Under the pieces are notes generated by a model. It made no database searches, was not told where the DNA came from, and saw nothing but the letters and a program-made list of their open reading frames with translations. Shown here one piece after another: positions 1 to 64,000 of a DNA stretch of 64,000 nucleotides. Numbering within the stretch: position 1 is the stretch's first letter; the number at the start of each line of letters is the position of its first letter. The position numbers were made by a program, and so were the translations under genes. This DNA is from Trichoplax adhaerens (Eukaryota > Animalia > Placozoa): positions 715,788-779,787 of the forward strand of contig NW_002060968.1 of the NCBI RefSeq assembly GCF_000150275.1, written 5' to 3'.

Positions 1-1077
1 AATACTATTTGTCACAGGATTATTGGGAGTAAGATCGCCATTTTTTGTCATAGTATTCGTTCTCCGCATTGAACTAACACTATCATTGCGAAATTTGAAA
101 CTTAACATGTCATGACGCCTATGTGAATGCTTACTTAAACGGCGCTCTAATTCAGTTACTACTAAATCATTTTTAATACCAAATAAATAAAAAAATCCGA
201 AACGAAAAGATTTACTGTAGGCAATGCATACTATCGGATTATGGCATGAATTAAATAATGCAAACCATTTACACACTCCCAAAATAATACCCAATTCTGG
301 TGCATTTAATGGCCGAAATATAAGTATTGTTATGATACTTGAATAAGGCAACCAACACAAAATACTTAATAGTAGCATGGTAACTAACATATTAACAACA
401 TTTTGATTAGTTTTAAGTGACGCTTTACTGGAAACTTTACCATTTTTCTTATAATGCTTCATATGATAGTAAATAGCAGCATAGATTAATAATGTTAAGA
501 TAAAAGGGATGGCGTGTGTTAGAGTTTGTGACATGTAATAACCTCTCGCGAATGGACCTGAATCATTCCATTTAGGCCGACACTGATTCACTGCAATTGC
601 ATCCTGTGAGAACATATCGACGTGCATCTTCATAAATAATGGTGCATTCGACGCAATTGCTAATAACCATACAATGAAAATGACAATAAATGCTCCTCTT
701 TCATGCAATTGTTGTCTTAGTGGATGAACGATAGCCACATAGCGAGCAGCAGCCATGGCTAACATTTGAAATATAGATACTGTGAACAAGATTTTTTCAG
801 CGGCAGGCATAATGAAACATAGAAATGCACCTAATGGCCAGCGCACAAAGATATAAGCACATAGACGATAAGGGATAACTAACAAGGCAATAAAGAAGTC
901 TGCTATGGCTAAATTGCAGATAAAGATATTGGTCACATTTTTTAATCTTCCGGTTGTATTTTGCGTGACCACAATTAGTAACGTTAAATTACCTAAAATA
1001 GCCAAGATCATGGTAGTCGCGTATAAACTGGTAAAGAGTATAATTTCCCATACTCTTGCACCTAACCAGATGTCCAT
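1..1077 (-). CDS. Intronless rhodopsin-like (class A) GPCR, peptide/neuropeptide receptor-like; C-terminus runs off the window edge
   Basis: Open frame from ATG at 1077 to base 1: MDIWLGARVWEIILFTSLYATTMILAILGNLTLLIVV (TM1 GN), NIFICNLAIADFF (TM2 LAxxD), WPLGAFLC (ECL1), AARYVAIVHPL (DRY as ARY), LCWLPY (TM6 CWxP), FNSCHNPIVC (TM7). In-frame stop upstream of the ATG. Probably absent from the ORF track because no stop codon lies in the window. Confidence 0.95.
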   Translation of the reverse strand, partial: MDIWLGARVWEIILFTSLYATTMILAILGNLTLLIVVTQNTTGRLKNVTNIFICNLAIADFFIALLVIPYRLCAYIFVRWPLGAFLCFIMPAAEKILFTVSIFQMLAMAAARYVAIVHPLRQQLHERGAFIVIFIVWLLAIASNAPLFMKMHVDMFSQDAIAVNQCRPKWNDSGPFARGYYMSQTLTHAIPFILTLLIYAAIYYHMKHYKKNGKVSSKASLKTNQNVVNMLVTMLLLSILCWLPYSSIITILIFRPLNAPELGIILGVCKWFALFNSCHNPIVCIAYSKSFRFGFFYLFGIKNDLVVTELERRLSKHSHRRHDMLSFKFRNDSVSSMRRTNTMTKNGDLTPNNPVTNSI

Positions 1078-4000
1078 TATCAAATCGAGTGGTATGTATC
1101 TCTTAATGAGGATTAAACACTTTTTTAACGTTGAAAACTACTTGACTATAGTAATTTTTTGGCAAGACTTATTAATGATTTAAGTAGCTTTTAACTTGTC
1201 ATCAAAATGATAGTAACGCTTTTATAATATTGACATCCAAATCTTGGCAATAATTGATGGTGGTATAAGAATTTCTATTCCGATCGGATTAAATTTATAA
1301 ATAGCTTTAAATTCGAATTGAAAACATCAACGCAAATTGATAGTAGTTAAATTTATATTTAGACTGAATCAACACATAAGCAATCTCATATTTCTGATTT
1401 GGCGCACAGCTACTCAATACAGTACGTTGCTTTAGCGAAGATCGCTGTTGATAAAACGTACGTTATTTACCTTTTCAGCGTTAGTATTTCTACTGGTTCG
1501 CTTTTAACCAAGTCCGACCTAAAAGATATCAATTGATTGATTCAAAAACGAAGGGATAAGATAAATTTATTAAAAAATGCTTTATTTTAGATTTGAATGA
1601 AAATTTAAATCCAAGTAAAGCTCTGATCAAGCCTTAAATAATCAAGACACAGCAATTCAACTTACTTTATGACAAATTATCTATGTAATCTATACTTTTG
1701 ATAAATCAAGTATAAGTGAACAGGAAGATTGGATTTTATTCGTTGATTTTAGATAGAGTCTAACAAGGTTATGTCAGTTTGTCTGAAAGGGTTTTGTTTC
1801 AAATGATCTGTCTTAAGACGGTTGCACCTATTTCTATCGGAATGAAATAGGGCAATTTTACTTCAAAGTGGAGATGACGGATGTTTACCATCGCTTGGGT
1901 TATCTATTTACAAATAAAATAGGCATGATGTTGACGTTATAGTTGACTCAATACAACTTTGAAGCTATCAATAGCAATCAGGGGCTGTATATGTTAATAC
2001 AAGTAGAAGTGCGTCAACAAGCAGACGTGGAGAATAGGTATTGTTATAAATTGATTGTATAATTCGTTTACCACTTGAGTCAATTCTTAAACCTCTTTTG
2101 CGATAAGTTACAATTGATTTAAGTTGTTTATTTCAATATCCAATAGCATTGATAGCCATCAATAGGATTGGAACTAATCTATTGTCGTGATATAGTGCTG
2201 AGAAAAACGTTGATCGTCATCAATACCAATTTCTCTGTTTTATACTAAACATTGGGCTCATATCGATCAGGCATCAAATTGTAAATTTATGAATTCATTT
2301 TAACTATACTTTTATTTCCTTCTCTTGCCCTTATTGACAAGGATGTATTATCTAGTATTTAAGACGTAATCAATTGTGACGCTATAATGCAAGTATGCTG
2401 TAACACTGACAAGTTCAAAGCAAGCAGATGTATTAAAATTATAAAAACAATAAGTTAAATGGTAGTTGATTGTCATTTGCGATTTAACTCCACTATATTA
2501 AGCTAATGCACTCATAGTAGCTTGCACGCAAAATAGTAACTAGATTCACATTTCATTGACAATATGAAATAGATCACTTACTATTTAATTCTAAATGATG
2601 TGTACAGTGCGGCATGTAAAGAATACATCCATTTTAATTCATAGAAAAACTCCTTACTACGCGCATATATAGTATTAGCTCTAAGTATTCTAGAAAGAGA
2701 AACAGATAAACTTGACTTCTTATATTTAGTTATGCTGACTATACGATATCGGCTACTTGTCTGGGGGTATGATATTGGATAAGTTTATAATTTATAACTA
2801 ATCGCTTGATAACACCTAATGAAAGTAGCTATGACTTGCTCGATGGAAAACATTGCATACACTTTTATTAGTTTTGCTGATACATTTACAAAGCTAGCGT
2901 AGTTTAGATATACAAATCATAAAGTAATAAACTTTATCGTAAACTATCCTAAGTTTATAAGACCTAACCTAATAATTTATAAATTGACTGATGTAAAACA
3001 TTTATTAGCATTCATATAGATTAATGGCGGTCTATTCTGTCTAAAATTGCTTTTATTTCCGATGATATATTATCATCATAAATCTTTCTAACATGATTAC
3101 GTTTATTAATGTGTAGCGTCTTTAAATTATATTAACGGCAATAGTTCTAGTTAGAAGGAAAGCCTTTATTTCCCTAACTTAGCTTACTTCTATCGAACTG
3201 CTATCCCATTTTTTACATAATAATCTTTCTATAACATATAGTCTTGATGATATTTAAGTGCATCAATAGCAGAAAAAACTTAGAGGATGTGAGTATGCCT
3301 AAGACTACTCATGTTAAGATTTACTCAAGATAGTTCTATATACATTGCGTATTAATGAATAATTTCTTCGTTCGTATTATCCTATTTATCTATAATATTG
3401 ATGGTAAAATAATGAATTGCTTCATTAGTATCTTATTAAACGATTTCTACACTCAATTTGCTAACTGAATAAAAACCTGAGGCGGATTCAAGGAAAACCT
3501 AAAAAGGAAGTAGATGTCTTCGGTCTAATGATTTTCAATTTGCAAAATTCTATCATTGAGATGATGTAATTAATAGCTCACTATGACCCTAGTAGTTAGG
3601 GCAATACGAATCAATGCAATAATTCTTAGACAGATCGCTTTATGGAGATTTATGCTGATATACAGTTCGTTAATATCGACCAGATTAATTCTGCAAAATA
3701 TTATTATCTCAATTTTAGTCTGTAAAAGATTTTGTTTATGTTGAGTGTAGAAACTTAGGATGCACAGACTAATAATTTTGAAATTTCGCCCAAGAAACTC
3801 TTTAAATATTATGATGTATAAGGGCTATTAATTATTTTCGAATAAAACCATCAAAAATCAATGGTAAACATACCTTGCAAATATCCTAAAGTACTTAAAA
3901 GTGATAATAAATATTTCAATTTTTGATCGCAAGAAATCATGTTGACAAAAATCCTACTGAAAATTTCGATTTTTGACAGAAGGTAAATGATATATCTATT

Positions 4001-7000
4001 ACTGGTCAGAAGTTATTTGTCAGTTTATCTTAAGTATATTTCGATTATAAGTCAGTTTACTGATCAATATCTAATTTCAATTTCTGTTGATATTCATATA
4101 GTATGTGTGTTTACGAGTTAAAGCTAAAATAAGCTGATTCTTTGATATTTATGAAAAAATCAATTCATGCTAATCATCATTACTCCGTAAAAAAGCTTTT
4201 ACATTCCATAGGATTGGGTTCCTAGCAGAGCCTTACGCACATATTTAGGACAGTAAATATCCTGTAGGTAATGTAGGATGGTTGACTGATTTACGACCTT
4301 CGTGACAGGAAGGTTTGTAACAATGATTATTAAAATATTAAACAAAGATAGTAATAATACTCCGCGAATTAAGGTAATCGCACATCAAATCGAGGCATAA
4401 TTTTTGTTAAAGTCTCTAAATTTTAGTACACAACTATTATTTCACATTTTAAAGGTATTTGTTGAAGACAATCTAATATATAAATACGTATAGAGAAAAT
4501 AATAAGTCATTTCGGGATATTAATTAGTGCTTTTGTAGAATAATAGGAAAATTGACGAGCTTTGGGTTCAATTTGTAATGGAAGAAATTATAAGAAAGCC
4601 AACAAACTGATGTAATTAAAATTCCATATGCCCGACAATGAATCCTTTGCGAGCATGATCAAAACGTTTCGTACACCGCGGAAGAACCTTTCTTTCTTAT
4701 TATTACTTTATTAACCATAGAATAGATACTATCAAATTCTGGCTAATATTTTTGTGTATAATACTAATACTAATATTTTTGTATATAATACAATATTAAA
4801 ATGACTTTAATACAATGTAAAACCAACAGGGATTCTAAATTAGATATAAAGAACTTCTAACATTTTCTTAAAATTGAGTCAAACTGATACGAAAGAATTT
4901 AAATTTCAGATAAAAGAGAGATGCAAACATTTATGTATTCCTGAATCTTAGTTCATAGTCTATAGTAAATTTCATAGATGATTAACGATAGATTACAACG
5001 TTAGTTTGGAATTATAACTCGTAAACGTGATTATTAGTACCTTCCAGCTAGTCAATGATAAATAAAAAAATTTTATATCGCCTATTTGTTAATAAAAGCA
5101 ATAAAGTCATCAAAATATCACAAAAGTAAATATTGCTGTATGCTATGCTAATAATCACAGTGTTGATATCGGAAACAGAAGGCCTTATTATGTTTGTTCA
5201 CTATCTGCATTTAATTGATTACGATTACAAACACATAATTTAGCTTAGAATTAACACGCAACGTTCTACAAAATTTAAAGTATTTTCCTTATTCACGAAT
5301 AGTAATAGAAGATTTATAAGCACGCAAGTTATCGATAGCAAATTTCATCTAGACTTTCATTTCTTGCATAAACGAATTAATAGCGAAGAAATGAAGTACA
5401 GTCAAGGCGCTAAGTTTGAAAACAATTAATGCTGTACTTGATATTAGGACGGAAATCAAAAAATAGTTAAATACTCTAGGATAGCCAACTTCGCACTACT
5501 GATTAAATAAGCTGAAAAGTAATAACTTTATGAAGAATATGGAAATATATTGTCTACAGTTGAAAGTGCAACATGCCGATCAACGAGAGAAAAACAATGA
5601 AAATTGTTGACGCATTAATATGAAACCGTAACAATACACTAAATATTCTAGAAATTGAAAATAAGGTTAATAGATTTCAATGACGTCCAATAAAGGAACA
5701 GAAACGGTATGTATTTTTTTAGGAATTATGTACAAACAACGTGCAATAGTCAACTAGTCAATAACAATAATTAATTAAATCCGTAGTTAGGGTGGGCCCA
5801 ACTAGTAATCAGTCTGGAATTGAAATATTATTGTTCTATAACCTCAGCAAACATAATTAACTGTTCTTTATGTTGAAAATATAGCAAAATTCAGAAGAGG
5901 CAATAAAAAATTCATTCACTTTGGATACGGCAATAATTTCTATTGCGTATGTTAAACTAATATTAATTGAAGACCGGAACCTTTAAATTTAATATATAGA
6001 TAATAACCAGTGTTTGAAGTGCTTAGATTAGGATTACTGTCATTATTCATATAACATCTTGGTTGAGTTTAGTAAAATTAATTAATCGTATATGTGCCTT
6101 TAAATTCGTGAATGTAAAAAATGAATGTGTAAATAAGATTTGCATCTTCAAGAAGAGCCTGTGAAGTTTCATCTTTATGAATAGAATATTTCATTGAAGT
6201 ATATTAGTTTTTTTAATATTCAAAAAGATTAGATTTGTACTAGCCACTTTTACGTAACTGAGTTATTAAGAGGAATCAGAGAAGAAACTAATATTTTATA
6301 TATAAAAATGAACTGAGATGCAAGAACTTTTCGAATACGGTATGATCGAAGTCTCATCCTTACGAATGAAAATTTATGTTACATTGCTAAAATATTTATC
6401 GATTTAAGCCAATTATATTGACTGCAATTCCTATTAATTTTTAAATTTAGCAATGATACAATCAATTCTTTATAATATATGGTACGGCAGTCTCTATAGA
6501 TTGATATGATTCAGTATATTACATGTTCAGCTTGACATGGTTTTTTAAGTCGCTAAACAAAATACTGCACTATGTTTAATGTTATTTTCAAGTCTCTAAC
6601 GACTGAAACTGTCACCCAGTAACTACGGCTATAAATTCCTACTGAATTTAATCATGATTAAGCGTACCTCTTTCTTCCTTTTATATCATGCTCGAATAAA
6701 TATCGTATGGATTTATGGGATTAACGTATGCCTACTGCTATAATATGATCATTGTGACCAACTAAATTACAGCCATAGCGCTTTTTGTGTAACTATTTAG
6801 GGATAAAATAATCTTTACGTAATTATGCAAAGTGAAGATGTTTCATGATGTGGGTAAAAATTTGCATGATTATTACATAATATAAATTTCAAAGTTAATA
6901 TCTAGTTTGACTTGTGAAACCAGTCTTGTGTGTCTGGGAAACGGCTCCTAAGAGAACATGGCCCCTAAATTTATTTTCTTTATAACTTAAATGTAATCTT

Positions 7001-10000
7001 CGAGCTATTCCCATTTTCCACAATTCTCAAGCAAAATAAATAAATCATATTTTTCAATTACTCGAAACAAACACTCCCTGAAATAGTTTTCTGAGCTATG
7101 ATTAAAATGCAGTAAAATCAGATTAGACCGATAGAATCACTTGGAAACTATCATGATTTCTTTCCACATTTTTGTCAATAGTAAAGAATCGAATTTGTTG
7201 ACTAAAACTTTATTAGACTGACAAGCAGTCACATTATATATGTTTATGGCAAAGATTATCAAAGACTATACGGATATATTGCAGTTTTTGATAAAGAAAA
7301 CTAATCCCTAGAATAAAAAAATTTAAGAAGAAGTCGAAGCTTTCGCGATGTTATTGTCATACTGTTTTTTTCTTGACACTTTTTCACAGATTTGAAAGTT
7401 TAAATAAAAACTATAGCATTTACAGTACTGTATCTATTCCTATAATCGACATATGAAAGTAATCTTTCTTCTATTGGCATTGTTATATTACGTAAAGCCG
7501 TAAATTTACGATAAATACTTTAATTAAAAATTTCTTAAGAACTGAGCTCTCAAGATGGGTATTAGCCTCTGTTTTTGATCTTGATGTCATGGAATTCCTA
7601 TTACGGAAAGTGCTGGCATTTTCATAACGGATTTTGGGAGTATTATCAGAGAATTAAGCCCAAAATCTCATAACTGCGAATAATGACTTCATGTATAATT
7701 TAGTGCAGCGGTATGATTAAATTGGCTTTTATAAATATGAAAACCCCTTAGCCTCAATATTAATTTATTATCGTATCAGTCGAACTATTGCACCAACCAT
7801 AATTCAGTTTCTACAGTTCATATACTATATGCCTGCTATTCCCATAAATTTCATAGTTTGTTCGGCAATTCCGTAATGAAGGTTAAAAATACATTTAAAT
7901 GGACAATTGGCGTACTGGTACTTATAATTAGCATAGTTATCTAACTGGCACCAGGCAATTTTACTTTTCGGTTAAGTGAACAGAAGAAACGAATCCTATT
8001 GCACTGTTTCAGAACTTTTCCCAATACCTAACTAATCATATAATGATATTACCAATACACTTAAATTTGAATTTTTTAATTTGAATTATTGAAATTATGG
8101 CATTTTACGAGTACATTATCTATAACAGTTTTGAATAAAGAATTCAAGTGAAGCAACTTGCTGTCTTTAAAGATTTAAATGAAGTAGTATACAGATTTGG
8201 AAGTTAATAGATAGTACCGTATTCATCCAGACATTTATCTAGCCCATTATGTGTTTATAAGAAAATTTGAGGTTCCATATTGTAAATTTCTCCAAGTAAA
8301 TTACTCGTAGTAAAGGTTACCGCATTAGCTTAATTACTTTTCCAGCTACTTAAAATTCCACCAATTTAACCTGGACCATTTTTTTAGCTATCTAAATTTT
8401 ACAATTTAATTGTTCTAGAGTCTAGTTCGAATAAAATTTGATTGTTTAAATGACTGCCACAATGCTATTGAAATATAGAATCAGGTTAAATCAAAGGCTC
8501 AATAACAGACCATATCTAATTTGATTTTTATAGAAGCAAAAAGTTCGATATAAAAAATTCTGATATTATCGAAAAATTTTTCAAATTCAGTATTCCGGTA
8601 CTAATATTGTGATAAGTGTTCAGTTCTTGAAACATTTTATATAATTCGTTATTCATTCTATGGATGACTTTTACTGAATATATTTTATAAGACAGCATGA
8701 AATTACTTCGGATGAGAGTATGATTTACTGGAGTAACTGAAGATTGACATTTTTAAGCAGTTTCTATTAGAGTATAGAATCTAGAAAAATCTTCTTAAAA
8801 GTACATTCATTATTAAAAGTATTAGTACTGTAACGATAAAGAGAATTTGAGAATGTATTTAATATTTGGAACCATGAAAATTAAAATAACTAAAAAAAAT
8901 AATCTGTAGACTGTAAAAAATACTTTGTAGAAAGGACTGATTATAATTATCAATACAACTCTGATTAATTGGATATGAAAGCAATTAGAACGGTCTTGAA
9001 AAATTCTCTGTAAATATTGGTAGTGATACATGATCATGCATCAATAAATATATAGGCTCGCGAGGATAAATAGAATTTTTTATAGACTATAGGCTCATCA
9101 AAAAAATACGATATATAAGTAATGACTAGAAAGGTCACAGTTTTTCCAGTAGCTGATGCAATATTAATTTCGTGTCCGTCAAGCTGCAAGAGACCAATCA
9201 TACATGCATCATCATACTATTCTCTAGTTGGAATTTTTAGCGTTGCATTCTAGTTTACTGATCTATCTAAGAATTTGTGGGTGAGATTATTTATTGTTAT
9301 GATGAATAGGTTAACTTATTTCAATAACATCGTCTATAAGATATATATGATTTCTGAATTCTTGTCAATTAAAGTTAGGCCAACAAAGGAAAAATTTTCC
9401 ATTGTTTTTATATAGCAGCGTTAATATCTTCCTTTATCAGGTGATCTTTATTTTAAGGAATTAATGACTAAACCAGTCAGGCATAATACTTTTCTTCTCA
9501 ATGTACGAATAAACTTTTAAAATAGAATAAAATTGATTCTTCTTTTTAACTGCGAATCTGGATTACTAGTAATGTCTAGTTGTCATCATTCAAGTATTTT
9601 AAAAGACATCAAGCTGTTGTCAAAAGAGCAACTTTTTTCAAATCAGAAAAGAAATCAATTTATTTGTAACTGAGTAATGTAGTAGAAATTATAAATACAT
9701 TTCCATTACTGATTTGGTGAAATTTAAGAATCTGCAAAGTATACTTTAATTTTCGAGTCGTAATATAATTTCAAAGATAGGATATCCTCGCTTCTAGTAG
9801 TTGGTTGGAATTTGGATCAATTCTAATTCTGTACTGATTTATATAAAATGATAGTATTGCTAATGAATTTGTATATGTAAGGAAAATAGAGCAAATTGAC
9901 TATATAATTCAATTTATTATCTGGTAACATTCTAGGTACTATACAAATGAAATTACTTATGATTCTACTATAATGGTACTGATTTAGCAACATGACCCGT

Positions 10001-10138
10001 CAAGTCTATAGCATAGACGAAAAAATTTGATTTAACCAAGTCGTAACGTTTATTTAACCAGTTTTATGAATACCAGGTGATGATGAAGCAGTTGTTGACA
10101 ATTTAATAGTACTGTATGAATATTTAGTTTAGGATCAT

Positions 10139-10768
10139 TGTCACAAAACAGCTTTGCAACAAGATAACGTAATCTACGATCAATAAGTCAATTCCTTGAA
10201 CCACGTATCAAGGAACGATATCTGCACTATCACAGGCACTTTTGCTCTACTAGCAGACTACACAAAGACTTAAACGCCTCGTATTTTACGTTAAACACTA
10301 AGTTTGAGAATTCTCTTTATTTCACGATATACTGCATTTATATACTATTCCTTAATAGTTCATGAGTCATAGTTAGTACGATTAACTTTGGAATCATTTA
10401 CTGAATTAGATATTAATTTTAGCTACTGCTCCCTTAATGCAGACAACAATATTTACCAATATAGACATGTAATGACTAATACAGAATAGTCAGATTACGA
10501 TATGTCCTATCACGGAACATTTCCATGATAATTTACAATCTACCATAAGTAAGTTACAATCACAATGATTGGAACTGTAAGTAGATGATTTGCATTCCCT
10601 ATTATAACTATTAATTTCAGTATGTGTATAAGTGTCACTGAGATAAAAAGTCAGAGCTATATTAAAACACAGTATATCCAAATTAGAAGTCAACTAAATA
10701 AGGATAGTCTAACAGAATTATCCTAACATAGTTATTTCTACACTAATACAGTATATAATACTGTAACA
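10139..10768. mobile_element. Solo-LTR-like element, family A copy 1
   Basis: Starts TGTCACAAAACAGC, ends TGTAACA; ~630 bp near-identical to 16170-16938 and 58870-59499. Flanks ATCAT/ATTAC give only a degenerate TSD. Confidence 0.8.
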
Positions 10769-11054
10769 ATTACCTATAGCCTTTCATGAATTTCCACTCT
10801 TCGTTACTCATAAAATTTTTCTAGCTATTATTAGTTGAGTATTACAGCAGCTCTTGTCTTTTAAATTCAGACATTTCCATACAATAAGCAAAACGAAAAA
10901 TATCTGACAAACCAAGATGTTGTGTTTTCTTAATAATTTTTATGAATTCTAGGAGATGAGGAGGCGATTGGAAAAAACTTCATGATATGAATATTTAATT
11001 TAACATTACGATACTCTTATTAATAAATCTCTACACTTGATCGCTCATAAAATT

Positions 11055-11415
11055 GTTCTAGCTTAATTTATGTACAAATGCAGCGATGAGAAATCAAACA
11101 GTTGAAAGCTATTAGATGATAATTCATTTCCAACTTAATCAAACAAAATATCCATAGCCCAATTTATGTACAATTTCAGCGATAAAAAATCTACCGTATG
11201 ATTGCTATTATTTAATGATTAATTTCCATACCTCAACCAAATAGAAATTACTTTTTAGTTTAACTTATCTACGAATAACTTAATGAGAAATCTAATGGAT
11301 GATTGCTAATAGTTGATGATTAATTTCCCTACTTAATTAAACAGAAACTAATTCTAGCTTTATTTATGCACGAATACAGCGATAAAAAATTTTACGAATA
11401 CTATTAGTTGATGAT
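11055..11415. repeat. Degenerate tandem repeat, ~100-bp unit, ~3.5 copies
   Basis: Recurring aatttatg(t/c)ac...cagcgat(g/a)a(g/a)aaat...gctatta...gatgattaatttcc motif. Confidence 0.7.
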
Positions 11416-14304
11416 TAGTACGATAGCTCTTGACAGTAAAATTCTAATATTTTCGCCTTATAAGTCGAATAATACTAGTGTAAGTAGCTTGATTTGAAAT
11501 TGAGTTCTACTTTTGACTTTTGATCAGTAGAAGAAAATAATTATAACCGTAAATGAAATAAAATAGCGACTAGCGTGTTGACTTTCAATCCCTAACTGAA
11601 ATAAACACCTTGAATAATGAACGAAATAGCAACAATGACTTCATCCGCTCATTTGCTAATTATTAACGACTAGTATTTGATATTGCGTAGGACTACAATG
11701 AAGATTAAGATGGTGCTGCATTTATTAAAGTAAATAAATAAACATTAATTTAATAATGATTTTATATCGATTGGTTTTATGTCAAGTCGATGTAGAAATT
11801 AGCTTTCTACGGTTGTATGACATTTAAAATAGAAATGTACCTGAACGCTTAATGACTGTTGTTGATCGAAAATTTAACATTTTTGCTTATGGTGTTCATA
11901 GCATCATCAAAGTTTACTAGAGTTTAGGTCAAGACATTAAGAGATGAGAAATGTAAATATTCAAAGGTAATTATATAAGTGCAAACCCTCAAATATAACT
12001 GCAGTTAGTGAAAGTTTACGCAGTTAGATCTCTGCAGTAATAGTTGATCATTTCCTTTGTTATTGCATTCCAAAATTGAGAAATTTAAATGTTCAAAGGC
12101 CGGTATATAAGTGTAAGCCATCCAAGTACGGTTGCAAGTAGTATAATGGAGCACATCTATACTATTACGGCACTGCAAAGATGTTCTAAGTACCGAATAA
12201 ACTGTCAGGCTATGTTTAATTTAGGTTATATAGATCAGGCATGTAGTTTATTTTGCCTAATTTATAACTCATGAAATCAGTGTGTTAATGTTGGCTAAAT
12301 TATGTCTTAAGCAATGAGACAAACTACTATCAGCAAGAAGAATAGTTATCTATATCTATCTTTTATAGATGGTCTCTTTAATTTATCCGAATTAATGGTA
12401 GTAAATTAACCATCTGCATACACACTAGAACTTTCATTTATGATTCTATTGTCCTTGCCCCTTTTTACGTTGATAGGGAAATGGCTAACTATGACGTAGA
12501 GTTTCGTCCTTAAAATTATCTTACAATAATGATTCAAGATTAGTCAATTTTGTTTAATTTGTTAAGATGAACCAGGAAATCAGTCCCCAAATTTATCCAA
12601 TACCATTATATATTCAGTGCGTAAAATATATTTATGGTCTGATAATTTCCGATATTGAAAACTGAGACTAAGAAACGACAAAATGTAAAAGTTACAGAAT
12701 TTGATTTATAGCTGCTCATTAATATCATTCCTAACATTCTTAGAACTTTTAATTCCAATTAAAGAAACTTAGCCCTCTACTATTGGATTTACTTTAATCA
12801 ATACCGGTAGCAGATATCGTATGACATGAGCTTTCTATCATTGAAGGTGGCTTTAGGAACTACAGTACAATAATGGTGTTGGATAATCTAAAAGAACAAA
12901 CAGCACGATTTTCATCAGTTATTACAGGGTGTTATTGATATTGATTTAGTAAAAGGATGATCTTTATGTCGATACAAGACGTTGATAATTTCGAGCTTGA
13001 GTATTTCTTAAAAATAGGATAAGATTGATAAACTATTACGGTTTCTAGCACACAGTAGATGTTTAAGGAATGAATAATTTTAATAATTTCCTGAACGCTA
13101 CATTTTGTTCAGTAATTTTGTTCGTCGAAGTCAATTACGTAATTATGATTTGCAATACCATTAAGAGAGCTCTATCATGAATTTTTGAAAAGGAAAGCTT
13201 CTACATATATTTGGATAAATTTAAGACGCTTAAATATAGTGAATTAGTATTTTAATTAAGTAATAAAATTTCTTACCAAAGTACTTCAATTTAATTATGT
13301 CGAAATGGCATGAACTTTGATGGTCCAGAAGACTTTGAGTACGTTTTGCATAAGAAAATCAATATTATTGAACATAGCTTGATCTATCGGAAGGATTCAT
13401 GATTCTTATTATATCCGGTGATTTTATGGCATGACATTCAGAAATACTTCATCTGTCAGTAATTGAAACAGCAAAGAATAAATAGCAAAATATCAGAAAG
13501 TACCTTTTTGTATGCAGAAAACATTGGGAAATTAACATGACTAATAACACTTTCCGGCTATATGACAGCTACGAACAGTGAGTGCTTTTCCAATAATAGA
13601 TTAAAATTTTTCTGAATAAGATAAATCCAGTCCACTAATTTATTAAACGATCTAAATTAATTTATATATCAAATTAAGCGATACATTCGCTCTTGTTTAT
13701 GATTCTAGTGCTAAGTATCAACCATCTTTACAGACGATAATACACATGATTAAGGACGAGATAACCATTTAAGGCAGTCAATGAAGGCATTCTCCCAAAT
13801 TAATTAAATCAATTCCTTTGTTGTTATTACCAAGAACGAACCTACTATCATCAGTATTGGCCATTAAAACTGCTTTTCGTTTAGATTGACAGTGACTGTC
13901 AGTGCAATTAGGTTAGTTGATACTTTTACTATTCTATTCATTTAAGTTATAATGATATTGGTACCATATTCTGTTGGTTGTTCTTGAAGTGAGATAAATT
14001 GAATTTTTGTTGTTTGCTTACCAGCAGGTATTGAAAGATTTAATATTCAACAAAGTAAGCTATTCAATAAAATTAGCTGATTTGGAGGGGGGATATTGCT
14101 ACAGATTTAAATTTCTCGAAACGGACTATTTAAGCAAAGCCAAGCTAGCACGTATGATTTGAGTTTCTGCTTATTCTAAGTTATGGAGCATATTGTAAAT
14201 CTGATTTCAGATTTTAATTTTCTGGAACAAACTCACTACTTCAGAGTATTAAATATTGAGGACAGGTCATGATTAATAATAATAAGATAGAGCACATGCT
14301 TGAA

Positions 14305-15850
14305 ATTAACTCTCGATCATGATTGGCCGAACAGACTGTTTAATTTAAGATCCATAAATATAGAGTACAGTGCAAGACTTTGTTATAAAAACAGAGTACA
14401 TGCCATGAATTTGTTCTTGATCATTACTCGCTGAAATAGACCGTCTAAATTAAGATCCTTAAATATAGCGCACAGTGCTTCTGCTTTATAATAAAATATA
14501 GTACTTGCCACGAATTTGCTCTCGATCACCATTTGCCGACATAGACTGTCTAATTGATATCTTTAATTATAGAATGCGCTACTATACTGTGCAATAAAAT
14601 AAAGTATTTGCTACGAATTTACTCTTGATCATCTTCGACAGAAACAAACTGTTTAATCGAAGAGCCGTAATTATAAAGTTCAGTACAGTACTTTTACTTT
14701 ATAAAATAGTGAATCACTTTCTATTTATTCTTGATCCTTACTCGCCGAAATAGACTGTCTAGTTAAGATTTTTAAATATGGAGCACAGTACTATTCTTTG
14801 CAATAATATCTAGTACTTGCTACTCATTTTTTTCTCCATCAATTTTCGCCAAAGTAAAACATTTAATAAAGTCGCTAAATTATTATCCACTACAGTACTA
14901 TACTTCTCGATAAATTAGAGTACTTTTTACGAATTTGCCATAGATCATCAATCGTCTATAGACTGTCCAATTAAGATCCTTAAATGTTCAGTATAAATAT
15001 ATAGTTTGTATTAAAACAGAGTGGGCGCTTGCTGTAAATCTAGTCTTGATCATTATTCATAGAAATAGACTGTCTAATTAAGTTGTTTAAATAGTAAAAT
15101 ATTGAGTATACAACTATGCTTTATAGTAGAATATAATAAAACGTTCGCTACTAATTTACTCGTGATCTTCATTCACCGAAATAGACTGTCTAATTAAGAT
15201 CTTTAAATGTAGAGTACGGGCTTTGCTATGAGTTTGGTCATTATCATCTTTCCCTAAGTTTGATTGTCTAATTAAGTTCCTTAAATATAGAATACTGTCC
15301 TATGCTTGGTAATAAAATAGAGTTGTGCATTGATTCTTAATCATTATTTGCCGAAAAAGACCTAATAATTAAGTTCATTAATTATAGAGTAGATTACTTG
15401 CCACACATTTGCTGGAGATCATTATTCACCGAAACAGACTGTTTTAGTTAAATCATTGAATAAGAATACTAAACATTACTACCGCCACTGAGTAATAAAA
15501 TAAAGTATTTGTTATAGATTTACTCTTGATTGCATCGTTCACCGAAACGAAATTTTTAGAGATGTTGAAATAACAAGTACAGTGCTATGGTTTGTAGTAA
15601 AATAGAGTACTAACTACTAATTTTTTATTGTTCTCGATTCGCTGAAAAAGACTTACTCATCGAAACTGTTTAATACAATTCAGCAAGTAATAAAATATGG
15701 TGCATGTTATTATAAATTTTCTTTATATCTTCACTAATTTCCCTCAAACAGACTCTTGTAGTTGAGACTAGAAACTATACTATTAACTGATTTGTAATAG
15801 AAGAAAGTAACAGTTAAGAATTTGTTTTAGCACTTAATTCACTGAAAAAA
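14305..15850. repeat. Degenerate minisatellite, ~105-bp unit, ~14-15 copies
   Basis: Recurring ttgatcatt...cgccgaaatagactgtctaattaagatccttaaatatagagtacag...aaaatagagtacttgc motif. Confidence 0.85.
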
Positions 15851-16169
15851 CGGCATTTACAAAATAATGTAATGTGTGCTGCATGGTATACTTTCCATCA
15901 TTTGATTAGATATTTATTTTCTCTCTCTATATATATTTATACTAAATCGACATTGAAAATAATTTTAATTTTACGACACCTGATTAGGCTGAAACAACGT
16001 AAGTAATATTGTTGTTACTCTGTTAAAAACGACTGTCCTTCTATGAAGAAATTTAAATTAAAGTAATGTCTTTGTAATATTTCATTTAAGTACTGGATTT
16101 TGATCGATACCAAGCGCTACTGACAACAGATACAACTTGGGGATTTTTTTGTCACTATCAAATAAGCGT

Positions 16170-16938
16170 TGTCACAAAACAGCTTTGTAACAAGATAACG
16201 TAATGTACGATCAATAAGTCAATTCCTTGAACCACGTATCAAGGAACGATATCTGCACTGTCCTAAACACTTTTGCTCTACTAGCAGACTACACAAAGAC
16301 TTAAACGCCTCGTATTTTACATTAAACACTAAGTTTGAGAATCCACTTTATTACCCGATATACTGCATTTATATACTATTCCTCAATAGTTCATGAGTCA
16401 TAGTTAGTACGATTAGCTTTGGAATCATTTACTGAATTAGATATTAATTTTAGCTACTGCTCCCTTAATGCAGACGACAGTATTTACGAACAAAGACATC
16501 TGATGACTAATACAGAATAGTCAGATTACGATATGTTCTATCACGGAACATTTCCATGATAATTTACAGTCTACCATAAGTAAATTACAATCACAATGAT
16601 TGTAACTGTAAGCAGATGATTTGCATTCCCTATTATAACTATTAATTTCAGTATGTGTACAAGTGTCACTGTGATAAAAAGTCAGTGCTATATTAAAATA
16701 CAGTATATCCAAATTAGAAGTTAACTAAATAAGGATAGTCTAACAGAATTATCCTAACATTGATATTTCTACTGTAATACAGTATTTAACACTGTAACAA
16801 AGTGTCACTGAGATAAAAAGTCAGAGCTATATTAAAACGCAGTATGTCCAAGTTAGAAGTCAACTAAATAAGGATAGGCTAACAGAATTATCCTAACATA
16901 GATATTTCTACTCTAATACAGTACATAACACTATCACA
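16170..16938. mobile_element. Solo-LTR-like element, family A copy 2, with an internal tandem duplication of its last ~140 bp
   Basis: TGTCACA...TATCACA termini with a perfect 5-bp TSD AGCGT (16165-16169 and 16939-16943); ~16660-16799 is repeated at ~16800-16938. Confidence 0.88.
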
Positions 16939-16966
16939 AGCGTAAGTAATTGCAAATATATAGGTA

Positions 16967-17400
16967 CTAGTGCAAACTCCCGTCGCTTTGCTGACGGTTT
17001 ACGATAATGTGCTCATTTAACAGATAGTATTACCATTTGATAGACCTGTCAGACGTTCAGTAACTTTTTTCCGTTATCCGTGTACTGCATGCTGTACAAA
17101 AGTACAGTACTGTTAATTGTACGGGCGGGGCATTTGATAACGTACCCATTTGTTAATAATTAATAGTTAGTATTACCATTCGACATTATATATATCCCGG
17201 TAATAGCCGGGCACTACAGTATATTCACAGCTATGCTTGTAGAATACTACTTTTCAATAATGCATTCACGGATGAAACCTTATTACAGTCTTTGATAGTA
17301 ATTCGGCAATTATAATATCTGCTCTACATATCCTAATGTGAAGAATAATGCTACTATATGAATTTTTTTGATAAGCGATTACTGTGATCTTCATAAAAAG
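16967..17400 (-). mobile_element. Helitron-like element 3' end; the other boundary is unresolved toward the gap
   Basis: The minus strand reads a hairpin CCGTC-agcaaagc-GACGG (16980-16997), a 9-nt spacer, then CTAG|T (16967-16970). The duplicated flank at 18035-18063 lacks the insert and shows an A|T empty site. Confidence 0.6.
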
Positions 17401-17691
17401 CGAATTTTTCCGGATTTGTGTTTGATATAGTTTTCGGATTCTGGGACCGGTCGGGTTTGTGTCCGATATAATTTTCCTGTTTTGGAACCGGTCGGGTTTA
17501 TTTTTAATTTATGTCTGAATTATAATTTTTCTGTTTTAATTTTTGGATTTTTGTTCATGAAAAATATCGTAAGAGTTGATTTTTGAGATTTGGACTTTTT
17601 GTTATGAATTTGANACTTTGGAATTTTATGACGTTACTTGAAGTCACATTAGGAGATTTAGTGAGGAAAATAGAAAATAAGATGGAAATTG

Positions 17692-17741
17692 NNNNNNNNN
17701 NNNNNNNNNNNNNNNNNNNNNNNNNNNNNNNNNNNNNNNNN
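17692..17741. other. Assembly gap (50 N)
   Basis: Run of Ns, preceded by low-quality-looking T-rich sequence with an isolated N. Confidence 0.99.
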
Positions 17742-17742
17742 T

Positions 17743-18034
17743 TTCAGAATGTGTATAAGTGTCACTGTCATAAAAAGTCAGTACTATATTAAAATACAGT
17801 ATATCCAAATTAGAGGTTAACTAAATAAGGATAGTCTAATAGAATTATCCTAACATAGATATTTCTACTGTAATACAGTATATAACACTGTAACAAAGTG
17901 TCACTGAGATAAAAAGTCAGAGCTATATTAAAACGCAGTATGTCCAAGTTAGAAGTCAACTAAATAAGGATAGGCTAACAGAATTATCCTAACATAGATA
18001 TTTCTACTCTAATACAGTACATAACACTATCACA
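17743..18034. mobile_element. 3' part of a family A element duplicating 16650-16938 (likely the alternative haplotype of the same locus)
   Basis: Same 140-bp internal duplication and the same ~26-bp downstream flank (agcg(t/a)aagtaattgcaaatatatagg). Confidence 0.8.
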
Positions 18035-19129
18035 AGCGAAAGTAATTGCAAATATATAGGCATGACGTTTTATGGCCGAAAATGAACATATTAAAATATT
18101 GAGTATACCGTATGTAAAGAAATTTTAATATAAATCTTTACCATAAATCTAGTTCTTCACTCTCTATACTTAAATAAGTCGATTTATCAAACTTGCAATC
18201 GAAATCTCAAGGCTAATTTATGAGCAAACATTCTATTGTAACTGTCAATCCCAGTATCAGTTGTTAGCTAATCATATGCTACAATATCGACCAAATTAAT
18301 TCTAAAAATTTGGTTGATAAAGTCCTGATAATAAGTGAGTGTAAATGACGTCGATTAGTAAAAAAGTAATCTCTTAGGATGCACGATCGATGCATCCCAA
18401 TTCAGAACTTTCTAGTGATTTGATGATCATATTCATACAAGCAAACTGATATTATACCTACCATTCAGTCTGTTAATGCAGTAACACAGAATATGTCTCT
18501 TTATCTTGACAGCTGTATTGGTCAATATATTTATGCAATGCATTCCGACGATATGAACGTATTAGAGGATAAGATTCAACTTAAATGGAAATCTGTTGCG
18601 AAATGAAATATTCATTTAGACAGACGGGTTCTTACAAATATCAGGGACTGGCATTTACTATACAGTAGCATTTTGTTTTATCTTGGATTAAGATTGATTT
18701 ATTGGTTCTATTTCACTTCCATGTGAAAGAACCATCGGTACTGATATTGATATCACTTGGTATAATCGTTAGCTCAGTATAACTTTCATCTTTTCATTGC
18801 AGTTGATAAAGTATTGAAATCGCACGGATAATCGTTACTTTAATATGAATTTAATAAAATATTCATATACATACTATTTTCTATTGCTCTTACTGTACAC
18901 CTATTAATATGGAACATAAGTTTCTTTATCAAAGAATGAATAGCAAGATATTTTAAACTATTCCACACTTGATTCGTTTCCTTATATATTACTTAAAGAA
19001 AGAGTTGGTTTTTCTAATATTTTCATAGATTTACTGTGTTCTACGGTAATCGCATTACTAATAGATCTAATATCATAATTCAAATTACTATCTTACTAAA
19101 GTTGTTGACAAGTAATTTATATTTCTTCA

Positions 19130-19565
19130 TGTCACAAACCAGCTTCGTGACAACGATAACGTAAAACAAATCTCTAAATTACTAAAGTCTCCGGGATTCA
19201 TTATCCCTACTCACAAGAATTCAGACGCCTTTGATTCAACCTTAAACTCAACTAGACAATTGAGAACTGCTTTATTCAACTATCTGACGGGCTTATATAC
19301 CCTTCTACAGCAGCTAACATTCACAAGTCATCTTATAAAAGTACTTGGGTGAGAACATCTACTAACTAGTTTTTCACAGTCGGACTACAATATGTCCATT
19401 CATAGAATCATTTCAGCACACATTACAGCACAGTAATAAATTTACTGTAACACATTTATAATTGAAGTAATTCCTATTGTAAGGAACTAGATGTAATATA
19501 ATATCACTATGTTATATTAACCAAATTTAGATAACTATTTCTTCACGGTAGTTCGTACCGTGACA
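19130..19565. mobile_element. Solo-LTR-like element, family B
   Basis: TGTCACAAACC...CGTACCGTGACA termini with a perfect 5-bp TSD CTTCA on both sides. Confidence 0.88.
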
Positions 19566-22500
19566 CTTCAGTATTATCATAAATTGAAAGTCGTTACAAA
19601 ATTTTTTATCAAAATCTTATGAAAAACTGCTAGGGCTACAATAGCGGTCAAGAACTAATGTAGCAACTGAAATGCTAGATGTAGAAATAAAATTGGACAA
19701 TAAAGCTTACCGCCCATAACGATTTACTAAGTTCAAGCGATTAAACTTCCTTTCAAAATTCTCTACGACGTAAAATATTAACGTAAAGATTACAGTGACT
19801 ACTTGAATTACTAGAAAAAATAGAGATCTAGGCTTAATATCTGACTTACTGTTATGAAATCAGTTCTATGAAAAGATTACAAAAAAAGATAATTCTACTA
19901 ATTATCCCCCTGAAACATGTATCCAAGCTTTAAAAATTGCCTAAGAAACTTTTGAGAATACTTATTCCTAATCCTACAGATTCTCAGTGATTTACACATT
20001 TTCTAATTTGCGTTAAGCAGTAAAATTTGGAACGAACTTTATTAAAAAAAAATACCGGGCTTCTATAACTCTTTATATTAGCTAGAATTTACAATTAGTA
20101 TCAAAAGCGAGCATAAAATCAGCTAAAAAATGGAAATCTAGATGCCTTATGAATATAGTGACGATTACAGACATATATATCTGATGATTAATACAAGACA
20201 AATAGATTTAATATTTTCATTCACAGAACTATCAAGCCAAAATATACAATCTAATGTGAATTAGTCAGAACCATATATTACGGCACAAGATGAGCAAATA
20301 TAAACTATCTTGTTATCTGATTTAACATTATGTTACTTAAAATTGCTAGACGACGCCAAACTGAAATAGCAATTCGATAAGTACTAGTTATATCAAGTAA
20401 CGTCGTAAAACCAAACACTTTACGGTACTGCATGAGATTAATGTAATATCTTCCTAGCCGATATAAATTATAAAGGTTAAGCAACGTTCGAAAAACCATA
20501 ATTGGTTTCCATTAAGGTAAAGTACTTTAAATTTGATGCCTTAGTCTTTGAACATAATTGTTGAGCTTACGCCTTCGCTATATCTAATCTAGGGTTAACT
20601 AACATAAAAACTAACAAGCTCCTAAAGATGTTAGAATCTAGACGGAAACTACTTTCTGTTAAGGGAAAAATTTATGCGCAATCTGCGTACAGAATGATAA
20701 ACTATGATAATATAAGAAGAGGACATAAATGTATAATTCTAGGCCATATGCGACACTTACCCGTCAATTGTCGCTGTTAAATAAGCAACATTGTAGTTTT
20801 TCCGCTGTTTAAATATTTCCAGGTAAAGTTCAGTTGACGTTATAGTTTCTGTAAAGATATAATTGACTTAAAAAATATTCTTTGCTATTGAAACTTTGCT
20901 CATGAACTATGTATTTGCTCTCATATACTATTTAAGTAGTAGAGTTTGCTTCTATAAACTGAAATAAAAGCGTTTTTTCTAATAGTATCGTAATGCTTAA
21001 GATATCTTGTTTGGATCCAAGGTTCATCTTGGCATCGCTTTGCTAAAAATACCGAAATTTCTTTTCTGTATTGCAATAGTTGGCATGATTAATTTCGAAT
21101 TAGAAGTAAGAAATTCAGGAACAGTTGCTGCATTATTCAGTAAAAATGTATTAGTAGATTCACTTTTTCCCTCATTAGTCTGTTATGACTTAGGTGAATA
21201 CAGTACGAGGATAGCTACAAGAATTAAATTGTACATTAAAATGCGACCGCTTTTATGAAAATTAAATTCTATAATCAATTAGTTAATATATCATTACCAT
21301 TTATAGTGATATTTTTAATGGTGACTTAAATATATAAAAATGGTTTAAGAATTTTACAATATTGAATACTATCAGAATTTCCTTTAAGCTTATATTGCAG
21401 CTTTTCAATAATAATCTTTTAATATCTATCAAACAGTAGCGTTAAAATTAAACTTTTAAATGTTAGATCTTAACAAACACAGACTTCATTATTAACAATT
21501 TATAGCGTATAAGAAGTAGCAATCTTTTTTTCACATCTTGAGAAAATGTCGATCTTGAGGGGGTATAAATTGTTCATAGCTATTATCAAGCCTAAAGCGC
21601 TTTCGTCAGTTCTAATGATGATCACCGAATATTCCTGTTGCAGAGATTGATGGGCTGTAAATAAGAAGATTGCGCGATGCTTCCAATTGAATTTAGGAAT
21701 AAACCTAAATTTTGTCCAGGTTAACATCTAGTTATCATTATTAAAACTTAAGTCGAATATGAGGCTAACAAAACAATAGTATTCTGAGATAAGCATTTCT
21801 AGTATCTGCTGCCGGTGGCTGATAGAAGTTTTGTTAAAACTACTTAAGACTAGATATGATAATCTCTTGTTGACACTTTACAGAAAGCTTTATAATGTAT
21901 ACGCCTATAATTGCTATATATAAGCAGTTATTTTACGTTACAGGTTTTAGCAATCACAATGTAATGTTATTAATTTTATTTGCAAATATTCGTATAGTGA
22001 CAATTGTATTTACCATCCAGTAATAATTCCCAAATTTTAAGCATACATCTGCGAAATTGTAATGCAGGTGTAAAGCCAAATATAATCACTACGCTATTTC
22101 TGTCCGGATATTGAATGTTAGGAAATAAGTCATGAATTATTTTTTGTCTAGCTTAGACATGTAGTCTGGTAACAACACGTTCTGTTAATATATGAGAACA
22201 ACGAATTTATTTATTGATGTTTGTAAATAATTCAGACTAGGATGGCGATGTTTGTTTTTCATTGAATATTACCTAAGCAATTTTTATGCTAGCAATAGAC
22301 ACACATTGATGTATTCCCAATTAGATAGAATTTGTTCTTTACTGTTAAAGTACTAATATGCCAAATCTAAATATTTTAAAAATATTATTCATAGGATGAC
22401 TAAATTAGCAAAGGTGAATAATGATCACTCAATTATTCCATTAGCAGTTACCTAAATTTGTATAATATTGAATAGCAGAGCTCTATCCACTTCAATTAAT

Positions 22501-25389
22501 TTAATACTGGGCCAGTCGCAACTGAAAATAATCTCTTAATATCTAGGTTTAACTAGGGTGAGTGTCGGATATTTCTGCAATCAGTTGAAATACGGCAAGC
22601 CTCAATATCGAGCAGTGAGATCATTACCAGGTGGAAAAATTTCTCTGCATTGTTAATTTACCGGAAGAAAATATAATCTTAAACAATTTACCATCAATGG
22701 TTAATAGATTAAATAATGCTCAGTATAATAACTTTGAAATTTATTGTCAGCTATAGACGTCAAACAGTTCACCTGCATTGAAAAATTTTTGTTGTAAATT
22801 AAAATTACATCCAATTCTAATCGACATCTTAATATGCTGGTATCTAGGTTATTATAACATGTTTTAGTCTTGAACTAATTTGATTAATTTGTTATTTTAT
22901 AAGGAGGTGTTAAAAAAATATTATATTTTTATTTAGCTCAATAGTCTCTGTATGAAAATTAAATCATTGGAATAATTTTGTTAGAGCAAAACTGTGCCTA
23001 CCTACTATTTGATCCAATTAATTATATAAGAAAATTTCTTGGAGCAATTTTGAGCAGGTTAGAGATTATGTTGTTTATCTAAGTTGAATCTAAAGACCAT
23101 GTGCTATAGTATAGTCTTTAAATTGATTGTTATTTTATCATTTTACTATAGCTGCATTCATTGATTTAAATTGTTAACTTTCATTATTGAAAGGATTTGT
23201 GCTACGAGTATATGCGTAAGCAGGTTACTATTGAAATATACTACAATACAATTTTTAGCGTTTCTTTTCCTTAGATAAAGTGAAGAAAAATTAATTCAGT
23301 TAATTAACATCTTGCTATTGCTGAATAAAGTTACAGAAATAGTATGCCTTGTTTTGAACGCAAATGTCATTTGAAAAATAGATTCATGAAACTTGGTCAT
23401 TTTAGTAATATAATTTAATAGCTGAAGTGCAGTCTTTTTTTTGCAAAGTCAATTCTAATTTCAGTAAACAGATGGCGAAAAGTTGTATGATGTGAAAATG
23501 AGCGATTAGTTAAATACAGCATTATTAAATATCTATTTATCGCGTTAGAAATATATTTGCTAGAATAATCAGGAATATGAGATCGTAAGAAACCTACTCA
23601 TTTTGAAATGAAAGTAAGTTTAGATTAACCAGGACTTAAAAAGATACTATTTTTGAGTGCTTTTCACAAAAATACAGTGATAACGAAAAGTTATAAAAGT
23701 CTCTTATTTTAACAGGATTGCATTGAATACTTTTTGACAAATCAATCGAAAATAGATTTTAGAAGACATTGTAATAACAAAAGATTCTATGATTCTATCT
23801 TTTACATCCAAAGTTCTCTATCTGTATTACATGAAATATAATGGTCTATTATTATAATTGATTTTCAAGATAGGATCTATCGTTGGATATAGAAAGCGAT
23901 TATAGCAATTTATCATCTCACTTATCTATTAGTCGACAATCTTTATCGATACATCAGCTGTCATACAATATTATTAGATGTCAAACAAGTATTTGGTGCT
24001 CACCAATGCGTACTATCATCATTTAATTTTTTTCAGCCAGCATTTAATTAAAGCTGGACGCTTATTTGCAACCGCTTTTCACATTGATACTTTAATTAAT
24101 AGACTGTTTTACAGATTATATTACTACACTTTTTGGGGTTAATAGTGATAATTGTCAATCAAAATGATCACCTTTATCAAGTGCAATGTTCATTACGGAT
24201 CTCCTCTACTTGATTTGGATTTAGTATATCATAATTTGAACCGCACTAAGTTGAAATTAAAATTGAAATTACACTTCGATCTTTAAAATCATGTTCTATT
24301 TGTTAAATACAATAAAATTAAATTACGGACATTGTTTCTTGGGTATCAATAAATAAAATTATTTTCGATTTTTGACCGTCATTAATCATTAGTGGTACAA
24401 AAGAAGATCATAATGAATTAATAGGATACCTATACGTATTATAGAATAAGAATGATGTAAAGTGATTAAAAACAATTGATCATGGTTTTTCTGGTTAAAA
24501 TAGTGCAGATTTTTGCTATCCTAATCGTAAAACAAAGACGTCAATAACTACTTGAGTACAATCATTATTATCTAAATGAAAATAATGTATTCATATCTAC
24601 TGAATATTCGATCTTAATTGTAAGAAAGGCTAATTAAGGATTTAACACAACATGACAATTTTTTAAGGCGGATATTAGGATATTATTTATCTTTCGATTG
24701 CGGTTGCTGACATTGTCTATAATTAATGACTGTAAACTATGATTTTCATCCTTGAAATAGTTTGGTTCGTGGAAATCTTAATATAGACGCAATTATGATC
24801 TACATATATCAATGATTTAACTTCTCAACCTACGTATTTTGCTAGTAATGAAATCATGACGCCATCTATGTCGTCGATTATTTTCTATTCAATGTTGTGA
24901 ATAGAAATTGTGCTAAGTTTAGAATGGCGATAAAATAGAACTATTTTTACTATATTTCTAGCTAATTCTAAGATGAAAGAATATATTATCAGACAATACT
25001 TTATTTTAACTAGGTAGTAAAAAATGATCAAATAAAGCACGGCAAAGGATTGGAAATTTAAATTATCTTCGTTTATTAGCCTTTAAAAGATTTCGACAAA
25101 AGGATGCTATATTTGCTAAATATATCTTATCAAAACAGAAGATAATGAAATTTATTTCTATGAAATAGCAAAAAATAGCTTGAATAATCTTATTCTCTTT
25201 TGATTTAATGCTTTATTTTCAATTCATTCCAAAGATCAATTCACATGCAGAATCATTGTGTGGATAAACCTATATAAGGTTTGTACTAGCTGCATTTGCT
25301 ATCATAATTCATCAAAGAAGTTTGCGAACGAACATTTGAATCAGTTTTAAATCAATTTTCTTTCCAAAGTTAACTACAGATATCCAAAA

Positions 25390-28300
25390 ATGAAATATTT
25401 AGCCGTTGTAATCGTAAGTTCACTCTTTACTATTCATGTTGTAATAACATACCTTTTTGATTGATAGAATGATCCTGGAGTATGTAAAATTAACTATATC
25501 AGCTATCAGTACTTTCTAAAATAATGTCTGACAATTTCATCAAAGTCGGTGCTTGCAATTTTAGAATATGCAGCGTATACTTTCAAACTATTGTACGTAT
25601 TACAATACTGGAAGCTGCTGTCTACAATTATTTCAGAAACTCTTAATAGTCATTTTATGACCCGAAACTTGATAGTCATTTCTAAAAATAATTGTGTGAT
25701 GTGATGATATGTACTGAATTACTGTGCTTTCGCAGCTAAGATTTCAGTTTAGAAAGTAGTCATATTCACCTGTAATGAATTTTAAGTACCGATACTTCTG
25801 GCAGCTATTGTAATGTAATAAACAATAGCCAAATCAATTTCTAAAAGCGTTGTATTATAAATAAATTAACAAAAACTTTACTTTGTAAATTATCTTCTAG
25901 TTTGCTTTTGTCGCCGTTGCTATTGCAGGTAAGAATACGAAATCGCTAAGCCCAATACGTGTTAAACTAATACTGATGAATGTAAATTTATCAAAGAATG
26001 CAAATTTTCGCTGATACCCATTATCATTCTTAGCCAGACAGTACAAAACTCCAGAAAACTGCTTTATCATATTATGATAGTTTTAGCTGACATTTATTAG
26101 ATGAGAAGATCTATGTCCATATAGAAACGCTAGTGATTACTTATTACTATTTACTAGCAATATTGAAGTCGTAATCATTTCGGAAACCTTAAAAGTCAAA
26201 TGTCTAGTGTGAAATGTTTGTAAAATGTCTTTGAAGATACAATTTCATTTCGATCTTAAACACCTTACACCGTACTATATATCGATTGACTATTTATTCT
26301 GCAACAATAAAGGCAATCTTTAGTACTATACTCTAAATTTACTTACGTTGATATATAATGTTTTACTAACATTACTTTCTTTTCTTATATTTTTCTATCA
26401 TTAGCCCCAGCACTCCAAGAAAATAGTAAGTACAATATAGGAATTAAATTATTGCTAATCTACGTTATAATTATTCTTATTCTATCTTATTTCATTTTGC
26501 TTTTTAATATTAAATTTAAAAAATCATTATATTCCATAGTCTATTTTATGCAGTTATACATATAATTGCTACCGTGTTGTTGATAAGTAAGTCCAAATAA
26601 TTATTAAATTAATTATTAGAAATGTAATGAAGACCTTCTAAGTAGTGAATATATTTAAATTTTAAATAAGATCAAAAAGTGGTACTGCTTAGTAAATTTT
26701 CCATTATCAGAAGACAATGAAGGATAGATATTGGTTGAATTGCAGTTTATCACACAATAATCAGTGATTTACAAAGAATACATCATGTCATCCATTATAG
26801 TCACATTATTTAGATTGATATTAATTTGCATCATCTAAAAAAGCACTTAAATATACGGAAATGGACTCGTATTTCGATGTTCTTTATGGGACCGATATAT
26901 TTTCTTTATTATATAGTTAGCTATTCTTTCAAGGTAAACTAAGCCAAAAAAATATTAATTTAGATGAACAATACTTTGTAATTTATCCAGAGAATTGAAT
27001 TTCAATAGCGATATAATATTTCTGACTTCAAACAGGATTATAAATTAAAGTAGCAAATGACTGTGTTGGTACCATATTTTTGATATTCCTAGCTGATCCG
27101 AGCCGTAAGCTATGAATGATTAATCACAATAGTGAGATTTATACTTACGATTACAATGATAAATCGTGACTATATTTATACAAATTAAGGCTTGTGTTGA
27201 TTGCCTCATTTTACAGTTATTACTGTATTGATCTGCTTTCAGAAATCCGATAAAATAGGCTATGCAGTAAATATTTACTTAGATATAAGTGTTTGAATTG
27301 AGAAAAATATCATTGAAAGCTAATTTATGCAATGCAAATGTAATTTTAATGCACTTGGGCAAATCAGTACTGTTAATATATAATTTCATGTTATGATTAC
27401 TTTCTACCTTATTTAAATGCTATAAATATACTAGATGACGTTTTCAATGTAATTATTTAAAGTTAGTTTATTAACTTGCCAATATTGAAGTATTAGGTTA
27501 TTACCGTTGATCAAATATAGCGAATACAATCCACTGCTACCTTTATTATTCTATAAACTGTAAAATCTTGTAAATTTTTTACAATTAAATTGCTAAGGTT
27601 AATTAGCGGATTGCATAGCTGGCTACATCCACTATAGAATTAGTAATTTTCAAAAAAATTTTCTATTGCCTATATATTGGTAATTTGCCGTATAAAATCT
27701 TTCAAATATTTAGATAGAGAAGTATATTCGTATAAGCTCGAATGAAAGAGTTGCATAGGTTTGATATTAAGATTGAACGACAAAATTTTTTATATTTTAC
27801 GTTATCAGCTGAAATCGATTGGTTCGAAAATCGAGGAGACCACGGTAAAGAATATTAAAATCGTTTTAATTACACAAATTATGATTTGATCACATAATTT
27901 AAAGCTCCTATAATTATAGCATTATAACTAATTTTACTACTAGTTTGTCTACATATACATGCTAGAAAGGCTATTTTTAAGATGCTTGTTCTTTAATAAA
28001 TTTACAGATCAACTACCAAGTATCTAGAAAAATTAACGTAAAACAAATTTCTAAATTACTATAGTCTCCGGGATTCAGTATTCCTTAACTACCTGATAAG
28101 AATTTCACACCTTTGCTTCTACGTTAAACAACTATAAAACTATTTTTTTATTCAACTATCTGCCAAGCTTAAATACCCTTCAGCAGCAGCTATCATGTAT
28201 GAGTCATAACAGTACACAAAATTTAGCTCCTATCGGATAGCTAAATTAATACAGACATTATTTATAATTTAGAACATTTACTGAATGATTCTAGGTAATT

Positions 28301-31300
28301 AGACTACATTATATCCACACTCAGAATTATTTATAGTATCATCATTAATTGAATATCTGTAGGATATTCATCACAAGCGTTACTAGACATAACGTTATCA
28401 TCAATTAATATAAGTTAACTTATGAGAGCTCTTACTACAATACAGCATAATTTACCATAATAACATAGTAACTACTGTAATTCTTACTGTAAGTCATTAT
28501 TAGTTATCTCCATATACAAATGTTAAACACTAAATTTAGTCATTTACTCTCACGAAGGTTCGTACCGTGACAACGGAATATATGTATAAAATCATACCTT
28601 ATTTCGATTGTACTTTAAGTAGTGAAATTTGATTTCCTAAATGATTCATGTAAATTATGATACTTTATTGGTTACTTTTTGTTATCGATAATCTCGTTAC
28701 GAAAATAGTCAGCCTATTTAAGAAATATAAAAGAATACATAGTGCTAAAGTACGCTATAAAAAAGCTTATAGTAAACTTTAATTTTTACTGTTATTTTCA
28801 TGCTTGGATATTACAGTGTGTTAGATAAGTAGTTTGTCTACTTATATATGGTAGAAAGCTTATTTTAAACATGCTTATTTTTATATAAATTTATAGACGA
28901 AAGGAATGATGACCTAATGTCATGTATGTACAGCGAATATACGTTAAATACCACACTTTATGTTGATTGCACTTTAAGTGGAGAATTTCGATTTACTATT
29001 TGATTCATTTAAATTATGAAACTTCATTGGTATTCTTTGCAATCTATAATCTCGCAACGTAAACAGACAACCTTTTTAAGAAACGTAAGAGAAAAGATGC
29101 TGCTATAGTTCATATAAAGACTTAAAAGAAAATATTAATATTTACTTCTATTTTCATGCTTTGATAATTAATCATAATTATTACAATAATTGCAGAGCAA
29201 GAAATTCCACCTGGCATGGGAGGTAATAAGTGTTCAAAAATAATAAATCTTACTATTAAATTTAAGATAACTACAAAATTTTCTTACAAAGCAAGAAAAA
29301 CATTTATAATTCCGAAATGCTATTTACTCAATGTGTTTAATGCATGATTAATGCTGTATAACTTTAATTTTTTAATTGCTTTACAGTTAGTTTTTTCAAG
29401 AGAAAAAATTGTAAGTAGTGTTGTGTAACTGAACTATATTGCCGATTTTGGCCAAGTCAAGGAAAATATCTGACCATCTGACTAAAACTGTTTCAAATAA
29501 TCTTACCTTTTATCCATGTTAGCCTTTCCTAATAGAAGTAAGGCATTGTTAATATACCTCAAAGCCTATTTCATTCAAATTAAGACCGTTCTTATCGATA
29601 TCTAAACTTAAATCAATCTTTATACATTTATAGTGAACCAAATCAAGAGACAAGGTACGTAAGCTGTAATTTTTGATGTAAGAAATGGCATTTATTTCTC
29701 AATTATAAATAATGTCAATAATTTTTTTCCAATCGAACACTTTTCCATTTTTTCCGTCGCTACATTTAACCTCTAGACCGTAAGTTAAAATTTATTAGGA
29801 AGAAATAATTATAGAATTTGCAATACAGTACTTTACATAGTGGATATTTGCAATATGGCCTTCATTTACTAAGGCAAATTGATTCCCAACTAAAACACTG
29901 TTTTCAATATTTTTCTTCCATATCCTTTCAATCGTTAGCTAACCATAAGTCCATAATAAAATACAAATATCAACTGTATTTCTTTTAAAAGAGATTTTTA
30001 ATTGCTTGATATCTAATTGATAACGTTTATTTTGCTTTATAGTTAGCTTATTCAAGAAGGAAGGTAATTTTTTAGATATTTGATGGCAGAAATGAAAATT
30101 TTCAGTCATTATTTAGTTAAATAAATCAATCTTAATCAAATCATTTTCTTGATAACTTCTGAACCATTAGCTGATCAACGTAAGTCTGTAAATAATCAGA
30201 AAAATAATTTTTTACATTCATGTTAAAGTAGAATTACAGTTGCTTAATTTTGGTTAACATCATATATTTTGCCTTACAGTTGCCTTTTTCAAGAAGGAAG
30301 GTAATTTTTCGATATTTGACGACAGAAAGAAAAATTTCAATCATTACTTACTAAACTAAATCATCCTTGATCGATCTTTTATTTTGGTATCCTATCAAAT
30401 AGCTCCTACTCCCGGCTGTAAGTCTGCAATTAACTACGAAAACCAATTTTTGTATTTTATTTTGTAACAGAATATCAATAGCTAGTTATCTGATTGATAC
30501 TGTATTTTCGCTTTACAGTTGCCCTTTTCAAGAAGGAAGGTAATTTATTAAATATTTGATAGCTGAAAGGAAATTCTAATCATTATTTGGTTTACTAAAA
30601 TATTACTTATCAATCTTTTTCTTTGGTGTCCTATCAAATAGCTCCTACTCCCGGCTGTAAGTCTGCAATTAACTACGAAAACCAATTTTTGTATTTTATT
30701 TTGTAACAGAATATCAATAGCTAGTTATCTGATTGATACTGTATTTTCGCTTAACAGTTGCCCTTTTCAAGAAGGAAGGTAATTTATTAAATATTTGATA
30801 GCTGAAAGGAAATTCTAATCGTTGTTTGGTTTACTAAAATATTACTTATCAATCTTTTTCTTTGGTGTCCTATCAAATAGCTCCTACTCCCGGCTGTAAG
30901 TCTGCAATTAACTACGAAAACCAATTTTTGTATTTTATTTTGTAACAGAATATCAATAGCTAGTTATCTGATTGATACTGTATTTTCGCTTAACAGTTGC
31001 CCTTTTCAAGAAGGAAGGTAATTTATTAAATATTTGATGACTGAAAGGAAATTCTAATCGTTATTTGGTTTACTAAACTATTACTTATCAATCTTTTTCT
31101 TTGGTGTCCTATCAAATAGCTCCTACTCCCGGCTGTAAGTCTGCAATTAACTACGAAAACCAATTTTTGTATTTTATTTTGTAACAGAATATCAATAGCT
31201 AGTTGTCTGATTGATACTGTATTTTCGCTTTACAGTTGCCCTTTTCAAGAAGGAAGGTAATTTATTAAATATTTGATAGCTGAAAGGAAATTCTAATCGT

Positions 31301-33282
31301 TATTTGGTTTACTAAACCATTACTTATCAATCTTTTTCTTTGGTGTCCTATCAAATAGCTCCTACTTCCGGCTGTAAGTCTGCAATTAACTACGAAAACC
31401 AATTTTTGTATTTTACTTTGTAATAGAATATCAATAGCTAGATATCTGATTGATACTGTATTTTTTGCTTAACAGTTGCCCTTTTCAAGAAGCAAGGTAA
31501 TTTATTAAATATCTGATGGCTGAAAGGAAATTCTAATCGTTATTTGGTTTATTAAACCATTACTAATCAATCTTTTTCTTTGGTATTCTCGTGTCTGTTA
31601 ACAGACTGTAAGTCTTTAATTAACGACGGAAATCAATTTTTATATTTTATTTTGTAATAGAATATCAATAGCTAGATGTCTGATTGATACTGTATTTTTG
31701 CTTAACAGTTGCCCTTTTCAAGAAGCAAGGTAATTTATTAAATATTCGATGGCTGAAAGGAAATTTTAATCGTTATTTGGTTTACTAAACCATTACTAAT
31801 CAATCTTTTTCTTTGGTATTCTGACATCTGGCGGCAGGCAGTAAGTCTTTAATTAACGACGAAAATCAATTTTTTGTATTTTACTTTGTAATAGAATATC
31901 AATAGCTAGATGTCTGATTGATACTGTATTTTTGCTTTACAGTTCCCCTTTTCAAGAAACAAGGTAATTTATTAAATATTCGATGGCTAAAAGGAAATTC
32001 TAATCGTTATTTGGTTTATTAAACCATTACTAATCAATATTTATCTTTGGTTTCCTATCAACTAGCTCCTACTTCCGGCTGTAAGTCTGCAATTAACTAC
32101 GAAAACCAATTTTTATATTTTATTTTGTAATAGAATATCAATAGCTAGATGTCTGATTGATACTGTATTTTTGCTTAACAGTTGCCCTTTTCAAGAAGCA
32201 AGGTAATTTATTAAATATTTGATGACTGAAAGGAAATTCTAATCGTTATTTGGTTTACTAAACCATTACTAATCAATCGTTTTCTTTGGTATTCTGACAT
32301 CTGGCGGCAGGCAGTAAGTCTTTAACTAACGACGAAAACCAATTTTTTGTATTTTACTTTGTAATAGAATATCAATAGCTAGATGTCTGATTGATACTGT
32401 ATTTTTGCTTTACAGTTCCCCTTTTCAAAAAGCAAGGTAATTTATTAAATATTCGATGGCTGAAAGGAAATTCTAATCGTTATTCGCTTTACTAAACCAT
32501 TACTAATCAATCTTTTTATTTGGTATTCTGGCATCTGGCAGCAGGCAGTAAGTCTTTAATTAACGACGAAAACTAATTTTTTATATTCATTTCAATGAGA
32601 AATTTCGTATGCTTAATATTTGACTGATACCGTATATTTTGTTTTATAGTTAGTTTTTTCAGGAACGAAGGTAAATGTAAATTACTAATCCACCTGATGC
32701 TGAGGAGATTGCATAAATCAGGCTGGCAATCATTACAACACAAATTCACTTATCTTGATCTGGTATTTTAAAATTAGATGCCTACAACAAGAAAGCTGAT
32801 AAGCTCACAAATCCTAAAGGTAAGCTGTTTCAAAATTGGTAAAAGATTTTCTAGCTGCGGTAGTGCTTCAACTTGATTTTATGATATCTCCTTATGTTTG
32901 ATATCACCAATGTTTGCTTATTTTGTTGTGACATCTAGATTTGCTACGTAATTTCAACTTTCTCCTTATATCTTACTGCTCCTAGTAAATTTTAGAACAG
33001 TTTAATCTTAACTTATGAGGATGTGATTTATAGTAATAAACTAATATACAGATAAATTTTTCAAAAACAGAGGTGTGCCAATTTGAGAAATATAAAGAAA
33101 TCAGTCCTGCACTTTTGATTAAATGTTGCAAGAAATATTCCTACGTCTTGAGTACATCTAAACTTAAGCTGGTTGATATCAGTTCTAAGATTACTAATTT
33201 GTGATATTAATTTCTTTATTTATGTCCTTCATTTTCTATAGCTTCTGAAAGCTTAGCTATATGCGCAAGGCTTATCTGGTGA
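25390..33282 (+). CDS. Microexon-encoded secreted neuropeptide-like precursor (LF/FF C-terminal peptides, KK/KR processing sites), ~39 exons; 3' end uncertain
   Basis: AG/GT-flanked exons: 25390-25413, 25901-25928, 26405-26425, 27093-27104, 27809-27844, 28897-28923, 29067-29084, 29196-29222, 29387-29410, 29523-29537, 29634-29654, 29777-29779, 30043-30063, 30171-30179, 30280-30300, 30403-30417, 30519-30539, 30642-30656, 30758-30778, 30881-30895, 30997-31017, 31120-31134, 31236-31256, 31359-31373, 31476-31496, 31605-31607, 31709-31729, 31838-31840, 31943-31963, 32066-32080, 32182-32202, 32311-32313, 32416-32436, 32545-32547, 32650-32670, 32778-32819, 32939-32947, 33052-33072, 33242-33282. Joined: MKYLAVVIFAFVAVAIA|APALQENTDPSPEIDWFENRGDHDERNDDLMSYNLF-KK-QQEIPPGMGVSFF-KR-KNSFPNRMNQI-KR-QDLSLF-KK-EADQLAFF-KK-(EAPTPGFALF-KK)x4-EAPTSGFALF-KK-QDFALF-KK-QGIPLF-KK-QAPTSGFALF-KK-QGIPLF-KK-QGISFF-R-NEDAYN-KK-ADKLTNPKDLLHKFFKNRASESLAICARLIW*. 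Confidence 0.88.
28034..28572. mobile_element. 5'-truncated family B solo-LTR-like element inside the peptide gene
   Basis: Shares taacgtaaaacaaat(c/t)tctaaattact...gtctccgggattca and the terminal gttcgtaccgtgaca with 19130-19565; the left TG terminus is missing. Confidence 0.75.
30270..32680 (+). repeat. Tandem array of ~233-240-bp units (~10 copies); each unit is intron + short exon + intron + 21-nt exon
   Basis: cagTTGCCCTTTTCAAGAAG(G/C)AAGgtaat recurs at a 239-bp period (30519, 30758, 30997, 31236); a 473-bp higher-order period appears later (31709 to 32182, 31943 to 32416). Confidence 0.97.
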
Positions 33283-35149
33283 ACGAGCTTTAAATAGGTA
33301 ATATTTATTTACCAATTTGCTTTAGTAGCGACCTATAGTCCACCTCTTACAAATCTTGCTCTTCAAATTTTTATCAAAGGTTGCTTGACTACTAATTATG
33401 AGAGGCACAAACTAGTTCATTTTACACGAATCTGAAACTTGACGCTAGATCATTTTGAGATAGAATTAAATTGTTATATGGTAGTCTATACGCAGTGCGG
33501 TGTATTTCTGTATATGGCATCTGACTTTATAGTACTGTAAAGCTACCTCTAGGCGTAAAGTAAGCAGTAATCTTATAACTTTCATTATATAGGCATATAT
33601 GGTAGCATATATACAATTCGGGCCATAAACTGTTCTTTAACGGAATAATTCGTCAATAGAAGCAGTACTAGTACAAAATTTTATTTCTGTATTTGTTATG
33701 CACATTAAAGGCCGATTTAGTCGCTTGCAAAGCGCTAAGGCGTAAGCAATATTTTAATACAATTAAAACTTCTTTTATAGCGAAATAAGAAATACATGTC
33801 CCATTGTAGCATCGATTAATTTAAATGGTAGATTGGCTGGAAATTGTTGTCAATTTCGTCTTTACCCATAATTTTAAGATGTGCCACTTTTCTAGATTTT
33901 AGCTACGTCAATAGTAACTCGAATTATTCTATTTATTATAGTAGATCGCGCTGGCATGGCTGCACCCGATAAGATTGAATATATAAATGAACCATAAAGT
34001 AGACGATTAAGCACTTGCTATTTAAAATTCAAGAATCAAATAACAAATTTTACTTTGTTAAGCGATAGTAGATGTTTTGGTGTAATTAGGACAACAATGG
34101 AATACATTTGGGTAACCATTTTATCTAAATCTTCATCAAAACTCTATTTATGTAGTTGTCCCTTTATAGTGATATTCTATTCGTTGCATGTATCGTTAAT
34201 CTCAGTGTACTGTAAGTTATAAATAGCGCTCTTGTCCAGGAATAACTGATGTACAAGTACAATAACGTCTTCATGTTATCAGTATTAGCCCGAATGTAAC
34301 CATCAAAGCTATGTAATTATTGTCGTAGGTGTCATAAATCGAAATAAACCATACGATTAACTGTAACTTTCTGTCAAATATTTTATGTGGTGTTTTTCAT
34401 AAAAAAATGAGATCATTAGTTGCATCGAACCTACGATATAAAACAATCAAATAATCAACGCTAGTTTCGCAAATAGTAATCTACGTTTTACTATAGGTAC
34501 AGCACAATGATCAGCATTCATGGATGACCACCTGCGATAAAAATTTTATAGGGATAATCTATATTGTTGACAAACTAAAATAATGATGAATGTATAGTGC
34601 AGTACTTTGATAAGATATGTTACAGGATCATAACGCTAAACAGTCACTACGGATATATGAACGGTAAGTTTTAACGCAATCTAGATTGAACAAATTTAGA
34701 ACTTGATAGTGCGTAGCTGTCTTCCAAAACCAAGTATGAGGCATATAAGGCAACATTTACAAGTTCTTTTAAGAAATGAGGCACGTAAAGAAAATTCTTA
34801 GAAATTTTGATTTCACTTATTCGCTTCTACTGTAATATATTCGCTCAGTAACCGCAGTACAAATATCCAGGATTAGGAAACGTCAGTATCATTCTCGTAA
34901 TATACATTCTTTTTCAGACAATGAAAAAGTACATAACTATATCTCCTTGCACTTATTAATTACCGTTGCAACAAATCCTTTACGTAATTAGAATATAATC
35001 AATATTTAACTAGTAAACAAGGTACACAGAGATAGTTATGACTTATACAAAAATAGATGTTTCCTGTCGGAAAATTTCATTCCACGTCATTACAATAGTA
35101 CATCCAAACAGAATTCTTCTATGGCATACTAAATGATATGTCCATTCTA

Positions 35150-37638
35150 CTACACATTCTCAATCATAGACGCAATTTCCTTGATACGGCCAGCAAAGTT
35201 CTGAAGATTTAGAAGACTATAATCAATTTCGTTTTTATGTTAAGTTTATGCTTCAAATTATTATATTCTTAAATACAAACTGCATATACTGTCACTAGAC
35301 AGTATTTACCTTAAACTCTGATAGCTCTAACTGCAAGTATTTTTTTCTTGTTGAACCACTTGGAAGAGCAATTGTTAACATAACTGTAACCAGTGGGGTA
35401 TTCATATTAGGACATCGATTTGAAGATGTTGCGAAGGATAGCTTCCACTGCATATCAATCAACTTTAAGATAATTCAGAAATATTTTAAATTCGTGTACT
35501 TATCGATGATAGCTAACGTGTTCATTCTAATGGCAACAATCGCAAATGTACCTTTCCAATGCGTAGATAATTGCTTTGATATTGGTGCACCATTTTCCGA
35601 TTCTGGAGAAATATTGATATATCATATTAGATGACCAGAAACAACCATATATTGATGGCATCATATTTAGCCACTCTTTCAGCATATCTTATTCTACATT
35701 CCTACTCCGAAATTAATGATATGTTTGCCAATCATTACCTCTTCAGTCCAAGCTTTACAAATAGAAGCTGAAGTTAAATTGCTGCATACAACACTTTGCT
35801 TGAAAATTTGGCTTAACATGGAATCATCTAGCTGTTCTGTATTCGCGTATCTAATAACGTATCAAGAAAATTATTTTAGTAAGGTCCCGTTACACAGTAG
35901 GCATACATGATCAACGACAACGGTTTCATCTGTAAATCATTTACTCGTTAACTTTAGCTGGTTACAAACAGCAGCTTTGATAACATCAAGATGTTATGAA
36001 TTAGGAGTTTTACTTTCAGAGAAATTTGAATAGACTTAGAATTTAATATTTATTTAAAAAGGTATTAGCTACTTGCCGATAAGTGTATGTAATTGCATTG
36101 ATTAAATTTTGGATGGCACTTTCTTGCACAGGTAATGTTAAAGATTCGATATCCTAACAGCAAAGGAAATAATTTAGGTTCGATAGTATTGTTAATTTAG
36201 GTATAAAAACGGCTGTGCTAAGATAAAATTTAAATTTAATAGTCATTAGTAATATTATGTACATAATTAGGTCGTGTTACTTCTTTACAGCAATTTAGAA
36301 GGATGGAAGTGACTTTAAAAATCATGCATTCGATATCTATCTTTAAAGGCTGTCATCTATTTTGCATCATGAATTTGTTCTGCAAGTAGATGAGATAAAT
36401 CACTCGCATGCAAGCTTAATCTTCGTGTAATTCTGTCTATTCAGAGTTTAATACGTCGTAGTTAATGTACGATTTCGATTGAGTATTTGTGCAAATGAGC
36501 TTGATCCTAGTCTACCTTTAGCTCAACCAAGGTAAACACGTTGTAATACTAAAATTAAGCTTCAAAGTCTATGTCATTGATATTTCATCATCAATTCATA
36601 CTACAGAGGGTAAACATTAACACTTTTTTTGAATCTATTAACAAAAGTATAATATCCCTTTTCACATCCTGTAATGCAGTATCCTGTGTCTTTGCTGAGC
36701 AGTCTTTGAGAAGGTATTTGAATTAAGCATGAAGTCTATTTTAGAAGGGCAAAAAGATTGTAGAGAGGACAGGCATCCATATTTGTATTGTAAATAAGCA
36801 AACAACAATATCGCTTATATGGCGGTATAGCTCATCGGCCATATCAAGATTGCGTTCCTGCTGGAAGGGTAGAATAGTTTACTGTCAATACTCTATGCGG
36901 TATTGGACTGTATTATTATTACAAACGACACTAAACCTTCGACATCAAGATGAATTCCTAGCAATTACAAGGTTTGCCGGTAAATGCTATCTGAAAGCCC
37001 ATGAAGTATTAAAATGACTCTACGTATCGTCTGACTGACGCGATGCAAAGTTGTATCCATACGCCTATTCTGCTAGGATGACCAGTTTTGTACTTTATGA
37101 TGCTTTACGCTCGCACCTTAAAACATAGTGTAGAAGCGAGGAAGAGTTTAATAATCTGGTCTAAATCTGTACCTTTGTATATCGACTGATGGAACATAGG
37201 CCAATCTTCCCACTAAGAAACAGGATAATATCATCACACTATATTGACAAGGAAATAACATTCATATCCGATTAGAACTGTCTCGATTGCTTTCTTGGTA
37301 GCTAAGCTGCTATATTCATTTTAATAATATTTACGACAAAACGCGGAAAGATCGATCGCTATTGGAATCAAGGTAACCTTTCCACATGCTAGTAACTTAC
37401 CAATAGTTGCAGGAAATTGGATGGTAATATATTAGCCGTTTGAATGGCCAGATGAAATCCTAGATGAAATACGAAAAGCTGATTGTATATTACTTCGACA
37501 CTACTGCAACTTGTCAACATACTCATCTTACTGCACTTTCAGCACTTGCTTGACCCATGGTCAGTAAAATGATGATGACACATGGATATCACGATAATAG
37601 TTGGTCTTACCTTCCGGTGCTTGCATGAATAACGCCAT
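35150..37638 (-). CDS. COMMD6: COMM domain-containing protein 6, full-length form with N-terminal domain (multi-exon)
   Basis: Spliced translation MALFMQAPE/GFHLAIQTANILPSNFLQLL/CDDIILFLSGKIGLCSISRYTK/DIESLTLPVQESAIQNLINAITYTYR/YANTEQLDDSMLSQIFKQ...KAWTEE/NRKMVHQYQSNYLRIGK/LIDMQWKLSFATSSNRCPNMNTPLVTVML...ELSEFK/NFAGRIKEIASMIENV*. The C-terminus resembles the COMMD6 COMM domain (LVDFQWKL...QFKEIAAVIETV) as recalled. Confidence 0.85.
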
Positions 37639-37958
37639 CTTTCTTCCGATGTTGGAGCGATGGATTGTAGGTAAGAGGCGGCGGATAAGTGGACGAGAAA
37701 AGAGTTGCCTACCAACTCACGGGCTTACCGTTCCATTGCCATGGCATTCTTATCGTTCGTCAATGCTGCATCCGTAGTTAGGTACCGTTCTGGCTTCGGA
37801 CTTACTGCGATTGTAACTGATGGGAAAGACGGATGGTCTGCATTTGAGCAGCATTCTAGGCAAGGACTAGTGACATTAGTTTTGCTATTCATTTGGTTAT
37901 TGTTCTGGCTTCGGAATTTCTTCGATTGTAACTGACTTGAAAGATGGATGGTCTGCTA

Positions 37959-38126
37959 CACTACCTACTGCAATTAGTGTGGATAAACGAATAGTGTGGG
38001 TTCCTAATTAGTGTTACCCACATTAAATATGGTATTACCAAAAATGTGCTAAACGATCCACACTAAATATGGTAATACCAAAGATGTGCTAACTACCTAC
38101 ATTAATCACTAATTGCCGTGCCCAGT
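37959..38126. mobile_element. 168-bp MITE-like insertion (CACT...AGTG termini, TA duplication)
   Basis: Imperfect TIRs CACTacctactGCAATTAGTG / CACTAATTGCcgtgcccAGTG, TA on both sides and an internal ~40-bp direct repeat. It splits the array motif ggtctgcta...tgagcagc. Confidence 0.65.
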
Positions 38127-38230
38127 GTAGTGAGCAGCATTCTAGGCCAGGACTGGTGACATTAGTTTTGCTATTCATTTGGTTATTGTTCTCATGTTCT
38201 GGCTTCGGAATTTCTTCGATTGTAACTGAC

Positions 38231-38818
38231 TGTCACAACCCTCACTTGTGGCAAAGGAAAGTCAAGAACTCTAGTGTAGTTACTTAAAACTTGGGCTATT
38301 TCTCCCAGTACTTTCAGTTTCTATGAGAGAAGTATTTGAGATCTCGATTTCTCGGCTGATCTCCACAGACAACTGACTAATTATTACACTATTCTTCATG
38401 ATATGAGTCTTGCCGTTTCTTGAGCAATTACTTTTTTTATTCTACAAACACACGCGCTTAAATAGGTTTCTACAGTGAATTCCAATATTAACGAGTGAGA
38501 ATTCACGCTTTACAAGTTACATTAATTAGTATAATACCATTACTAAATGTACATGTCGATATTCTCAGACTTAGATAGCTACAAGCTATCAGGTGTTAAG
38601 ACGCTTAACCTTCATCCATATACAGCTCAATTTTTAGAGATTAACATACCTTATAAACCTACAGTAAATTAACTGCTAACAACTTCTATTTTTATCTCAT
38701 TTCTACCATCCTATTATCAGCTACAAGCGCATTAAAACATAGCACATAACCTTATCTTATCTATTCATAAGCATTCATTAATTTACAGTTACTTAATTAG
38801 TAACGGCGTACCGTGACA
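38231..38818. mobile_element. Solo-LTR-like element, family C
   Basis: TGTCACAACC...CGTACCGTGACA termini with a perfect 5-bp TSD CTGAC (38226-38230 and 38819-38823). Confidence 0.88.
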
Positions 38819-39564
38819 CTGACATGAAAGACGGATGGTCTGCTACTAAGTAGCATTCTAGTCAAGAACTGGTGACATTAATTTTGCTATTCATATAGTC
38901 TTTGTTACGGCTTCGGACTTTCTTCGATTGTAACTGATAACGAACGACGGATGGTCTGCTACTGAGCAGCATTCTAGGCCAGGACTGGTGACATTAGTTT
39001 TGCTATTCATTTGATCATTGTTCTGGCTTCGGACTTTCTTCGAATGTAACTGATAGGAAAGACGGATGGTCTGCTACTAAGCAGCATTCTAGGCAAGAAC
39101 TGATGACATTAATTTTGCTATTCATATAAACCTTGGACAGGTGTACTGATAGGAAAGACGGATGGTCTGCTACTAAGCAGCATTCTAGGCAAGAACTGGT
39201 GACATTAATTTTGCTATTCATATAAACCTTGGACAGGTGTACTGATAGGAAAGACGGATGGTCTACTACTAAGCAGCATTCTAGGCAAGAACTGGTGACA
39301 TTAATTTTGTTATTCATATGGTCATTGTTCTGGCTTCTGACTTTTTTGGATTGTAACGGATAACGAACGACGGATGGTCTGCTACTGAGCACTGAGCAGC
39401 ATTCTAGGCAAGGACTGGTGACATTAGTTTTGCTATTTATTTGGTCATTGCTCTGGTATGATGTAAGATTGAGTGTAAAGTATCGATACAGTTCCACATG
39501 ATCACAGTCTAGTTTTATTACCAAAAATGGATGATTCATTTCCCGCTGCAATTCTAGAGTCTCG

Positions 39565-39705
39565 CAATACTACAACGTATAGTATACAGAGTACAGTACT
39601 GTATCCTGTATCGAGTGACTGTACACTGTACGGTATTGTACCGTACTGTACAGTGTACAGTGTACAGTACAAGAAGTTAGTACTGTAATGATACTGTACT
39701 GTATG
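39565..39705. repeat. Low-complexity TACAG/CTGTA (gtac-rich) quasi-palindromic tract just upstream of SPATA5
   Basis: Dense tacagtac/gtactgta/tgtacag words. Confidence 0.7.
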
Positions 39706-39839
39706 AGCCTGAGGTGAAGCAATCGACAAGGCCGCTGCCAAGACTAAAATGCCGCAAAGAAAGCTAATTGCTAGTTCGCAATCAATTCAGCTCAAGATTA
39801 CGGTTTAGAAGAGACTATTCAAGTTGATTGATGTTCATC

Positions 39840-45203
<5,364 letters not shown>

Positions 45204-45430
45204 TCCAGAATCAGCATTATAAAATAGTTCTCTTTATATCATGTGCTTTAAAAAGTACCGTAGAGTATAATCTCATTTATATTTTAAGTAATGAAATATG
45301 AAGATTAGACCGCACATTAAATAATTTCTGTATTTGTATTTACTGCTTTTAAAGTAACAAGATTTATAGATTATTAAGCACAGATTATAGATTTACTCTA
45401 AGTATTTATAAATGGTGAACGTTCGCACGA

Positions 45431-48400
45431 TTATTGATTGAGGCTATTTAAGGTCAGACGTGTCAATACTGCTGCGTGTAGTTCAAGTGCCTAAAGGTAA
45501 ACATAAACATATGTAAACAAATTACTGGATATTTTGTTAGATACTAATTCGAATTGGTTTGGCGATTGTAGCTAATTATGATGCAGAACTTTATTCAACG
45601 AAGCAATTTCTATTTGTTTATGGTCTACGTACAATTTCATGTAGTCCTAAGTTTGCTGCGATATGTATAACTTGTTGCCACTGCCGTTGGGTTACACTGT
45701 GATATTTTTATCACAAACCATTCAATTGTGTTAATCGGGAAACACAGATTTAATGCTATTACTTTGTTATCATAACTGGCAATTACAAGACTTACGATAT
45801 CTCTTGAATTACGAGAGGTAATAAATTCGAATTTGTCTCATCGTAGATGAACTAGTAAGATGAAAATTAGTAAAAGTTAAAGCTATGTTATTTAAGCAGT
45901 AAAGCTAACAAATCAATTCATTCTATGTTCATTTCCTCAAAAATTTAATTTTGTATACTTACTTGCAGCAGATTTTCAATAACATCCCATTTATTTAAGT
46001 CATGCAATAAATTAACAACCTACAGTATTATCAATCACGGACAGTAGGAGAATAATTATATTAGTAAGCATGCTGACATCTAAGAGTAGTGTAGCATGAT
46101 TTTCTCTATCATGAATAAGAAAATACCTGATGTACTGAAAGTGGAGCAAAGCTATTTGATTCTCTTCGGCATAATAATTTACTAACTTCGAATACAGGAA
46201 ATTCGGATAACAATTGCGTAAAGTCTGTAATTTAATGTTTCAGCTTGAAGTTATTGACAATGGTTAAATAATCTCGTATATTTTTATCATGGTGGTTACA
46301 AATAGACTCGATGGTAAAGCTGTATTTCAGTTCATTGTATCAATAAAGAATTTCTAGGTTATTATAGCAATTGAAATCCAAAGAGCATACAATATGAACG
46401 GGTAAAATTTATAAATTTTTTGCTTTACCTTTAATTGTATAATTAACTTCTTGACAATATGCAAGTAGATTCTGATATAGGCCACGCTTATGGTAGCAGT
46501 GAGTAACTTTTTTGTGACATTCACATTGTGAATAAATACTTTGAGCCAGTGTCACATACATGGTATATTTTCTAAACGGATGAATAGCCCTATTAACAAA
46601 ATCGCTATTTGTAGTATTTGAAATATCGCTAAATACTTACTTAAGATCGGTTTCATTATTAGAGAAGCTTAAGATGATATCTCCCATGACTTCGCTTAGA
46701 GTCAACTATTGATGGAATCAATATTAAAAAATCAAGCCCTTACTATCATTTCTCAGCATTACTTTTTTGCTAATAGCTATATATAGTATTTGACAATTTA
46801 GCGCAACATATTTTCTTGGATGAGAAATAAAAATTTCATATTTATTAATTACGAATGAGTACCAAAGATGATACTAGTACCTGTCCTTGGGCAATCCAGT
46901 GGACAACAAGATCATCTCTTCCTATAACATGATTGATAAAGGATCAGAAATGACTTCAAGATAGGAGATGCAATGAAACTCTACTTTTGCAATTTCATCA
47001 GCTCATCTTAACTCTCGTCAGTTGAAGAACTGCTAGTGCATTGCAACTACTCAAGTAAACAGACGATATCATATATCACAACTATTTAAGAATCCACGCG
47101 AATAAAGATATGGACCTTCAGTTAAAGCACAGTTGATGTACTCGATGGAATCATTTACAGTTGGTCTGTGGCTAACCGCTTCCGCAGAAGACATAATCGC
47201 TTCGCAATATGCTAGCAAGGGTGATCTACAGTATAATATCAAAATAACATATGCATTTTAATTGTTAGAAAAGGCCGTTTACATTAAACTATTACAGCCA
47301 ATTATTGCAGATTATCTTTAGGGAAATCTACATAAACATTGTACTGCTCTTGCTGATTGATATTACATTGAGAGATACAATCCCTTGGAAGTATGCTGTG
47401 AAATGTAATTTACCTGAGTGCTTATTATAAAGATATTAGCTTACCTGCAACTTGCTTGTTTTTTCGCTTCTTTAAATCGATTCAAAGTTTGCGTCGTCCT
47501 TAGAACTCCCTGATCAAAATTTAAAACAATTTATTACACTTTCTAATTGTTAGCGTTATTATCTACTTCATACATGATAGAAATTAGACACTAACCCTTG
47601 GAGAATTAGCAGCATGGATAGCGGCCTGTTCATAATGCTTATCCTGAAATAGCTAAAAAAATAATAATTGTGAAATTGTATGAAATATAAGGCATTACAT
47701 TATTATTTTCGTTAATGATTAGTGGTGTAGCCGAACTTCCTAAGGCTACTGTGATAACAGGGAATTACATACCACATTAAAGGCTTCAATATATTCCAAA
47801 ATAATTTCAGCTTCTTTTTCCTTTGTAGGATCCTAAATGATGTTATAAGGTTAAACAACTTAAACTCTCGTAACTATATTCCGAAGCAATTACATGTTAC
47901 ATGCTTAAACTGCGGAAGGATCATTCTAATACCATGGATAAATATAAATTCCATATTTCAACTTTATATTGACATCACTGTAGTTAAACAATTTTAATAA
48001 TGAATAAGTAAACAATGAAACTTACGTCCTCATCAAATAAATTACTTTTGGCCATTTGCAGATCATAAGTTCCGTGATAAGATTCTAACATGGTTAATTT
48101 ATTAAAGTTTTACAACCATACCGCATCATTTTAACAAAATAGTCGTACTACTGCGATAATATTAGTCTTTAGCTCATGTAACTTCTGCAGATGTCATAAG
48201 CTTTACCATACATTGTTAGAATGTTCGAAAACATATAATTATAGATATGAAATGAACATTGTGATATAGTGACCAGGCATTCTGGATTTAAAGTTAGGAT
48301 TTAATGATAAAAAAACCTAACGTACCTATAACGTTTTTGAGAACTTTTAAAGTAGACTCAAAATCAATTAAAGACTCATTGGAACCACTTTGTAATAAAC

Positions 48401-50543
48401 AAGTCTGCAAAGCCTTGATTACAAATAAGTATCAGAACGATAAAATGTTTAGATAAATCAATGGTGGTTTAAAAGTAGTAATTTCTAATAAAATGGGCTT
48501 ATATGACGAATATTTACGAATAATATGCAGGCATAAAATTTCATCTTTTACCTCACTCGCTACTTTATACATATGCCCCTTAATGGCTAATTGCTGATGA
48601 TCATCGACAATGCCTCGATAATTATCCTATGTTATGAACCAGGTTATATCCCACAGACAATAAAATATTTTAAAAGATCATATGAGTTACTGTTGCTATG
48701 CTTTTCTCCAATTCACACAATTAATATGATTTCATCAATGCATGGATTACTTAGGCGTAATTGTACCTCCTTAGTCGCCCACTGCTTCTTCAGGGTTGCT
48801 TGAATTTCTTTAGAAGCAAATCTATCATATGAATTTGTGAAATAATGTTTAAAAGTTTTAGATACAAGTTTTATCAACTTATTGATGGAGAGAATAAATT
48901 GCAGCAATTTTAAATATTTCTTACTTTATATTTTCTGTATCTTTTATTTCTTGAATATCCGATTCGCATTTATCTAACTATAGCACACAGATTACCAAAT
49001 TAAATGTAGCGAATAAATGCAATGATGTAACCATATTGTCTTAGTTGAATATTTACTTCCTGCCGTAATGCTTTAACATTATCAACGTCCTTTTTCGATA
49101 TTCCTGGAGCATATCCCAAAAAATTTTTTTCAAGCTTGGTAACTACTTTCTTATTAATTGTCCTCATTTCTGAAATAAAATAAAATCTCAGTAACCATTT
49201 ATCACTAGCATTTCTAGGTATTTGCTTAGAAATTAAAATACTACTGCAATTTTTGGCTCGTTGTTTTGGATTATAAAAGAAATACTATTTGTTTTGTAAA
49301 CTAATAATTGATATACCTCGGTCTTTACGGATGATATCATTCCTCTTTTTTCTAGGAATATAGGTAAAATCATGAAATTACTATATGCAATTAGCAATAC
49401 GAAAGCGTAGTGATCAAATTTCAAAACAATTAGTTGCTGATTACGTTTCTTCCTCCATCGCAGCTCTTAGCCTATGTTTTAAGTTGGTAGGAGCGATGAA
49501 AATGATTAATTTATTATAAACAATTAGTAAAAAATTACGGAAATAATATCGATGCACTATGATACCGTTTGTTGTCAGCCTCGATATAATCTAGTTTTTT
49601 CTTTAATTCTGCTTCACGTTTATAATAATTTCTTAATTGATAAAAACATTGGATCAAACATTCGAATAAAGAAATAATAATATATTTTTTAAAACTGCTC
49701 AGATCACAATCTTAAAATCTCTGAATTAGAAAATTGAAATTATTACCCTAGAGTAGCCTGAGTGTAAGTTAAAGACTTTAGTTTAGACGCAGATAGTATG
49801 GCCTCTTCCTTTTCTTGTTCTAAATGATCGATGACATTTTCGTATTGGGCCTATATTTTTAAATAGCCAAGTTAATGCCATGTAAATTTTAAAATACTTC
49901 TACCAGCTTTTAAAAGGTGTCATTTTGTTATCTAACGCTTTTACAGCACCTTAATAATAGCAAGGATATCTTTATAGGATGTAACATGTTCAAGTAGGTG
50001 TCCTAGAACTTGCTTATGTACCAAAAACCTCTTCTAAAATATCAGTAGACGGATCGGTTAAAAGTACTGTCAAATTTTATGATATAAAATTTGCTGCAAT
50101 CTGTATGATCCTTTCAAAAGTATTTATTTTACATATCTGTAACAAGCATATCCTATTAAAGCAAACTTATTGTTCGAAATAAGACTCATTTCATCAAGTA
50201 CGTTTCCTATTACTTACTTTTCTAGATTGGTGATCAGAGTTCGACGTGTTCTTGACTTTTTCTAATTCCTATATTTAATGAAGCGGCAATGATGCATTGT
50301 CATAAAAGTTACTGATTAAGCAGATTATATTGAATGTAAAATAAATGACTTTAATACCTAAAGTACCACTCATAAAATAAAATGTTAAAGTTCTTATACC
50401 TGGTCTAATATATTTTGAAGACGTTTAATAGATTGCTTTTCTTTATCTTCAACTCTATCTTCTCCATGGTCAAAGTTCCCTATCTCATCAATAATAGGAG
50501 ATAATAGTCTCGGTCTTTCCCTGGGTACTTTAAAGTTTTCCAT
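45431..50543 (-). CDS. CLHC1: Clathrin heavy chain linker domain-containing protein 1 (multi-exon)
   Basis: Exons translate to MENFKVPRERPRLLSPII..., KRFLVHKQVLGHLLEHVTSYKDILAIIK, DPTKEKEAEIILEYIEAFN, HYEQAAIHAANSPK/GVLRTTQTLNRFK (clathrin linker-like), SPLLAYCEAIM, ...ALELHAAVLTRLTLNSLNQ*. Confidence 0.8.
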
Positions 50544-53500
50544 ACTATTTTAATTAATGCAGAAATAAAACTTTTAGTACATGTTTTACGTTATATACGA
50601 TAAGTTTAAATCATCACCCAAGCTTTCGTATTGTAATGAAAAATCGTGTTAGTAATTTATGTCATTAGAGACACATTAGATTAACTAATAATTTAATGGG
50701 TATTTCTATGTCTTTAATGGGAAAACTACTTAATGGATACTACGACATGATTGAAATAATATTCAAATGTCTATCGTTTCAGAAATTGTACTGCGAGTGA
50801 CGTCCTGATACTCATGCTAAATAAACGGTTGGGTAATAAAAACATGGCTATTACAGACACATCATTGAAAAAGCTCTATACTTAATGAAAGGAATAGGGA
50901 TAGCGTTTGATAATCCTAATTTTATGATATTTAGAAGAAGGTATTCGTACAAAATCTAAGAAACACAGGCAAAATTTTTGAGTTTTAACCCGCATTTATA
51001 ACCAATGAACGTGCTTGATGATTACCACTATAAACAACACAAAATCGAAAATGATAAAAGTTTACTGCCCGACATGTATTTTATAGCGCCGTGCCTACTA
51101 TGCAACACCTAATGTTGACTATTCCCTCATCATTAGCAGTCCTTAATAACTAGCTAGTTACAAACCCAGATTTTACTGAAATATGAATCAATTTCATAAT
51201 AATTTAGCTACATAAAGCATTACGGTATTTTGCATTTCTTAGATGGGGTTCCAAAAGTATACAAACTTTCATGAAGATAATGTCATATCATAGAAAAATA
51301 AGTTATCGTTTAATTCTAAGAGACTATTATCAAACGATAGCAATGTTAAGTTTATTACTAAAAAGCCATTCTACATAAACCACAAGCGAATTACATTATT
51401 TTCTACGCGTATTTTAGAGAATAACAAGACAACAAACTTATATAACGAATATTAAGACGTTGGTTTAAAGGCTGATAAAATGGCCCGAAATATATATACA
51501 ACAATTTTACTAACCTACCTAATTCCAAAGACGTTGTGTTGCAGATTACTTGTTCAAGCTGTTTTGAAGTGAATAGATTGGCTAATGTACCTAACAAATT
51601 TCATTAATCAAGGACATGATAACCCATGATGAGGTTTTGAATTCTGTCAATATCCACAAAATGTTAATAAAAGATGACAACCTCTATCATTGCAAGAATA
51701 CTGCTGCCTCTATTAATAATTATAATTGACTTTACCCGTTATAATAATCATTAGAATCTGTGGTGCTTCCATACAGTGGTTGTACCAGAATGCGGCATTA
51801 ACTTTGAAAGGTTGCCATGATACAGACGGAGTTTGCGTATTAGCGTTCTTTGTCTATAAGCGTACATTACAGTACTTCTATGCTGGAATCGGAACGAGCA
51901 TGCGTAGACGGAACTCCTTCCCATTCCCTGGTTAATGATATCAGTTAATTAATTAATCACCGAATTTCTTAAATTTTCTTACTAACTTACCGGGTTGGAG
52001 GTTTTTAGGGGTGATTATGGTCATTAAAGCAGCTCTAGTGGAAGACTAAAATTTGTAAAGGAAAATAATTATATACGCGTAATGATATGATCATGTGAAA
52101 TTGAATGTAAACCATATCCATACCTTAGAATTAAATGGAGTACTAGTGGATATTCAACTCAAGTATTCTTATCGATCACGCATCATTAGATTGTTAAATA
52201 TAAAAATTTACTTAGCAGTCAAAATGTACGTTCGAAAATGATACATTTGTAAAGTCAATTAACTATAAATGAGTCGTTAAATCGACTGAAAATGAAAGAT
52301 TAATTCTCTCCATAGATATAGTGGTTCTATCATGGAAATGTTTAAGAGAGTAAATCTAACTTGGATATAGTAGCATTGTAAATTTTTTAATCTCCTTAAT
52401 CTTGACTTAGGCTTATTACATATCTAGAGGCCTAATACATTGATCTATTGCTAACTATTTCCCATATTTATTGAAGTAATGCATTAGTAGAGCTGTAGTT
52501 GATTGGATTTTACTTCTATTTAGATAAATATACCTTAAAGCTTCATCTGCTGTAGTATCGTTTTACTATAGCAAATAAGGCAGGATAAAATACTTATAAA
52601 ATGATTCTTGTATGATTTGAAAATTAACGATATTGAATAAACAGTTTCAAACGTCGTAAAATGAATCTGTTTTTAGACGTTATAAGACCTAGCTTACTTC
52701 AATCCGATTAAATTGGCACTGATTGCCAAAGATATCAAAACAGCAATCCTATTTCACAGTTACTGATAAATACTTAAGAAATCCATCGTGGTAGTATAGA
52801 TGGATAAGTATAAAATTAAACGGTAAGATAATTTCTATACCAATAGTTAATAAGATGAGGTGGCTCTAGTTTTAGTTCCTATCCAGAAGATTAAATCATA
52901 GCAAAAAGACTAAATTTACGAGATAAAGAGCACATTTATGCGGTTTTATGCTTTTTAGTTGACGATAGCAATAATAGAAATTATTAAGGTGCACTTTACA
53001 GCAAGAAAATTTAAATTATTAATGGTATTATCCTGTGCGTTTATTTTAAACTCTTCAATTATGAAAATTTAAGCCGTATAAGCGAGAATATAGAAATGAA
53101 AAAAGCATTGGAAAAAGTGATTAATTGAATTAAAATTAACAGTTGGTTTGCCAGTGAAATAGTTATCTCATCTTCTTAAAGTAAATCGTAATAAATTTAC
53201 TCTATTCCAAAGTAATATAATTTACCAATGTTAAGTTAGAAGTAATAATCAATAACATAAAGAATGATTATTTGCTGTACACTTTATAGTACTATACTAG
53301 GATATTAAATACACAGAATATTTCTTCTTGTTTAAGCATCTGTCAGTAATAATAATACAGTGCTTCGATTAACGAATCTTTACATCAATAAAATTTAATA
53401 GTTTACCATTTATTGGCATCATTAGTTAACCAAAATTTGAAAAATTAGTGATATGTACTTGATCCATTTAATATTTAGAATCAGTTTATTGGCGAATATT

Positions 53501-54303
53501 AACGTAACGTAATGCCAAAATTTTTATTGATGGCTTAAATGGATTTGTGTTGATATATGTACAGTTTAAAATGCAAAGACTCTACATTTTGAAGATAAAT
53601 AGTTTTCTTAATCAAGCTTTATGGCTTCAAATGCCATTTTGAAACGTTATTCAATTCTTATATAACGTGAAGAAGAATCAGATTATAATACATACATTAA
53701 ACATAATTAAGAGTTATTTCTCGTTAATATTTTGAGAAAGTGGCGTTCTAATTCATTTTAGAACAAGAAATTACTTTTCAACAGAAAAACAAGCATATTT
53801 TGATAAGATTATAAATTATGTAAAGAATAAATTCTGACCAATTATAAAATGTTAAAATTTCTCGGTATAACTGACGTTTTCATATAGCTGCGTCACGTTT
53901 CAAAATACTAAATAATCATAAACGTGTAGATCATTTTAGCATTGAATAACGAAACAGAAATATAAACCGATCAACATTAAGTAAGTAATACAGTATACGA
54001 TAAAATGCCATCTTTTTAGCTGTCATGTTTCTAATAGTAAGGTATAACATTTATTATGGCCTCCTAGTATCTTCTATTGCAATTAAAGTAAAGCTCAATA
54101 GGTCTTTATGTTTGTATAATTTGTAGGATACATGTGTGTATTCACAAACGGGAGTCAAGATTATCACTTTTAAAAGTCTTAATAGAGGAAAATTTACAAA
54201 GTAAAGTTTTGTAGCCAGAATTAGAGTAATACGCATAGATTACATATATTGTTATTGAATATAGCTCGTTTCGTTTAACAATAATTACAAGTCCTGTAAT
54301 TTA

Positions 54304-54915
54304 CTAGAGAAATTCTTCGGTATCTCTTGGGTCCTCTGTACATGGAATTATTTCTGAAGCACTCATAGTCAAAACTGCTGCTGGAGGTGGAGCACTATCT
54401 AAAACAGTCATAAAACGTGGTCGATTATCGCTACCTTCTAAATTGATCGGTGGTAATGCTTTTTTCTCCTTTAAATTGATCGAAATTGTTGGTACAGTTA
54501 GCGTTGTAAGTGTTTGATCAGTTCTATTTGAATTTTGAAGAGATAACAACGATTTATCGTCGGATCTACTAAAAGTTTTTGATCTGTTCGAATAATTTCT
54601 ATTAAAGCTTTCTCCACTGTCTTCAAATATATTACTTGATAAAGTGGAATGGCTATTATTTAGTGTATGACGAAGAAGTAAAGAAACATCGGATAGCGCT
54701 CGCCCTCTTCCCTGCTCTCTAATATCAGGTAATAGGTTGTATCTTTGTATGTTCCAACCTCTAGAAATTTGCTGGCGTAAGAATTTTTTATCGGTTTCTG
54801 GTTCTGTTTGCTGTGCATTATTTGATATTTCTTGAAGGTGGATTTTTTCTTGAGCTATCTTGGAGGAAGAAGAATTAATTGAAAGCACATTAGGTATAAT
54901 CGATTGACTTTTCAT
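54304..54915 (-). CDS. Orphan Ser/Asn-rich, probably disordered protein (terminal exon; ~203 aa from MKSQ, or longer if spliced)
   Basis: A 630-bp stop-free frame is unusual in such AT-rich DNA. Acceptor ccctcag at ~54939; plausible upstream exons at ~55021-55080 and a donor near 56931. Confidence 0.6.
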   Translation of the reverse strand: MKSQSIIPNVLSINSSSSKIAQEKIHLQEISNNAQQTEPETDKKFLRQQISRGWNIQRYNLLPDIREQGRGRALSDVSLLLRHTLNNSHSTLSSNIFEDSGESFNRNYSNRSKTFSRSDDKSLLSLQNSNRTDQTLTTLTVPTISINLKEKKALPPINLEGSDNRPRFMTVLDSAPPPAAVLTMSASEIIPCTEDPRDTEEFL

Positions 54916-57900
54916 GTTGTTGATTTCTCTCAATGTTCTGAGGGATATAATTAGGCCAACGATAATTAGATGATTTGACGACTTTGCTCAAGTCTGCCCG
55001 TAATTAACCAGTTTGTTTACTTAACTGAACATAAATGAGCGAATAAATTTGAATCTTTGATATCCACGGTATTGCCGAAACTGAAGGATGGGAAAGGATA
55101 GATTAATAATTATATTTTATTAAATGCTTTTGAGAAATGCTTTGAAATTTTAAAAATTCTATCATATAATAAATATTAAATATTAACTAAAATTCATTAA
55201 CAGTAAACTATAAAAGTTAAAAGTACGCAGTAATAAAAAAGTTTTTACGGTATTTTGTAATTTAGTTTAATAATATTCTCTTCAATATGATCAGAAAGCT
55301 AATTTAAGATGATTTGATTCAATAATTCCTTAATAGAGTATAACAAGAACAATAGTTTACACAGATAGTAACGTTCATTAGTGGTAGAACAACTAAATGT
55401 CCTACTAATAAGATCGATCATGTGATTTATATATTGCAGACCGAAAAGAATATAGATTGTAAATACAAAGTAAGGATTGAATACGTATAAAAGACAGTGC
55501 TATTAATTAAGAATTGAAAACAAAGTAAATAATAAAGCCACTAATTTTAAAGTTTTATAGAATATTGTAGCTTGGGTCATAAGTCTTCTTTTAATATTAA
55601 TTATTACAGCTATAGATCTTGTTATTAACATTTCACTGATAGACTGTCTTAAATGAATTAATTCTTTCTAATATCCCTTTTAATTAATGTCTTATTTAAA
55701 TCGTGATTTTTCGATATTCTCTTATATAGGCAATGTCAGCTGTTTAATATGAAAACTAAAGAAATATTTTGAATATTTCTTAAAATATCTAAAAATTGTA
55801 AATTTGAACATAAAATTTGAAAACGTTTAAAATGAGTTGTTAAATGCCCTGCTAATGCTAGTAATTCAAGGTAAATAAATATCAGTTGAATTTCATGACT
55901 ATATTTTTTTTGTGTTGTTTCTTCTGAAGGAATGTTATCGGCAAAAGGCTTCACGATTGTTTAAGGCTTATGTATTTACTATCATGGATGCTGGTATGAT
56001 TTCATAACTCAATGCTTTTAATTTTATACTTCTGATATTAGCTATTTAGCCCGTACTAAAATCTCTGTCATATCCTATGAGAACTATTTTATTATCAATT
56101 CCTAAGACGAGGATACCTTTATTGTATGCTTTATGCCTATAAATTAAAGTTCATACACAATTTTAGATCGAATACAATTCAAACACTAAAAATAGATACC
56201 AGGTAGATGAATTGATCATAAACTGGCATAGAAATAAAATCTTCTTCTAGTCTTTTAGAACAAGTAAATTGCGGAGAAAAAAGAGATTGTCCCACGCTCA
56301 TGAGTAATATTAGTAGTTAACTACATATTGTAGCCGATACCATTACTTTTTTAATACGTTAATATTTACTTATATGAATTGCTTTTTGAATTACCTAGTC
56401 AATGAATATGATAATAGCATAAAATGCTTATTTTGTGATAATTTTCTCTAATGATAAATAACATAGAAGGAACGGTATACAATTATAATGGCTGTACTGT
56501 CTTAATTAGTGATACAAACTGCTAATTTAAAATTGACACGTACTCTGTGGTAAAATTAGCTATTTAATTTTCTATTAATCCACACCGCTCACAAAGGTAG
56601 AAATAAAGTACCTTTACTAAATTTAGTTCTAGGTCAATGAATATTTAATATGATCTATAATAACAATTGACGAATTCTCTTTGTAAAGTATTAACTACTG
56701 AATCTTTAAGTGCTCATTAACATTTGAAATAGTTACAACTTTCTATCATTATGGTAGTAAGGTAAAAATTCTTGTTCAATTCACTAAGTAGTTCTGACGT
56801 AAGAAGTAAAGCTTTGCCTGATTTAGCAAGAATTAAGTGCGATCCTATCATAAGAAAATCAGTAAAACAAATTTTTAACGTGAAAACAGATTAGTTTATT
56901 ATCGAATAAATCCTTCAAGATCGACGCTTACCTGTTAAAGCATACATTTATATAATTAACGATACAGCCAATATCCGATGTCCGTGTATATATATATAAA
57001 ATTATTTGTGCAATTGAAATTGGCTAACGCCATTTTATTGACGATTTTTTTTACGAAGAGGAATGATGATTATTGGAATGCGTGAGCAATATAATATTAT
57101 CGAGTAAACGTAGGTAGCAGGTTGTCGTAGTCATGTAAGCTCTCGAATTGCTTTCAGTATAGCTCTCAAATCAAGATATCGCTATTTGGGACAATTACTA
57201 TCGCCTAGCCCATCTCGGATAGATTGCAATGTCTACTATCTATCTCAGATGGCTTACTGTCGGCGCTATTGAGATCATTCAACATTTAAATTACGTATGC
57301 AAAAGATATCGGTTTACGTCATTTCTGTCTTAAATTGACTTATATCAACGCGACGAACTAAAAGTTTTATTACTTCTTGATCTTAAATTTTTGGTTATTT
57401 CGGCTTAAATTCTTATAACATTTAATAAGTACATATACTGAATTATTGACGTACCGCACAGTACAAATTTCTTGTATTACTAATAAAATATAAAATACCG
57501 AAACCATGTTGTCTATTTTGAGGTAGTAATTGGAGTTAAGTATAATAGCTGTGAAATTTGAAGATTGGGTAATTAATTGCAGAAAAAATAATTCATTTTA
57601 TCGGGACATAAGTGGCTACAACCAATATCAAGGCGTCGATTAGATTAGATTAATCAGTATAATTGGAAATTTTGATAATTTCCAGTAAGTTACATATTAT
57701 TAAGCTATAAAATGCTTTGTAAATATAGCAATAAAATGTGAATGCATTGATTACGAACTAATAGAGTATTGCTACGATCTAGCAGATTTCAAATTGATAG
57801 GTCTTCATTACTCTATAACTGTGTCTAAGATGTTTTACTATCATTTTCAGTAAAGTAAAGACCTACTTTAATTTATGGAGAAGCTACTGCAATCGTATCG

Positions 57901-58419
57901 TATTAAAAATTACCTCAAATGTGTGGAAGTGCCCAGAGATATCTAGAATTCCACTAATTTTCATACTAGACTCGATTTATTTTATATTCTGCTTAAAATA
58001 TAATTTCATAAAGGACAAGTAATAAGCTGTTATATACTATGAATATTTCATCGTTCGTAAATGGGATTTCAATAAAAATCCACTAAGTAAAACTACTTTA
58101 TCTACTCATATACATACATAGTAGTTATGAAGTTACCTATACGATACACTACAATATTATTTAATCTTTAATTTAGATAGCATGTTTTTATCCAAAACCT
58201 TTGTTTTTACTCTTGTCTTAAAATTCGTGTATTTTATGAATAGAGATTACTGTTGTCTATAGAATTGCATTTGAAATATTTATCAGCGGAGAAAAAATGT
58301 TAGGATCCACGTCTAAAAATAGGTAACATTTATTTTAGCATGCCTGGTAGTACATATTTGAAGTAGTTTCAAATATCGGAAGTTCGTTTATACAATTTCT
58401 CTTAGATTAATATTATGTA

Positions 58420-61400
58420 AGTGATACTTTGGACTGTAACCATGGCAATTAATTAATACACCTGATCTCTCCCTTAACGTTTCATTAATACAGCTTACTA
58501 TTCAATGGCATCTTATTCGTGTAGGAGTAATTAAAGATCTATGATTACTGTATAGAACTATTAAATGGTGCATCAACTGTTTAAACATTAATATCGCAAG
58601 TATATAAAGTTTCGTAAATAGAGTCAATAATATCTGTCTAATAGTATAAGCATAACTGGATGGATAAGTGAGCTCTGAAATAGCCAAAATAATGTTTTGA
58701 AGAGATACCGTTAATGATTCATAATTTATCTTTTCTTCTGAGTTTCCATATCGTAAATCACTTATGTACTGTGGAAAGTAATTTTAGTTCGCATTTGTAT
58801 AATTTACGCCACAGATCCCGTCAGTATGGCCGTAATATAACACACAGAGAAAAATATATAAAGCGCATATGTCACAAAACAGCTTTGCAACAAGATAACG
58901 TAATTTACGATCAATAAGTCAATTCCTTGAACCACGTATCAAGGAACGATATCTCCACTATCACAAACACTTTTGCTCTACTAGCAGACTACATAAAGAC
59001 TTAGACGCCTCGTATTTTACGTTAAACACTAAGTTTGAGAATCCACTTTATTACACGATATACTGCATTTATATATTATTCCTCAATAGTTCATGAGTCA
59101 TAGTTAGTACGATTAACTTTGGAATCATTTACTGAATTAGATATTAATTTTAGCTACTGCTCCCTTAATGCAGACGACAGTATTTACGTACATAGACATC
59201 TGATGACTAATACAGAATAGTCAGATTACGATATGTCCTATCACGGAACATTTCCACGATAATTTACAATCTACCATGAGTAAGTTACAATCACAATGAT
59301 TGGAACTGTAAGTAGATAATTTGCATTCTCCGTTATAACTATTAATTTCAGTATGTGTATATGTGTCACTGTGATAAAAAGTCAGCGCTATATTAAAACA
59401 CAGTATCTCCAAATTAGAAGTTAACTAAATAAGGATAGGCTAACAGGATTGTCCTAAGATAGATATTTCTACTCTAATACAGTATATAACAATGTCACAG
59501 CATATAATTGAAAAATAGCAGAAGTTTAACCAAGGTTTAAAGAAGAATATTTCGGTTAGGATGTTTGCTGTTTAGCATTAACCAAATTGTTATAATTATT
59601 ACAAGTTGCTACTATATTGTCATACAGATATGATTATCGATGGGTGCATCGGAAATTATGACTCATTTTATAACCGAATTTCAAAGAAACAAGTTACCGT
59701 TAAAGATTTTCAACGAATTAAAATTATGAAATTTCGATAAATTTTTGTTTGTGCCACTGTTACGAGCTAGGAATAATCCTAACTTGTAATAAGTTCTGGA
59801 GCTTGTTTCAAATTTGCGTTATTGTAAATTAGAATGCCATTGGGTTGATATTCCTAGATAGCTATAAATCAGGTTTAGCTCGCTTTACTTTAGAATCTGC
59901 ATTTATACAGATTATGCGCAATCTAACCCTATTAAATTCGCTGTTTAAGTAGTACACTAATAAATTCCTAATAGTAATTAACAAAGGTACACTAGGCTAT
60001 CCCACTATAATATTTCATCTGAATTTACAAGTACTAACTTTTGACCTACAAATCATTCGAAATTATAAATACAATCTGTCTAAACTGGTTGGTAATTAAT
60101 TTTTAAGTCTACGTAATTCTAAATTTATAATGGTTAATTAAAGCTAACTCATCAATTGTTAAGCAACAAAGTTACAGTTAAGGAGACCGTAAGCATCGCT
60201 AACATAACATTATAAATTGAATATAACACGGAAATAATTTACTTGTCATAAAAATTTGCTTTTGTGACAGTACTGAGGTTGATATTAATTTGAAATGGAT
60301 TGTAAAAAAACTATTTGCTGTATTTTGGTATTATCTACAGTATATGTTGTATACTCTAACTTTTAACTGTTATGAATACGCATGGATATCATCCTCCTAT
60401 ACTACACAAGATAAGATAACTGTATTGGTACTTGTTATCGTAGTGAACTATATCCAGTCAGCTGATCTGACTTATCTCTAATCAGCCAGCAGCCGGAAAG
60501 CTACTTACTTATGACTGTGCACATCGTGCAGTGAGGTTTTTTAAAAGGATTCTAGTGATACTCTCTAAGTAGTGAAGTTCTCGAGAAATCGATTGTGGAG
60601 AGCATTAGCAGTATATAGAGTATCAGTAATATATAACCTGTTACTTCGCTAATAGTAGTTCTAATTTTATTTTAGATAGAAGTTAATAAACGTAACTTGT
60701 ATTGGCCAACTTCGGACATCGGCTGTAACCTATTATATATCACGGGCGACAATTATAACACTATTTCCGGAGGGAAACTATTAACTTGAGATCTAAATTT
60801 AATGATACAGCTTTGAATTTTTGTAATTAATTTGGCAAGGATTAGTACTGAATATGTTTGTGTAACGAAACTTAGTATAGTAATTATAGACTTTTAGCGA
60901 TGTTAGTAAGATTTACGGAAGCGTAACTTTCTATATTTATCTTAAGACGTATTTAAAAGCTCGCTACTATAGACTGTAATGGTAGATTTTATGTTATAGC
61001 ACACATGCAAATATATAGTAAGGTGTTGAGTTACTATTAAGGCTAGAGGTAAAAATAGAACTGTAACTCCTAAATTAGGATATGCTTAGTTTACCGTACT
61101 TTGACTGCTAAGAATAATATCTTTGGAAATACTGTAGTTTTTTGCATATCGGATTAATGATGGTTGGCTGTAAAATGTTGTCACTAATAATAATTTGACT
61201 ATGTGTAAATTAAGGTAGAATGTTGCTATGCTGATTGTGGCTGTGACTGCTACAAGATGATCATAAGCAGGCAACTTTAGCCTATTCAGTTCGTTCTTTC
61301 TAGAAGTCCTTGAATAGGTGTATTTGGCTAGAGTAGAGCTGTGTGTAGCCAGTCTATGTATCAGATCTAATAAAGTTCAAATTTTCTACAACTTTGGAAT

Positions 61401-63400
61401 TTTCGTGATTGGATTTTATCACAGTTTGCAATATTTCGAGTTCTGCTTAGTTTCGTCATTCAATCAGCTGACAGTTATGAAACGTTAGGTTTCACTTACT
61501 AAAATTTTGATGATATGTTATCAATAAAGAATTTTCCTTCCAGCATACTTTAACACACCACTAGCAATACAGTTGTCTTAATATAATAATAATTGTCACT
61601 TAGAAACCGATCAGTAATAAAGCATCTCTTCCTGCAAGAACATTACACAGTACCACTGGAATACTCGAAGTAAAACAATTTTCTTAAAGCACGACTTTTA
61701 AATTTGAATCTATATCACTATTAGCAGCAGAGAAGGACATGTCTTTGCATCAAAATAAATTGAATATTTTCGTTATACTATTGCATAATAGACAGAAAAG
61801 TTAATCTATAAAACTGTAAATCCTTCTTGATGTATACCAAACCAAAAGAAAAGTAGTGATCAAAATCGAACTGTACTATATTATCTCCTTCCACTCGAAT
61901 TATGCGATCAAGTTATAAGGAAGCTAACAAAATTTTGCGTTAATCAGAATCTAATTTAATAGGTATTTCGATTTTTTGTTTAATCTATTAAATTGGTACT
62001 AACATAAGTCAAGATTACAATCCAAACGTAGAGAATTAGGTATCAGTATTAACATGACAGAATATTCCACTCTATTTTCAAGGCCCTAATTGGCTAGAAA
62101 TTACCACTTCCAGAAAAATTTTTCCAATAGGTTTCTTTCAGTTTATGTAACTTAGTTGAAATAAACGTAACAGTAATAAATAATAATTTAATTGATTCTC
62201 TTCCATTAATACGAACTGTCTATTCAGATATTTCAGTTTGATTTCAGAATCTTTCCTGAAATATGCGGTTTCCAAAGAAATAATATCATCAACTTATCTC
62301 ACTTTAAATAGGTAAAGGCTCTGAGAACATATGCATTAATGTATAACGTTAGTACTGCAAAGTATGATTCGCTCTTGATTGCTTAATGGAAATTAAATGT
62401 CTTGAAAATAGATTAGCTCACTAAATTTGATTCTTTGCAGTTTTTAAACCAGTGAAGTTATATTTTATCTTTACTGCTAATAACGGTCTATTCATAAATT
62501 GTTCTAATGAATGGTAGATTATCTTTTAAAAAAAGGTGGTGATGTTCTGCTTTAGTTAGACATTATGACCCTAAAGAAACTCCGTTTAGTGGCTAGCTGT
62601 CAATTACGGGCAAGCTGTTGCATTAAAGTTATCCTGTTAGCTAAATTTTGACAACAACTTCTAAAGAGACTAGTTCGATGGCTTTTGACGTATGTTTCCT
62701 TCTAATCAAGTGCCAAGTTTGTTATGGAATCATGCTTAGAATCTGCTCAGAATTGTTACTTTTAAGACTTAAACCCTTAAATATACGAAAAAGAATTTCT
62801 TTGCTTTAATTAAATCTGAAGTAATGATTTCAAGATAAAAATTAGCCGTACGTCAGACATATAGCATTAAAACATATACTTAGAGGGTTTGACTGAAATT
62901 GGATTAATTTGCATATTATTCTGTTAGTTTTGCTTTGAAGTTAACTAATTTTGAATTACACAAAAATCAATTACTAACGCATTATATTCTTACCTTTCTT
63001 AAATCTTGGGATGAGTGCAAGATTTGAACTTTACTCGATGTTAAATTCTACTTCCAATTTCTTGATGTTTCCTTTACCAGTAGTTAGAAAACTTAATTGA
63101 TATTGATTTTAGCTTCTATTTTAATATCTTGAAATAATTTTGCGTTTTAACGGTAAACAATTTATTTCCTGAATGTACAAGATGGGTTAAATCAACTAAT
63201 ATATACTTAACGAAATATGACCATTTAGAAAATCGACCAGCTGAAAGTTACCAAAGGTGTATGATGGTCGATAGTACAATAATATTTGTCAATTTTCTTT
63301 TGAAGTGAGGATTTCAATAGGAAACTTTTCCAATTAAATTACAAAATTCTCCCAATTGTAACTAATTTAAGTAGGTAAAATACTGATACCTCAGATCATT
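58420..63400 (+). pseudogene. Possible heavily decayed leucine-rich-repeat gene(s), interrupted by a solo LTR
   Basis: Frame-shifted LRR-like fragments: QNNVLK/EIPLMIHNLSFLLSFHIVNHL...HLYNLRH (58685-58850), LTNFELHKNQL (62941), LENLIDIDFSF (~63084). Motif-level evidence only. Confidence 0.35.
58870..59499. mobile_element. Solo-LTR-like element, family A copy 3
   Basis: TGTCACA...TGTCACA ends (TG...CA) with a perfect 5-bp TSD GCATA (58865-58869 and 59500-59504); near-identical to 10139-10768. Confidence 0.9.
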
Positions 63401-64000
63401 TCAATACAAAAAAAAGAAATAAGAATTTACAATGAAAAATAGAAATAATAGAAATGATGATCAAAATTTGCTACACAATGATGCAATCGACAATAGAAGC
63501 TCTGCTTAATTACTGGTATTATTGTTATTTTCTAAACAGAATTGTATACCTTACTAAATTAGTAATTTACAATATTAACTTACGCGTGACTAAAGGAAAT
63601 TGTTTTTTTAACATTTTCTTTTATTTAATATAACAGTATTATCATTTTCCCCAATTACGTCATCCTGTGTTTCGAATATCTACAATCAATATGAATTGGC
63701 TAAATGATTAATTGCAACTAATATTAGCAGTTTCATCAGGAAAGTAAAGAAACGCCAATTTATAGGTGATACAGTATTAATCCTGAAAAGCGACTGTTAT
63801 ATCCTGTATTCTGATTCTTTAGTACAAATTCTCATCTAATACACATTTATCATCAAACAAAGTATTTTGTTTTATTGATATAAATAGATCAATTATACAT
63901 AAGTTGCAGCATGTAATTTTTATAATATATGAATGTTCCGACAATTTCAAGCATAGTAAATAGCCGGAAAATATATCGACAGCGTTACTTAAACAAATTA

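Follow-up and report, generated by a model that had tools for sequence, protein, structure and literature searches.

The segment 25390-33282 of the window, a stretch of 64,000 nucleotides of Trichoplax adhaerens DNA (GCF_000150275.1 NW_002060968.1:715788-779787), raises the question of whether a gene can lie where no single reading frame betrays one. An ORF scan of the window at a 90-aa minimum found nothing over this segment, where stop-free stretches reach at most 68 aa in any of the frames; six-frame reading thus hides the gene, as a sequence-only reading of the window had noticed. That reading had assembled about 39 exons of 3-42 nt. When AG/GT-flanked segments of this size on the + strand were spliced in silico (Table 1), they gave one stop-free frame, which in our explicit model is 675 nt long, encodes 224 aa and ends at TGA 33280-33282. 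The flanks, the sizes and the single open frame were thus recovered but not the count, since the regex scan and the explicit model gave 36 exons, and counting an optional one of 12 nt raises this to 37.

The coding part makes up about 9% of the 7.9-kb span of this microexon gene. All modelled microexons have an AG acceptor and a GT donor, mostly GTAAG. Every intron after exon 2 is in phase 1, and the internal exons past exon 2 are multiples of 3 (34 of the 36 exon lengths are divisible by 3), the bulk of the coding sequence being short symmetric exons. Since the internal exons are all phase 1-1 symmetric, gain, loss or skipping of a module is frame-neutral. The ATG at 25390 is the only one within 25290-25392, and an X4 RNA contig begins at 25345, immediately past an Illumina adapter.

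Table 1. Features of the microexon gene and its surroundings, in window coordinates. "Predicted" marks exons taken from the model, and slashes mark exon borders.
Feature	Position	Strand	Length (nt)	Product	Basis
TATA-like box (TATATAAG)	25271-25278	+			Sequence, upstream of exon 1
Exon 1, coding part	25390-25413	+	24	MKYLAVVI, first signal-peptide half	RNA joint 25413>25901, GT..AG, depth 491-1552, X4/X7/X8
Exon 2	25901-25928	+	28	FAFVAVAIA + 1 nt, sets phase 1	RNA joints both sides
Exon 3	26405-26425	+	21	APALQEN	RNA joints 25928>26405, 26425>27809
Candidate exon	27093-27104	+	12	TDPS	AG/GTAAGC flanks; RNA joint 26425>27809, content between not known
Exon 4	27809-27844	+	36	(T)EIDWFENRGDH	RNA joints 26425>27809, 27844>28897
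Decayed exon 5 copy, intron 4	28008-28037	+		In-frame stop	27941-28008 82% identical to 28830-28897
Dispersed ~520-bp repeat, intron 4	28034-28555	.			At least 471 candidate copies, 84-90% identity, genome G000
Decayed exon 6 copy	28709-28726	+		Would read SLFKK; donor lost (ATAAAA)	28673-28751 75% identical to 29031-29109
Exon 5	28897-28923	+	27	DERNDDLMS	RNA joint 27844>28897, depth 663-1449
Exon 6	29067-29084	+	18	YNLFKK	RNA 28923>(29067-29084)>29196; letters between joint 28923>29194 (X4); loose end AGCAAGAA after 29084 (X7, X8)
Exon 7	29196-29222	+	27	QQEIPPGMG	RNA joint 29222>29387
Exon 8	29387-29410	+	24	VSFFKRKN	RNA joints both sides
Exon 9	29523-29537	+	15	SFPNR	RNA 29410>(29523-29537)>29634; 15 letters between (X4); loose ends in X7, one A>G difference
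Exon 10	29634-29654	+	21	MNQIKRQ	RNA, 5' junction
Candidate exon ACC	29777-29779	+	3	QVSLF becomes QDLSLF	Flanks ctctag/ACC/gtaagt
Exon 12	30043-30063	+	21	(L)SLFKKE	RNA joint 30063>CTGATCAAC>30280, depth 835 (X7), 49 (X8)
Exon 13	30171-30179	+	9	ADQ	9 letters between 30063 and 30280 (X7, X8)
239-bp tandem array, 9.5 units	30267-32526	+			TRF score 3316, 91% matches
Exon 14, array's first 21-nt exon	30280-30300	+	21	LAFFKKE	RNA joint in, loose end out
Exon 15	30403-30417	+	15	APTPG	Loose end CTCCTACTCCCGGCT directly after 30300 (X7, X8)
Exon 16	30519-30539	+	21	FALFKKE	Predicted; 88% identity with first unit (RNA-verified), splice sites intact
Exon 17	30642-30656	+	15	APTPG	Predicted, unit alignment
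Exon 18	30758-30778	+	21	FALFKKE	Predicted, unit alignment
Exon 19	30881-30895	+	15	APTPG	Predicted, unit alignment
Exon 20	30997-31017	+	21	FALFKKE	Predicted, unit alignment
Exon 21	31120-31134	+	15	APTPG	Predicted, unit alignment
Exon 22	31236-31256	+	21	FALFKKE	Predicted, unit alignment
Exon 23	31359-31373	+	15	APTSG	Predicted, unit alignment
Exon 24	31476-31496	+	21	FALFKKQ	Predicted, unit alignment
Candidate exon ACT	31605-31607	+	3	QDFALF (skipped: QVALF)	Flanks aacag/ACT/gtaagt
Exon 26	31709-31729	+	21	FALFKKQ	Predicted, unit alignment
Candidate exon GCA	31838-31840	+	3	QGIPLF (skipped: QVPLF)	Flanks ggcag/GCA/gtaagt
Exon 28	31943-31963	+	21	IPLFKKQ	Predicted, unit alignment
Exon 29	32066-32080	+	15	APTSG	Predicted, unit alignment
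Exon 30	32182-32202	+	21	FALFKKQ	Predicted; unit 97% identical to unit 31709
Candidate exon GCA	32311-32313	+	3		Predicted, unit alignment
Exon 32	32416-32436	+	21	IPLFKKQ	Predicted, unit alignment
Candidate exon GCA (32545-32547) or CAGGCA	32542-32547	+	3 or 6		Sequence; tandem acceptor cagcag
Exon 34	32650-32670	+	21	ISFFRNE	Predicted; weaker donor GTAAAT
Exon 35	32778-32819	+	42	DAYNKKADKLTNPK	Predicted
Terminal coding exon	33242-33282	+		To TGA 33280-33282	Predicted; acceptor 33242 or 33257, frame unchanged

Spliced contigs from whole-animal RNA were found in runs X7 and X8 (study P4) and X4 (study P2). They matched the predicted junctions exactly for 14 exons of 9-36 nt, up to exon 15, in three runs from at least two studies; this support takes in the 14 exons without the exit junction of 29654 and the 3-nt candidate 29777-29779. 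The depth of the spliced contigs was 491-2100, with one exception (30063>30280 in X8, 48.6), which is 50-100 times that of the intron-containing contigs (5-20), and none of the joints was present in X1, a DNA-like run of flat depth about 85. No exon skipping or alternative splicing was seen in contigs, which drop rare isoforms, the same joints being used in the three RNA runs. The contigs likewise reported no joint using the 3-nt candidate 29777-29779, where X7 and X1 contigs differ by C>A at 29779 and by G>C at position +5 of the donor. In organism B, a 108-bp deletion (26982-27089) takes out the pyrimidine tract of the candidate exon 27093-27104, and a C at 25901 in exon 2 changes F to L. 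The microexon gene is a real, strongly transcribed Trichoplax gene, whose predicted product of about 224 aa is a secreted prepropeptide.

Looking at the N-terminus of this product, we found a signal peptide, MKYLAVVIFAFVAVAIA, encoded by exons 1 and 2 together; that it is split over two exons, as had been read from the DNA, is borne out by the RNA joint 25413>25901. By sequence criteria its n-region contains a K, its hydrophobic core spans 15 residues (mean KD +2.9) and positions -3..-1 are A-I-A; the cleavage site AIA/AP conforms to the -3/-1 rule. The hydropathy of the precursor falls from +2.9 in this N-terminal part to -1.7 thereafter. It is extremely improbable that the locus is not a functional coding gene but gives a spliced non-coding transcript, or is a decaying pseudogene with a repeat-derived open frame. 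The first 10 exons, which are unique, are open in frame 0 only (0 stops vs 5 and 7 in the others), and shuffled exon content remains open in 0.6% of trials. The clear signal peptide followed by dibasic sites, the very high depth of the spliced form and the composition contrast (43% GC in exons vs 27% in introns) argue in the same direction, against two points that would fit such a reading: within the array the open frame is partly non-independent because its units are repeated, and intron 4 holds decayed modules.

These modules are degenerate duplicates of exons 5 and 6, interrupted by the dispersed repeat 28034-28555, whose depth reaches 63490 in X1. The segment 28008-28037 contains an in-frame stop and is bypassed by the RNA joint 27844>28897. 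The gene expands and contracts via tandem duplication and decay of entire exon-intron modules.

The RNA-verified part ends inside a tandem array that occurs once in the genome and whose number of units may reflect an assembly error. According to the unit alignment, each unit consists of a 21-nt exon, an intron of about 102 nt, a 15-nt (or 3-nt) exon and an intron of about 101 nt, and would supply APTPG from the 15-nt and FALFKKE from the 21-nt exon. RNA contigs break at the repeat, the spliced form being seen for the first unit only, and junction support reaches about 30417; for 30420-33300, the model predicts 21 of its 36 exons as well as the stop codon and 3' UTR. We infer that the remaining units would be spliced like the first. 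This could be mistaken: the 5' part might be a real short gene, with the array and downstream sequence outside the mRNA or spliced otherwise and the list of 14 peptides largely wrong. The break of the contigs after one spliced unit is compatible with this, as are the symmetric exons throughout, whose skipping is frame-neutral, and the weaker 3' exon signals (a GTAAAT donor, two possible last acceptors). Nevertheless, we hold it to be quite improbable, because RNA enters the array (30063>30171-30179>30280>30403-30417), where there is no stop or poly(A) signal, and because both donors are constant in 11/11 array units whereas 55% of the other intron columns are variable and 45% invariant (P about 8e-5). 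Moreover, identity among the core units is 95-99%, and against the first unit, the one verified by RNA, it is 86-89%, splice signals included. The AG1 acceptor is also invariant. For the donors of the 3-nt exons in four variant units, conservation is not significant (P = 0.18).

In the unit of the candidate ACT exon 31605-31607, the acceptor that the 15-nt exon originally had has been lost to a 6-nt deletion. Judging from their sequence, the one-codon candidate exons of the gene (n=5) could be skipped, giving QVALF and QVPLF. At the 3' end, either acceptor of 32542-32547 keeps the frame (QGISFF or QAGISFF), and for the terminal exon the acceptor 33242 has a better pyrimidine tract than 33257, which had been chosen previously. 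The poly(A)-like signal closest to the stop is ATTAAA at 33465.

In the model, 13 KK/KR/KRK sites bound 14 peptides with LF or FF at the C-terminus, in agreement with the number and flanks first proposed, and the first five of these sites lie in RNA-verified exons. Cleavage at KK/KR by an enzyme of the prohormone-convertase type, with trimming by a carboxypeptidase afterwards, would yield about 14 LF/FF peptides without amidation: an SYNLF-ending peptide, QQEIPPGMGVSFF, QDLSLF, EADQLAFF, EAPTPGFALF (four copies), EAPTSGFALF, QDFALF, QGIPLF (two copies), QAPTSGFALF and QGISFF. They are 6-13 aa long, uncharged to acidic and without Cys; no Gly precedes KK, so an amidation signal is absent, and an N-terminal Q, where present, is probably converted to pyroglutamate. 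We did not find them among the listed entries of Table S5 of Najle et al. 2023, nor in open full texts. That peptidomics search relied on gene models, and peptides of an unannotated gene would thus be missed.

The genome also contains the published Trichoplax peptide genes SIFGamide, MFPF, LFNE and LF. The first three share with the microexon gene a signal peptide, many tandem copies with basic/acidic processing sites, and, being from the same organism, the presumed processing machinery. Their copies, in contrast, follow one another at 42, 36/72 and 33 nt in continuous frames, that is in long exons without microexons, and SIFGamide is amidated, unlike the peptides predicted here. It had been supposed that paracopies normally lie in long exons; this holds for SIFGamide, MFPF and LFNE but not for the LF gene, which has one microexon per copy. 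Outside placozoans, in the schistosome MEGs, very short (3-81 bp), symmetric exons set between much longer introns hold most of the coding sequence (PMC10526429). There too products are secreted and exon gain, loss or skipping is frame-neutral; MEGs, however, belong to another phylum, share no sequence with the placozoan gene, and yield small proteins varied by alternative splicing without dibasic-flanked paracopies, and the likeness is one of analogy only.

The closest counterpart is the LF precursor (TrH2_TrispH2_008150), which is also microexon-built, each copy sitting on one exon of 33-36 nt within a 238-bp unit; the microexon architecture is thus not unique to the locus 25390-33282. The published LF peptides, DDSQDGYALF, QPGHALF(R) with pyro-Glu and NPSNIGHPLF, are non-amidated, as had been stated of placozoan LF peptides. 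Both genes encode non-amidated (A/P)LF ends with G plus an aromatic residue or His before and a dibasic site after (GFALF-KK, IPLF-KK and DFALF-KK here; GYALF-RK, GHALF-RK, GYPLF-RK and GHPLF-KK, also PLFKKE/ALFRKD, in the LF gene), with Q or acidic residues at the peptide N-terminus, and carry their paracopy microexons in tandem exon-intron units of 238 bp (LF) and 239 bp. They differ in that they lie on different scaffolds (C1414 against C1389), that their peptide sequences are distinct, and that the LF exon is phase-0 with an undivided copy, whereas in the microexon gene two phase-1 exons, one of 15 nt (or 3 nt) and one of 21 nt, make up a copy and divide it within the peptide, as even the signal peptide is divided. 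A signal-peptide exon of the LF gene was looked for at the LF locus and not found. A blastn search with 25200-33500 gave only weak matches to that locus (E >= 0.005), every one of them in opposite orientation, and the argument for paralogy draws on short peptide motifs and a common architecture. Membership of the LF family by descent is accordingly unproven, the resemblance being one of motif and architecture. As the LF gene is also microexon-built, in 238-bp units, the microexon gene is best interpreted as a relative in the LF family whose layout, with two microexons per peptide, is more extreme.

The same gene and precursor could instead give non-signalling peptides, defensive/antimicrobial, digestive or mucus/adhesion-associated, which we consider unlikely. 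Among the products of placozoan secretory cells are arminin-like AMP precursors that have acidic pro-regions and a signal peptide, the predicted peptides have no amidation signal, and the very high apparent mRNA depth also fits a bulk secretory product. But short, uncharged to acidic peptides of 6-13 aa without Cys are unlike cationic AMPs, the layout is multi-copy with dibasic flanks, and the C-termini match those of LF peptides, which act on behaviour although they are not amidated. We thus consider it probable that the gene encodes a secreted multi-copy LF-type prepropeptide whose peptides have a signalling role and whose array is spliced as modelled; the RNA junctions, the sequence logic of the array and the LF-like C-termini support the secreted LF-type multi-copy precursor that the sequence-only reading had proposed. 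Because the motif G-(F/I)-(A/P)-L-F, with a dibasic site after it, agrees with the known LF peptides, the most likely role of the products is that of LF-family peptides in paracrine signalling. Application of LF peptide to Trichoplax causes flattening and rotation, and the microexon gene looks like an undescribed relative of this behaviour-changing LF peptide gene.

Window positions 25390–33282 hold a genuine, expressed gene for an LF-type peptide precursor, built from microexons. Reads were placed on window positions 25200–30420. The sequencing runs found contain 42–74% of the genomic words. X1 gave a flat depth of about 85 and zero joints and was thus judged DNA-like. The RNA-seq runs X7 and X8 (study P4, organism B) and the RNA run X4 (study P2, organism A) yielded spliced contigs at a depth of 491–2100, against 5–20 for intron contigs, and one X4 contig begins at 25345 right after an adapter. 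The RNA joints 25413>25901, 25928>26405, 26425>27809, 27844>28897 and 29222>29387 are equal to the predicted ones; 28923>29196, 29410>29634 and 30063>30280 carry between their ends an 18-nt exon (29067–29084), a 15-nt exon (29523–29537) and a 9-nt exon (30171–30179), respectively. A loose end past 30300 in the RNA contigs, CTCCTACTCCCGGCT, is the 15-nt exon 30403–30417. Since the observed joints match the predicted ones exactly, we count 14 exons of 9–36 nt as shown by RNA, among them those of the split signal peptide and of the first array unit. This verified part translates to MKYLAVVIFAFVAVAIA / APALQENTEIDWFENRGDHDERNDDLMSYNLF-KK-QQEIPPGMGVSFF-KRK-NSFPNRMNQI-KR-Q... and is open in this one frame; of the trials with shuffled exon content, 0.6% stayed open.

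The contigs of 25200–30420, which drop rare isoforms, gave no sign of alternative splicing. The joint 26425>27809 was flagged "between: not known", and a candidate 12-nt exon (27093–27104) falls inside it. Organism B lacks 108 bp of intron 3 (26982–27089), a deletion ending 3 nt before this candidate. Organisms A and B differ by many further intron SNPs and by a few exonic ones, namely 25901 T>C (F>L), 29204 A>G and 29531 A>G (N>D). The codon and the donor +5 position of the candidate 3-nt exon ACC (29777–29779) are altered in the X7 and X1 contigs. We also considered the X4 joint 29943>30043, with a depth of 8 and non-canonical borders (CA..AG), as evidence on the 3-nt exon and dropped it as an intronic indel or assembly variant.

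A mechanical scan of 25390–33282 for AG-(3–45 nt)-GTAA segments, followed by an explicit exon model, gave 36 exons of 3–42 nt whose spliced frame of 675 nt encodes 224 aa. The sequence-only reading had proposed a chain of about 39 exons. Past exon 2 (28 nt), all exon lengths are multiples of three and all introns are in phase 1. The window is 69% A+T; exons of the gene have 43% GC compared with 27% for its introns, coding sequence makes up 8.6% of the span, and every exon encodes at most 14 aa. The earlier claim that no six-frame ORF shows the gene held: because the longest six-frame stop-free stretch is 68 aa and the ORF listing of the window has no ORF of 90 aa or more within 25390–33282, any ORF-based reading is blind to it. 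The last three exons are predicted by the model, with two candidate acceptors for the final one (see table). A tandem acceptor late in the gene would offer a 3-nt or a 6-nt exon, both in frame (QGISFF or QAGISFF).

The model product starts with a signal peptide; an acidic pro-region follows, and then 14 LF- or FF-ending peptides. The first four are one ending in ...SYNLF, QQEIPPGMGVSFF, QDLSLF and EADQLAFF; the rest are EAPTPGFALF (four times), EAPTSGFALF, QDFALF, QGIPLF (twice), QAPTSGFALF and QGISFF. KK, KR or KRK directly follows nearly all of them, and the model holds one non-LF peptide, NSFPNRMNQI. In the standard precursor pathway signal peptidase acts first, prohormone convertase cleaves at dibasic sites and carboxypeptidase trims the ends. 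On the present precursor, signal peptidase would remove the signal peptide, prohormone convertase would cut at the dibasic sites, carboxypeptidase would trim the peptide ends and an N-terminal Q would become pyroglutamate, leaving non-amidated LF/FF peptides as putative end products. Pyroglutamate was measured on QPGHALF of the published Trichoplax LF precursor, according to Najle et al. 2023 (PMC10580291). The predicted peptides and the published LF peptides share the motif G-(F/I)-(A/P)-L-F plus a dibasic site. The latter make Trichoplax flatten and rotate when added to the bath (Varoqueaux et al., bioRxiv 10.1101/360925), and expression of their gene marks a cell row near the rim (PMC12013895). 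Given this common motif and the behavioural action of LF peptides, signalling would by resemblance be the most likely function of the peptides described here.

Identity with the known LF precursor was considered and excluded: the window encodes none of DDSQDGYALF, GHALF or GHPLF, and genome-wide searches of the 105.6-Mb assembly (1414 contigs) to which the window belongs placed the LF gene on a different scaffold. Its copies (DSQGYALFRKD, DSQGYPLFRKD, DSQDGYALFRKD, DSQPGHALFRKD and DSQIGNALFRK) occupy one exon each, of 33–36 nt, in phase 0 and with AG/GTAAGT flanks, within a 238-bp tandem unit. The fact that its model is listed without a signal peptide in Najle 2023 (PMC10580291) suggests that the published model is incomplete, and we found no description of its microexon build in the literature searched. 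The genome encodes DGYALF copies of the LF precursor, nine PGMFPF copies, 37 KSIFGGK copies and ISLFNE arrays, in agreement with peptides in Varoqueaux et al. and in Najle et al. 2023 (PMC10580291, Table S5); the source was accordingly taken to be a placozoan of the genus Trichoplax. Unlike the LF copies, those of SIFGamide, MFPF and LFNE follow one another without interruption. The premise that paracopies normally lie in long exons thus applies to most genes of this genome (SIFGamide, MFPF, LFNE) and fails for the LF gene, where each copy is already one microexon. One of the two LFNE sites is on a small contig, which may be an unplaced duplicate or allelic contig.

The present gene goes beyond the LF layout in using two microexons per copy instead of one, in placing an intron inside the peptide (APTPG/FALF), in splitting the signal peptide and possibly in having candidate one-codon exons. 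No intron, unit or other DNA similarity was detected between it and the LF locus or array, and homology of introns or units with the LF array was dropped for want of a match. Since the two loci have no detectable DNA similarity, their common descent is plausible but unproven.

Most copies lie in an array of 239-bp exon-intron units, each with a 21-nt exon followed by a 15-nt (or 3-nt) exon. The array exons beyond 30417 and the junction after 29654 are predicted from the DNA. The four core units are 95–99% identical among themselves and 86–89% identical to the first, RNA-verified unit. The acceptor AG of the 21-nt exon and the two donor hexamers are the same in 11 of 11 units, as against 55% variable positions among the other intron columns (for the 12 donor columns, P about 8e-5). 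Unit identity and invariant splice sites lend indirect support to splicing of the later units. In the four units that carry a candidate 3-nt exon, a 6-nt deletion took the old acceptor and substitutions made a new AG 3 bases before the unchanged donor; taken by themselves, these four show no significant donor conservation (P = 0.18). Skipping of the candidate 3-nt exons would leave the peptides in frame (QVALF, QVPLF). Paralogous arrays elsewhere in the genome were excluded: neither the 239-bp unit nor the AG-xxLFKKx-GTAA exon pattern occurs at any other locus, apart from a single stray pattern match that is probably due to chance. The window was also searched for a second microexon gene, which gave no further tandem array of this type and no convincing first exon with a signal peptide.

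Within intron 4 lies a decayed second copy of the exon 5–exon 6 module, which the RNA bypasses entirely. A dispersed repeat inside it, with a depth of 63490 in the DNA run, looks like a non-autonomous transposable element. The decayed module, the young array core and the 97% identity of array units 31709 and 32182 together show that exon-intron modules of this gene undergo birth and death.

Coordinates of features in the window and, where a contig (C) of the genome assembly (G000) is named, elsewhere
Feature	Position	Strand	Remarks
Stop codon TGA	33280–33282	+	End of modelled frame
239-bp satellite call	30267–32526		TRF, score 3316
Candidate last-exon acceptors	33242 or 33257	+	33257 from the sequence-only reading; 33242 with better pyrimidine tract; frame and stop unchanged
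Tandem acceptor cag/cag ahead of GCA/gtaagt	32540–32547	+	NAGNAG-type choice
Decayed exon-5 side of module	27941–28037		27941–28008 vs 28830–28897, 82% identity; pseudo-exon with in-frame stop
Decayed exon-6 side of module	28673–28751		vs 29031–29109, 75% identity; still SLFKK, donor lost
Dispersed ~520-bp repeat inside decayed module	28034–28555		At least 471 candidate copies genome-wide, 84–90% identity
139-bp units, two sites ~1.1 kb apart	16661–16939 and 17757–18035		Flank N-gap 17692–17741
96/116-bp arrays	38818–39319		Overlap 178-aa minus-strand ORF 39015–39551
LF precursor gene	G000 C1414 ~251100–255100	−	Found via DGYALF search
LFNE-type copies, ISLFNE every 33 nt	C1414:238387–238503		~15 kb from LF gene
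LFNE-type copies, ISLFNE every 33 nt	C1024:5497–5679		Small contig

The gene is probably undescribed. As the sequence-only reading had proposed, we compared its predicted peptides with published placozoan lists: they are absent from the searched portion of the Najle 2023 supplementary tables (PMC10580291) and were not found in Mayorova 2025. Open full-text papers and preprints contain none of the peptide strings in a placozoan context, and we found no paper in the open literature tying Trichoplax or neuropeptide precursors to microexons. The 36-nt exon 4, used as a single-exon DNA query against metagenome contigs, gave 0 matches. A tentative joint reading, which we consider less likely than not, is that the gene is a so far undescribed, highly expressed member of the LF family missed by every gene model and peptidomics search, with each copy spliced from a symmetric pair of microexons. 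On this reading, the one-codon exons (ACC, ACT, GCA) would set the peptide (QDFALF or QGIPLF, not QVALF or QVPLF), and the repertoire would evolve, and may be regulated, via frame-neutral gain, loss or skipping of modules; for a peptide precursor, this would be an architecture unreported in any animal.

Placozoans, which lack neurons, coordinate their behaviour through secreted peptides; few of these are known, and the known ones come from gene models. With about 10 new LF/FF peptides, a strongly transcribed precursor would supply ligands that can be tested in behaviour assays and in the deorphanisation of receptors, with EAPTPGFALF, pQGIPLF, pQDFALF, EADQLAFF and QQEIPPGMGVSFF as candidates. 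Such a precursor would also demonstrate that database-driven peptidomics overlooks microexon genes. What is unusual here is that introns split the copies inside the peptide, that only 9% of the gene is coding and that it has candidate one-codon exons. Together with the microexon-built LF gene, it would provide a natural system for studying how exons of 3–21 nt are recognised and how a peptide family grows by duplication of exon-intron modules as opposed to repeats within an exon.

Follow-up and report, generated by a model that had tools for sequence, protein, structure and literature searches.

The window, a stretch of 64,000 nucleotides of Trichoplax adhaerens DNA, contains on the + strand (25390–33204) what seems to be a secreted-peptide gene without annotation. 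The gene was rebuilt by script as a 32-exon model of a secreted precursor comprising an ATG exon, a second exon, 29 internal exons (26405–32819), and a last exon (33071–33204). A single open frame of 228 codons runs across all 32 exons (conceptual protein of 228 aa), and the 31 introns all have GT-AG ends. A TATA-like box read from the sequence, TATATAAGG (25271–25279), lies 111–119 nt 5' of the ATG. Exon 1 (25390–25413, 24 nt, phase 0, GTAAGT donor) starts with the ATG and encodes MKYLAVVI, the first half of a signal peptide, which is completed by exon 2 (25901–25928, 28 nt), encoding FAFVAVAIA plus one base and setting phase 1. This signal peptide of 17 residues, judged by inspection, begins with M-K-Y, continues with 14 hydrophobic residues, and displays A-I-A before A-P. 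Among the flanking ORFs, an AAA ATPase exon near 42.3 kb was the only feature detected by a Pfam scan.

Each of the 29 internal exons has a length of 3 to 42 nt that is a multiple of 3 and is in phase 1-1. The first eight are of 21, 27, 24, 21, 3, 21, 9, and 21 nt, in this order, and are followed by 15/21 pairs, 3/21 pairs, and exons of 21 and 42 nt. The symmetry of the internal exons, which had been noted in a first-pass annotation, was thus borne out by the rebuilt chain, as was the claim that each peptide is split over an N exon and a C exon, with a junction codon built from both. About 11 exon types can be distinguished, all of them multiples of 3. The pattern exceeds chance, the number of independent events behind it being small (roughly 3 to 6) since most exons are copies of one module and exons were chosen, by eye or by script, partly for frame fit. 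The motif AG-NNN-GTAAGT, expected 1.93 times in the window, occurs nine times, including five occurrences inside the gene.

Exon 3 (26405–26425, 21 nt, phase 1-1) encodes (A)PALQEN. The following exons are an N-type exon of 27 nt (29196–29222, (K)QEIPPGMG), a C-type exon of 24 nt (29387–29410, (V)SFFKRKN), and a 21-nt exon (29634–29654, (L)NQIKRQ), which may be a diverged C-type exon. A candidate 3-nt exon, ACC (29777–29779), has a pyrimidine-rich acceptor and a GTAAGT donor and would provide D, then L at the junction. The C-type exon located at 30043–30063 (21 nt, SLFKKE) is part of the oldest unit and precedes a 9-nt N-type exon (30171–30179, (A)DQ) and a 21-nt C-type exon (30280–30300, (L)AFFKKE). 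Four identical 15-nt N exons encoding (A)PTPG (30403–30417, 30642–30656, 30881–30895, and 31120–31134) alternate with four identical 21-nt C exons encoding (F)ALFKKE (30519–30539, 30758–30778, 30997–31017, and 31236–31256). A P-to-S variant of the 15-nt exon, encoding (A)PTSG, is present at 31359–31373 and 32066–32080, and 21-nt C exons encoding (F)ALFKKQ at 31476–31496, 31709–31729, and 32182–32202. The 3-nt exon ACT (31605–31607) would specify D, with F as the junction residue, and yield QDFALF. The 3-nt exon GCA (31838–31840 and 32311–32313) would specify G, with I as the junction residue, and yield QGIPLF with the 21-nt C exons encoding (I)PLFKKQ (31943–31963 and 32416–32436). The last small N exon (32542–32547) is either GCA (32545–32547) or, via the upstream AG of a tandem cagcag acceptor, CAGGCA, the 3-nt and 6-nt choices both being in frame. 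The chain ends with a C-type exon of 21 nt (32650–32670, (I)SFFRNE), a 42-nt exon (32778–32819, (D)AYNKKADKLTNPK), and the last exon (33071–33204), which is entered in phase 1 and contains 43 codons, including three Cys codons, and a TGA stop codon. Use of an AG farther upstream, at about 33051, would yield a short alternative C-terminus.

Predicted peptides and comparison with the LF precursor

Cleavage of the predicted precursor at KK, KR, and KRK sites would generate 13 short products ending in LF or FF. In twelve of these, a dibasic site follows directly; GISFF, the last one, precedes RNE. APTPGFALF is present in four copies, APTSGFALF and GIPLF in two copies each, and DFALF, DLSLF, ADQLAFF, GISFF, and a longer form of GVSFF in single copies. 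The spacers between peptides consist of KK or KR, then E or Q. The N exons encode the variable head of the peptides, (A)PTPG, (A)PTSG, (A)DQ, D, G, or (K)QEIPPGMG, and the C exons encode x-[A/P/S]-[L/F]-F-K-K-E/Q. The 21-nt C exon always starts with TT, so that the split codon xTT specifies F, L, I, or V; with the 15-nt N exon, the junction codon T+TT specifies F, giving APTPG-F-ALF. The peptides conform to the motif G-x-[A/P/S]-[L/F]-F, followed by KK and by E or Q, with a Gly at position –5 in 10 of the 13 peptides, solely when the N exons are included.

These features are reminiscent of the LF prepropeptide of Trichoplax, the source of the peptide DDSQDGYALF (TrH2_008150 in Najle 2023). Exact coding matches to the published peptides LF (DSQDGYALF), LFNE, MFPF, and WPPF (bioRxiv 10.1101/360925) were found in the genome under study, and the known LF gene is located on the minus strand of contig C1414 (G000:C1414, ca. 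255.1–251.1 kb). Both genes encode secreted multi-copy precursors in which peptides end in [A/P/L]-L-F with a Gly at position –5 (10 of 13 peptides in the LF gene also) and are separated by a dibasic pair and an acidic residue. The LF family motif, G-x-[A/P]-L-F preceding two basic residues and an acidic one, is found here with KK-E/Q as the spacer, versus [RK]K-[DE] in LF, the exons of which end in LF-[RK]K-[DE]. The module periods are also similar (ca. 238 bp in the LF gene versus 239 bp), and each LF peptide is encoded by its own micro-exon. In contrast, the LF gene is located on a different scaffold and contains one phase 0-0 exon of 33–36 nt per peptide instead of two phase 1-1 exons joined through a split codon. 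LF is also expressed and detected by mass spectrometry, whereas the gene described here is a predicted one.

Common ancestry of the 238-bp LF module and the 239-bp module was considered and rejected. Rotated global alignment of the two modules gave a score of 15 (null, 8.5 ± 8.8), blastn comparison of the two genes returned only the shared LF-KK-E coding motif, and nhmmer searches with unit profiles returned nothing at E ≤ 10 in both directions. DNA homology to the LF modules was not detected, and any relationship to LF is based on a short motif. A match to ALF-KK on contig C1409 was attributed to chance and does not correspond to a peptide gene.

Peptides would be released by convertase cleavage at KK followed by trimming. 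This proposal is based on the pattern of the LF precursor, for which [E].NPSNIGHPLF.[K] (five spectra) and pyroGlu-QPGHALFR are listed in Table S5 of Najle 2023, NPSNIGHPLF being flanked by E and K. No contiguous coding match to NPSNIGHPLF, a mass-spectrometry peptide from strain H2, was found in the genome under study. The peptide strings of the gene described here were not found in the literature searched or in the available portion of the supplements of Najle 2023.

Tandem duplication of a two-exon module

Positions 30267–32526 form a tandem array with a period of 239 bp (9.5 copies, 91% matches). The 239-bp module consists of a 21-nt exon, an intron of ca. 102 nt, a 15-nt exon, and an intron of ca. 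101 nt; across the array, a unit comprises a 21-nt C exon, an intron of 102–108 nt, an N exon, and an intron of 101–102 nt. Array introns are 100–108 nt in length, and the gene contains a sole long intron (2770 nt), in which module-like remnants are present. The array was unique in genome-wide searches covering 105,631,681 bases in 1414 contigs. Identity between units reaches 99%, and copies may be collapsed or expanded in the draft assembly; the oldest unit displays 62–66% identity. Variable columns are less frequent in C exons (5 of 21) than in introns (82 of 190), and none was found in the two donor hexamers (0 of 12) over 11 units, among them the oldest one and those carrying 3-nt exons, the conservation signal being limited since the units are young copies.

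The gene grew by tandem duplication of the 239-bp two-exon module. In-frame duplication is only possible if the module is symmetric; the phase 1-1 layout thus allowed the gene to grow. Most of the remaining exons have the appearance of diverged module copies. The uniform phase is therefore best explained as being largely inherited from one ancestral symmetric module, which was duplicated in tandem about ten times, and provides no evidence of selection for skipping. N exons were probably remodelled later, shrinking from 15 to 3 nt as the old acceptor was lost and a new AG came into use. In units with 3-nt exons, the old acceptor is gone through a 6-bp deletion, and the ACT and GCA types differ unusually strongly in the segment harboring this deletion.

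The array could also be a satellite-like repeat with chance or decayed coding capacity, or the gene could encode a repetitive secreted protein that is not processed into peptides. The remnants in the 2.8-kb intron are in keeping with this explanation, as is the weakness of KK as a convertase site relative to KR or RR. The explanation also draws on the last exon (43 residues), the only exon that could be searched, internal exons encoding 1–14 residues. This exon matched only itself in the genome; an exhaustive profile search against 1.84 billion representative proteins returned only three low-complexity chance hits, and a word search of proteins returned zero candidates. Either the gene is missing from public gene models and RNA-derived proteins or the 3' exon was mis-called. 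However, this explanation is countered by a frame open across 32 exons with GT-AG ends throughout, a signal peptide, and a TATA box, and by exons and donors that are less variable than introns, and processing at KK-E is seen in the LF precursor. We consider this explanation to be improbable. A gene for a multi-copy secreted propeptide, of the LF type at the motif level, grown from a two-exon module and probably spliced constitutively, accounts for the data with a fair degree of probability.

Splice signals and exon inclusion

An AG-free zone of 17–89 nt precedes the acceptor in all introns but one, the exception being the intron that precedes the last small N exon and ends with the tandem cagcag acceptor. 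A branch-point-like motif lies inside this zone in most introns. In front of the ACT exon and two of the three GCA exons, the AG-free zone is 76 nt long and ends exactly at the acceptors. Pyrimidine tracts are weaker at the acceptors of N exons (0.53–0.59) than at those of C exons (0.65–0.71).

The 3-nt exons are presumably included in the mRNA. Exons of this size are difficult to splice, raising the possibility that C exons alone are used and that N exons, above all those of 3 nt, are intronic relics, the products being the pentapeptides EVALF, QVALF, and QVPLF. The 6-bp deletion that removed the old acceptor in the 3-nt-exon units, together with the divergence of this segment between the ACT and GCA types, could be read in the same way. 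However, the N-exon types (27, 9, 15, 3, 3, and 3 nt) all have lengths divisible by 3, a regularity not required of relics, and their GTAAGT donors are invariant. In addition, the 76-nt AG-free zones stop exactly at the acceptors of the three 3-nt exons named above, and the Gly at position –5 is regained solely through inclusion of N exons. Exclusive use of C exons is accordingly regarded as very unlikely.

The first-pass annotation had proposed that skipping of any internal exon keeps the frame and creates new peptides, and single deletion of each of the 29 internal exons agreed with this prediction: the frame was always open and the stop codon unchanged. The 29 single skips generated 21 new cleavage products, including EVALF, QVALF, QVPLF, and EAPTPGSPTPGFALF; the examples given in the annotation, EVALF and extended APTPG-SPTPG forms, were correct. 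Regulated or stochastic skipping of symmetric micro-exons could therefore produce combinatorial LF-type ligands, as in the micro-exon genes (MEGs) of schistosomes. The xTT split codon would specify a hydrophobic residue whatever the upstream partner, N-exon acceptors have the weaker pyrimidine tracts, the cagcag acceptor already offers an in-frame choice of 3 or 6 nt, and MEGs provide a precedent (PMC10526429). Against this explanation, common descent of the exons suffices to account for their uniform phase, donors are invariant, the introns of ca. 100 nt are each complete, and loss of an N exon deletes the Gly at position –5 that is typical of the family.

Exon skipping is uncommon when short complete introns are recognized one by one (intron definition). 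The ca. 100-nt introns of the gene, each with its own donor, branch-point-like motif, and AG-free zone, suggest such an intron-by-intron layout, in which skipping would be uncommon. Constitutive inclusion is thus favored by the invariant donors, the self-contained introns, and the dependence of the Gly at position –5 on the N exon, and ordered constitutive removal of the introns is the most likely mode of expression. Combinatorial skipping is considered unlikely. The annotation had left open whether exon symmetry diversifies ligands by splicing or eases modular evolution: the 239-bp tandem array supports the latter, whereas the complete ca. 100-nt introns, the invariant donors, and the Gly at position –5 lean against the former.

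Comparison with micro-exon genes showed both similarities and differences. In Schistosoma mansoni MEGs, which encode secreted products, most of the coding sequence is divided among very short exons whose lengths are divisible by 3, most commonly 15 nt; this architecture allows in-frame exon skipping (PMC10526429). The gene described here also encodes a secreted product and has most of its coding sequence in exons of at most 81 nt that are multiples of 3, as defined for MEGs (29 of 29 internal exons, 3–42 nt). In contrast, MEG micro-exons are separated by long introns (up to 5 kb) rather than by introns of 100–108 nt, MEG proteins are not multi-copy precursors of cleavable peptides, and alternative splicing is documented for MEGs whereas the present gene is probably spliced constitutively. 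Homology between the two was neither expected nor seen. The search of the literature on Trichoplax and micro-exons only identified a paper on mitochondrial cox1, and pairs of C-exon motifs at the array spacing, sought in metagenomes, gave zero hits.

Discussion

Placozoans coordinate behavior via secreted peptides, the catalogue of which relies on gene models and on mass-spectrometry data searched against these models. A precursor encoded by exons of 3–42 nt is invisible to both approaches. The catalogue may therefore lack a whole set of LF-type ligands, to which the putatively bioactive peptides of this gene would belong. The locus also captures a route by which a multi-copy precursor can grow, by duplication of a symmetric two-exon module and resizing of the head exon.

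The same layout constitutes an unusually clean case in which to ask whether an early-branching animal ever diversifies ligands by exon skipping. It is a long shot that, in this nerveless animal, cell-type-specific or stochastic skipping of micro-exons produces a combinatorial library of LF-type peptides from one gene. If it did, new combinations of heads and tails would result, the xTT split codon would place a hydrophobic residue at every new junction, and MEG-like diversification would act on intercellular ligands. In the Lymnaea FMRFamide gene, TAC1, and CALCA, alternatively spliced exons carry different peptides, and exon choice alters the peptide set. The choice is made among a few large exons. 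To our knowledge, none of these three genes splits each peptide over two micro-exons or contains dozens of interchangeable symmetric exons.

The LFNE, MFPF, and WPPF precursors of Trichoplax resemble the precursor described here in being secreted and in harboring tandem peptide copies between cleavage sites. They differ in that the repeats, with periods of 33, 36, and 45–48 nt, respectively, are contiguous in a single exon, without introns between or within the copies.

A predicted micro-exon gene for LF-like peptides

The forward strand is predicted from its sequence to contain an LF-like propeptide gene with 29 consecutive symmetric micro-exons (25390-33204). The exon chain was established by sequence reading and donor-site listing and was then fixed by a script, the 3-nt exon ACC (29777-29779) being added later. 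A TATA-like box, TATATAAGG (25271-25279, forward strand), was identified in the sequence 111-119 nt upstream from the ATG codon. Exons 1 (25390-25413) and 2 (25901-25928) together encode a typical signal peptide. Phase 1 is set by exon 2, which carries one surplus base since it ends one base beyond a codon. As claimed by the first-pass annotation, every internal exon is symmetric: the 29 exons of the rebuilt chain (26405-32819, 3 to 42 nt) are all multiples of 3 in phase 1-1, and five of them consist of only 3 nt. The reading frame enters the last exon (33071-33204) in phase 1 and continues for 43 codons to TGA. Sequence reading revealed AG...GT at all junctions, and the conceptual product of the joined exons contains 228 residues. 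Use of an AG located ca. 19 nt upstream from the called last exon would lead to a short C-terminus, although the presence of a 43-codon open frame in DNA of 30% G+C (chance of ca. 3%) favours the longer exon.

Predicted cleavage at KK, KR, and KRK after the signal peptide generates ca. 13 peptides with LF or FF at the C-terminus, namely a long GVSFF form, DLSLF, ADQLAFF, APTPGFALF (four copies), APTSGFALF (two copies), DFALF, GIPLF (two copies), and GISFF, each preceded by E or Q. Every encoded LF-like peptide is interrupted by an intron. The proposed division of the peptides between an exon encoding the head (N exon) and an exon encoding the tail (C exon), with a shared split codon, was recovered in the rebuilt model: since all C exons begin with TT, this codon is always xTT, and the last base of the upstream exon specifies F, L, I, or V.

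Comparison with known Trichoplax precursors

The genome searched comprised 105,631,681 bases in 1414 contigs (ca. 30% G+C). An exact coding match to DSQDGYALF located the gene for the known LF prepropeptide on the minus strand of contig G000:C1414 (ca. 255.1-251.1 kb). This gene is also a micro-exon array, with at least 13 peptide exons of 33-36 nt in phase 0-0, one per peptide, and a period of 238 bp. It encodes peptides such as DSQGYALF-RK-D, and its later exons finish in PLF-KK-E immediately upstream from the donor. Counted from the C-terminus, position -5 is Gly in 10 of the 13 LF peptides and, likewise, in 10 of the 13 peptides of the gene described here. In contrast, the latter uses two phase 1-1 exons and a split codon per peptide, rather than a single phase 0-0 exon. 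No DNA homology was detected between the 238-bp LF module and the 239-bp module described below. The gene is therefore called LF-like by motif and architecture, and not as a demonstrated paralogue. Judged from these sequence features, the LF prepropeptide is its closest relative in form.

Two peptides of the LF precursor are known from mass spectrometry, namely [E].NPSNIGHPLF.[K] (5 spectra) and pyroGlu-QPGHALFR (Najle et al., 2023, PMC10580291, Table S5). These peptides provide a direct precedent, as they show that the LF precursor is cut on the N-terminal side of KK and on the C-terminal side of the KK-E spacer. NPSNIGHPLF, which originates from the H2 LF precursor, had no contiguous coding match in the whole genome or at the LF locus; its coding sequence may contain an intron or fall in an assembly gap, or the strains may differ. 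A candidate LF signal-peptide exon, MRTILVFTLLVVAVSC, was found near position 257,759 of G000:C1414. Given this candidate, the H2 LF model, which is listed without a signal peptide (Najle et al., 2023), may be incomplete.

LF, LFNE, MFPF, and WPPF peptides have been published for Trichoplax adhaerens (bioRxiv 10.1101/360925). Exact coding matches were obtained for QEPGISLFNE (eight copies), DDLPGMFPF-type repeats, and NGWPPF repeats. Unlike the gene described here, the LFNE, MFPF, and WPPF precursors each contain contiguous repeats within one exon. Among the five precursors examined, introns between or within repeats were present only in this gene and in the LF gene. Only ca. 15 kb separates the LFNE precursor (G000:C1414:238354-238482, minus strand) from the LF gene. 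A 6-kb contig carries a near-identical copy that has more repeats (C1024:5464-5658); this may be an assembly duplicate, either allelic or unplaced.

Probable origin of the exons by module duplication

Tandem Repeats Finder reported an array with a period of 239 bp (30267-32526; 9.5 copies, 91% matches), which was not found elsewhere in the genome. One unit comprises a 21-nt C exon, an intron of 102-108 nt, an N exon, and an intron of 101-102 nt. Identity is 95-99% among the core units and 62-88% between the core and the older units that flank it. In an alignment of 11 units, including the oldest unit and those with 3-nt exons, 5 of the 21 columns varied in the C exons versus 82 of 190 in the introns, and both donor hexamers were invariant (0 of 12 columns; p ~ 0.001 if columns are independent). 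The units containing 3-nt exons derive from a unit with a 15-nt exon by a 6-bp deletion that took the old acceptor; the new AG is located three bases upstream from the retained GTAAGT. The ca. 21 nt upstream from exons ACT and GCA (31590-31607 versus 31823-31840) differ at ca. 10 positions, the remainder of these units being ca. 92% identical.

Duplication of the two-exon module in frame would be possible only if the module is symmetric. The suggestion that symmetric exons ease modular evolution is thus supported by the array, which is built from such a module. By resemblance, the exons outside the array also look like diverged copies: exon 29634-29654 ends in ATC-AAG-AGA-CAA-G versus TTC-AAG-AAG-CAA-G in the array, and the first part of exon 32778-32819 encodes A-Y-N-K-K. 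The uniform phase 1-1 is therefore best explained as largely a single inherited trait; later changes in exon length were multiples of 3 because the open frame had to be kept. Uniform phase cannot be counted as dozens of separate events and, alone, is no argument for selection on skipping.

Module-like remnants were observed within the 2770-nt intron (at 26900-29170), where short matches could be due to chance. These include a 12-nt AG...GTAAGC segment resembling the 9-nt N exon (CTGATCCGAGCC, 27093-27104) and a decayed C-exon-like stretch (27456-27487). A 358-bp duplication (28576-28810 and 28935-29166) spans sequence upstream from the 27-nt exon.

Inclusion or skipping of the micro-exons

In every intron but one, that preceding the last small N exon, the acceptor follows an AG-free zone of 17-89 nt (31-89 nt if the last intron is excepted), which contains a branch-point-like motif in most introns. 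This zone extends over 70-71 nt upstream from the 15-nt exons and over 76 nt upstream from ACT (31605-31607) and two of the three GCA exons (31838-31840, 32311-32313, and 32545-32547). The called acceptor is therefore the first AG past the branch region in these three units. The last GCA unit contains a tandem acceptor, cagcag, permitting a 3-nt or a 6-nt exon, either in frame. AG-NNN-GTAAGT occurs nine times in the window versus 1.93 expected, with five of the nine occurrences within the gene. The N exons (27, 9, and 15 nt, plus three different 3-nt types) are all multiples of 3, a property not required of intronic relics, and Gly (or Asp) at position -5, the family trait, is present only if they are included. 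Most transcripts are thus likely to contain the N exons; for the 3-nt exons, the same conclusion is probable but should be drawn with more caution.

The first-pass annotation had also proposed that any skip preserves the frame and creates new peptides. Deletion in silico of each internal exon in turn bore this out, generating 21 new predicted cleavage products, including EVALF and APTPG-SPTPG forms. Regulated or substantial stochastic skipping could therefore diversify the peptides, since every internal exon can be skipped in frame and the xTT codon specifies a hydrophobic residue whatever its upstream partner. The pyrimidine tracts are also somewhat weaker at N-exon than at C-exon acceptors. 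However, the donors are invariant, loss of the N exon turns Gly at -5 into E or Q in every peptide, and the introns, at ca. 100 nt, are each complete in themselves. Introns of this kind should be spliced out individually, and under such conditions exon skipping is uncommon. Regulated or substantial stochastic skipping is thus somewhat disfavoured and, in our assessment, unlikely, in spite of the precedent of schistosome micro-exon genes, which are alternatively spliced and whose exons are mostly multiples of 3, often of 15 nt (PMC10526429).

Relationship to described genes

The last exon (43 codons), the sole exon long enough for homology searches, had no relatives among 1.84 billion representative proteins, no candidate in a word search, and no paralogue in the genome. 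The predicted peptide strings were not found in the papers searched or in the part of the Najle 2023 supplements that was searched. A recent survey of placozoan secretory cells, in which fourteen prepropeptides are mentioned for the strain, does not mention this gene. Public models and RNA-derived protein sets may lack the gene; alternatively, its last exon may be miscalled. The gene combines two known kinds, multi-copy propeptide precursors and micro-exon genes.

Other features of the window

At 38818-39551, tandem repeats with units of 96 and 116 bp (86-98% matches) overlap a minus-strand open frame of 178 codons that encodes repeated Cys-rich segments. Two 139-bp tandem duplications (16661-16939 and 17757-18035), ca. 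1.1 kb apart, have near-identical consensus sequences and are possibly a dispersed repeat or the end of a mobile element. The forward-strand open frame 42258-42524, which matched the AAA ATPase family (PF00004, E = 3.8e-11), belongs as an exon to a neighbouring gene ca. 9 kb downstream.

Follow-up and report, generated by a model that had tools for sequence, protein, structure and literature searches.

Three-nucleotide exons in an apparent LF-type peptide precursor gene of the placozoan Trichoplax adhaerens

Whether an exon of a single codon length can be joined into RNA in a non-bilaterian animal, and by which splicing machinery, is the question raised by a locus of Trichoplax adhaerens located in the window analyzed here, namely, the whole stretch of 64,000 nucleotides of contig NW_002060968.1. 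The first-pass annotation of this DNA had claimed five AG-NNN-GTAAGT sites, and direct reading of the window located all five of them (29777–79, 31605–07, 31838–40, 32311–13, and 32545–47), each lying between a canonical acceptor (AG) and a canonical donor (GT). The motif occurred nine times in the window, five of these on the plus strand inside 2.8 kb, whereas in 100 shuffles it occurred 1.93 times on average and five times at most, the count of nine being reached in 0/100.

The RNA evidence consisted of assembled contigs from three studies with two organism labels (runs X4, X5, and X7; depths 50–1400). It should be noted that these were contigs and not raw reads, from which minor isoforms such as skipping would drop out, and that their depths are not quantitative. 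Run X1 covered all bins evenly and gave zero joints, and thus behaved like DNA. The short exons at the five sites, together with the array to which most of them are related, were as follows:

29777–29779, plus strand: 3-nt exon ACC; joint 29654→30043 with ACC between (X5, depth 53), AG/GTAAGT sites
30267–32526, plus strand: 239-bp unit repeated about 9.5 times in tandem; Tandem Repeats Finder (91% matches), unit alignment, single locus in the genome
31605–31607, plus strand: predicted 3-nt exon ACT, giving Q-D-F-ALF; architecture as in the proven GCA units
31838–31840, plus strand: 3-nt exon GCA, giving Q-G-I-PLF; loose end TTTCAAGAAGCAAGGCA before 31943 (X4, X5)
32311–32313, plus strand: 3-nt exon GCA, giving Q-G-I-PLF; loose ends ending in AGCAAGGCA before 32416 (two contigs of X4, X7, X5)
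32542–32547, plus strand: 6-nt exon CAGGCA, giving Q-A-G-I-SFF; joint 32436→32650 with CAGGCA between (X4, depth 591; X5, depth 249; also X7)

The ACC exon completed the codons GAC and CTT and gave Q-D-L-SLF, and the loose end before 31943 carried CAAGGCA at its end in both X4 and X5, with the GCA of 31838–40 included. ACC and both inner GCA sites are therefore real 3-nt exons, each fixing two residues of a hexapeptide, and the proposal that an early-branching animal splices ultra-short exons was borne out in a placozoan genome by three such exons in mature-looking RNA. The ACT exon is predicted from CTAAT at −38, an intron whose final 70 nt contain no other AG, and the donor GTAAGTCT. The earlier reading of all five sites as 3-nt exons stood for ACC and the two inner GCA exons and failed at 32545–47, where the assembly allele has a 6-nt exon. 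Of the phase 1 peptides proposed with it, Q-D-L-SLF, Q-D-F-ALF, and Q-G-I-PLF were right for the gene model, and the last one had to be corrected from Q-G-I-SFF to Q-A-G-I-SFF. The possibility that GCA or ACC comes from donor or acceptor slippage at the 21-nt exons was rejected, the adjoining bases there being GTA and CAG. A paralogous array as the RNA source was rejected as well, because the 239-bp unit and exon 34 match only a single locus in the genome.

At the fifth site, GCA 32545–47 is the 3′ half of the 6-nt exon, which sits on a tandem CAGCAG acceptor and is present on the assembly allele because an AG arose 3 nt further upstream. In X4, a GCA-only form of this last unit was found in addition (depth 863), linked to GGAATGA instead of GGAACGA in the next exon. 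NAGNAG wobble at the CAGCAG acceptor of a single allele might account for both the 3-nt and the 6-nt form in the last unit, and perhaps in other units, since ggCAGCAGgca is a tandem acceptor and both forms reached high depth within the single run X4. However, in this run GCA goes with T and CAGGCA with C at a site in exon 34 lying 16 nt downstream of the short exon; in X5 and X7 the only form is CAGGCA, and exon 34 is single-copy in the assembly. Wobble on one allele is considered rather unlikely, and the two forms may well be alleles.

The gene extends from 25390 to 33297 and beyond and has at least 37 exons, with phase 1 throughout from exon 3. Further exons were placed as follows:

25390–25407, plus strand: exon 1, start codon and start of a hydrophobic, signal-peptide-like N-terminus; gene model, 5′ end outside direct contig cover
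25901–26425, plus strand: exons 2 (25901–25928) and 3 (26405–26425); loose end CTATTGCAGCCCCAGCACTCCAAGAAAATA before 27809 in X4, with one SNP in X7
27809–29654, plus strand: exons 4–10 (27809–44, 28897–923, 29067–84, 29196–222, 29387–410, 29523–37, and 29634–54); contig joints, letters between joints, and frame
30043–30300, plus strand: exons 12–14 of 21 nt (30043–63), 9 nt, CTGATCAAC (30171–79), and 21 nt (30280–300); joint 30063→30280 with CTGATCAAC between (X7, X5)
32650–33297, plus strand: exons 34–37 (32650–70, 32778–819, 33071–151, and 33242–297); joints 32817→33069 and 33151→33242 (X4, X7, X5)
33942–33967, plus strand: start of a further 3′-UTR exon; the loose end behind 33297 matches the window only here

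The listed junctions gave one open frame of 253 codons. Its N-terminus, MKYLAVFAFVAVAIAA, was read by eye as hydrophobic and signal-peptide-like. Exons 2, 3, and 4 were joined in the loose end before 27809 (X4 and X7), and exons 4–10, with the contig joints 27843→28896, 28923→29194, 29220→29385, and 29410→29634, specify the pro-region together with the first LF/FF peptides. Exons 34–37 encode a Cys-containing C-terminal part with the stop codon TGA at 33280–82. All of exons 3–36 are of phase 1-1 and 3–81 nt in size, 32 of the 34 being no longer than 36 nt, so that short symmetric exons, each a multiple of 3 nt in length, make up most of the coding sequence. Extra upstream exons at 26917–33 and 27093–104 were rejected, as contigs join 26425 directly to 27809. 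A Pfam scan of the five longest ORFs of the window revealed no families.

In each 239-bp unit of the array, a 21-nt exon is accompanied by a second exon of 15, 3, or 6 nt. The alignment of the units revealed a 6-bp deletion and the common donor GTAAGTCT, and the sites fill the slot of the 15-nt exon, as claimed earlier, with this donor retained. A 21-nt exon and a short 'N-terminal' exon would together encode each peptide; the latter measures 15, 9, 6, or 3 nt, and its length would set the N-terminal part of the peptide and lead to products of 10, 8, 7, and 6 residues. The 3-nt exons very probably derive from 15-nt exons, the 6-bp deletion having taken the old acceptor and a new AG having come into use 3 nt ahead of the donor, which was retained; a further G-to-A change would place the acceptor 3 nt further upstream and produce the 6-nt exon of the last unit.

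The introns around the 3-nt exons are short (about 100–260 nt), and those before the 3- and 6-nt exons have CTAAT at −38 and, apart from the acceptor itself, lack AG in their final 70 nt. The acceptor used would be the first AG downstream of this branch-point-like CTAAT, with a perfect GTAAGT as the donor, and ACC and GCA (twice) would be ordinary exons that the core spliceosome joins constitutively. Three bases are too few for U2AF and U1 to bind simultaneously, and the flanking introns would therefore be removed one after the other. The contigs joining 32547→32650 (two contigs) and 31840→32416 had at least 38 and at least 42 letters, respectively, on each side of the joint; in view of these long flanks, the upstream intron was kept and the downstream intron was gone. 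The reverse, with the upstream intron removed and the downstream one kept, was found in none of the listed contig joints. Thus, two joints in three partly spliced contigs suggest that the downstream intron is removed first. Contig 31840→32416 is possibly a misplaced twin of the unit at 32311 or a skip of four exons.

The first-pass annotation had compared these exons with the regulated SRRM3/4 eMIC programme and had proposed a search for an eMIC-containing SRRM homologue. The profile search of the genome (six-frame, exon by exon, from which an intron-split domain could escape) yielded no SRRM_C (PF15230) candidate at E ≤ 1, although cwf21 was matched; direct reading of the 20 nt preceding each of the five acceptors found no TGC, the UGC enhancer, and the origin of the eMIC domain has been placed in bilaterian ancestors (PMC8797185). 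The comparison was accordingly not upheld. Two outcomes named beforehand as adverse, skipping junctions and longer exons from upstream acceptors, gave a divided result: a longer exon of this kind is present at the fifth site, and no skipped form of the short exons was found among the listed joints of four runs, in contigs, which lose minor forms. The same evidence bears on the view that the 3-nt exons are cassette microexons under cell-type-specific regulation. They would then switch the product between QD/QG and QV peptides and be an early-animal equivalent of the SRRM3/4 eMIC programme. All the exons are symmetric and of phase 1, so that any skip keeps the frame, minor isoforms could escape contigs, and contig 31840→32416 can be read as a four-exon skip; nevertheless, the missing skipped junctions, the lack of an SRRM_C match, the acceptors devoid of an upstream UGC motif, and the reported bilaterian innovation of the eMIC domain all count against it, and regulated toggling is regarded as highly improbable. 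Splicing at this locus looks like the constitutive core type and not an eMIC-type programme, since the genome gave no match to the SRRM3/4 C-terminal domain in this search. Taken together, the locus very probably represents a secreted peptide precursor gene of at least 37 exons, with constitutive 3-nt exons that are joined by the core spliceosome and derived from 15-nt exons. It is a more tentative proposal, which may or may not hold, that the core spliceosome constitutively defines single-codon exons with no eMIC-type helper and with the downstream intron first, that stepwise migration of the acceptor (15 to 9 to 6 to 3 nt) in a young array is a live route by which signalling peptides diversify at their N-termini, and that the 3-nt and 6-nt alleles still segregate in cultured animals.

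According to the gene model, the precursor contains 15 peptides that end in LF or FF (ALF, PLF, SLF, and FF) between KK or KR sites, the dibasic cleavage sites being read by eye. The predicted peptides include EAPTPGFALF (four copies), EAPTSGFALF, QAPTSGFALF, QDLSLF, QDFALF, QGIPLF (two copies), EADQLAFF, and QAGISFF, and those with N-terminal Q would probably become pyroglutamyl peptides. By the C-terminal motif and the dibasic spacing, the putative precursor resembles the LF type. The known Trichoplax LF peptides DDSQDGYALF, NPSNIGHPLF, and pyroGlu-QPGHALFR were found by mass spectrometry and are behaviourally active (10.1101/360925). The idea that the window harbours a known precursor of the LF or LFNE kind was rejected: the window contains no GYALF, HPLF, or SLFNE coding stretch, and the known LF gene lies at G000:C1414. 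In the part of the peptidomics tables that was searched (PMC10580291, 2023), 15 query strings from the precursor gave 0 matches, and nothing relevant on the predicted peptides or on nuclear microexons of placozoans turned up in literature searches. The gene may be missing from the database behind that peptidomics study.

The product could instead be another secreted repetitive protein, for example mucus-like or antimicrobial, with its dibasic sites left uncleaved; the missing mass-spectrometry match in the tables covered, the lack of an amidation glycine, and the cysteines of the C-terminal part are in line with this. Against it are the strict KK/KR spacing and the C-terminal motif common to the behaviourally active LF peptides seen by mass spectrometry, while absence from peptidomics is expected if the search database lacked the gene model. 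A non-signalling product is thus rather improbable, and the gene is apparently a highly expressed, undescribed, secreted multi-copy peptide precursor of Trichoplax.

If so, placozoan biology gains a highly expressed LF-type precursor in the neuron-less Trichoplax, whose predicted peptides would be kept out of any mass-spectrometry database by microexon-blind gene models; for annotation, it is one more instance in which standard predictors and aligners are blind to real coding sequence. Several 3-nt exons are efficiently spliced in an animal that apparently lacks the bilaterian microexon enhancer. With ten near-identical units and exons of 15, 9, 6, and 3 nt, the locus is a compact natural system that allows one to ask what minimum exon length the basic machinery can handle and in which order the flanking introns are removed.

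One of the closest known systems is the LF precursor TrH2_TrispH2_008150, which likewise has multi-copy peptides ending in ALF/PLF followed by dibasic residues, and micro-exons with one peptide per repeat unit of about 238 bp (239 bp in the present gene). However, it lies at another locus (G000:C1414 versus C1389) and uses RK sites and a single 33-nt phase-0 exon for each peptide, whereas in the present gene the sites are KK and each peptide takes two phase-1 exons. The SRRM3/4 eMIC neural programme resembles the present gene in that very short exons occur in transcripts with a secretory or neural-type function, but the Trichoplax locus is without the regulator domain match, the UGC motif, or observed regulated skipping, and that programme is reported to be bilaterian-specific. 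Microexons of 3 nt, in a class defined as 3–27 or 3–30 nt, have been described in human MAP4K5 and cytohesin-1 and in Drosophila homothorax, and are easily overlooked by aligners and gene predictors (PMC8632122, PMC6314551, PMC7392893, PMC7935315, PMC8831610). Animal and plant 3-nt microexons resemble those of Trichoplax in their canonical AG/GT sites and in the insertion or re-specification of one or two residues; yet they are mostly single, often alternative, and located in large bilaterian or plant proteins, whereas the Trichoplax gene, a peptide precursor gene of a non-bilaterian, has three demonstrated and one predicted 3-nt exon within a single tandem array, apparently constitutive and recently evolved from 15-nt exons. 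The micro-exon genes (MEGs) of Schistosoma mansoni, with exons reported as 3–81 bp (10.1101/2023.06.21.545858), also have secreted products and a coding region made up almost entirely of short symmetric exons, with no homology expected; MEGs have long introns and variably skipped exons, whereas the Trichoplax gene has introns of about 100 nt, 239-bp tandem units, and no skipping seen.

The window is AT-rich (G+C about 30%) and contains a tandem array (30267-32526) of about 9.5 units of 239 bp with 91% identity, which was found at this locus only in the genome searched. Each unit has two very short open pieces between canonical splice signals, namely, a 21-nt piece (...cag-TTGCCCTTTTCAAGAAGGAAG-gtaatt) and, about 100 nt after it, a 15-nt piece (...atag-CTCCTACTCCCGGCT-gtaagtct). 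In four units, and at one position farther upstream, AG-NNN-GTAAGT stands in place of the 15-nt piece, and these five sites lie where the first-pass annotation had put 3-nt exons (ACC, 29777-79; ACT, 31605-07; GCA, 31838-40, 32311-13, and 32545-47). The motif AGNNNGTAAGT had nine matches in the window on both strands, five of them on the forward strand inside 2.8 kb; in shuffled sequences, the mean was 1.93 and the maximum count 5, and none of 100 shuffles reached nine.

Assembled contigs of four public runs (four studies, two organism labels) were aligned to 27700-33690. Run X1 behaves like DNA, since it covered every bin evenly and had zero joints. Runs X4, X7 (recorded as RNA-seq), and X5 yielded a chain of GT..AG joints with word depths of 50-1400. 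Exons below the aligner's size were read from the letters between joint sides or from the loose ends of contigs:

29777-79, + strand: ACC exon; 'ACC' inside joint 29654->30043 (X5)
31838-40, + strand: GCA exon; 'TTTCAAGAAGCAAGGCA' ahead of contigs on exon 31943-63 (X4, X5)
32311-13, + strand: GCA exon; 'TTTCAAGAAGCAAGGCA' ahead of exon 32416-36 (X4, two contigs; X7; X5)
30171-79, + strand: 9-nt exon; 'CTGATCAAC' between joint sides (X7, X5)
15-nt exons, + strand: 'CTCCTACTTCCGGCT' between joint sides (X4, X5)

Inclusion of a 3-nt exon, claimed for all five sites, was thus seen in spliced RNA at three of them, the GCA exons in two or three independent studies and ACC in one, and with it the core proposal that, in an early-branching animal, such exons determine peptide identity is supported. 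Skipping of 3-nt exons was not found among the joints and loose ends listed, in contigs that can hide minor forms. Two substitutions at the ACC site were shared by X1 and X7: C>A at 29779 (ACC to ACA), which would turn QDLSLF into QDISLF, and G>C at 29784, donor position +5 (GTAAGT to GTAACT). A 16-nt intronic insertion at 29114 (TAGAGATAGTTCATAT) in X4 relative to the window represents an indel polymorphism between cultures.

The site at 32545-47 had to be corrected. Joint 32436->32650 holds 'CAGGCA' (depth 591 in X4 and 249 in X5; the same six letters in X7), that is, a longer exon from an upstream acceptor. The sequence here is ggcAGcAGgca-gtaagt vs. ggcGGcAGgca in sister units; a single G-to-A difference made a new AG three bases upstream, and the first AG is the one used, so on the window allele the exon is 6 nt (32542-47) and the peptide reads QAGISFF, instead of the Q-G-I(SFF) proposed earlier. 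Among the rows listed, the 3-nt GCA form occurs in X4, where a contig with a depth of 863 reads CAAG-GCA-TTAGTTTTTTCAGGAATGA, with T for the window's C in exon 34. Alternatively, the two forms could come from NAGNAG wobble at the CAGCAG acceptor; however, the 3-nt form is linked to the T, and the assembly has only one copy of exon 34, so the simplest reading is that the X4 culture carries two haplotypes, one with the 3-nt and one with the 6-nt exon.

The predicted ACT exon (31605-07) was not among the rows listed; the 21-nt exons on either side of it have the same sequence as two others. Judging from its splice signals, it is quite probably included in RNA: it shares with the proven GCA units a CTAAT that resembles a branch point, 38 nt ahead of the acceptor, the lack of any other AG in the final 70 nt of intron, and the donor GTAAGTCT. 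Consequently, the observation is confirmed at three sites and corrected at one (6 nt on the window allele, 3 nt on another), with ACT predicted.

Alignment of eleven units showed full-length homology between the 3-nt and the 15-nt units. In the 3-nt units, a 6-bp deletion takes out the old acceptor (aatAGc), the former exon is densely substituted, and a new AG stands 3 nt ahead of the unchanged donor GTAAGTCT. Because this donor is common to the 15-, 9-, 6-, and 3-nt exons and the acceptor position is the only difference, acceptor migration has shortened the exons, and with them the N-terminal part of the peptides, whose length fell from 10 residues to 8, 7, and 6.

The introns flanking the 3-nt exons are short (101-263 nt), with canonical sites; splicing uses the first AG downstream of the motif that resembles a branch point, and the donor is perfect at +1 to +6. 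Base pairing by U1 takes up the final three bases of the exon and six of the intron, and U2AF35 touches the AG. As inferred from spliceosome assembly, a 3-nt exon cannot hold both complexes simultaneously, and for this reason intron definition has to take out the two introns around it one at a time. Two partly spliced joints, in which the downstream intron was gone and the upstream one retained, were detected, namely, 32547->32650 (two contigs, at least 38 letters on either side) and 31840->32416 (at least 42 letters on either side), the latter of which may in fact belong to 32313->32416, in the look-alike twin unit. The reverse case was not found among the joints listed. These two joints, in three contigs, suggest that the downstream intron is removed first.

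Chaining the observed joints gave 37 exons (25390-33297), the longest encoding 27 residues; every exon from exon 3 onward begins and ends in phase 1, and in a frame check the joined reading was open for 253 codons. The predicted precursor starts with a hydrophobic N-terminus and a short acidic pro-region, continues with 15 LF/FF-ending peptides, each followed by KK or KR (the last by an RN...KK tail), and ends in a Cys-containing C-terminal part (stop codon 33280-82). The predicted peptides include EAPTPGFALF (four copies) with its near variants EAPTSGFALF and QAPTSGFALF, as well as EADQLAFF, QDLSLF, QAGISFF, QGIPLF (two copies), and QDFALF, which needs the ACT exon. As the first-pass annotation had reckoned, a 3-nt exon completes one codon with its first two bases and opens the next with its third; therefore, each sets two residues. 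The 3' UTR contains an intron (33297->33942): an extra, G+C-richer exon starting at 33942 (+ strand) is joined to 33297, 15 nt past the stop codon.

The 1383-nt intron that separates exon 3 from exon 4 contains two micro-exon-like pieces with good splice signals (26917-26933 and 27093-27104, in-frame SYSFK and LIRA). They are not exons of the RNA listed, in which contigs go directly 26425->27809, and may be decayed or alternative exons. Within a 1052-nt intron, 27900-28700 had an X1 word depth of 1100-29000, compared with about 40-60 elsewhere. Loose ends were present there at 28085, 28106, and 28517-28550, and the segment resembles a mobile element or other dispersed repeat.

The analogy drawn earlier to regulated neural microexons was not upheld. 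A six-frame profile search of the genome for an eMIC-containing SRRM homologue gave no candidate for PF15230, the conserved SRRM3/4 C-terminus, and the origin of the eMIC domain has been placed in bilaterian ancestors (PMC8797185). The genome does encode a cwf21 domain, as found in the ancestral SRRM2-like factor; its sole match (G000:C1414:428114-428221, 27.2 bits) presumably belongs to an SRRM2/Cwc21-like splicing factor. TGC was absent from the 20 nt ahead of the acceptors at the five sites read. With no skipped form listed either, nothing points to a regulated microexon programme.

The size of 3-nt exons is not in itself new, since lone ones are known from human MAP4K5 and cytohesin-1, Drosophila homothorax, and plants (PMC8632122, PMC6314551, PMC7392893, PMC7935315, PMC8831610), and the symmetric exons of schistosome micro-exon genes measure 3-81 bp (10.1101/2023.06.21.545858). 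A literature search on placozoa and microexons returned only a mitochondrial cox1 case, and the predicted peptides were absent from the relevant searchable papers and from those peptidomics tables of PMC10580291 that were searched. What appears to be new, relative to the literature searched, is the combination of several apparently constitutive 3-nt exons, a young tandem array, and a signalling-peptide precursor in a non-bilaterian. The known LF precursor locus (G000:C1414:250500-257500, - strand, about 253.3-254.5 kb) is also micro-exonic: its exons read DSQDGYALF and DSQGYPLFRKD, DDSQDGYALF being a published Trichoplax LF peptide (10.1101/360925), and the LF_precursor rows of Table S5 of PMC10580291 match the LF peptides encoded there. 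Its exons, however, are 33 nt long, in phase 0, and encode one peptide apiece, whereas the spacing of two adjacent ones (238 bp) is near the 239-bp unit of the array described here.
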